In this document: piece by piece, positions 1-62,154 of the stretch
How the letters are laid out: every line of letters starts with the position of its first letter
How positions within the stretch are numbered: the stretch's first letter is position 1
Source: Guillardia theta CCMP2712
Taxonomy: Eukaryota; Protista; Cryptophyta
Assembly: GCF_000315625.1 (NCBI RefSeq)
Contig: NW_005434564.1
Coordinates: 59,079 to 121,232, forward strand
Length of the DNA stretch: 62,154 nucleotides
Direction of reading: 5' to 3'
Program-made: the position numbers and the translations under genes
The notes under the pieces: model-generated
Told to the model about the DNA's origin: nothing
Seen by the model: only the letters and a program-made list of their open reading frames with translations
Databases searched by the model: none

Positions 1-39
1 GAGGAGGAGGAGGAGGAGGAGGAAGAGATCTGTTGTATG

Positions 40-3580
<3,541 letters not shown>

Positions 3581-3682
3581 CTTCGTGATGTTTCGCTCAC
3601 TTCCTTGAGGCCCTCGGAGGCAACAAAAGAACCAGAAAGAAGGTCTGAGGCACAGGAAGAGCGAGCGAAAATCAGAGGAGGG

Positions 3683-3830
3683 GGAGAGAGGAGAGAAAGG
3701 GGAGGAAGAAACGGAGGGAGAGAGAGGAGAGGAAGGGGAGGAAGAAACGGAGGGAGAGAGAGGAGAGGAAGGGGAGGAAGAAACGGAGGGAGAGAGAGGA
3801 GACGAAGGGGAGGAAGAAACGGAGGAGGGG
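3683..3830. repeat. Purine-rich minisatellite, about 36-bp unit, about 4 copies
   Basis: Unit GAGAGAGGAGAGGAAGGGGAGGAAGAAACGGAGGGA repeated. Confidence 0.85.
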
Positions 3831-3934
3831 GAGAGATGAGGGGGGGGAGGGAGGAGAACAAAGAAGGAAACAAGGGGGGGGGGCTGGGGGGGGGGGTGAG
3901 ATGGAGGAAGTTGCCCAAAGGCTGCTCGGTTTTG

Positions 3935-4200
3935 AATCCGGGCCGGCCCGGCCCGGGCCGCGCTGAACGGAGGGCGCTCGGAACTTGTACCCCCCGGGCC
4001 CGGGCGTAACGGTGGGGGCGGCCACGCCGCCGGGCCGTGACGGGCTGTTGGCCCGGGCGTATGAAAGTCACTGAGTTACTGAGTTCCACACCGTGCGTGA
4101 CCGTCTGAAAACATGCGGCGTTTGCCAAGCTCAGCGGCTTGTCACGCACCCGCGCGGGCCGATCATCATGGCATCCGATGATCGCCGGATGGCCGGCTTA
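3935..4200. other. GC-rich palindrome-dense island in a divergent intergenic region
   Basis: CCGGGCCCGG, GGCCGGCC and GTCACTGAGT words shared with other islands in the window. Confidence 0.6.
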
Positions 4201-4648
4201 TGAGTAGTCAATAGCCGTCCCTAAGCGCCTAATATTTGGCCTTCGGGTCCTCTGCCGTAGGAATTTTTCATAAAACAATCCTGAGGCGAACCTGGCTTGC
4301 ATGAGGAGTTGGGAATAAACTAAAGATTAGGGAGCCACTCGGAAAATGCGTTAAAATATATATTCACTAAGAGTTGTGATTTCAGATTGTCTGCTGAATT
4401 TAAAATGATTTATTTATATGAAACGATGCAGAAATAAATCATTCAGAGTGAGATTGACTGCCTATTACAATAGTTTTATACACCTATTCCTCCGTTTCCT
4501 TCCCCTCTCTTTCTCTCGATCCTCGTCTACTCCGTCTCAGCTCTCCTCTCCCCCCCCCGCCTCCCCCCGTCCTTTCATAGCATCAGCTCTTAACCTCTGA
4601 CAGTCTAGCAGACAAGCCCTGAGTTCCTGTCCTCCTGGTCGCTCATAG

Positions 4649-5388
4649 ATGCTTTGCGTCTCTCAAACGGGCAGTTTCTCTTCATTGTTCGAAGGGGATG
4701 CGGTGGAAGACGAGTTCTTTACCAAGTTGATAGATGATTATGTCGATGTTGACAGTCATGCTGGTCGACATGGAGAGACGAGCTACATTCCAGAGACGAG
4801 CCAAGAACCTGAGAGCAAAAAAGAGGATAAGGAAGAGCTCTTTCAAAGCTGCCCCGATTTTGAGCACCTTGATGTGCGGCAGAGCTCTCCCTTGAACGCA
4901 GCTGTACAAGAGGAAGAAAGTGAAGTTTTCCATCGAGTTTTCAACAGCTCTTCCTCTTCTTCTTCTTCCTCTTCTTCAGATGATTCCCAGCCTTGGCCGG
5001 CGCCGATGGCTACACTCGAGAAGAGGAAGAGGGCTGTGGCGGCTAGTAGCATATTGATCCAATCACGGCAAGGAAAGCACTCATCCGGGCTTCCAGTGAA
5101 CATCACCATGAAGCTATTACGATCTCACTTCCACGAGACGCTTGAAACAGCTGCAGCCAAGATCGTAAGTTGATCCCCTCCTCCTGCTCCTCTCGCTGAC
5201 TCTCTTGGGACTCGCAGGGGATCGGCAAGTCCACGATGAAAGTGGTGTGCCGGAAACTCGGGCTGAAGAAGTGGCCCTACACCAACAAGGGAAAGAAGAG
5301 GACGGAGAAGAAGAAGGCCCTTGTGAAGTTGGAACAAACCTTGCGTCAGTCGCAGCAACAACAACTCCTTGCTGCAGGAAGAAAGTAG
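4649..5388 (+). CDS. RWP-RK family transcription factor, variant copy 1 (exons 4649-5164, 5218-5388)
   Basis: ITMKLLRSHFHETLETAAAKI|GIGKSTMKVVCRKLGLKKWPYTNKG; 53-nt phase-0 GT-AG intron. Confidence 0.92.
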
Positions 5389-6231
5389 AGATGAGTGACA
5401 TGTGCGTGGGAGAGCGAGGAGGTCAATGGAGGAGGATCAGAGGTTTGCTCTCGTAGGTGCGCTAAATTTTTAACGATGGACAAGTTGTCGGCACGATTGT
5501 GTGCCCGTGCAGGACCGATTGGTGTGTGTAATATTACCGTGTCTCCTTTGGAGCATGTGATATTTAAGTAAATACTAACAAACACACCAGCATTGCTCAA
5601 ATATACATGAACCCATCATCACCGCAAAAACCAACGGCACACACGCACATATCAGGCGATCAAAAGACTTGCAGGATCAAAACAGAAGACATCGGTTGAT
5701 TGGCTGCCCCAGTATGCTCGACCTCATGCATTCAGATTGGTGACGATTGGGACTTGCTGGCTTATCTAGCGTTCGGCCGAACGATTTGAGCATGATCGTG
5801 AAGAGATGTTTAGAGTAATACTTGTCAACATGACTGGAATGACTCGGATACGAGAGAGATCCAGGGCGAGAGGGAGAATACAGTAGTGGAAGTCAGATCA
5901 AGAGAAGGATAGATGGGGAAGGTATGGGTCATGATTTGTCATCGAGCAGAAAAGGAAACACTTCTGTTTCATTTCAACTTGCTCGCTTTAACGAACGAAT
6001 CGAATCAATCAAGTAATGCACTGTTGAAGGACATAAACATGCTTCTTGTTCAGAAATCCATCAGGAGCTTCCTGCCAATCGCGCACATGCCAACTTTTCA
6101 ACCCCATTTCATCATTCCCTCTGTCCTCCAATCTCTCTGTCTCCCTATCTTTCTCCACGATCTGGCAATTTCTCCCCCCATGATGATGGTGCAGGTGATC
6201 TGCCATTGGAGACTCGTCTTTTCAACGGTTA

Positions 6232-6675
6232 TCAGTCTTTCTCACTCTTCGCACCCTCCGTCTTCTCCCCTTTCCCTCCTCCCGCTGACTTGCATGCGGA
6301 GCGAGGAACGCCCTTGTTCGTGTACGGCCACTTCTCAACCCCGAGCTTGCGGCACACCATCTTCAGAGTCGACTTCCCCAGCCCCTGCCCAGCAAGTCAG
6401 CTCTCCTCCTCCTCCTCACCTCACCTCACGATCTTGGCCGCAGCCTCCTCTATCGTTTGGTGGAAGTGCTGTTCCAGAAGTTCTCGGGTGACTGTCACGA
6501 CCTTTGCCTTGCCATCCCTGTGGTTCCGAGTCTTTATGGTGATGGCAGTCTCTGCGGAGGACAGCGAGTCGCTGCTGTTGTGGTCCTCGGCTTCCTGCTC
6601 TTCGAAGATCCGGTCGATATCTTCTTCTTGTAGGACAGGTTGGGAGGAAGCAAGGAACCGATCCACGGAAGACAT
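6232..6675 (-). CDS. RWP-RK family transcription factor, variant copy 2 (intron 6385-6429; start codon uncertain)
   Basis: VTRELLEQHFHQTIEEAAAKI|GLGKSTLKMVCRKLGVEKWPYTNKG. Confidence 0.88.
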
Positions 6676-8134
6676 TCTTACGTTCTTTCCCGCATCTAGA
6701 ACGCTTCGAAAAGTTCTCAACCTGCTAGAAGTTGAGCAAATTGTCGTTGCACGTGCATGGCGGAGGGGGAGAGGGCTTTCGAGAGTCTAGCAGAATTCTC
6801 ATGCAACAACAGCATTCACAAGAGATTAATGATCATCTCTCTCAATAAAACCTTTGCAACTGAGATACGAGGAGGAACATAGTCACATTTTGGCTTATTC
6901 GGCACGCTATGATGCGAATGCAAGAAACAAATTCTATTTGGCGAAATGAACGAAGGTTATGATCGGGGCGCAAAGGACATCAAGGAGAAAAGCAAGAAGC
7001 AGAAGCAACACGCCACAGTTGCATGGATAATACTAACATCCAAGACCCATAAGAAAAAGAAGGAAACGACAAAAGAGGAAGATTATATGCGGCTGGATCG
7101 GGGCTGTTAGTCAGTCCAAGGATGTTCATTGGGAGCTCGAGCATACAGACATTCTAAGAGGATTCTAGAGGGAGGAAGAGGAGGATCGAGAAAGAAAAAC
7201 ATGACCTACAGCGGAAATAACTCGTGGGTTGTCCGGTAGGGGAGGGGGCGGGATGGTAAATCGTCGGGGACGGAAGGGGAGGACCAGTTCCTACACCAAC
7301 GTGAAAGGGCCATAGGGTTAATTAACAGCTATAGGGACTTCCCATTTTTATTAGGGGTTTATTAAAATCTGCCATGAAAAATTTGTCCCTTTTTCTGGTA
7401 CAGGAGTTTGTGTGAATCGATGATTCACACCGCACATAATTAAAATACACTTCACTGAACTTCTGGTACTATTTTGTACCAGGAAATACATCTGGGTACA
7501 GACCAAACGGAAATGTCAAGAGGTAAGCTCTCGAGAAGTCAGAGATGCGGTCTCTTCATAGTCACGTTATCGGCCAACGATGGTCAGGTTACCAAGGTAA
7601 CCTGACCTAGCGACGGTCACGGAGATATATCTTGTTTACAATGTTTTTGCCGTGGTGTAACAATAAAAACACTTTTAAGGTTGACGTGCATTTTGAACCG
7701 ATCTGGATTCCAGTCTTAGGACGAATGATGACCGGAAGTTGATCGAAAGGGTGAGAATTTTACTTTCTTTACCTGAGTACGACGTGCAATTCCCGAAAGG
7801 CTACAATATCATGGCTGTTACTGTTGTCGTGCGAGCGATGAAAACTCTCTTTTTCATTTCAGCACATGTCTCCCCTGCCCCAGTCGATATAAGACTCCAT
7901 TCGTCTGGGCTTTGCTGAACCCCTTCGCCCCTCCTGCTCTCCACATTGTCCTCGACCAAGAGCCCCACTCTGATCTTCCTTTCTCTAGCTCTCCTTTCTT
8001 CACTTCCGTTCCTTCTGCACCTTTTTGAGCGCCTTGCTTGATCTTTCGTTGCCTCAACATCCCCCTCATCTCCTCAGCACTTCTCTGTACTTCTCGCGAC
8101 TTCTCTGGATCCCAAAGACCTGTCAAAGCTTGCA

Positions 8135-8695
8135 ATGGTATCATACGCCGAGATGCTCCCTATGGATAGCCCTATTATTGAGCCTGGCTTTGATTTTAAC
8201 AGCTTCATGCTAGAAATTGAGATGAGCAATGACTTCCAGCACTTGCATCAAACACATACCGATCCTACTCTGAAGTTGTCGCTGGAGGCAGTCTCAAGCC
8301 CAGACTCAAACTTCAGCGGTAATGAGTGTGCGTCGTCAACATCACAACCAAGTTCGGATGAAGGCGTGGCAGTTCGTGTCAAATGCAGCAACTCAGCAGA
8401 GCCGACCAGGAAGCTTATCATTACGAGGTCAATGCTTGAGCAATACTTTCACGAGTCCATCGATTCCGCCGCCTTCAAACTTGTGAGTGATTCTTCTCGA
8501 TCAATCATTTTCATCATTGCTCCACCTTTCTCCCTGATCAATCATTTTTTTTTGCTAACTTGATCCTTGTAGGGGATAGGGAAGAGCACGATGAAAGTTA
8601 TTTGCAGAAGATTAGGGGTCCAGCGATGGCCTTACACGAACAAGGGCATCCCTCGCAAGAGGAAATGTGGTGTTAGCACAACAAGCCTGGCATAA
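8135..8695 (+). CDS. RWP-RK family transcription factor, variant copy 3 (intron 8483-8572)
   Basis: ITRSMLEQYFHESIDSAAFKL|GIGKSTMKVICRRLGVQRWPYTNKG. Confidence 0.92.
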
Positions 8696-9279
8696 AAGTG
8701 GCTTTCACTGCATCGAGGTGCTCGCAAACCATGTTCCCTTTCTCTTGTTTTGTATTTCAGACTGTATAAACTTAACATTGCCTTCGAGATTATACTCGGG
8801 TATTGCCTACGAATAATTCGCATGTACTTGTTGTGAAAACATTGAAATTCGCAAAGATCAAGTCGATAAATATCATTTATTGTATCGTTTCAAAATCTGT
8901 AGATGCGTATTCACCAAACGTTGACGTACATCATGGCATTCTATTGCAGCATTTTACCCATTTCAAGTTTATGAGTATGTTTTGCTTGTTATAACATCAA
9001 CAACATCATCTACGCCCTTTAGCACGTGATGGCAAGTGTTGACAGGCTCGACCACCATGCACAAGCATTTCGACTTGTAGTCTAAAAAAACCTTGGGGAA
9101 CTTTCAAGTCACGAGCAGGAATGATTTGCAGTCATGTTTACTTGATATATCAAGATCACACCGTTTCCTTCCAGCAACGTTTCGTTGTATGCCAAAAAAT
9201 AAAAATCATCGTTTCGAATAAAATAGATTTATGGCTTGTTGACGTGCCAAGGCTAAAACTACAATTTATCTCCCGGAGG

Positions 9280-9850
9280 CTCGGAGTCACGGCGGTGTGA
9301 CCGGCGCCGATGCCACCCGGCGGCTGGCGGATACACTGATGGGCCGCAGCGGGGCCGGCTGTCCGCCGGACAGGCGGCCGCGGCCGGGCGCCGCGCGCGG
9401 GCCGGGGGCTGAGGATACGCGCCGCCGGCGCGGCCGCTACGGTAAGTCACTGAGTGCCGGCCGCCCGGCCCGGCCGCATTACCAACAGCAAGCCGGAGTG
9501 TGTGACCCGGTGACCCGCGGCGCGGCGCCGCCGGGGCCGGCCGTCGGATTCCCCTGAGCCTCCGCTGGCCCAGCCTGGAGCCTGCAGTCCGATCCGGCGA
9601 GCCCGGCCTGCTACTATGGTAAACCCGGTCCGACGTCTCAAACTCCCGGTCTGGTCCGGCCCCGGTGGCCCGGGAGTGGCGCCGCCGCGCCGCTGTTCGA
9701 CTCGGGGAGTCCCGGCCGGAGTCCGATCCGATGATCGGACAGTAAGTTACTCAGTCAGAGTCAGGGTGACACGAAGAAGTCAGTCACACGGTACGGTATC
9801 ACCGGCGGTTTGACCTTTTCGAAACGCCGCTAGTGGCCGGGCCCGTGAAC
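9280..9850. other. GC-rich palindrome-dense island
   Basis: Very high GC; CCGGCCCGG, GCCGCGGC, GTCACGG and TCCGATCCGAT words; no credible protein. Confidence 0.65.
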
Positions 9851-10234
9851 CTGGCACTACGGAGGCTAGTGCGGCGGAGGCTCTACGGAGCGCCGTAGCT
9901 GGCGTAGGTGCAAAAGTTCCTACCTCCTTTATTCAGCATCGTTTCGCAAGATAGAGCCCCTTCGTATCATGACCGTCGCTAGTTGCTGACCGAGGCCGGT
10001 AAACCCCGATCTTGGCAACGACGCCTTCTTCAAGGTCAAAAGAAGGGTGGGGTGGTTTTGGAACAGTATATTCGGCAAAGTCCGATTATCGCATGTTTGA
10101 CGAGCTTTACACCTCATTTATAAACTTCTTTTTAAAAAGACGGAGCTTCCGGCAATAGCTGTTTTGAAAGAAGGTCAATTTTTGAAAAGATCTATTTTCA
10201 ATTTCCATTCCCAGGCGGTAGCGTGACACTGTCC

Positions 10235-10242
10235 TATATAGA
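10235..10242 (+). promoter_or_regulatory. Candidate TATA box for RWP-RK copy 4
   Basis: TATATAGA about 150 nt upstream of the ATG at 10390. Confidence 0.3.
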
Positions 10243-10389
10243 GTACACCCGCCTGGCCGACTGGCACGCTGCAAGCTTTGCTGTAACTCTCACCCACAGT
10301 TCCATTTTCTGCTCCTCCCGACTCTCACATATCCCAAACACACATCCCAAACACATAGCATCTGAAATCTTTCCCCAACGACAAGAAAA

Positions 10390-10964
10390 ATGAGCTACAC
10401 CGATGACATAGATAACCTGATGCTTGCAAAGTTATACAATCCCATGTGCTTCACGCACTCGACTCCCAGTACTAGCGATATCTATTGGTGTTGCCAAAGT
10501 GAAAAAGAAGTATACTCAATCTTCCAAGAAGATGCTCTTCTCGACTTTGAGCAAGAGGATGAGAATGAAGATGAGGAGACCCAGGATGAGGAGGACACCA
10601 GCTCCAAAAACAACTCCGATTCCTGCATGAGCGAAGAAACATGCCCGTCGCAGGCAAAGACTCTCAAAGAACTTGAAGAGAGCGACTATGTCATCATCCA
10701 CTCCAGGAGAGGGGACAGGGGTATGAGCAATCGCGTCATCATCACTCTTGACTTGGTCAAGAAGCACTTCCATCTAAGCATCGAAGATGCATCCTCTGCT
10801 CTGGTAAGGAACGACTTCTTGTTGTTCTGGTTGTCCTGACTTGTGTAACTCAGGGCATTGGAAAGTCAACAATGAAGCATGTATGCAGGCGTCTTGGGCT
10901 TAAGAAATGGCCCTACACTCGCAAGGAGCAGAAGAACAAGAGGAGCGCTGCTGCGCGAAGATGA
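10390..10964 (+). CDS. RWP-RK family transcription factor, variant copy 4 (intron 10804-10853)
   Basis: ITLDLVKKHFHLSIEDASSAL|GIGKSTMKHVCRRLGLKKWPYTRKE; acidic N-terminal half. Confidence 0.92.
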
Positions 10965-11751
10965 AGCAGCAGGAGCATTGCCTTTTTCCCCAAGCACTGC
11001 AATGGCGGCAGCCGATAGCATTGAAACATTACCTGTAATAAAGACTTGAACATATGGCACGAAGCCTCGATGCATCTTCTAGGGGTCTTGTTTTTTCTTG
11101 TTCTTGATTGTATGTAACAGTGATGCCTGATGCATTCCAGATGCCATGCATCGTGGAAATGGAGAAACACTTCACAGGAGTTCTTCTTGTCACGAAGAAT
11201 ATTTTCCTTCATAGTATGTGGATCATTCATCCTGTGGATATGTCTGTGTGGTCGGCTTTTTCTGTTTACTCAAAAACTTGGCAGAAACAAGTCAAGCTCG
11301 ACAGAAATGTAAAAAACATCAATAGATTTTTCAGGGTATAAGTGAAAAGAATGAGACCATGCACGGTTCTGAAGTGAACACGCAGTTGAAAACGAAGTAC
11401 ATTCCATCACCTAAATTTTCTGCTTGTGTTTCAATCCTTCACTTTTTGAAAGCCCTAACAGCACATTCGTCCGAGTCAAAAATCAGACTTGTTTGAAATC
11501 AATTCCTGCAAAAAAAGTTGAGTGGATTTGAATTTCGAAGGATGATTTGTTACTTAGTTGAATCCTTGGTATATCGTCTTTTGCCACCTACCAGTAGCCG
11601 GCATATTTGTCGACAGCTTTCATGCTTCAACGTCCAGACGCACTAGAACCCTATGGAGCAAAACATACAGCTGAATGCTTTCAAACTCTGCCTTACACCG
11701 TGCAACGATCAGTTTGAGTGAGATGCTGCAATGCAAAGCATCCTTCAGATA

Positions 11752-11849
11752 ATGGTTGAGGGATACATACGGTGCTATACCACATGCAAGCAAGAAAATC
11801 ATGGTTGAGGGATTCACGTGGTGGTATGCCACATGCAAGCAAGAAAATC
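11752..11849. repeat. Imperfect tandem duplication, about 49-bp unit, 2 copies
   Basis: ATGGTTGAGGG...CCACATGCAAGCAAGAAAATC occurs twice. Confidence 0.8.
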
Positions 11850-13526
11850 CCATGACGTTTGAGCAGTGCGTCCCTTGAGCAGAGGAAGATCATTCCCCCG
11901 CTTTCCAGCGCATGATAGATTTCCAGAACTGATAGCTATGCTATAACCAGTAGTGCTGATAGCTCGCCTCAGCTGTTCTCTGGGACACCTGGGGTGGAGG
12001 ATCAAGAGAAGAAGATTTCTGCCATGGATGGTCTTTCATCTTCTCAAGATCTCAGCTTCAAGCACATTTGGTACAGGCATGTTCGATGTCTCAATACCTC
12101 CATTACGTTCCGCTGCCATCGTGGCTTTCAAGCATCTCCCCCCTACCGGCCCCCGCCATCAGTTCAAGTTCTTTACCCAAAGTTAAGTTAAAAATCAGTA
12201 CGGGACACTGTGTCATTGGCACGGGCCGTGTGAGTCCGAGTGCTACTCAAAGTACTACTAACTTGTTTTGAGTGACTTAGCCCGAATGTTGAAGGCCGGG
12301 CCACAGGGCCCCGGTATCTTTTACTGCCAGCCACGGTGGCGGGGCCACGTGACTGCGGCGGCCCACGGCGGCTACCGTGAAAAAAAAAGTTTTGACCTCT
12401 ACGTGGCCCGTGTTCAAACTATTGGTTGTTTACAGCAGGAATCTATCGAGAACTTCGCTTCTTTGCGGTGCTAACGTACAAAATGCTTCGAGAGCTCGCG
12501 AGAGTCTCCACCGCAGCAGTAAACCAGCGAGGGGTTTATTGCTACCATCTATATTTCTCTTCGGTTTACTGCAGATTCTTCGGCAGTGCTACAGCCGGCG
12601 GCTCGAACCGTCCGATCGGCGCCGGCAGTCGAAGAGATAGAGAGGTCACGTGGAGCCGGATTGGCAGGATATAAAATAAGACCACCCGACCCCCAGAAAG
12701 AGCCCGACCCACCCGTTGTTCTGACTGTCCCGACTCTTGGTACGACATGCACAGTTTGCTAACTAAAGTTTTGAGTACAAATACTCGCTAAAAAAAATGG
12801 TGAGAACCAGCGTCGTAACTGCACCTCCCTCGGGGCGCTACCCCACTTACCCCAGGTGCTACACCCTACCCCTGCGACCGCCTATGTACCTTTATTGGTC
12901 AAAATGGATAAGCTTATTTGTTCCAAATCTTCAAACATGATCAAACAAAGATTGATATTTCAAAAACATTTCAAACCAACCACCTAAAATTTACCTATAC
13001 CCTACCCATTTATGTCCACCTACCCCTACCCACCTCGGGTATCCTTCCCGATCCCGCTGACTATAAGTGTATATATTATAGATATGGCTTTTGAGCCAAA
13101 AGACGTATATTCATACTTTACTCTGATATGAAGGTAATATCTGAGTACCCCACCCCCCCTCTCAAATGTTTATACCGGGTACAGAGCTCAAGAGGCTTTT
13201 TAAAAAGAGAGCTTTTCAACGCTTTTGTCAGCCTATGACTGTCTCAAACATCACGCCAACCCTTTCCCCCCCACAACCCCGGTAGAACACGTTTCTGCGC
13301 CTGTCCCAGCTCCTCTTAAAGCCTCCCCCCTGCCCTCCCTCTCCCTCACGCTCTAGACTTTAGGAGAAAACCCCCACCAAACCCCCAAGGACGTTTCCCC
13401 CTCTCCTTTCTTCTCTGACTACCAGCCGATTCTTCAACCAGTCACTTGCTTTCCTATCGAGTCAGCTTGATAAAGGGAAGAGCCTCGACTAGATCTTGAT
13501 ACATTTTCATTTTACACAAAGCAACC

Positions 13527-14134
13527 ATGTCCTTTTGTCTGGTTGAAGAAGAATCTTTTCTTGGCGATTACTGGAACCTCAGCTTGTTTGAGAGCATCCC
13601 ACAATGCAACTTCGTGGAAGAACACGAAGAGTTCGGTCTTGGGCAAGCAGCAATGGAGCAAGAAGGCCATGGGTCTACAAGAGAGAACATCGAAGAGTGC
13701 AGTTTCAACATTGACGAGATCTTCGAGGACTTCAATTGCCACAAGGAGGAGCCAAACCGTGATCAGGGAGTGATGGAAATCGCAAACAAGCTTCCCGGGA
13801 GTCAACACATCCGGCCATTGGGAGACGAGAAGACCGTCTATGTACGAGGAAGGAAGGAAGGGAGCGAAGGAAAGGTCGTTGAGATCACTAGGGAGATCCT
13901 TCAGGAGTTCTATGGACAGAAGATAGAAACAGTGGCTTCCCACCTGGTAAGAACTTATGAGTTTGCGACTTCCTCGAATTGCTGACATCAAAGTGCCTTC
14001 AGGGAGTAGGCAAGTCCACCATGAAGCTCGCCTGTCGCAGACTGGGGATCCACAAGTGGCCTTATACGAACAAGGGGGTCCGGAGGTCGGCTGACTGCCC
14101 GTACGGACGATGGAGCCTGAAGAACTCCTGCTGA
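13527..14134 (+). CDS. RWP-RK family transcription factor, variant copy 5 (intron 13947-14002)
   Basis: ITREILQEFYGQKIETVASHL|GVGKSTMKLACRRLGIHKWPYTNKG. Confidence 0.92.
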
Positions 14135-15349
14135 GAGGTTTTTGTTCCTGGGATGAGCGAAGGAGATTTCCACACACTGCTGCTTCTTGATAGATCATGG
14201 TTAGATTTGACGCCTAAACTGAATAAACGATTACAAGACTCGTGCTGTTCGGATCCCCCTGGTACATTGATGATGCTTAACGATTGCCCCTTGTCACTTG
14301 ACTTCTCGCGAACTCCGTCCTATGAAACAGATTCATTGTAACACTAACTTGCACTGCTCGACCTCATTCCGTTCTTGCTGCCAAGTTGAAATCTCGATTT
14401 TGCCGTCCTACTCCTCGTCAATGGTCAAGTTTCTTTCCGATTGTCCACGTTCACCTTGAAATTGCATGTTGCAGCTGCACTTTCCTTCCTTGACTTTGTC
14501 TGCTCCTGCTCTTCACGCTTTCGAATCTTTCTTTAGACAAACAAGTTTGCAGTCTGAATCTCTCTCAGCTCAACCAGAGGATGTTTCTATGGACATGTCG
14601 CTACTTTTCCTTTTCTGCTTCGCATGTTTTTTCCCGCGAAGGAACTTTCTCCTTCTTCGATCGACAGCACTTGCATCTGTGTTCCCCATCCTTCTCCATG
14701 GCATTCCTCATTCCAACTCTCTCAGCTGATTTGATGTATGATTCTACTCAGCATTCCATTGTTCGTTCTCACCCTGACTCTGCCATGACAGGCTCAATGC
14801 TGCCCCTTTCTTTGATTCGTGCAACCTTTTGTTTGTTGGCGTTTGTTTATCATTGCGTTTCTTTTGCAGCATTTCTGAACTCGCCCTCAGCCTGCACCTT
14901 GGTCCACTCCCATGTCTATCTCTGTCCTGATTCTCCATCTTCAGCCCTTCCTCGCAGCTCTCAAACTCGTTCCCCTGACCCCGCGCCCCCTGCTGAAACA
15001 TTCAGTTCTGTTTTTGTTCTCTGATTTCCTTGCCGAATTTTCAATTTTCCTCCGACTGGCGTTTCACAATTGCAGAAAGATTTTCTTTTCACTCTTTATC
15101 AATCCTTCCAAGTTCATACCATAGCTCGCATATCTTTTCTTGCATTGTTAGAATTGTCTGTGAAGAGAATTTCGATCTCCCAAGTGTACTCCGATGTCTC
15201 TACGCTCTAACCATTCCCGATCTCCAGTCTTTGAGAACAGAAGGAAACTGAAAGTTTAAAGCAAACCATATATTACAACCGAACTTTACAACCTCACAGC
15301 AGAGGGAACGAGGATCATCACTCGCATCCTCGATCAAATCTAGCACATC

Positions 15350-16048
15350 CTAAAACTTCGATGCGCTCGCGTGCCGACGACGGGGCATCCCCTTGTTCGT
15401 GTACGGCCATTTCTCAACTCCGAGCTTTCTGCAGACAATCTTCATGGTAGATTTTCCGATCCCCTGCTCCAAGTGTCAGATATGGTGACAAGGAAGGCAG
15501 CAAGTGCGGTCGACAAACAGGAGCAGACAGAAAGAGTTGGAGGAGGGAGGAGGGAGGAGGGGACAGAAAGAAATGAAGTGAGAAGTGAAGAAGCTTACAA
15601 TCTTTGCAGCAGCAATTTCCAGTGGCTCATGAAAGTGATCCGCAAGCATCTCGTGCGAAATCTCGACGGAGGGAGACTCCTGAACAGAGTTCTTCCTCCT
15701 CTTGGGGTAGACCTTGACTACGTTCTCCGTCTCCTCCATCTCTGCGTTCTCTTCCAAGTGGTGACCAGCTTCTAAGGCAAAAGACGGCAGCCTAGCTTGC
15801 ATTTCCATGGTCTCCTCGAAGAGCGGGTTCGAAGGAAACTCCAGGCTCTTGCTCTGTGCGCTCCTGCACACGTCGCAATCTCGGCTTGCAGAGCAACAGG
15901 ATGCGCAGCTCTTGAGGGACTCTTTGAGCTCGTCGGCCCAGTTGAAGACCTCCATCTCCTCGTCCATGGTAGCATGCATGCTAAGAAAATTGAAGTTCTC
16001 TATCTGAATGTCGCAGTGCTGGTCTTGGGGCAAGTCGATCATAGACAT
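15350..16048 (-). CDS. RWP-RK family transcription factor, variant copy 6 (intron 15464-15598)
   Basis: ISHEMLADHFHEPLEIAAAKI|GIGKSTMKIVCRKLGVEKWPYTNKG. Confidence 0.92.
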
Positions 16049-17230
16049 GTTGGATTTGTTTGCAAGATGTTTTGTCTGAGCAGAAGTTGATAGTTTGGGT
16101 CACAGCAGATGTGGGTAGATATTCCGATTTGTGCGTTTCTGTCAAAGAAAACGATCAGAAGTTTGAATGAAAGGAACGATCGAAATTCTGAGATGGAACG
16201 AGGCTAGTGTCGAATGCTTGAAAACTTTGTATACTTGTTGGTGCGGAGCAAGGGGCTGTTTGTTTAACAGAATGGAAATGGGAACAGAGTGTCAGAGTTT
16301 TGTCAATGTGAGGTAATATTTCATTATGAGGAAGTTTCAACACGTGAAGTACTCAGTTCATGTGGATGCACCTTTATGAAGAGGTTTTTTGTATGGTTGC
16401 AGCAGCGCTAGAGACACAGGAGGCATGCTCTTGAATGCTTGCAAGGGCAGCGGTAAGGGACGAAAAGGAGAGGAGAGGATGATGATGTGGGAAGAGACTT
16501 TGTGGCGAAGAATGGCGATGGGATGAATAGTAGGGACGTGTGGGAGAGGCTGGGAGGTTAGCGACTGTGACGGAGCAAGACGGGAGGGGGGGGGGGAGGT
16601 TTTGGCTAGTAAACTGCAACGGTTCGGCAATAAGAGTACATGAACGCGTGTGGCTAATATTTCGACATCATAACGCAACGGTTCAACTGACCGTCGGAAA
16701 TTCAAATCGCATCTTTTCGGAGCAGTTGACGTGCGAGCGCCGTTTCACCTGTATACCTCAACGTTTCGCTCCAATCTCCTTTAGGATTTGAAAGGTTGGT
16801 CACGTACCGTAGTAAACTGATTACAATTTCCCCCCGGTCAGCACCCTCGTAGGTGTCGGCTCATCCAAGTCAGCAACTTCGGGAACCCCACCCCTCCTTT
16901 TGACTGGATATTGAGGGCTAAAGGAGGGGTAAGGGTCTACAATGGTATGGGCTATACCCCTAACTGCTCATTGCTGCCCTCACCTATCCTACCCTCAAGA
17001 TACTGAGGCGGGCCTCATCATAGGCTTACATGGGACGGTGCCGTGACTCCCAGGCACTCAGGCCATGAGTCCATGTTTACTCAAGCATAGTTAAGTTAAA
17101 AATCAGTATTAGGACAATCAGAAGAGCCTGACAGAGACCGGAAGACCGGCGTTGTGCCAGCCCGTATCTTGTACCAGAAGGTTTACTCAAAGTTAAGTTA
17201 GAATCAGTACGAGGACAATCAGGAGGGAGC

Positions 17231-19487
17231 ATGGTCAGGAGATGGGTATGGCTGTTGGGGATACTGATCATCGACGTGGGGATGGTGAAGGAGGGCAGAG
17301 GAGAAGCCGGTGCAGTAGAGGAGGCTCGGGAGCTGTTGGGCATGTCGGACGCCGACGGAGACATGAAATGGCAGGGTAGTGCCTGCTGCCCGTTGGGGAG
17401 GAGGATTGGTGCCATGAGCGCCTGCGAGATGAGGGAGTGGTTGATTTGTATCAATGCGGTGAGATGGGACGAGGACGTGCCGGTCATGCCGAACGAGACA
17501 GGAACGCTGAAGGAAGACGAGCTAGTGAGGAGGGGGATTAGAATGGAAGGGGCCAGGAGCATTGTTGCCTGCAGGAACTTCACGACGCATGGGGTGTTGT
17601 ATGCTCTGTACAATTTGGGTGGAGGCGAGAGCGATAAGATGACAAGCATGGTGAGACGGTCGATCCTGAGCTTGAAGCAGCTGCAGCGCAACAGGATGCT
17701 AGGGGTACATGTGGCCATCGCAGGTAAGGAGGGGGCAGAGAGCATTGGCGCTCTAGTTGGCATGGAGAAGCTGGGAGTTCAATTCTCGTTCCACCCGGAC
17801 GCTGAGAGCAGCACGACCTTCAAAATCAGTGCCATGCTGGCATCACCCTTCCAGCACACCATGTTCCTCGACGCCGACACGTACGTCTGCCGTGACGTGC
17901 TGGGAGCGTTCGACCTCCTACCAAGGTTCGACCTGGTTGCGACAGAAGCTCCTATCCTGTTCCACGAGGGTCATCCTACAGGGCTCGCTCGTTTTTCCAT
18001 ACCGTCTTCCTACGCTCAGTTCAACTCTGCAGTAGTCTTGTTCGCCTCCAACGAGCGCCTTACGAGGCTGCTGCGGCTGGCCCTTGAGCGGGGGAGGCAG
18101 CTGCAACCCCTGGGGTTCTACGATCAAGAAGCTCTTAGATTCGCGCTCTGGAACAGCCCCGATGTCAGAACGCACACTCTGCCTCCTCCCTGGCAGTGCA
18201 GAGGAGCTACGACGTGCAGTGACTTGGTGGCTGGCCAGGTCATCGTAGGGCAACCGGTTGACGCTGGGTTCTTTCCTTGTGTTGTGCTGCACAGCCGCAA
18301 GGTCAGGGAGGAGGTAGACGAGACGTTCGCCGTCTCCTGCTCCGAAGGGGCTACCGCAGATGTGGATCGGCTGGGGGCGGACTCTCTGCTGCCTTGCGGG
18401 GTTCCGAGGCGGGAGGAGTACCAGAGGGTGGAGGAGAGTGAAGTTTTCAGCGAGATGATGAGCTTTTCTCGCTATTGGATGATGAAGAATGGTTTCATGC
18501 ATGTCGCTGCGAACATGCTGTCGCTCATACAGCCTGATGTCTTGATGCAGTGGAGCAGACGCTGGGAATATCCCTTCCACTACATCGCCATCCGCCGCCT
18601 ACAGGAGCAGTTCTACCAGGGTCAGGGGTTGAGGGTTATCGATGGAGGTATAGGTTGCACGTTCTTCCCCTTCTTCCTCGTTGAACATCTGCCTAACGTC
18701 ACGGTGAGAAGCTCTCAACAAGTGGAGATAGGGTGGACGCTGTGGGACACGAATGGGGAGAGGGAAGAGGAAGGAGAGAGCATGTGGTGGTCAGCTCAGA
18801 GGTGAAGTGGAATGGTGGGCTGAGGGGGAGGGAGAGGAGAGGAAAGGGAGAGGGGAAGGGAAGAGGAGGCCCGTTTGAAGCTGGTAGTGGTGAGAGAGCA
18901 AGGGTGGAGGGAGAGGGAGAGGAGTGGCTTAGGGGGGGGAGGGTTTGTTGGTAGGTGACTGATGTTTGTCTTCGCAGGTCGACGGCATCGACTCAGACAT
19001 GCGGCTTCCTCAAGTCTACCATGAGCTCGGGCTGTTGGAGGAGGACGGTAGGGTGCAGCTGTTCCACTCGTCCATGGCGGACCTGCCCTTTGAGGACAGT
19101 ACCCATGACGTGGCGATGTCAGTTTCGGTCCTGGAGCACACAACCAACTATGACCGCATCCTGGCTGAGTTCCGACGAGTGCTGAAGCCAGGAGGGTTCC
19201 TCCTACTCAGCTTTGATGTTTCTCTCAAAGGAGATGCGCAGATCAGCGTCGAGGATGCAGAGAAGCTGCTGCGAGTCGTGGAGGAGGTTGGGTTCAAGGA
19301 GGTGGAGGGTCGAGGGCGGCGGCTGCAGGACATGACGAGGGAGGAGGCAGAGATCCTGACGAGTACGTGGGCGATCGAGAGGGATCCGCAGGCGAACCCT
19401 TGGATCAGCATGGCGGCGATTCGCCACCTAACTGTCTACTGCTCCTTGTTCCAGTCCACCAAGGTATCATTGAATGAATCATCATGA
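17231..19487 (+). CDS. GT-A fold glycosyltransferase fused to a class I SAM-dependent methyltransferase (intron 18704-18977)
   Basis: N-terminal hydrophobic segment. GT motifs: KISAMLASPFQHTMFLDADTYVC (DxD), FNSAVVLF, DQEALR. MTase motifs: RVIDGGIGC..VDGID, DLPFEDSTHDVAMSVSVLEH, EFRRVLKPGG. Confidence 0.85.
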
Positions 19488-19499
19488 TACGGTTCCGAC

Positions 19500-20060
19500 G
19501 GTTCAACGGCACTGATACCGCCCGGGTCCTTGCGGCGGGCCCGGGCCCGGCCGTCACGGTAGCCGCCCGGCCCCGTGACTAACTCCGGGTAGGGCCCAGG
19601 AGCCTGACTCAGCCCGTCCCCGGGGGGTGCCGCCGATCTCACTGAGGGGGGCCGATCGGCCCGGCCCCGGGGCCCCGTGCCCGGCCGCCGCAGTCACCCG
19701 TTGCAGCCGGGCCGGGGGCCGGTGACCGCAGCGCTGCCGCGGGGGGCCCGACGGCGGCGGCCCTTACGGACGGCCATCGGACCCTCAGAGGCTCGGGCCA
19801 GTAACCGTCAACCGCCGACCGGCGGCGTGAGGCGCCGTTGCCCGGCGGCCAGCCTTGGCCCCCCCGGGATCCCCCGGCCCGGGGGGCTGCGCCGGCGAAA
19901 CACCGTGACTCCGGGCCCGGCCTTACTACCGGTGTGACCCGGCGGCGGCGGCCGGCGGTCCGCCCGGCCCGGCCGGCCCGCGGGCCGCCGTGCCGGCGGG
20001 GCTTGATGCCAGTCAACCGAGCGGCCGCCAGTTGCCGCAAGTCAGTTGAAAGCCAAGTCG
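19500..20060. other. GC-rich palindrome-dense island
   Basis: Very high GC, same word vocabulary as the other islands. Confidence 0.65.
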
Positions 20061-20506
20061 GTGGGAGTACGGCGGTAGTGGTAAAGTACCCCTGCCTTAT
20101 TTCTGAGATTCTCTGTGCGACTACCCGGTACCTTGCCTTTATCAGCCTCGGACCACCCTCCTACCTCCACCCCCTTCTTTCCGAGTTAAAAAGAAATCAC
20201 TGATATGGATGCCCCTTGACCCTTCAGGGCTGGACCCCTGGTAAACCTATATCAAATGAGGGGTGGTGGTACTGTTTCGGGAACTTCTGCAGGGCTACCC
20301 CCCCTGCCCTCCCAGTGATCGGATCGTGATTCCGCCGGGAGCTCTCCCAATGACTGGGGGGTGGGTACTTGAATTGGAAGGGCTTGCCCTGAGGTTTCAA
20401 TTGGGTTGAGGGGGTGGGGTAGTAGCGGTGAGGGTGGGTGAGCCGGGGTGGGAGGGGGAAGGGGATATATTGAGGAGTCACTCGCGAAGAGTCAAAACAG
20501 CGCGAC

Positions 20507-21320
20507 ATGCTTGTGCACTTCATTCCTGGAGCAGCCCTCTTCAACTCTGCTGGGTATGGCGAGACGAGGAGGAGGAGGAGGAGGAGGAGGAGGAGGAGGA
20601 GGAGGAGGAGTAGGAGGAGGATGCAAGGGGAATATGTTGGAAGGATTGGAGGAAGGGGTGATGTTCGCATCATTCCTTTTCACTGACCTATCCTCTCCAT
20701 ATCATGAGAGAGTAGACTGGTTGTACAGTGGTGGGATGGTTGCATGAGGTTGAATGTTTGATCATTGTATGAGGTTGGAAGTATGGGAATTTTTGAATGA
20801 TTTCAAGAGGATTGTGTGTGTATGAAGGTTTGATCAGGGCGAAGCGAACTAGATCATATTGATTGGATACTAGAAACTATCACGTCATGCAGTTTAGTCA
20901 CCATCATTGTGTAGGTACAACACCGACGGCATCCACACCTGGAATGTCCACAGCCCCAGCTGGATCTACCAGGGTGGTCCCAGCCAGTCTTGGGATGACA
21001 TCCACGACCCCTACTACAACCAGTGGGAGGACCTCGATGACTCTTCCATCACTTGGCACGTCACTGAGGTACCAATGTCGAGCGATACTTGACTGCTACT
21101 ATGCCCGATAACGCCTGATAATGAGTCGTTCTTATTGCTACATCTGCGATGTTTGGTTGATTCAAAGTGATTTCGTGTGGTGAAGTGATTTTTTCTTCCA
21201 AGTGTAGTGACTGATCTTGTTTGTGTTTATTTTTTTCCTTATAACTTGGTGTTGTTTTTTTAGCCCGTCGACAACCTCTCTGTCGATCCTTGGCTCAGCA
21301 GCGTCATCGGAATGTACTAA
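20507..21320 (+). CDS. 85-aa Trp/Asn/Asp-rich protein of unknown function, paralog A (exons 20507-20553, 20915-21068, 21264-21320)
   Basis: Spliced: MLVHFIPGAALFNSAGYNTDGIHTWNVHSPSWIYQGGPSQSWDDIHDPYYNQWEDLDDSSITWHVTEPVDNLSVDPWLSSVIGMY. Exon structure is confirmed by the paralog at 43472-44081. Confidence 0.88.
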
Positions 21321-21456
21321 ATCTTCAGTCTGTTGTCACCCACTATCTGGGTTTTATTGAAAATCAAGCTACCTGAAGTTGAGCGCGGCAAGTGAAAGTG
21401 CATGAAACAACGTTCAGTCTTTCTACTTGTTTGTTAATCTCCTCATTCTCGCTCCT

Positions 21457-24400
21457 TCATTCATCCTCATCGTCTCCACAACTGAGCAAGTTCCCTAGCT
21501 CGGTCCAGTTGGTACCATCCGCCTTCTTGAGGGTGATCTCAACCTGGCGTGCCAGTCACATCGGAATGAACATGTGCTCACTCTACCTTGGGAGCGAGAA
21601 TAGAGACCTTGCAAGCGTCCGGATCAACCCTGAGTCCTCCGTTACTCACCATCTTCATCCCCCAGTCTCCTCCTCTCACCTCCCGAACAGTTCCACGTCC
21701 AGCGAGAAGTTGTTGACAACGTCAAAGAGGATGGAGAGAGTAAGCCGGGTCGGCGACAGATTGAACGAGCAGCTGTCAGGATCCACCTTCTTTGCGTAGA
21801 TCGACAGAGTGACGTTCCCTCCCTGCTAGGAGCTCAACGTTGCTGCTGTTGCTGTTGCAGGCAGGAATGGCTGACCTGCTGGAAGAAATCGTAGCGGCAC
21901 AAGGCTTTTTTCTTCTTCGTTGGATCGTCCTGGTAACATGCGATCATGCCGCGAAATCTCCTCCCCCCCTCCTTCCCTGTCCTCAATCTCTACATAGCTC
22001 CCTTTCCCGTCTCAGCATCCCACTCCTTTGTCATGCCCTTCCTTGCCTCCACCTTCTCTTTCCCCCTCCCCCTTCTCCTCCCTTCCTCTTCTTCCCCTTC
22101 TCCGCTTTCTTCCACTCTCTTTCCGCAACCTCGCTCTCTATAAGGCGCATTCCGCTTACCCTCCTCCCTCTCGCCTTTCCCTTCCCTCTTCCCCTTCATT
22201 CCTCCAAACGCAAGCAGCACCTGGAACACGCATGTGCCCTCCGTGCAGCCCGCGAACGAGAGGAACTCTGAGAACTCAGTCGTCTTCTTCTTCTTGCAGC
22301 AGGACCAGTACTTGTAGCCTTGACTGGTGTCAGCAACTGTTGAAGCAACTCCCTCCATCCTCCTCTCATTCAGCTGTCCTCCCTTCACGCACGCTTGCTC
22401 CCCTCTGGCTCGCACTTCCTCCTGACCCTCGGGCCTACTATCATCTGCTCCGCCTTTTCTATACTTCCATCTGAATTCCGCTCCAATCTCTCCCCTTTTC
22501 TGCCATCCCTCTTTCTCCCCCCACCCCCCCTCACTTGCTACCCTTCTACCTCCCACACCTCCTCCCCCTCACCGCCCCTTGCGGTCACTATACAACTCGT
22601 TGAGCTCTCCCTTCCCTCCCTTCCCTTCCCTCCACACCTTCATGGAAGACTGGGGCCCCGGGGTGGTACCGGCACTTCTGCTCAAGGCTGCTCTCGTTCT
22701 CGTACACGTTGGTACCTGCCCTGCAGTCAATCTCTCCGATCCTTGCTATCTCAAGCTCACATCCGTTGTTCTTGCATTGCGTTCCTGGTTTTATCCCTCC
22801 AGCTCCTCCCTCTCCAGCCGCAAGCTCTTGTTCCCTAAGCTGTCATGCAGAGTTTCAGCAACGTCCTCTTTCTTTTCCTTCTTTCAAACCCCTCTCCCTC
22901 CTCTCTCCCTTCCTCCCGAGCCTCCTGTGTCCCCCGCTGCTCATGTCCATGAAGCCTACAAGGACAGGAGCAAGGCGAGGAAGCGGTACAAGGACAGGAG
23001 CAAGGCGAGGAAGCGAGAGGGAAGGCAGGGTGGGGTGGAAAGGGTCACCTTGCGGGCATTCTCAAGCGCGACTTTTGCTGAGCTCGAGACAATGACAGGA
23101 AGAGCTCGCATCGCTTCTGCGCTCGCATGCTGCCAACGTCGTCAGCACGGGGCTCCTCCTCTTCCTCCTTGCACATGCTCTCACCCCTCCTCTCGTCCCT
23201 TCTTCCCTGGAAACGCGGTCTCCTTCCCTCCAGTACTTCCTGCCTTGGCGTGAGTTTCGATTGACAGATCAAGGAGGTGGTGGAGAAGGAGGGAACAAGA
23301 TCACCTGCAGAGCTCGTTGAGCAGGGAGGAAGTAGTCGACGGGTCCATCCCCGACAAGGTGGTCTTGCGAGCGACGAACTCAATCGTCGTGTCTAGCATG
23401 GCGTACGCCTGTAAGCACCGTTAGCAATTCACCGTGTCGACTCCGATGTCAGCGTGCCTGATTGTTGTGCTGCTCCAACATGCGGGTCAGAGTAGTGTCG
23501 TGCTTCCCGATTTCCGAGTTGACTTCCACCATGCCGCTCTGATCGCCTGCGGTTGAGCTCAGTCAGCCATGGCGCCATGCAGGAGGGTCGAGACTTGAGC
23601 TGGCGTCGCACTTCTTCAACCAGGTTGCAAAGCTCCTGTTGCTAGGGTCCACCCCCTGTCCTTGCAACAGCACCCGTTTTGCCTGCAACAAGGGATGAGA
23701 ACGACCTCCAGTCTTGAAGAAGTTGGTAATGCAAGGCAGGGAGGGGATTTGACAATGAAAGAACAAAACGTTGATGGTGCCTTGAAAGGAGGGAGGGGGA
23801 GGGAGGGGGTTGGAAGGTTGGCGACTGATCGAGCAATGAGATGAGAGCAGAGAAAGAAATAGAGGCAGAAGCAGATGCAAATTATGGAAAGAGCAGTAGC
23901 AAGCAGGAGCAGGACAAACAGAAGCAGAAGAGCAGGAAAGCAGAGCAGAAAAAGAGGAGCTGGGCTGGAGCTGGGGCTATGTGTGAAGGGAAAGATGAAG
24001 ATCAGAGCAAGACGGAAGAAGGGAGAAGGGAGAAGGGGGGGAGATAGGGAGCAGCAGGCGTACCGCTTCAAGGTCTCCCTTGGACACCAGAGTCATGCCC
24101 TTCCTTAGGTATGACTTCGAGTTCTGAGGCTCAACCTCGATGCCTCGATCGCAGGCCTCCACAGCCTGATCGAACAACCCTTTCTACAGACGCGACAGGA
24201 CGTCAAGGCCACGAGATAGAGCGAGGGAGGAGAGGAGAAAGTTTGGAAGGGTCATAGAGAAGAAGAGGGCTGGGGAAGGAAAGAGAAGAAGAGAGTTGGG
24301 GAAGGGGAAAGTCAAGAGGAGAGGGGAAGAGAAGAGGAGAGGGGTGGGGGTGGGGGGAAGGGCAGCAAGAAGGAGAGCAAGCAATATTATAAGTCCAATC

Positions 24401-24795
24401 CCTAGGAGAGGAAAGGTGACTGCGGCGACAAGAACGAAGGGACTAGAGGCGAGAGGAAGGTTTCGAGTTTAGGACTCTCAGATCTCTGACCTTGCACAAT
24501 GCCGCGGCCTTGTGGACAAGATATTCAGCCTTGGAAGGGTCCAGCTCCGCAGCCCTAGCAAGTCAAGGTGTGACCAGTGGAAGATGGAAGGAAAGGGAGG
24601 ATGTAACGTGGGGAAGGGAGACAGAATAAAGTGATAGCAGATGGAGGAAGGGGGGGATAAGGAGGAGGCAGGAAGGGGCAACGCGAAGAGAGGAGGGAAG
24701 GGAAGCAATCCGCACCTGGAGAAATGTTTAAGAGCTTCATCCCAGTTCTCCTTCACGTAGTGCTCGTTCCCCTTCTCGAATTCTTGCTCCGCCAT
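21457..24795 (-). CDS. Multi-exon Hsp90 co-chaperone-like chimera: SGT1-type TPR + NudC-N-like + CHORD + CS (p23-like)
   Basis: Phase-consistent splicing gives TPR (MAEQEFEKGNEHYVKENWDEALKHFSR..SYLRKG..FATWLKKCD), a NudC-N-like helix pair (HDTTLTRMLEQHNNQAYAMLDTTIEFVARKT), CHORD ([33 protein letters not shown]) and CS (CRYDFFQQ..VTLSIYAK..KVEITLKKADGTNWTEL). Confidence 0.82.
22957..23014. repeat. Intronic 30-bp direct repeat, 2 copies
   Basis: TACAAGGACAGGAGCAAGGCGAGGAAGCG twice. Confidence 0.85.
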
Positions 24796-25499
24796 GAGTA
24801 TCCTGCCCTCCAGGCGATCAGAACGAGCAAGAGCAACAATCCCTCGCAGATCGCCTTCCAGCTTCCTCTTCTAGAACGTTCCTATCCGCCACATGCTGCC
24901 TGCTTCGGTAGCTGCCGTCTCGTCTCCTTCCTGCCTCCTGTGCCTGCTCCATCTTCATACCAATGAAGCAAACACAGGCTATACTCAGAGTCTCAAGGTA
25001 GCGGCCGGGGAGGTTCATGAGAATACTGAAAAAAACAGCATGTACTTTTCCTAGCATGTTCTCTTCCTTGAATGCGTTCATGAATCGTAATCATCCCAAC
25101 CCTCTCTCCTACCAGAAATTTCAGCAGCGTCCTACGAAAAATTTTAAATCCACAAACTTGCAGAAAAGCTCTTGGATCTTTGCTTCACCTTGATGACGAA
25201 CTAAGCATCAGATCAACTCCTTCATGAAATCCTACCCCAATCCTACTCTACACCCTCTCTGTACATCTCCCAGTTCCTCCCTTGACGGGCTTCCTTTCTT
25301 CTTCCTCTCTCTTCTGATTTCTCTCCCAGCCACCCACTATCCAACATTCCCTTCCCTTCCTTCCATTCCCGCGCTCCATTCCGCCCCCACTGACAAGCAT
25401 AGAACTTTCGGATTAGGTTTTACTTAACTCATCATTTTCCGGGCTCGCCTCAAGTTCTTATCCGGTGAACTACTCCGGCCCGGCCCGTGTCACTGAGAC

Positions 25500-26800
25500 A
25501 TATCGGCTTGTTTCTATTATGGTTACGACAGGGTAGGGTACAGGTAACAGGGTACTGACTTTGTCTAAGACGACACCGCTGTACCTTTTGATAGGGTACT
25601 TGGTTATCTTTTGATGGGGTGGTGTTGGATTCAAGTGAGGAAGGGGGGGTAGGGTACGATCTGAAGATGATGGGGTGCAAAGGGTGGTGCGACCGGGGTG
25701 GACTTGACAACTGAGGGTCATGAGAACCCCCTCAGCTTCCTTGCTGACTGGGGGGTAGGGTAGTTAGGGATAGCAAGGGAGGGGTTGTTTGCCAAGCATG
25801 AAAGTTCTTGAGAGTAAAGGGTGGGTACTTATTAGTAATGGGAAGGGGTACCACAAATGGATCTGGTTTCGAAGGTAGGTCTGGACATGCAAGCACCCGT
25901 TGGAGCCTAAAAGGTTATAGTACCGGTGGTAATGATAGTGAAGCAGAGGGTAGGGGGTGTTGATTTGAAAGCCTAAAATGTTTTTAGATTTAAATCCCCA
26001 ATCCACCCACCCTGAGCTCTGAGCCAAATACCACCCCATAGCCCACTGTCATTCCCACCCCCTGGAAGTCTACCTCACTCTTCACAACCCCTGACCTACA
26101 CAATTGCAGAAGTACCCACCCCCATTGTGTGTACCCCCACCATGCCTGGCCAGATCCCACCCATCGCCACCAGGCTACGGTACCCCTTCAATCTAGATGG
26201 GTCGAGGTGTAGGCCGCCTACATCATGGCCTCGAAGTCTTGTCCTTCCATCCCTGATCCCCATCACCCACTACCCCCATTTTCTACAACCCTACCCCCAA
26301 TTAAGCTAGTCCCATTTCCCTCTAACCTTCCCCTACCCCTGTTCCCAACATTCGATCCACCCTGTACCCACCCCCGTTGGAGGCCACCCTACAGCAAGAG
26401 CCCGCCATGCCATCGGATGGGAATGAACGCAATCCGAGCACCCCTGTACGGATGTACCCCTTCATTGAGATATTTTGAATCCAGTACCCCTCCCTATGCC
26501 CCTTAATTCTGGGAGAGAAAAGGGTGGAAGTGACCACCTTACCACCCCATAACCAACAGTAACCTGTGGATGATTGATCTACCCCCACCCTCCGTTTTCC
26601 ATTGTACTACCTCCCTGGAAAGGACACAGGTGTACCCATCACCCCCTGATTCCTATTCCTTCACCCCCACAAAAAAGAGGGTACCAATTTGACCCCCACC
26701 CACTTTCCTCCTGATACTACCCCACATACTATAATCCATTTGAATTACCCCTACCCCCTCAATTCCACTCGACCACCCTCTCATCCCCAACCTACCGTTC
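25500..26800. other. Strand-skewed GGGTA-rich then TACCC-rich low-complexity intergenic tract
   Basis: G-rich on + to about 25970, C-rich afterwards; lies between divergent genes. Confidence 0.6.
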
Positions 26801-27674
26801 ACCGCGCTGCCATCAAGTATACCTATGGCATGAACGCAAGAGGAAAAGAAGGAAGGGACAGTAGGAAGAAAAGGAAGAGGGTTGGATGATGTCTCGAGAA
26901 TGCATGCGCTACTGTGTTGATGTCAAGTGACAGAGGTGAACAAGATCTTGCTGTATCGATGAAACGAAATTGACCACGGAATCAACACCCGTTTTGCAGC
27001 AAGCATCCAATCAAAGAGTGCAGAACGATATGTGGTGGCCGTTGGTTGTGCATGGTAGTGTATCATGATAAACAGGATAGCTTGGCTTGTTGATGCTGTC
27101 ATGCTAGGCTGCGGTGAAGGGTTAAGAATATTCTTGCATAAGTTTTGCACTTAGAAGTTTCGTCGGTGATGTTGACAGCCAGTTAGTAGGTTAGAGTTCA
27201 CGGTGAAGCTCCTTGCTGCTGCATCATCCGATCCATGATGCATAAGTATACATGATGAGAATCAAAATCAGTATGACTGTGCTCATTGATGCGATTTCGC
27301 GCATTTTGTTGTGGTTTAGTGAGGAGCAGTAGGCCACTTCGCATTTCAGTTACTCGTATGCTGTTTTGCTGTTCCGCGAGTATGCTTTTCATCTCCTATG
27401 ACATGAAGTAGTCCAATCTATGCTGCTAGAGGTTGAAGGCTATAGATTCTGTGGGACAAGTAGAAGCGATGATTGCAGTGCTATGACCACAACCACAAGT
27501 GAATCTTCTAACTTGTTCTGAGAACAGGTGGAGACATTGGAGCTTTCTTTTCTGTGATTCTAGCTAAGCATCAAATGATCTTCGTAAGAATGATTTCTTC
27601 TCCATTCCGAGTAATCCATTTCGTAGGACTTTGCAGCTTGCAAGCTTTGTGATAACTAATTGAAGAGGTTTCGT

Positions 27675-30600
27675 ATGGCAAGAGATATTATCAACGTTGG
27701 GGACAATATCGTTGCAGAGCTCGTTAGGCGGGGCGTAAACAAAGAGGCTGCTATTCGAGCTGTTCAGGCCACTAACAACGTAAGGGCTCTTGGCTCCTTC
27801 AGGCAGGGTGATGACATGGGCAACAGGCTGGGACTGATCAGGCACTTGATTGGGTGCGAAAACATTACAAACCATCTGGAGATTCTAGCGAACAAGGAAT
27901 AGCAAAGAGAAGAAACGATCATCACCGTTTGGGTGCAAGGATTGCAGGAGAAGCTCGCGAGGGTGGTGCACATTTGGAGGGTGGAATGCAAAGCAACAAA
28001 GAGAAGAGTCTTGAATTCTTAACGCATGCTCTCGCGGAGGTAAATATGCTGTATGCATTTGACTCTCTCACTCTTGGTAGGTTGGATTTAGCCCAGCCCA
28101 TGCTAGGAGGGCCTGCCTTGCCACTAACCTGGCTGGTGTTCCTCAAGCGATCGAATGGGCCCTTGCCCACCTTGATGAAGAGAACAACGCCTCGCAAGAA
28201 TTGCTCAATAGGCAGGGAAATTTAGTGAACAGAGATGTAGGATACAATGACAACCAAAATGACCAAGGATTAATCGTAGAATTGCCGGATGGAAAACTTT
28301 TTAGACTGTCCAATCCCAATGGCCGGGTCGTTGAGATGCCTAATGGAAGTGTTGTGGAGATGGTCGATGGCCAAGTAGTCGAGATGTCTAACGGTCAGCA
28401 GCTCGAGATGGTCGATGGCAGGTGATGTATCTCGTGCTGCGATGTGGTATCCTGTTTCGCTGACTGGAGTGCTGCCAGCTTGATTGAGATTCGACCAGCG
28501 TCGATCACTCTTGATGAGGGCGAGACTGTCGGTCATCGTATTCTTGATTTGGAGACCAGCCGTCAGGTTGCGATGGCGTCACGAGGAATGGGAAACCAGG
28601 CGAATATGCAAGTTGGAAACAGCGTTCCGAGTACTCCGATGAGACAGCAACAGCAGCCGGTCAATGATCCCGCGTTTGAGAAGAGGACTCAGGATCAAGA
28701 AGACAAGATCAGGCGACAGCAAATGCAGGCCAATGCCAGGGAAGAGCAGCTAAACCTCCAGGCACAGCAATTGTCTGAAAGGGACAAGGTAATACTAGAA
28801 ACTGTGTATGCCATAACTGTCTCTGACATGTTTTACAAGGCTATGGCTTCTAAGCAACAACAAATTGCTCAACATCAACAGGGGCTGAAAGAGTTAGAAG
28901 CCACTCTGCAGAAAGATCGTACTAAGCTGCAGAATGAGCAAGAGTTGCTTGAAAAGAGAGCCTCCGCACTGAAGCGCAAAGAGACCGAACTTCAAGCTAG
29001 AGAAGCAAAGCTTGAAAGAATGCAGCAGGAACTCATGAGGCAACGAGATCAGATCCGCAACATGGACAAGGAACTCAAGGAGCGCGAAGCAAACCTACAG
29101 AATGCGATGGCTAACGGTGCCTCGGCATCGTCCACGGTCAGACAAGTCACGGACTCAGGCTCTGATCGAGATGAGGTAGAGAAGGAGAAGTCGGCCATGG
29201 ACAACATTGAAGCCGGGCGGATCCGGTTTCAAGAGCTCACGCTTGGAACCCTGTTGGGAAGCGGAAGCTTCGCTGATGTTTACAGGTGACTTCGATGTTT
29301 ATTCGTTTGTTTCTTGACCTTGTTCGGTAGGGCGGAATGGCGTATGCCCTGTGCAGTCAAGAAGATGAAAGGCAGAATCAGTAAGGAACAGATGGCAGAG
29401 TTCGTTCGTGAAGGCGAGATGATGCGGTCGCTGAAGCATCATGGTAACAAAAGTCTCTGCATTGGAAGCGATGTCTGATGGTGAAACAGGCATTGTCAAA
29501 CTACTTGGTGTCTGTGTTGAAAACGGTTCATTTTACCTCGTCCAGGTGAAAAACAGACTTGTTTCTTTGCTTTGTCGTAACCGGCGGTGTTCGTCTGTTT
29601 CAGGAAATTGTTAATGGCCATGGCAACTTGTTTGACTACCTACACAAGAAGAACCAACGGTTGACCTACTGGCAGGTCTGTTTCCGTTGTTTCTGTCTGG
29701 TGCATGACGCCGTCCGTAGGTTCTGCAGATTGCGGTGGGCATCTGTGATGCAATGGCCTATTTGCACGAGCGACACATTGTACATCGTGATCTCAAACCA
29801 CAGAATTGCCTCCTTGTTAACGACAAAGGAGAGGTCTGCCATGCAATCTCCTCCACGTGTTGGGTCCTCACTGTTACCGAAAGGTCAAGCTCTGCGACTT
29901 TGGGTTGGCCCGTTTGAAGAACGCGGCTTTCGTTGAGACTGTTAGCAACACAGCAGGAACGCCGGCGTACCAGGTGGATCCCTCAGGCTGGAACTGTGAA
30001 CGTCTGACACAAGTCATAGGCTCCCGAGATGCTCCGTGACGAGCCGATCTCGGAGAAAGTCGACCTCTACGGGTTCGCTGTTATGCTATGGGAGATGTAC
30101 ACGGGGAAGCTGCCATGGTCGGACAAGAACTACCACCAGATGATTCACACTGTTGCTGTTCGCAACGAGCGCCCTCCCATCCCTCCTGAGACGCCGCGGG
30201 AGTTTGTTGCGGTGATCGAGCAATGTTGGCACCCTGTATGAAGCTCAGCAGCTAGTCGATTGTCGCTAACGGTGCTACAGGTCCCTCAGAAGAGGCCGAG
30301 CTTCAACGAACTCAAGACTACTCTTCGTGACCTGCTGAAATCGGTACACCGTCCTCGCATACCCCATCTGCTTTACTAAGATGTGCTCCTTGCCTTAGGT
30401 CCCGCAAGACATTCCTGTCCCCAAGGTGCCAAACAATCATTTCTCTCAGCAGAATCAGGTCAGTGGGATCAGGTTGTTGTTGATGGCCCTCTAACTCAGA
30501 TGCCCTTCAGGCTCGACAGAACCCCCAGCAGCAGCAGCAGCAGGTAACGGCTATCACAGTTTTGTCACCTGGGCCTGACTGTGCTTTCAGTACTACGTGC

Positions 30601-30745
30601 AGCACCAGCAACCAAGGGCGCATGGCGTCGTCCCTCAGTATCACGTCAGTTCCCTCCTCGACCTGTTACTCGCTCCCTCACTCTGAATACACAGGCTCCG
30701 TCCGCCCAGCCTGTTCTCTACGGAGGCTACCAGCAGAACTGGTGA
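27675..30745 (+). CDS. Multi-exon tyrosine-kinase-like (TKL) protein kinase with two N-terminal UBA-like domains, short repeats and a coiled coil
   Basis: Kinase motifs LGSGSFADVYR, CAVKK, HRDLKPQN, DFGLAR, GTPAYQ|APE, DLYGFAVMLWEM, CW..P.KRPSF. UBA-like: AELVRRGVNKEAAIRAVQATNN|AGTDQALDWV and ALAE|VGFSPAHARRACLATNLAGVPQAIEWALAH. Ends approximate. Confidence 0.88.
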
Positions 30746-30920
30746 AGCAAAGAGTAGGTTGTAAGTTGGAAAGCAGGTGCTCGTGACGACGGGATGTCCC
30801 TTTCCGTTTTTGGTTTATCAATTATGAGGATGTACTTTAACAAGTAGAAGGTGTGAAGAACCAACTCTGCTTCCTCCTCTTCCCTCCTCCTCGAGGTATC
30901 AGGAGGTAGCCCGGTATCCC

Positions 30921-33143
30921 TCAAGGCTCCTCCAGCTCTGAACGCATGGCACGGTCGCGGTCGCAGTACTTGAGAAGATCGAGGACAGGGCCCTGGAGGA
31001 GCCTGGTAACAGGCCGGCGGGAGAAGTAACGGTTGCTCTCCCCAGCTGGGTTGTGAGCGCCCGCAAAGAGGCCGTTGGCTTTTATGAGAAGCCTCTCGCG
31101 CTCCTTGAGGTAGACGCGCGCGAGGCCATGGCGGTCGTGGGTCTGGTTGTGAAACCGATCGATGGCGGAGGAGAGGCGAGCGATGCGGTTGAGGATGGCG
31201 GCGAGCTTGTTCTCGAGGCGGCTCCTCATGCTCTTGAGCTCGTCAATCTTGCCTATCACCCCTCTCAGCACGTGCCCTTGCTCCCCGCCCATGGCCTCCT
31301 CCATCCTCGTGCGCAGAACCTGCGCCGCGTAGAGTCGCGTGAGGTGCATGCAACGGATGTCAAACCGGCGCTTTGACGCTGCGATCTCCGACTTGCAGCG
31401 GGTGTTGGCCTCGTACAAGTTCTTGATGGCCTCAATCTCTCCCTCCAGTGTCTTGGTCGGCTTCTCCAGCGCTCTGCTCAGATCCTCCACCTCCCTCCTC
31501 GCGTCCTTCACCTCCTGTTGCAACCTTGCACGATCGATGTGCATCTTGTTCTTCGCCACCATCAGCCGCATCTCCTCCTCCTTCACCTCCTCCTCCCGCG
31601 CATCCAGCGCCTTGTGCGCTGCCGCCGCCTCGGCCGCCATGGCTCCCATCTTGCTCCCGATCTCTGCGATCCTCTCGTTGGCTGACTCGCGGGACTTTAC
31701 CCGGAGGTCCTGGACGGACTGCAAGCCAGAGCTCCACATCCTCACGCTCTTCGCCTGCCCGCTCTCTGCGTCAGCGAGCAGCTGCCGCTCGTACTCTCCC
31801 TGGGACTTGGCGATACTGAGGGCGTAGAGGAGGGAGGAGTTCTTCATCTCCAGATCCTGCAGCGTCTTCTTCCTCCTCTCCCTCTCCTCCTCCAACTTCT
31901 CCCTCCTGGCCAGGAGCCCTTGCTGATACCTCCTGGAGTCTGCTATCGCCTCCTCCAACACCTCAAGGTCCTGCAAGCCCCTTGACATGCTTTCGGTTGT
32001 GACCTGACGGGTCTGAATCTTGTCTAGCACGCACCTGGACAACTCTTCTATGTTGTCTTCGTACGCGCTGACCAGCTTGCTGTAGGAAGAGCTGGACAAG
32101 TCAGGGCCCTTGCTCGTCGAGGTGCTGGGTGAGGAGTAGCTGAGAACCTCCTTCATATGAAGGGCCGAACGCCGGTGCTGCTCAATGCGGGCATACACCT
32201 CGCCCTCCTCGCTCTCTATCCTCCACTTCATCTTCTCGTTCTCCATCATCTTCTCCCTGGCCTTCAGCGTCCTCTCCTGCACCATCGCGATCCTCTCGTG
32301 CAGCTCCTGGCACGTCAGTCGCTGCAGGCCCTCTTGCTCCGCCTTGCCCGCCACGTTCTTGATCAGCCTCGTCTCCATGCTCCTCATCCTGGCCTGCACA
32401 TCCTCCAGCGTCAACCTCAGACTCTCCCGCTCATCCTTGAGCGACGTCACTCGATCCGACGCTTCCCGCAGCGATCGCGCCGCCACCTTCGCGTCCTTTC
32501 CCAGGGCCCGGCGCTGACGTTCCATCGACCTTAGCAGGCCATCAGCTCGGACGATCTCAGACGCAAGCTGCATCCTCGGCCTCCCCCGCACCAGCGTCAC
32601 CCTGACGACCTTGCTCAGCTCGGGTCGCTCCTTGTGTATCACCCGCCCGAACGTGAGGGTGACGGTCGAGCCGACGGGCCCGAGGATCCTCCCGACGATC
32701 TCCTCCTCCTCCATCTGCTCCACCAGGCTCCCTTCCACCGCCATGAGCACGTCAAAGAGCTGGACGTCTCCCTGCACATAGGCGGAGGAGCCGACCTCGA
32801 TCTGCCGCACGTGCCACCCGAGCACCTTGTGCTCGTCGTCCCGTTGTAGAACGATCCCGACCCCGCCGACCCCCAGCTCCTGAGCTGCTGTGACTGCCAT
32901 CGAGCCGGCCTCCTCCTCTGCTCCACCCGCCTTCAATGACAGGGCAGCAAAATTCTCCAAACCACCCATCGCACCATTGCCTCTCCTTGTGCCTTCCATC
33001 TTGACCTCCTCTCGGTTCCCTTGAGGTAACTTGGGACTAAACTCGTTCGTCCCTTCCTCTTGCCTCGGATCCTCCTGGGCGTCAAGACCTTGCCCCCCAG
33101 TCAGACCACGGAAGGAGCAGGAGGAATGGGTGTGACTGAGCAA
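30921..33143 (-). CDS. PDZ-domain and long coiled-coil protein (one long ORF; true start uncertain)
   Basis: 740-aa ORF with GVGIVLQ..VGSSAYVQGDVQLFDVLMAVEG..RILGPVGSTVTLTFGR (PDZ), followed by an E/K/R/L-rich helical region. Confidence 0.82.
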   Translation of the reverse strand: MLSHTHSSCSFRGLTGGQGLDAQEDPRQEEGTNEFSPKLPQGNREEVKMEGTRRGNGAMGGLENFAALSLKAGGAEEEAGSMAVTAAQELGVGGVGIVLQRDDEHKVLGWHVRQIEVGSSAYVQGDVQLFDVLMAVEGSLVEQMEEEEIVGRILGPVGSTVTLTFGRVIHKERPELSKVVRVTLVRGRPRMQLASEIVRADGLLRSMERQRRALGKDAKVAARSLREASDRVTSLKDERESLRLTLEDVQARMRSMETRLIKNVAGKAEQEGLQRLTCQELHERIAMVQERTLKAREKMMENEKMKWRIESEEGEVYARIEQHRRSALHMKEVLSYSSPSTSTSKGPDLSSSSYSKLVSAYEDNIEELSRCVLDKIQTRQVTTESMSRGLQDLEVLEEAIADSRRYQQGLLARREKLEEERERRKKTLQDLEMKNSSLLYALSIAKSQGEYERQLLADAESGQAKSVRMWSSGLQSVQDLRVKSRESANERIAEIGSKMGAMAAEAAAAHKALDAREEEVKEEEMRLMVAKNKMHIDRARLQQEVKDARREVEDLSRALEKPTKTLEGEIEAIKNLYEANTRCKSEIAASKRRFDIRCMHLTRLYAAQVLRTRMEEAMGGEQGHVLRGVIGKIDELKSMRSRLENKLAAILNRIARLSSAIDRFHNQTHDRHGLARVYLKERERLLIKANGLFAGAHNPAGESNRYFSRRPVTRLLQGPVLDLLKYCDRDRAMRSELEEP

Positions 33144-33744
33144 CTTCTCCTAGGACCAGGACGTTGACCAGGAGAGAAGTCGACTTCTCTTCTCCCTGCT
33201 TCTCTACCTCCCGCACACCAACGATCACCCACTGCCTCCCTATCAGTCCAGCCAACGGGCAACCGTGAATGCTGAGGCGAGTTCCTGTTTGAGAAGCCTT
33301 AGTACAACTTGAATGGCCTCGTAGTGCTTGGAACTTGAACTTGTGACTTAGTAATGGCAGAGTGTCACGGTGGCCGGGCTGGGTGACTGGGTGATCCGAG
33401 TACAACCCACGACTAGATCGAATGATTCCGGAGCTCCATTGACCTCTGATCGCGCCAACCAGCCTTCAGCATCACATCGCAACTCGTAGCTCACTGCTGC
33501 AGCTCAGCGGTCGCCAGTAGCACTCACGGTCACGCTGTCACTGTCTGCACTTGCAAGGAGCCTCTCTCCTTTTAGAATGGTCCAATCATCCTCACGCACG
33601 TTTCCGAGACAAGATCTTCCAAGCTTTTCTCTCCTCTCAGGACCGTACGACGGTCTCCGCCGGTCGGTGACCGTATGCGGCCCAGCCCGAATCGCCCTCC
33701 GGCTTCAACGGCGGGAGTCCTGCCCTCACAGAGTCAGGCTCCTC

Positions 33745-34175
33745 CTCCTCCTTATTTCCTTCTGCTCAGACTACTCGTTCCGAGTCTCGTCCTGGTCCTC
33801 GTCCTCGGACAACCAACTCGTTCTTTCCTCCTGCTGCTGCTTTCCTTCTGCTCTGACGACTCGTCATCGTCCTCGTCATCGTCCTCGTCCTCCTCGTTCG
33901 CTCCTCCACCTCCTCCTCCTCCTTCTTTCCTTCTGCTCGGACTACTCGTCCTCGTCCTCGTCTTCGTCCTCGTCTTCGTACGGTCCTCGTCCACCTCGTT
34001 CTTTCCTCCTGCTGCTACTTTCCTTCTGCTCAGACTACTCGTCCTCGGACAACCAACTCGTTCTCTCCTCCTCCTCCTCCTCCTCCTCCTCCTCCTCCTC
34101 CTCCTCCTCCTTCTCCTCCTCCTCCTTCTCCTCCTCCTTCTCCTCCTCCTCCTCCTCCTCCTCCTCCTCCTCCTC
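33745..34175. repeat. Composite pyrimidine-rich repeat
   Basis: TTTCCTTCTGCTC(A/G/T)GAC four times and CTCGGACAACCAACTCGTTCT twice, embedded in (TCC)n/(TCG)n. Confidence 0.75.
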
Positions 34176-34526
34176 GATCCCACGGGCCGCTCGCCGCGTT
34201 TAGCTGATCGGACCAACAGAGCAATGACGCATAACGGTTTCTGTTTTTGTAACGATTTCATAACCGCCCATGAGGGAAACCGCGATGAAGGTAGACCAGT
34301 TCGGATGACCTACCCCCAGTATCTGAAAGAATCTACTTGGATAACCCCCTATTTATCCCAATAGTACCCCCACATTCCATATGAGTAGGCATGCTTGGAA
34401 ACAGACCACCCCACCGCTACAGAAGGGATTTTTGGCGGCAATGTCTATGCAGCGAATGGAGACAGGAGGGAGGAAGAGGAAGAAGATGAGGGAGAGAGAG
34501 AGGGAGAGAGAGAGGGAGAGGAGGAG

Positions 34527-34575
<49 letters not shown>

Positions 34576-35232
34576 TGGACGAGGGAAGAGAAGGAGTGCA
34601 GGGAAGAAGCATGAGGAAAAGGAAGCGCACAAACGGTGTGGGACAACCATGGCGGTAGTCAGAGGAGAAGTTCTAGATATGCTGAGGACAGAGGAAGCAG
34701 TACAGTGCGATGCCATGACAGGAGGATAAGACCGCATCGATGAATGACTAGTGGAGAGGAGGTAACAGGAGCTTGAATCGCAGAGTAGTCTTGCGGATCA
34801 GATCTCTTGCGCACGGTCTAGTGTATGCCTGTCAAAGTCAGCAAGACGCTGCATCTATATCGTAGAGATCATAAGTTCAACCTAGCAGCGGATGTTGCTC
34901 CTGCGTGACTCCTTTACTCTCCTTAGGCTCGAGGAGGGACAGCAAAGGAGAGATGCGCTGACCTGGGCACCAGACATGTGTCTCCCATCATCATAGTCAG
35001 GTAGATGGCAATCTTTGCTCCCTTCTCTTCCTCCCTACCTACCTATTTACCTAACTACCTCCCTCCATCCTCCCTCCCTCCCGCCCCCGCTCCATCCAAC
35101 AATCCATTTATGCCCTTTTTCTCGCGTCTCCTCTCCCTCTCACCCCTCCCACCTTGCTCGCTCTCTCCCTCCCTCCCTCTCTGATGTTAACATCTCTTCT
35201 TCTACCTAGCTCGAGCTGGTGCTGCCGACACC

Positions 35233-37835
35233 ATGAAGAAGGTGAACAGGAACCCGTCGGGCTCCAGCAAGCGGACGGTGAAGCCAGTGGCTACCACGTC
35301 GCCAAGGTGAAGCTGCATTCTACCGTAGCAACATCCTTTCTTCATCTCGTCGCCCTCTCTTGGTCTGACTCCTCTGATCGACTTTGTTTTCAGGCCCTCG
35401 ACAGCCTCGAGCTCAGCTGCCGCCCGAGAGCTAACGGACAGGGCGAACTTCGTGCAGGTCAAGAAGCTGGTCTCGGCATTCTACAAGACTCCGCAGGAGC
35501 TGAAGATCCCGGGATGGGACAGGGAGGCGTCGAGGCTGCAGCTCTTCATGCATCCTTGTGACCTTGTCCCTGCTGTGGAGGCAGTGAGCAGCGTGGTGGA
35601 GCGAGGAGGGGCGACGTCGATGAGCCTCGTGGTTACGGTGGAGCGGAACGGCCCGCTCACCCTGTTCTACCGGAGGAAGTGCGAGATCAGAGAGAAGAAC
35701 GTTCTGACTGCCGTGGAGCAGCCGGAGATCGTGCCGGTCGCCGCCATGAAGTTGATGAAGACCATCAACAAGTCGCTCGCCATGCACAACCTGCAGGTCC
35801 TCGAGCTGGTAGGGCTCGAGATCCCGTCGCCAAGCATGGTGGAGCTGGCCCAAGGGCTGTCGTGCAACAAGAGCCTGGCCACCGTCTGCTTCAATGACTC
35901 TGAGATCGGAGACAAAGGCCTCCTCGCCGTGCTGCCCTCACTGCAAGATCACCCCAAGATCGCCCGGCTCCAGCTCTGCCGGACTGGCATCACGGACGTG
36001 TCGGGGAGGAAACTCATGGAGATCCTGAGGGTTCAAGCTGAGCGGCAGACTCTGCTGAAGTGGGAGAACAGCCTCAGGAAGGAGGCGCAACCGTCAGCCC
36101 ACGGGGGAGGCGTCAGAGTCATCGCCGTGTCCCATAACGACCTAGGATCGGAGACGTTCCTGGCCCTGGTCAACGTGCTGGGGCTTGAGAGCAGCCTCAA
36201 GGAGATCTATGCCAGAGGCTGCAACCCTTGCCTTCAATCTTCCAATGAACTCCAGCGATGTCTCGACGATACCACGGCGATACGCGTGAAATATCCCCCC
36301 AAGACACATTCTCCCTCCCTTGAATCCCTCTCCTGAGCCCCTTGCCCTTATTGTCTTCCTCCCTCACTTCCTGATTTCTTTGTCTCCATGCTGAACCATC
36401 CTGTCATGGCTGTTGTGGTCATTCATTTGCTTCCCGTTAACCTTGTCTCTATGCCCCAGATGTCTCTTTTCTCTCCTTCTGGCTTTATCCCCAACTTGCT
36501 GACTCTCCTCCCCTCACGCCTCCTCTCACGTCTCCTCCCGACCAGCTCACGTCCTTACCTCCCTCTTCATCTTTAAGATGGGGTACAGTGACATTGTGTT
36601 CAGATCTTCGACCTGCGAGAGGCGAGGAATGTACCGGGATGGATCTACGACGCGAGATCCCATACTTCCCTCATCTTCGAGAGGTCCGATCTTGGCCAGC
36701 ACAGCTGCTCCGTGTCCAGCGAAAGTTTGCAGGTTAGCGGCAAGTCACTCGACCGTCGTTGTTCTAATTTGTCGATTCGTAGGAGACCTCGCAACCAGTG
36801 ATCCCTGATCCTGCAAGGAACCGGGATCCTGCAAGCTATGATGGCCATGGAGCGAGAAACGATGATGTGGCAATGGGTTACGAGGTCAATCAAGAACATG
36901 AATCGAAGATCTTCATCCGCAGAAAAGTTCAAAGTGAAGAGGTGAGGAGTTTCTACAGCACAAGTCTCTTGATGCGACTGAACTGCTTCATCACAGTGGA
37001 ATGACGACGGAAAGTATGTCAAGCACGATCAAATATCGAGACAACTGCGTTCTACCTTGCCAGCCGAGGTCAGTCTATCGACTCAAATTTCTCCATCTCA
37101 CTGCCGTGTAAGCTTGCAAGAGAGATCAGAAGCCTGTCAGACGAGCTGAATGCCAGCAAGGGGACAGTACGAGGTGAGCTCTCAAAAGTTCCATAGTGGG
37201 TGATCTTGACAACTTGCGTTCAGGAATCCCCCGGCAGAGGAGCTGCGAAGACTTGCTCGGTGACTTCGCGCGCAGCGCAGCCAAACGTCGACCGTTCCGC
37301 ACGCAGCTGAAGAGGGTCGACTGTCTGCTCGACGACCCGTGGGTGAACTTGGCCGGATCGAGGGAGGAGGATCCGGCTTGCCGCGCGCTCACAGTCAAGG
37401 AGGCATGTGACGCCATTCGGGAGATGAGGAGCATGTTTCGGCGGCAGGTTTTTGTCTACCTTGTGTGGGTGACACGGTTTGAGGTGTGCTGGACAGAACG
37501 TTGCGCTGCTAAGGGCTCACCAGGAGCTGATTACTGCAAGGCTGGACCGTCAACAACGAGAACAGGGGAGGGGAGACGAGCTTGACTCGTCCGATGACGA
37601 GTGGACCAAGTCTTTGGAGAGGACCATTGGAGTGATTGCTGAAAAGGTAGAGGCTCTGGAGGCAGCGCGAGATCGCAAGGAAGGGAGCAGGGAGCATGGT
37701 CAGACGTTGAAGTTGCCGCAAGAAGATGTGGACTGTAGCATACAGAGCTCCAGGGGAAGCAGAATGTCCGATTCCTTGGAGCTGGTGGCTGGGAGGCTGG
37801 AGGAGATGTGGGGAGGAGATTCGGAGGAGGACTAA
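35233..37835 (+). CDS. Multi-exon RNI-like leucine-rich-repeat protein, CEP78-like
   Basis: ELAQGLSCNKSL..IGDKGL..LQLCRTGITDVSG..ILRVQAERQTLLKWENSLR..VRVIAVSHNDLG. The inserted WxxSLR helix between LRRs is characteristic of CEP78 (recalled similarity). C-terminal exons uncertain. Confidence 0.65.
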
Positions 37836-37891
37836 GTCTATGTTGGACCTTGTACATGATGTGAATACTTGAAAACAATGCCCTGCGACTC

Positions 37892-39564
37892 TCATCGGAA
37901 TTCGAACAAGGCCTTAGGTGACTTGAGAGCGCTTGCAAGGGTTGGGGAGCGAGGGCTGAAGCTGATGGACCTCGGAGTAAAGCCAGGGCTGATGGCACAG
38001 GATCAGACGCGAGGTAGGAGCAGAGGTTCCACATACCTTGACGAGGACCGATGATCGCGGATGTTGATTGCCTCCGTCCTCCGCAAGACGACGCGCTTGG
38101 AGGAGGAGAACCCTAAAGACCCTTTCCTCACGTCCAGGATCACTGTAGACCCCACAGGCCCGTTCAAGAGCCCCAGGATGTCACTGGAGGAGAGGTCGTG
38201 CAAGGGGATGCTGTCAACAGCAAGAATCTGATCGCCAGGGATAAGCTGGTTGGACAGATGCCTCTGCTGTGTCTGTGCTACTACAATCCGCTCCCCTCTC
38301 CGAGAAAAGAGGATTGGAACAGATGCCGTGTGCTGCCGAAGCAGGGGAATGCTTGCTTCCTGACCTTCAGCCTTCCGTACAGTCAAGCTGACTTGAGAGC
38401 CGTCGGTTCCTTCAAGCTTGTCGTGTATCGTGTCTACTGTACAGTTCGCCACTTCTTCATCGTCAATGCGTAAAACGACATCTCCAACGTCCAACTTCTT
38501 GCAATGCCATGCTGGGCTCCCTGCCACGATGCGGTCGATTGCTGGGCCCTTGTCGCTGCTGCTGATCAACAGCCCGACACCAGCTGGGGGAGAATCTTGA
38601 GCGGAGGAATCTCGACGAGGAGTAGCGAGGACTTCCGATGTGTCCAGATCTGGATCCTGTAGGTCGACTCAGCAAGTTTGCGGGGTCAACAGCAAGTTAC
38701 CAGCTTGGTGGACACGTCGATCTTGACTGACCACTGTGCCTTAGGCGAAGCCTCCCTTGCCGCCTGCGGGCTCAGCCACGTGCAGCTCCTGTCCAGCTGA
38801 CTCTGAAATGGACGAAGAGACTGGCTGGAGGGGTCAAAGAAACAGATCAGAGTGTCGCTGCCGCCCTCCGCTGCTAGCACTCCCTTTGCTGCCTTCTCCC
38901 CGAAGACATCTCCAGCTACGAACTTGCTGGGCTTCCCCTGCCCGTTGGCTACGTAGCCCTCGATCACCATGGCGGTGGCGGGCCTCTTCCAATCAATGGG
39001 GAACGAGATCTTCTCGCCCCGACAGAATCGTTGGAGGGAGCAGCAGACAATGAAGTTCTGCAGCTCCAGGTTGCTGAGACGCGAGAATATCTTGCTCTGA
39101 CGGAGGAACTTAAAGGTCACCTTGGTCGCATCGTGCTCATCAGACCAAGACGGAGACGTCTGGCTGGTAGCCTCCTCAGACTCGTGGGCTGCCTCGTCGC
39201 TGTCAGTGGTTGACGCGTTCCGCTCGCTGCCTGTGGAGTCAGGGCTGTTCATGAACTCGTCGAGCCGGGAGATCACGGGGAGGCAGAGAGCGTTGGAGAA
39301 CTCAGTGAAGATCCTGGGGGTGACAACGTCCTGGTCGTCCTCCTCATGGATGGGAGAGAGCTGGAAACTCACCTCCGCCTTGTCGTGGCTCGACTGGCAT
39401 GCAAGCGTGCTGTTGGGGATGGCTGGTGACTTGGAGAGGGATGCGAGGCACTTGCGGAGAGTGGAAGCGACGATGGGAGCTGAAGGGACCATGGGGAGGT
39501 CTTCGACGAAGTCGACCATCCTGTCGACCCTCGCGATGATCAGGCTCCATGTAGTTGAGGACAT
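37892..39564 (-). CDS. Degenerate cyclic-nucleotide-binding-like domain plus two PDZ domains
   Basis: cNMP-like: FLRQSKIFSRLSNLEL..F.RGEKI..GDVFGE. PDZ1: GVGLLI..IDRIVAGSPA..LDVGDVVLRID. PDZ2: PGDQILAVD..LLNGPVGSTVILDVRK. Short introns near 38670-38700 and 37970-38035. Confidence 0.75.
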
Positions 39565-40110
39565 GACGGTGAGGAGGAGAGGTTCTTTGCTGGCGCGGGG
39601 ACTCGAGTAGGGTCAGCTACAGTTTCATCTCCTCCTGCAAACTCGCACGTTATAATGTCAAGTGTTGGTGCATGACCCTCAGCTCAGCTCAGCTCAGTTT
39701 TGATGTTTATCCTCCTTAACATGAGACCCCGATCCAATCTCACTGTCTCTGTCTCTGTCTCTGTCTCCTCTTCGTTGCCCCACCGCTCTACTTCTCAACA
39801 CTCTCCTTCTCAGTCCTCCCCCACTCTCGCCTTGGAAAACGGTCACGACGAGCCTCCTCACCCTTGGAGCATCATCTTTCCTACCTGCATTGCAAGCAAT
39901 GCACTTCCGATCTAAAACTGCATCTGTGATGGTAGCCCTTCTTTCCCATCACTTCTGTCCTGAATGACCATATTCTCCTGTCTGCCTTCCACATACCACA
40001 CGTCTCCATGACCACCTTTCTTCTGCCCCCTTTCTTCTGTTCCATTTCTCTCCCCTCCTTCGCTCCATTGTTTTCCTCTTGAGACTTTGACCTTTAAAGA
40101 TCCATCCCTC

Positions 40111-40148
<38 letters not shown>

Positions 40149-52778: not shown

Positions 52779-53760
52779 AGAAGAAGAAGGCACCTGCTGT
52801 AGGGTGGGGAGGTCAACCTTGTTGTTCCCCTGCTCGTCAGCGAGAGCAAAGAGCGCATGCACGATCGCCTGCTGCTCCCTGCTCAGCCTCCGCTCGTGGC
52901 AGCTGCGACGGACCTCCTCCTTCAGCCCGTCCTCCTCCTCCCTCATGGCGTGCATGCAACGCTCCTGGAGAACTCGCGTCGGGGTCCAGGGGAAGCAAAC
53001 TTTCATGATGTCTAGCAGGGAAACTTTCCCGTTGCTGCTCGCCTTCACCTCCTCTTCCTCCACACTAGCGCCGGCCGTGCTCAGCATGCTGTGCCGCATT
53101 GTGAGTGAAGAACGAGGGAGAGGACGTGGGATGGAGAGATGGAGAGGGAGCGGAGGGGGGGAGGAAAGTGATGAAGGAGGGGAGAGGAAGCGAGTTCACA
53201 AGAGTGGAGGGGAGAATAACAGGAAGGGGAGGATGAGGAGGAAGGGAGGAAAGGAGGAAGGAAGGAGAGCAGAGAGCCGGGAGAATTCGTGCGTGGTGAG
53301 GAGTGGGGGGGTGGAGGAGGAAGGGGTTTTAGGGGGAGGAGGAGGAGGAGGGAGGTTGATACCTGTACGCCTCCTCTCTCGTCAGCCAGGCCCCGCTCCT
53401 GACCTGCTTCATCATGCGCAGGATCTTGGCATCCACGTGCTCCTCGTCACCAGAGGAAGGAGGAAGTCTGCTCCTGCTCGCCACCAGCCTCATCTCTTCC
53501 TCCGAAGCTTCTTCCAGCTCAAGCTCCTCCAACATTCTGCGATGGCCTTGATGAGCTGGAGACGGTCACCTGAGATATACCCTGGAGGAGAAGAGGGGGC
53601 GAGGAGGAGAAGGAGGAGGAGAAAAGGAGGAGAAGTGGAGAAGAAGAGCAGGAGATGCCCTTTCAGACTGCTCCTCCCTAGCTCTAAGAAATTTTCACTG
53701 GTCAGACGCTGCCTTGCCTTGGCAGGACCCGGCAAAGTGCACAGCAACGCTCAGCGGCTA
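52574..53760 (-). CDS. Multi-exon hypothetical protein with an EF-hand-like motif (start probably further upstream, near 54.1-54.3 kb)
   Basis: Exon reading LSREQQAIVHALFALADEQGNNKVDLPTLQQ; neighbouring exons flanked by GT/AG. Confidence 0.4.
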
Positions 53761-53792
53761 CCTGAACTGCTCAGCCGGTTCCGATGTCTCGC

Positions 53793-53835
<43 letters not shown>

Positions 53836-54399
53836 TGCTGCTGCTCCTGCTCCTGCTCCCTTGGCTTTCTCTAGGCTTCCTTCAGCCGCGTGACTGCTCA
53901 GCGCTTCCTCCTCCGCCAGCTGGCCGCTGCCAGTCAGTCAGTGACTGCAGTACGTGCAGCGATTACATGGCCCTCCTCTCCGCCTCCGCCTCCCCTATCA
54001 TCACGCTGCTCAACCCCCTCCTCCTTCTCCGAGTCATCATTGGGCCTCGACTCGTTTCTTCCCTCAGTGGGCCATGACGGCCGGGGCAGCTGCCTCCAAG
54101 TTGAAAGATGCTCATGACTCAGGCTATCAGTCATGGTGCTTAGCTACCCCGAGGCTCCTCACTGCGGCAGCAGCCTCCGGGGAGTCCTCTCTCATGCCGC
54201 TACCAGTTGCTCAGTCCTCTCAGGCTCATGCAGCTGAGAGGCCGCTACTAGCCTACTGCTCGTCCGACGGGAGTCAGTGACGTCGCCGCCGGCTGTTCAA
54301 CCGCAGGCCACAGCGACGGACATGGCGGGGAGCGACGGACATGGCGGGGAGCGAGCAAACAAAAACATCAAAGCCTGCCCGGCCCCGGAAGTTTCAAGT

Positions 54400-54960
54400 G
54401 CCACATGATTGGAGCTGAGTGACTCGCCGAGGCCGGGCCCCGCCGGGCGGGCCGCCGGCCCCCCGGGGCCGGCGGCCGCGCGCCGCGCCGCCGCGCCCCA
54501 CCCGCTCAGTGCCCGGCCCGCCGCCGTCACGGGCACGGTCACCGCCCCGGCCTGGTCGGACCGCTGGCAGCGGCTTACTACCGAGTGTAGTACTACTACC
54601 GTCACTAGTACTCAAAGGCCGCGCGCCGCGCCGCCGCGCCCCACCCGCTCAGTGCCCGGCCCGCCGCCGTCACGGGCACGGTCACCGCCCCGGCCTGGTC
54701 GGACCGCTGGCAGCGGCTTACTACCGAGTGTAGTACTACTACCGTACTCAAAGTTCAAAATAAATTCAGCGAGGAGCCCTCGCGAATCCCGGCGTGGCAG
54801 CGGCGCGGCCCACCGGGCCGGGCCGCGGCCTCAGGCTCTCGATCCCGGCCGGGCGTCACGGCGCATCCCCCCCGGACCCGGCGTTCGGCCGCGCCGGCGG
54901 GCGCCGGCCCGCCGGGCCCGGGGGCCGCCGGCGGGCCGGACGGTCTCAGTCTATTATTAC
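54400..54960. other. GC-rich palindrome-dense island
   Basis: Very high GC, same vocabulary as the other islands. Confidence 0.65.
54474..54745. repeat. Direct tandem duplication, about 129 bp identical, period 143 bp
   Basis: GGCCGCGCGCCGCG...GAGTGTAGTACTACTACCGT at 54474-54602 and 54617-54745. Confidence 0.9.
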
Positions 54961-55099
54961 CCGGTACCCAGTGGCACGGTGACCGCTGAAGTGAAACTCG
55001 TACGGTACTCCGACGGTTATGAGCCCGCCGCTCGGAGTTTCACAGGGCCTGACTGGTCGCCAAGTTTGAAGCTGACAGTTACGTGGAGACCCAAAGCCC

Positions 55100-57310
55100 T
55101 AGTGGAAGCGTTACACGGTACCCACCCTCTGATATACGAGTATTTCGATTTCGAAATGGAGGGTAGGGGTACTCCCCTCCTTCTTGCGAAGAATGTGGGT
55201 AGTTACGGTAAAGGGAGGGGGTAGTCTTGAGAGAAGATGGTGGGGTGCTGAAAGACAAATGTGGGGGTGGGGGTGGTAGAAGGAGGTGTATCTGTGCAAA
55301 ACCCAGTGGTAGGCAAGCATTGGGAGTCATATTGAGGGGTAGTAAGCCTTTTACAAGAATTTTGACAGGGTGGGTGGTACACCCTTTAGTTTCCAAGTCT
55401 CACGAAATACGTTCAAGTCAGCAGAAGATGATGGGAGTGGGGTGGGGTATATCATTTCGAAAGTGGGGTAGTCTTGAGAGAGGTGGGGTAGGTGGATGGT
55501 GGGTGTTGGTTATTGGGGGTGGAGTATGAAGTGGGAATCTTTTTTGAGGTTTTTTTTTGGAGTATGTTTGACTAAATTTGGTGGGTGGGTCACAAAAGGA
55601 TCCACTCATGGACCCTATGTTTCTCTTGTGATCATTTGGAATTGACCAGGGTGGGTAATCTCTCGCAGGGGTAGCTGACCAGTGATGGCTAATCCAGCTT
55701 TCGACAGGGTTGTCAACAAAAACACCAAACTTTGAATCTAAAGTTTCAAATATAAACATATCATTTTTAAAAAATGAAATAATTTCAGGTGTATACCGTC
55801 TGGGCACACAAAGCCCCGTGGGTCCGGCAAGCAAGGCCCCACCACCCTGCTGCTAATCTTTCAGGACCCACTACCCCCCATATCTACTTGTATGACCGTG
55901 TCCTTTCCCTGTTCGTTCCGTACCCCCTCGTCGGAGCCACCTCTACGTCCCGTACCCCTGTCTTCATCTGAAAACCCTGCATACCTGCAGGGGATCCGAG
56001 TACCCGTACCCACTGCACAAGATCTTTACCCCCTTACCTACTGACCACCCGTGGGTTGACTTTTGTGTACCCACCGGACACAATCGTCATGGACCCCACC
56101 CCCACCACTTGTACCCCACTTCTCTGAAATTGAAGGTCAAAAATTAACCCAACAAAAACCACCCCACCCTACTCGACAGCAAATACAAGGCACTTTGTCG
56201 CTCCAAACCTCTCATTTTCGTGTCCTCTCACCCGAACTTTCAAATTTGTGCCCACCCCTGCTCGTGGACCACCCCCTGTTTTGGGCCCCTACCCTAATAT
56301 CCTGATTTGGAGAAGTACGTCTCCCCGTTCAAGAGCAACCCCCCACCGGTAAGGCCGCATCCCACCCTACCTTACCCTAGAACAAGTACCCTACCCTATC
56401 TCTGTCAACTCCTGATCCTATCCTTCCGCCAGCCTCATCCACTTTTGTCACATTAGGTACCCCACCTCACCCCACCCCACCTCACCCCACCCCACAGCAC
56501 CTAGACTATTAATTTTCTACCCCTCCCTTTGCCATGATGTTCATCCACCCAGATCGCCGGATCTCATACAGGATCGCAAATCTTTGATGTAATCTCGGTG
56601 TAGCTTCTGAATTTAAGACTCTTACTGTGTACCCCATTTTTTGATAATCAATCGCGTGTTTGGTGACCATGGGGTGGTCTTAAATACGAACCGAAGGATG
56701 AAGATTACCCTACCCCCCACCTTTGCTTTAGGCATGCCCATTGCCTCGTAACCGCTGCAATGATGACGTAACGAGATGTACCCCCGATTTCTATATGACC
56801 TACCCCCTATCTACTAGGGTGCCGAGACAATGGAACGGGTCCTTCCAGGAATTTCTATATGCGACCACCCTACCCCCTATTTGTTTGACTACCCAGGGGT
56901 GTACGAACATCACCGAACAAACTTCTCCTCTCTACTACCCCCTACCTTCCCTGTGCCCCACCATTCCTACAGCACCATACCTACCATTTGGTCGGATCCC
57001 ACTACCCCCTCCACCCTACAATACTCTGAAACTACCCACCCAACCATATCTGGTCGGAGGACATATAATTCCCTTCGCATCCATGTCCCACCCTACCCAC
57101 AAAACACATTTCATATTACCCCACCCATTCCATAAAATAGGAAAAGTACCCCTCCTGTAACATGATCCCAAAGGTGTACCACCCTACCCCCGGTTTCTAA
57201 TTCCATGCTCTGGACCACCCTTTCCTCTCTTGGCCTGACCGGAGGCACCGTCAATGATCTTTGACCACCCCAATTTCACCCTGCAACTACCCACCCTCCG
57301 CACCTCGCCG
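55100..57310. other. Strand-skewed GGGTA-rich then TACCC-rich intergenic tract
   Basis: G-rich on + to about 55710, an AT-rich pivot near 55730-55790, C-rich afterwards. Confidence 0.6.
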
Positions 57311-58232
57311 CTCGACGTAGCGCCTCCTCCCCCCATGCATGCGGCGCGTTCAACGCGAAATGCACTCAAAAATACTCTGTATAGAAGCAGGATCCGCACA
57401 TGTGCCAATGATAATGGCACAATACAAGATGATCGTGCATGTTTTCTAGAAGAAACCTCGTTGTAGGCAGAAAGCAGATGGCAATCAGTCGCACAGATGG
57501 ACTCTAACATGTCCGTTAGCCGCGCTGGGCAGAGGTTGATGGTGGGTCGATGCCAGCAGGATCACTTAGTTGCAGAAGCTTGATGGAGCCGAAAATATTG
57601 TTGCATGCTATAGTTTTCAGGGTACGCGAGCGTTCTCAGTGCTATGGATCACTCGTATCCAGGCGACAGTTCGCCGTTTTAACTGCCCAACACTGTTTCC
57701 CTTGAATTGGATTTTAGAATCTGTTTGTGCTTGTCTGCAATTCATTTGTATCTGTGGTCAAGTTGTTGGGATGGTGTTGATAAACTTGAAAGAATCACCA
57801 TACAATCATTTGTATGCTGATGGTTGTATTTGATTTCCCCACTGCCTTATTTGGCACATGATCGTGTTCAGCTAAGGTCGGGTTAGAAATAGATTTTCAT
57901 GATTGATGTGAACGAGCGATGACGGAATCTTGAGGCCTTTCCGTGCTTGCGTGTGAAGGAGAGGTTTGTTGTGATGCTCACGTTCTTGTGTTTACAGCCG
58001 GCATCACTCCTGCTCCTCACGCCCTCAGATCGCCGGCGGCGGCTGCGTCGGAGACGAGGGCGTGGTTTGCAGCCAGATACCCCTGAGGGTCAGAATTGTT
58101 ATTTCTCGCCTGTGAACTGAAAGAGAACAAGAGACTACTTGCTGCTTACTGAGAAGATATCACATTGACAACGACGATCTAGCTAGAGCTGTTTTGGGCG
58201 AGCGAAGGGAACAGGCTTTACCTCCTGCAAGG

Positions 58233-60932
58233 ATGCCTCCTTGTGCTAAGGGAGAAGCGGCGACACAGGGGATAAAGACGAAGCCTATCATCACTCTCGA
58301 GCAGCTGAAAGCCCACGACAAGAAGGGGGATGTCTGGGTCGCGATAGAAGGGAAGGTGTATGACGTGTCAAAGTGGGCTGCTCACCATCCGGGGGGGGAA
58401 CACCTCTTGGAGAATATGGCGGGTGAGTGACGCAAGTCAGGAGGTATGTGTACCTGAGAGTTGCTGCCAGGACAAGATGCAACGGCTGTCTTCCTAGCGT
58501 TTCACACCGAGCATGGAAGGTGCTGCCCCAGACACCCAGACTCTGTTTCTTAATTGCCCCTTCGTGATTCTACTGCAATTTGTTTTGCCTTGTTGTGTCC
58601 TCTTTGTTTTCTTTGGAGTGTCTGAAATGTTCTACCTGTTTTTCGTTGTATAATTGTTTTTATGCACAGCGGCGGTCAGGCAAGAAAGATCTTACAGTTT
58701 TTGCCACACGTCGCTGACGTGTATCTGCCTCCCGAGACCAAGCTACAGGTTAGTTACTTGTGGCACCGAATTTTGTACATGTCCTTGATTAACTTTCTCT
58801 GTTCAGATTGCATTCAGAAAGCTGCGGGATCAAGTGGACAGTGATGGGTTGTACAAAACAAGTGTTTCATTCTATGTATGTTTGGGCATCTGGATAGCAT
58901 TCCTATTCTCGGCGATGTTGTACCTTACGCTGACTGCGCACAACATCGCACAAGCGATTTTTGCTGGGGCTGTCTTTGCTCTGTTCTTGCAACAGGTTCA
59001 AGTGTTGTGCGGGAACTGTGAGTTGCTCTAACGACTGTCTTGCAGTGTGCTTTTGTTGGACATGACACCTCGCACAACGGCATTACCCATCGACGATTGT
59101 GATCTCATTGGCTGGACTTTCATCGGGACTAACTGCGTCTGCAGCACTGACAGTGTGATCGGCTGGATCATTGGGCCATCGGTGACAGGCATCTCGACGG
59201 CCTGGTGGAAGCGAAGGTTTGTCACCTTGATAGCTTTTTCCTCGTGAAAGTACGAGACGACCTTTGACGGTTTGTCCTCTAGTCACAATGCGCATCATGT
59301 AGTGACAAATTCCACCACCCACGATCCTGACATCCAGGTAATAAAGCGATTTTCTTCATGACCTGCGATGGAACTGATTCCATTCCACAGCACATGCCGG
59401 CTTTTGCCATCACCGAAGATCTTTTCAAGAAAGGAGGAACATGGTGCTGACTATTCCCTTTGTCTCTGCATGCTACAGATTCGCAGTTCTTGGTCAATAT
59501 TCTTGTAGTTGGGCTTGATTTATGTTGAGTTGATCTCGTTTTGTGACATCGTGTTTCATCTCTGTTTGCACTTGATGAGTTGCACTGACCTGTACCTCTT
59601 TGCAGGTCATATTATCACAAGCGTCTGTTTCACTTTGACTCCTTGGCGAAGTTTCTCATCTCATATCAGGTCTGCAGTCTTTTCTCCTCGTGGCGTCGCC
59701 CATAACGTCCTGCTTCCAGCATTTCTTCTATTACCCGATCATGTCGTTTGCACGGCTAAATCTTTACCTCCAAAGTTGGTTGTTGGTGCTGAATTTCGAC
59801 GTCAAGATGGAGTACCGTACGGTCGAGATCGCATGCCTGATGATCTACTGGACCTGGCTCTCCCTCCTCATCTCCTGCATGCCCTCCGTGCAGCTGCGCC
59901 TGGCCTTCTTCTTCACGTCGCACATGCTTGCCGGCATCCTCCACGTGCAGATCACGATCTCTCACTTCTCCATGCCGACCTACACAGGTCTGAAGATGAC
60001 GAGGAGGGAAAGCAGGAGAAGCAGGGGAAGCGATGGAGGAAGCGAAGGAGGAGAAGAGGCGGGGGGAAGGGGGAAGCAGGAGGATGAAGATGAACGGGGG
60101 GGAGAGGGGGGCAAGGGCAAAGAAGGAATTCTTGTTTGATCCTTTATGGTCAGGTGCATCCTTCCCTGCACATCCAGGGGAAGAGTTTCTGCGGCAGCAG
60201 CTGTATACCTCGATGGACTTGGAGTCTTACTGGTGGAACAACTGGTTCTATGGCGGACTGCAATGGCAGGTTGGATGCCCTCCTGTGCCTGCCCTCTGCT
60301 CGTTCCACCGTCTCGCGTCCTCCTTCCTGCGTTGCCCCTCCTCCTCTTGCCTGTCTCCTTCCCTCTGCTCGTCCGCCTGCTAACAGGAGCGACAGGTTGC
60401 TCATCACTTGTTTCCTCGACTGCCTCGTCATAACCTTCCGGAGGTGAAAAAGAGGCTTCAAGTGCTGTAAGTCAGGAGGAGACAGGGGAGGCGACACCAG
60501 ACGAGGAGCGAGGGGAGAGGCAGAATGGCGAGGGGGAGAGGGGAGGGGAGGGGAGGGAAGAAGTGTTAATGGTCGGAGGGTCTGACCTGTCATAGGTGCC
60601 AAGAGCACGGGCTCGAGTACAAGAGCGTGGGGTGGTGGAAGGGAAATGCAGAGATTCTATATTCTCTCCGCAAGGCAGCCATGAAGGCTCGCTCAACCAA
60701 GGTGGGTGGAGATGGTTGTAAGGATACAAGGGGGAGGGGAGAAGTGAAGGATGACGGGAAAGTGAGAGGAGGGGAGGGAAGGCGAGGAAGGAGAGGGAGT
60801 AGGATACGAGTGGAGAAGAGAGAAGGGGAAAGGAGAAGAGGGGAGGAAGGGAGGGAGGAGATAACAAAGTGTCTGCAGGTCATCAGCTTCCAGGAGAGTT
60901 TGCTCTGGGCTGGGATGAACGCGGAGGGCTGA
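58233..60932 (+). CDS. Cytochrome b5-fused front-end fatty acid / sphingolipid desaturase (delta-6/delta-8 type), multi-exon
   Basis: b5 domain WVAIEGKVYDVSKWAAHHPGG; His boxes GHDTSH, WWKRSHNAHH and QVAHHLFP; also HDPDIQHMP and YYPIMSFARLNLYLQS. Confidence 0.93.
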
Positions 60933-61291
60933 AAGCTCGAGAGTTTGTAAATAGACCCAAAATGTTCGTGGAGCCTCTGTGTGCTCCAGAAACCTCCAGG
61001 AGAAGCCCAGCTGATGGGCCGGGCCTGTGGCAGGTGGACAGCCTAGAGCGCGGCAGAGGATCTAGAGTATTGACAACTATGTACTTAAGGTTCGTTTCAT
61101 TTCAAGCAATCGAACCTGTCTCCCCGGTGCCCTCCCATACTGCTCCTTCTCCTTCTCCTGCTCCTCCTCCTGCTCCTGCTCCTCTTGTCTTCTTCCTCCT
61201 CTGCTCGTTCTCCTCACCCTCTGTTCGTGTTCCGGTCACTGTCGTTCCTCGCGTCTGCTGTCCTCGCGTTATGGCTCCATCCTCTCCGGGC

Positions 61292-62154
61292 TTACAAGGG
61301 CATGTCCGGGATCCCAACGATTTTCTCCAGTTTTTTCTGAGGTCCCGTCAGAGAAAAAACGGGGAGAGGAAGGAGGGAGAGAGGAAAGAGATGTAAGAGT
61401 TGTGAAGGAGGAGGGGGAGGGGGAGGGGAAGAGACGAAGCTGGTGAAGGACGAAGGAGATAGGAAGGTGAGGGAGGAAGAGAACAGCACAGGAGGAAGGA
61501 AACATGGCCGAGAAAGGAAAGGAGGAAAAGGGCTGGGGAGGACAGGAAGAGCATTGCGGACATTCTTGTATTCCAGTTCCTTGAGCTTATCCTGCTGCTC
61601 GCTCATGATTAAAACGCCTGCTGATGAGTCAGTCCTCCTCCTCCTCCTCCTCCTGCTTTACTTTCGATTCTCTCCATCGTCGACGATCTTCTGTATCCTC
61701 TCCTCGTAGGACGCTGTGGTGACCTGCATCTGTGAACCAGCTCAGCTCGAGGAAAACAAAAATTCAGCTTCTCCTCCTCCTCCTCCTCCTCCTCGTCCTG
61801 CTCCTCCTTCTGCTGCTGCTCCCATCCATTCCATCCCCATCTAACCTTCCTCTTCGCTTCTTCCTCCTGCTGTTGAAGTTTCTGCTTCAGCGCCGCAAGC
61901 TCGCTCTTGATCTTTTGCTCCCGGTCCTTCGCCTGCCAGTCACTTAGCGACCGCATTTCCAACCCATTCCCTCCTCCCCCCGCCTCCTCGTCCTCTCTCC
62001 GCATTCCTTCACCACCTCGCTTGTCCTCCTCTAGTAACATCTGTCCTCCTTCCCTCCCTCCCCCCCTCCCTCCCCACCTTGACTGCCTCGTCGTCCAGCT
62101 CTGCGATCCGCACGTCCTTACGTGCTCGGACTGTATGAAGTCAAGAACGACGAA
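61292..62154 (-). CDS. 3' exons of a coiled-coil hypothetical protein running off the window
   Basis: Exon-like AKDREQKIKSELAALKQKLQQQEEEAKRK, SEQQDKLKELEYKN and PQKKLEKIVGIPDMPL* with GT/AG borders. Confidence 0.5.

What the first reader, a model, noticed from the sequence alone, without database searches (positions are those of the whole stretch)
4649..16048. Array of six short, variant RWP-RK genes in 11.4 kb
Seen: six two-exon genes (orientation + - + + + -), about 130-230 aa each. All share a phase-0 intron immediately before G[ILV]GKST[ML]K, while their acidic N-terminal halves and introns do not align by eye. All frames are intact. Established: short single-domain RWP-RK proteins include volvocine MID (mating-type determinant) and plant RKD (gamete identity); NLPs handle nitrate signalling; the family is expanded in cryptophytes. 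Inference: an old, selectively maintained tandem cluster, possibly a life-cycle, gametogenesis or nitrogen-starvation regulatory locus.
Basis: partly seen in the sequence, partly recalled or inferred. Interest (0 to 1): 0.75.

Follow-up and report, generated by a model that had tools for sequence, protein, structure and literature searches.

The report
Old array of six RWP-RK genes
Six small, intact and very diverged transcription-factor genes of the RWP-RK family lie side by side in the alga Guillardia theta, and most have a matching gene in a sister alga, but this genome holds hundreds of such genes in dozens of arrays, so nothing marks this array as a mating-type or nitrogen locus.

Summary
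Window 4649-16048 holds six intact two-exon genes (+ - + + + -; 228, 132, 156, 174, 183 and 187 aa). Each has a GT..AG phase-0 intron (45-135 nt) between Pfam RWP-RK positions 22 and 23, just before G[ILV]GKST[ML]K.

The genome is Guillardia theta CCMP2712. Genes 2, 4, 5 and 6 are deposited as GUITHDRAFT_117408 to 117411. Genes 1 and 3 appear to have no deposited model.

"Old and maintained" is supported:
- Synonymous sites in the domain are saturated between copies, and dN/dS is about 0.1-0.2 where it can be computed.
- The N-terminal halves match no paralogue.
- Genes 2, 3, 5 and 6 each have a one-to-one orthologue in Hanusia phi transcripts. Two of these are spliced at the same junction. 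Gene 1 has one in an unnamed ENA assembly.

"Special locus" is not supported:
- At least 150 RWP-RK hits pass Pfam's cut-off (571 candidates), and about two thirds of those lie in arrays.
- The six belong to a subfamily of about 45 genes spread over at least 15 contigs.
- The same intron site occurs in other subfamilies.
- The six are not one clade in the best tree (AU p = 0.09).
- No shared upstream motif was found.

The scan had already noted other RWP-RK arrays in this genome. Function is inferred only: small HTH-type transcription factors.

The parts
4649..5164 (+). g1 exon 1 (172 codons): acidic N-terminal part plus the first half of the RWP-RK domain
   Evidence: ORF and GTAAGT donor at 5165. 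Pfam positions 1-21. Orthologue P0004: 74% over the N-terminal part, 77% over all of exon 1.
5165..5217 (+). g1 intron, 53 nt, phase 0, GT..AG
5218..5388 (+). g1 exon 2 (56 codons plus stop): GIGKSTMK..KWPYTNKG and a Lys-rich tail
6430..6675 (-). g2 exon 1 (82 codons); gene = GUITHDRAFT_117408 (P0009)
   Evidence: Pfam positions 2-21.
6385..6429 (-). g2 intron, 45 nt, phase 0, GT..AG
6232..6384 (-). g2 exon 2 (50 codons plus stop): GLGKSTLK..KWPYTNKG
   Evidence: The Hanusia transcript P0010 is spliced at the same junction.
8135..8482 (+). g3 exon 1 (116 codons); no deposited model found
8483..8572 (+). g3 intron, 90 nt, phase 0, GT..AG
8573..8695 (+). g3 exon 2 (40 codons plus stop): GIGKSTMK..RWPYTNKG
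   Evidence: The Hanusia transcript P0007 is spliced at the same junction.
10390..10803 (+). g4 exon 1 (138 codons); gene = GUITHDRAFT_117409 (P0008)
10804..10853 (+). g4 intron, 50 nt, phase 0, GT..AG
10854..10964 (+). g4 exon 2 (36 codons plus stop): GIGKSTMK..KWPYTRK, the only copy that keeps an RK pair
13527..13946 (+). g5 exon 1 (140 codons); gene = GUITHDRAFT_117410 (P0002)
13947..14002 (+). g5 intron, 56 nt, phase 0, GT..AG
14003..14134 (+). g5 exon 2 (43 codons plus stop): GVGKSTMK..KWPYTNKG and a Cys-bearing tail
   Evidence: (30.0 bits on its own)
15599..16048 (-). g6 exon 1 (150 codons); gene = GUITHDRAFT_117411 (P0001)
15464..15598 (-). g6 intron, 135 nt, phase 0, GT..AG
15350..15463 (-). 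g6 exon 2 (37 codons plus stop): GIGKSTMK..KWPYTNKG and an Arg-rich tail
   Evidence: (29.4 bits on its own)

Best explanation
This is an old tandem array, with two inversions, of six paralogous genes of Guillardia theta. Each encodes a minimal RWP-RK transcription factor.

Each protein has three parts: a paralogue-specific acidic N-terminal region (58-148 aa), a compact module of about 65 aa, and a short basic tail. The module is predicted to be a beta-hairpin followed by three helices, of which the last two look like a helix-turn-helix. The hairpin pairs the motif [VI]x[VI]..R with the strand VxI[TS]. The module is followed by an invariant W-P-Y.

Inferred mechanism: the module binds DNA, with the helix KSTMKxxCRxLG as the recognition helix. 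The basic tail helps nuclear import or backbone contacts. The acidic region recruits partners or activates transcription, and differs from copy to copy, so each copy has its own partners and its own regulation.

The six belong to a subfamily of about 45 genes in which the name-giving RWPxRK is replaced by [KR]WPY[TKRV]x[KGV]. The phase-0 intron sits in the turn of the helix-turn-helix. It is an old intron site of the family in this genome and has been lost in the recently amplified intronless arrays.

The duplications that made the six copies predate the Guillardia/Hanusia split, and each copy has since been kept by purifying selection. Which process they regulate is unknown.

Shown: gene structures, family membership, age, orthologues, and how common such arrays are. 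Inferred: DNA binding, activation, nuclear localisation, and division of roles among the copies.
For: - Gene models and splice sites.
- Pfam RWP-RK: exon 1 covers positions 1-22 and exon 2 positions 23-44. The deposited spliced proteins P0001 and P0002 score 51.3 and 49.1 bits against a cut-off of 29.3.
- Organism and deposited models: GUITHDRAFT_117408 to 117411. The assembly is 87.1 Mb in 669 contigs.
- Age and constraint within the 52-codon domain: amino-acid identity 48-71%, pS 0.66-0.91 (saturated), dN 0.23-0.53, dN/dS 0.10-0.21 where it can be computed.
- Orthologues: N-terminal regions hit only the cross-species orthologue (51-76% identity) and no paralogue at E <= 0.001. Each G. theta gene pairs with its orthologue at 99-100% bootstrap. 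The Hanusia transcripts P0007 and P0010 are spliced exactly at the predicted junction.
- Subfamily: the profile score drops from 51.9 to 47.9 bits after about 45 hits. The subfamily clade has 100/99 support.
- Intron: the same intron occurs in about 20 subfamily members on contigs C10, C16, C47, C77, C78, C104 and C128.
- Structure: the AlphaFold2 model of P0001 has pLDDT 85-94 over residues 111-170, with strands 110-113 and 128-131 and helices 132-136, 143-150 and 154-163. The best, but weak, structural neighbours of that part are small HTH DNA-binding domains such as NtrC1/NtrC4, Fis, GcrA and a phage repressor.
- Charge: acidic N-termini and basic tails.
Against: - No direct expression evidence for these six genes in G. 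theta itself. The deposited proteins are not listed under the MMETSP source, unlike some paralogues.
- No orthologue of g4 was found.
- Two Hanusia transcripts (P0005, P0006) retain the intron.
- Structural matches are not significant (Foldseek E >= 1.1; VIA Z <= 3.7), so the helix-turn-helix reading rests on a predicted model and on what is generally assumed for RWP-RK.
- The RK pair of the name-giving motif is missing in five of the six, so DNA binding could differ from that of characterised RWP-RK proteins.
- The tree has only 52 columns and many forks are unresolved.
Confidence: 0.72

Rival explanations
1. The array is a life-cycle or mating-type locus. On this reading the six MID/RKD-like minimal RWP-RK factors determine gamete or morph identity, and the locus would be hemizygous or strain-specific.
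For: The architecture (a short protein with a single C-terminal RWP-RK domain) is that of MID and RKD. The copies are old and individually conserved. Sex has been reported for cryptophytes (PMC8557840 introduction), and a Rhodomonas preprint raises the same idea for its 56 RWP-RK genes (10.1101/2023.09.20.558689).
Against: The same architecture is shared by hundreds of genes in dozens of arrays in this genome, so it does not single out this locus. Orthologues of four copies are present in the transcripts of one Hanusia strain, which shows nothing sex-limited. No relation to MID or RKD was tested. No strain or read-depth data were available.
Confidence: 0.05
2. The six are nutrient-response regulators that work like NLP or NIT2, switched on under nitrogen (or other nutrient) starvation and co-regulated as a block.
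For: RWP-RK factors control nitrate responses in plants and green algae (established knowledge, cited). Other RWP-RK genes of this genome are fused to SPX or GAF sensor domains according to earlier unchecked notes of this scan.
Against: These six carry no GAF, PB1 or SPX domain (Pfam scans). No 6- to 8-mer is shared by the six 500-nt upstream regions beyond shuffled expectation, so there is no sign of common cis-regulation. No expression data were available.
Confidence: 0.12
3. The copies are decaying, unexpressed by-products of the family's runaway tandem duplication and have no function.
For: Two of the six have no deposited model. Two Hanusia contigs retain the intron.
Against: All 12 exons are open and all splice sites are canonical. 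dN/dS is 0.1-0.2 with saturated dS. Fifteen of the first 30 residues of exon 2 are invariant. One-to-one orthologues, including paralogue-specific N-terminal motifs, are kept in Hanusia transcripts, two of them correctly spliced.
Confidence: 0.04

Closest known systems
Pfam RWP-RK domain family (PF02042), as in plant NIN/NLP and RKD and in Chlamydomonas NIT2 and MID
   Same: Significant match over profile positions 2-44 (49-55 bits against a cut-off of 29.3). The core ..HF...E.AA..lG...T.lK..CR.lG...WP is conserved. The module is predicted to be helical and HTH-like.
   Different: The name-giving RWPxRK is [KR]WPYTNKG in five copies and KWPYTRK in g4. The match stops at profile position 44 of 49. 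The subfamily also has a conserved strand motif 8-10 residues upstream, which is predicted to form a beta-hairpin with the start of the domain.
Volvocine MID and plant RKD proteins (minimal RWP-RK factors of gamete identity)
   Same: Short proteins (132-228 aa) whose only recognisable domain is a C-terminal RWP-RK domain.
   Different: No orthology was shown or tested. There is no evidence of mating-type linkage. Here the architecture is the commonest one of a family of several hundred genes.
Other RWP-RK tandem arrays of Guillardia theta, for example C2:281.9-291.2 kb (7 copies), C50:148.8-159.3 kb (8), C14:235-239 kb (3) and C104:89.6-104.7 kb (10)
   Same: Tandem clusters of short RWP-RK genes 1-3 kb apart. 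The C2, C14, C10 and C12 arrays belong to the same subfamily as the six.
   Different: Those arrays are young or homogenised: the domain is identical in 6 of the 7 C2 copies examined and in all 3 C14 copies, and most lack the intron. The six copies here differ at 29-52% of domain residues, have N-termini that cannot be aligned, and keep the intron.
NLP (NIN-like proteins)
   Same: They share the RWP-RK DNA-binding domain.
   Different: No GAF-like N-terminal region and no PB1 domain. The proteins are 132-228 aa, against roughly 800-1000 aa for NLPs by general knowledge.

Membership tests
RWP-RK domain family (PF02042) | Score over Pfam's gathering cut-off (29.3 bits) across the domain | tested here: met
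   P0001 (g6) scores 51.3 bits and P0002 (g5) 49.1 bits over positions 2-44 of 49. P0008 (g4) and P0009 (g2) carry a precomputed PF02042 hit. Exon 2 of g5 and g6 alone scores 30.0 and 29.4 bits. For g1 and g3 only the separate exons were scanned: exon 1 covers positions 1-22 and exon 2 covers 29-44 for g1. The spliced orthologue of g3 (P0007) scores 55.4 bits.
RWP-RK domain family (PF02042) | The name-giving motif R-W-P-x-R-K | tested here: not met
   W-P-Y is invariant, but the motif reads [KR]WPYTNKG in g1, g2, g3, g5 and g6 and KWPYTRK in g4. The loss of RK is subfamily-wide.
RWP-RK domain family (PF02042) | Helix-turn-helix-like DNA-binding fold | tested here: inconclusive
   The AlphaFold2 model is confident (pLDDT 85-94) for a hairpin plus three helices. 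The nearest solved folds are small HTH domains, but only at Foldseek E >= 1.1 and VIA Z <= 3.7. No solved RWP-RK structure was found by sequence.
MID/RKD-type minimal RWP-RK sex or gamete regulators | Short protein with a single C-terminal RWP-RK domain | tested here: met
   132-228 aa, with no other Pfam domain.
MID/RKD-type minimal RWP-RK sex or gamete regulators | Phylogenetic grouping with MID or RKD sequences | not tested
   No MID or RKD sequences were fetched. The tree held only G. theta, Hanusia and ENA sequences.
MID/RKD-type minimal RWP-RK sex or gamete regulators | Presence in one mating type only, or hemizygosity, and induction on gametogenesis or nitrogen starvation | not testable with these tools
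NLP (NIN-like proteins) | GAF-like N-terminal region and C-terminal PB1 domain flanking RWP-RK | tested here: not met
   No GAF or PB1 hit at E <= 10 on the exons or at E <= 0.01 on the spliced proteins. The proteins end 11-31 residues after the domain.

The most novel reading that the evidence does not exclude
The array could be, or be part of, a cryptophyte life-cycle or mating-type determining region. On this reading, a set of anciently diverged MID-like minimal RWP-RK factors specifies gamete or morph identity through different combinations. It would show up as strain- or morph-specific presence, hemizygosity or expression. Nothing here supports this beyond the architecture and the age of the copies, and nothing excludes it.
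Probability: 0.05. Interest if true: 0.75.

Novelty: new member of a known kind. Interest (0 to 1): 0.3.

Why it matters
If the reading holds, the locus is a clean example of the old layer of the very large RWP-RK expansion in cryptophytes. It has six paralogues that have stayed neighbours since before Guillardia and Hanusia split, each with its own conserved N-terminal region. Most other arrays in the genome are young or homogenised.

The locus gives three small, usable results:
- Two gene models that appear to be missing from the deposited annotation (g1 and g3).
- A definition of a subfamily of about 45 genes that has lost the RK of RWPxRK and gained a conserved upstream strand.
- Evidence that the intron in the turn of the helix-turn-helix is an old site of the family, lost in the amplified intronless arrays.

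It opens no long-standing question. Its biological role remains unknown, and it is not distinguishable from dozens of similar loci without expression or population data.

Tried and rejected
1. Shared cis-element. I looked for 6-, 7- and 8-mers shared by the six 500-nt upstream regions and compared them with 200 Markov shuffles. Nothing exceeded chance.
2. Extra degenerate copies in the window. tblastn of all 12 exons against the window found no seventh copy of this subfamily. It found only an unrelated canonical RWP-RK gene near 48.3-48.7 kb.
3. One clade for the six. They are not recovered as one clade in the best trees, but the AU test does not reject it (p = 0.09), so this stays open.
4. 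N-terminal kinship of g5 with its tree sister on C77/C78. There is only a non-significant BLASTP match (E = 0.13).
5. Solved structures. There is no sequence relative in the PDB and no significant fold match.
6. Literature. No paper in the searchable library names GUITHDRAFT_117408 to 117411 or describes RWP-RK arrays in Guillardia. The only cryptophyte mention is 56 RWP-RK genes in Rhodomonas salina.
8. Wider taxon range of the subfamily. The last word search gave only 13 candidates, all from Guillardia, Hanusia or ENA, which is too few to say that other cryptophytes lack it. The large profile search was not used, because no claim here rests on absence of relatives.
9. tRNA genes: none in the window. 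Tandem repeats: nothing that bears on the array.

Joined step left out. Spliced proteins were used only through the database ids P0001, P0002, P0008 and P0009. Inside scripts, the last 24 codons of exon 1 and the first 28 codons of exon 2 were placed side by side for identity, dN/dS and the trees.
Full report
**What is there.** The window is contig C110:59079-121232 of an 87.1-Mb assembly in 669 contigs. Protein hits name the organism as Guillardia theta CCMP2712.

Between 4649 and 16048 I confirm six two-exon genes in the orientation + - + + + -. Exon and intron coordinates are listed under "parts" and in the observation check. The proteins are 228, 132, 156, 174, 183 and 187 aa. All introns are GT..AG and phase 0, and are 53, 45, 90, 50, 56 and 135 nt long. 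Exon 2 always opens with G[ILV]GKST[ML]K, and 15 of its first 30 residues are invariant.

Pfam places the ends of exon 1 on RWP-RK positions 1-22 and the starts of exon 2 on positions 23-44. The intron therefore splits the domain.

Four of the genes are deposited: g2 = GUITHDRAFT_117408, g4 = 117409, g5 = 117410 and g6 = 117411. Their lengths, and the junctions read for g5 and g6, match my models. The spliced proteins P0001 and P0002 score 51.3 and 49.1 bits against a cut-off of 29.3. For g1 and g3 no G. theta model came back although close orthologues did. The locus numbers of g2 and g4 are consecutive, so g3 at least looks unannotated.

**The joined step.** Joined models of g1 and g3 have no reference and were not sent to any tool. 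In scripts I only put the last 24 codons of exon 1 beside the first 28 codons of exon 2.

**How old, and is it maintained?** Over those 52 codons the six copies share 48-71% of residues. The proportion of synonymous differences is 0.66-0.91, which is saturated. dN is 0.23-0.53, and dN/dS is 0.10-0.21 for the pairs where it can be computed.

The N-terminal parts are acidic (pI 4.05-4.63) and align poorly (31% mean column identity). In an all-against-all BLASTP with the N-termini of 44 subfamily genes, each of g1, g2, g3, g5 and g6 hits only one sequence at E <= 0.001. That sequence is its counterpart from another organism, at 51-76% identity:
- Hanusia phi transcripts P0010 (g2), P0007 (g3), P0006 (g5) and P0005 (g6).
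- An unnamed ENA assembly, P0004 (g1) and P0003 (g3).

In the domain tree each G. theta gene pairs with its counterpart at 99-100% ultrafast bootstrap.

P0007 and P0010 are spliced exactly at the predicted junction. P0005 and P0006 retain the intron. Paralogue-specific features are kept across the two genera: a Cys-rich stretch in the N-terminus of g6, and a Cys-bearing C-terminal tail in g5.

So the duplications predate the Guillardia/Hanusia split and the copies have been kept. No orthologue of g4 was found. I have no transcript evidence from G. theta itself for any of the six.

**How special is it?** Not very.
- A Pfam search of the whole assembly gave 571 first-look candidates. Only 150 were scored, and all 150 pass the cut-off.
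- By my hand count of that list, 67 hits lie in 18 arrays of three or more within about 10 kb. Examples are seven on C2:281.9-291.2 kb and eight on C50:148.8-159.3 kb. A further 34 lie in 17 pairs. That is about two thirds of the 150.
- The six genes here are not even on that list, because their domain is split.
- A profile of their exon 2 ranks the six first and then about 39 further loci before the score drops from 51.9 to 47.9 bits. This defines a subfamily of about 45 genes on at least 15 contigs with the core HFHESLE.AA.KI | GIGKSTMK.VCR.LG..KWPY.
- About 20 of these carry the same phase-0 intron (45-60 nt; contigs C10, C16, C47, C77, C78, C104, C128). About 25 lack it, mostly in near-identical tandem arrays on C2, C10, C12 and C14.
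- The same acceptor position (cag|GGxATC) also occurs in other RWP-RK subfamilies, on C104:89-98 kb, C76, C80 and C128:140 kb.

The intron is therefore an old site of the family in this genome, not a mark of this array.

**Do the six form a clade?** The subfamily is well separated from canonical paralogues (100/99). Inside it the 52 columns resolve little.
- In the first tree g2, g3 and g6 group together (81/86), g5 groups with the C77/C78 gene (99/88), and g4 falls near C47, C128 and C104.
- With the orthologues added, g1, g2, g3, g5 and g6 plus C77/C78 form a weak group (84/74), and g4 stays outside.
- Forcing the six together costs 13.5 log-likelihood units. The AU p is 0.09, which is not a rejection.
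- WPYTNKG is shared by five of the six and their orthologues. It recurs in C128:74447 and, as WPFTNKG, in C47:442198.

My reading is that this is mostly a local, old radiation with one dispersed relative. The origin of g4 is open.

**What the proteins look like.** An alignment of spliced and intronless subfamily members shows a nearly invariant extra motif, [VI]V[RK][IV][QHK][ST]R, 8-10 residues before the Pfam domain.

The AlphaFold2 model of g6 (P0001, 21-row alignment) has pLDDT 85-94 for residues 111-170. It predicts strand 110-113 paired with strand 128-131, then helices 132-136, 143-150 and 154-163. The N-terminal 100 residues are of low confidence. The intron falls in the turn between the last two helices.

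Structural neighbours of this part are small HTH DNA-binding domains (NtrC1/NtrC4, Fis, GcrA, a phage immunity repressor, SpoIIID), but only at Foldseek E >= 1.1 and VIA Z <= 3.7. These values do not discriminate. No solved relative exists by sequence.

The tails after WPY are basic (4-10 Lys+Arg in 11-31 residues).

**Mechanism (inferred).** These are small transcription factors. The hairpin-plus-HTH module binds DNA. The basic tail aids import or binding. The divergent acidic N-termini give each copy its own partners.

I found no common upstream word in the six promoters beyond chance. Nothing therefore suggests that the array is regulated as a block.

**Comparison with the known.**
- They are members of the Pfam RWP-RK family by score, but lack the RK of the name-giving motif. 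g4 keeps an RK, shifted by one residue.
- They work like MID/RKD-type minimal factors in architecture only. Relatedness to MID or RKD was not tested, and mating-type linkage cannot be tested here.
- They are not NLPs: there is no GAF and no PB1.

**Literature.** No paper in the searchable library mentions these loci or RWP-RK arrays in Guillardia. A Rhodomonas salina preprint lists 56 RWP-RK genes and speculates about sex.

**Earlier notes of this scan.** Notes s1-436909, s1-437233 and s1-448816 had already reported other RWP-RK arrays in this genome and called them one of dozens. My own count agrees.

**Tools.** I therefore could not get the DNA of the ENA orthologues for orthologue dN/dS or synteny.

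**Verdict.** The array is real, old and well-kept, and it is one ordinary member of a very large lineage-specific family. The functional speculation is untested, and nothing found here favours it.

Noticed in passing
window 48340-48434 and 48628-48690 (+): A seventh RWP-RK gene of the canonical type. The first half reads ..HFDKPEKQAAAQLGICLTSLKKICR and a later exon reads RRWPYRKIHSINKRG. The intron splits the domain at a different place, and the gene lies between assembly gaps. It does not belong to the subfamily of the six.
   Followed up: partly
window 4649-5388 (g1) and 8135-8695 (g3): No deposited G. theta protein model was returned for these two intact genes, although close orthologues were (P0004, P0003, P0007). 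The locus tags 117408 (g2) and 117409 (g4) are consecutive, so g3, which lies between them, looks unannotated.
   Followed up: partly
window 5045-5062, 6558-6541, 8375-8392, 10693-10710, 13836-13853, 15712-15695 (approximate); also L063, L064, L065, L070: A subfamily-wide motif [VI]V[RK][IV][QHK][ST]R lies 8-10 residues before the Pfam domain. In the AlphaFold2 model it pairs as a beta-hairpin with the VxI[TS] strand that opens the domain. The conserved unit is therefore longer than the Pfam RWP-RK model.
   Followed up: partly
window 15909-15862 (-, g6) and 14096-14131 (+, g5): g6 has an N-terminal Cys cluster (C-x2-CC-x6-C-x2-C) and g5 has a C-terminal Cys-x10-Cys tail. Both are kept in the Hanusia phi orthologues (P0005, P0006). 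They might be small metal or redox sites.
   Followed up: no
L075 (C104:88500-98499), L076, L077, L078: Other RWP-RK subfamilies (GISLTSLKSACRRLG..WPY type) have an intron acceptor at exactly the same domain position (cag|GGxATC). The C104 copies have identical intron ends, so that array is young.
   Followed up: partly
L034 (C78:150228-153314) and L035 (C77:395572-398658): Two contigs carry nearly identical copies of the gene that is sister to g5 in the tree. They are either haplotigs or a recent segmental duplication.
   Followed up: no
L066 (C2:280000-289999), L071 (C14:233500-241000), L063, L064: The intronless arrays of the same subfamily have identical 52-residue domains but different N-termini (six examined C2 copies, three C14 copies). 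This is the reverse pattern of the array studied here and fits recent amplification or homogenisation.
   Followed up: partly
window 3677-3825 and 11752-11849: A 36-nt tandem repeat (4.1 copies, 97% matches) lies about 0.8 kb upstream of g1. A 49-nt repeat (2 copies) lies between g4 and g5. No link to the genes was seen.
   Followed up: no
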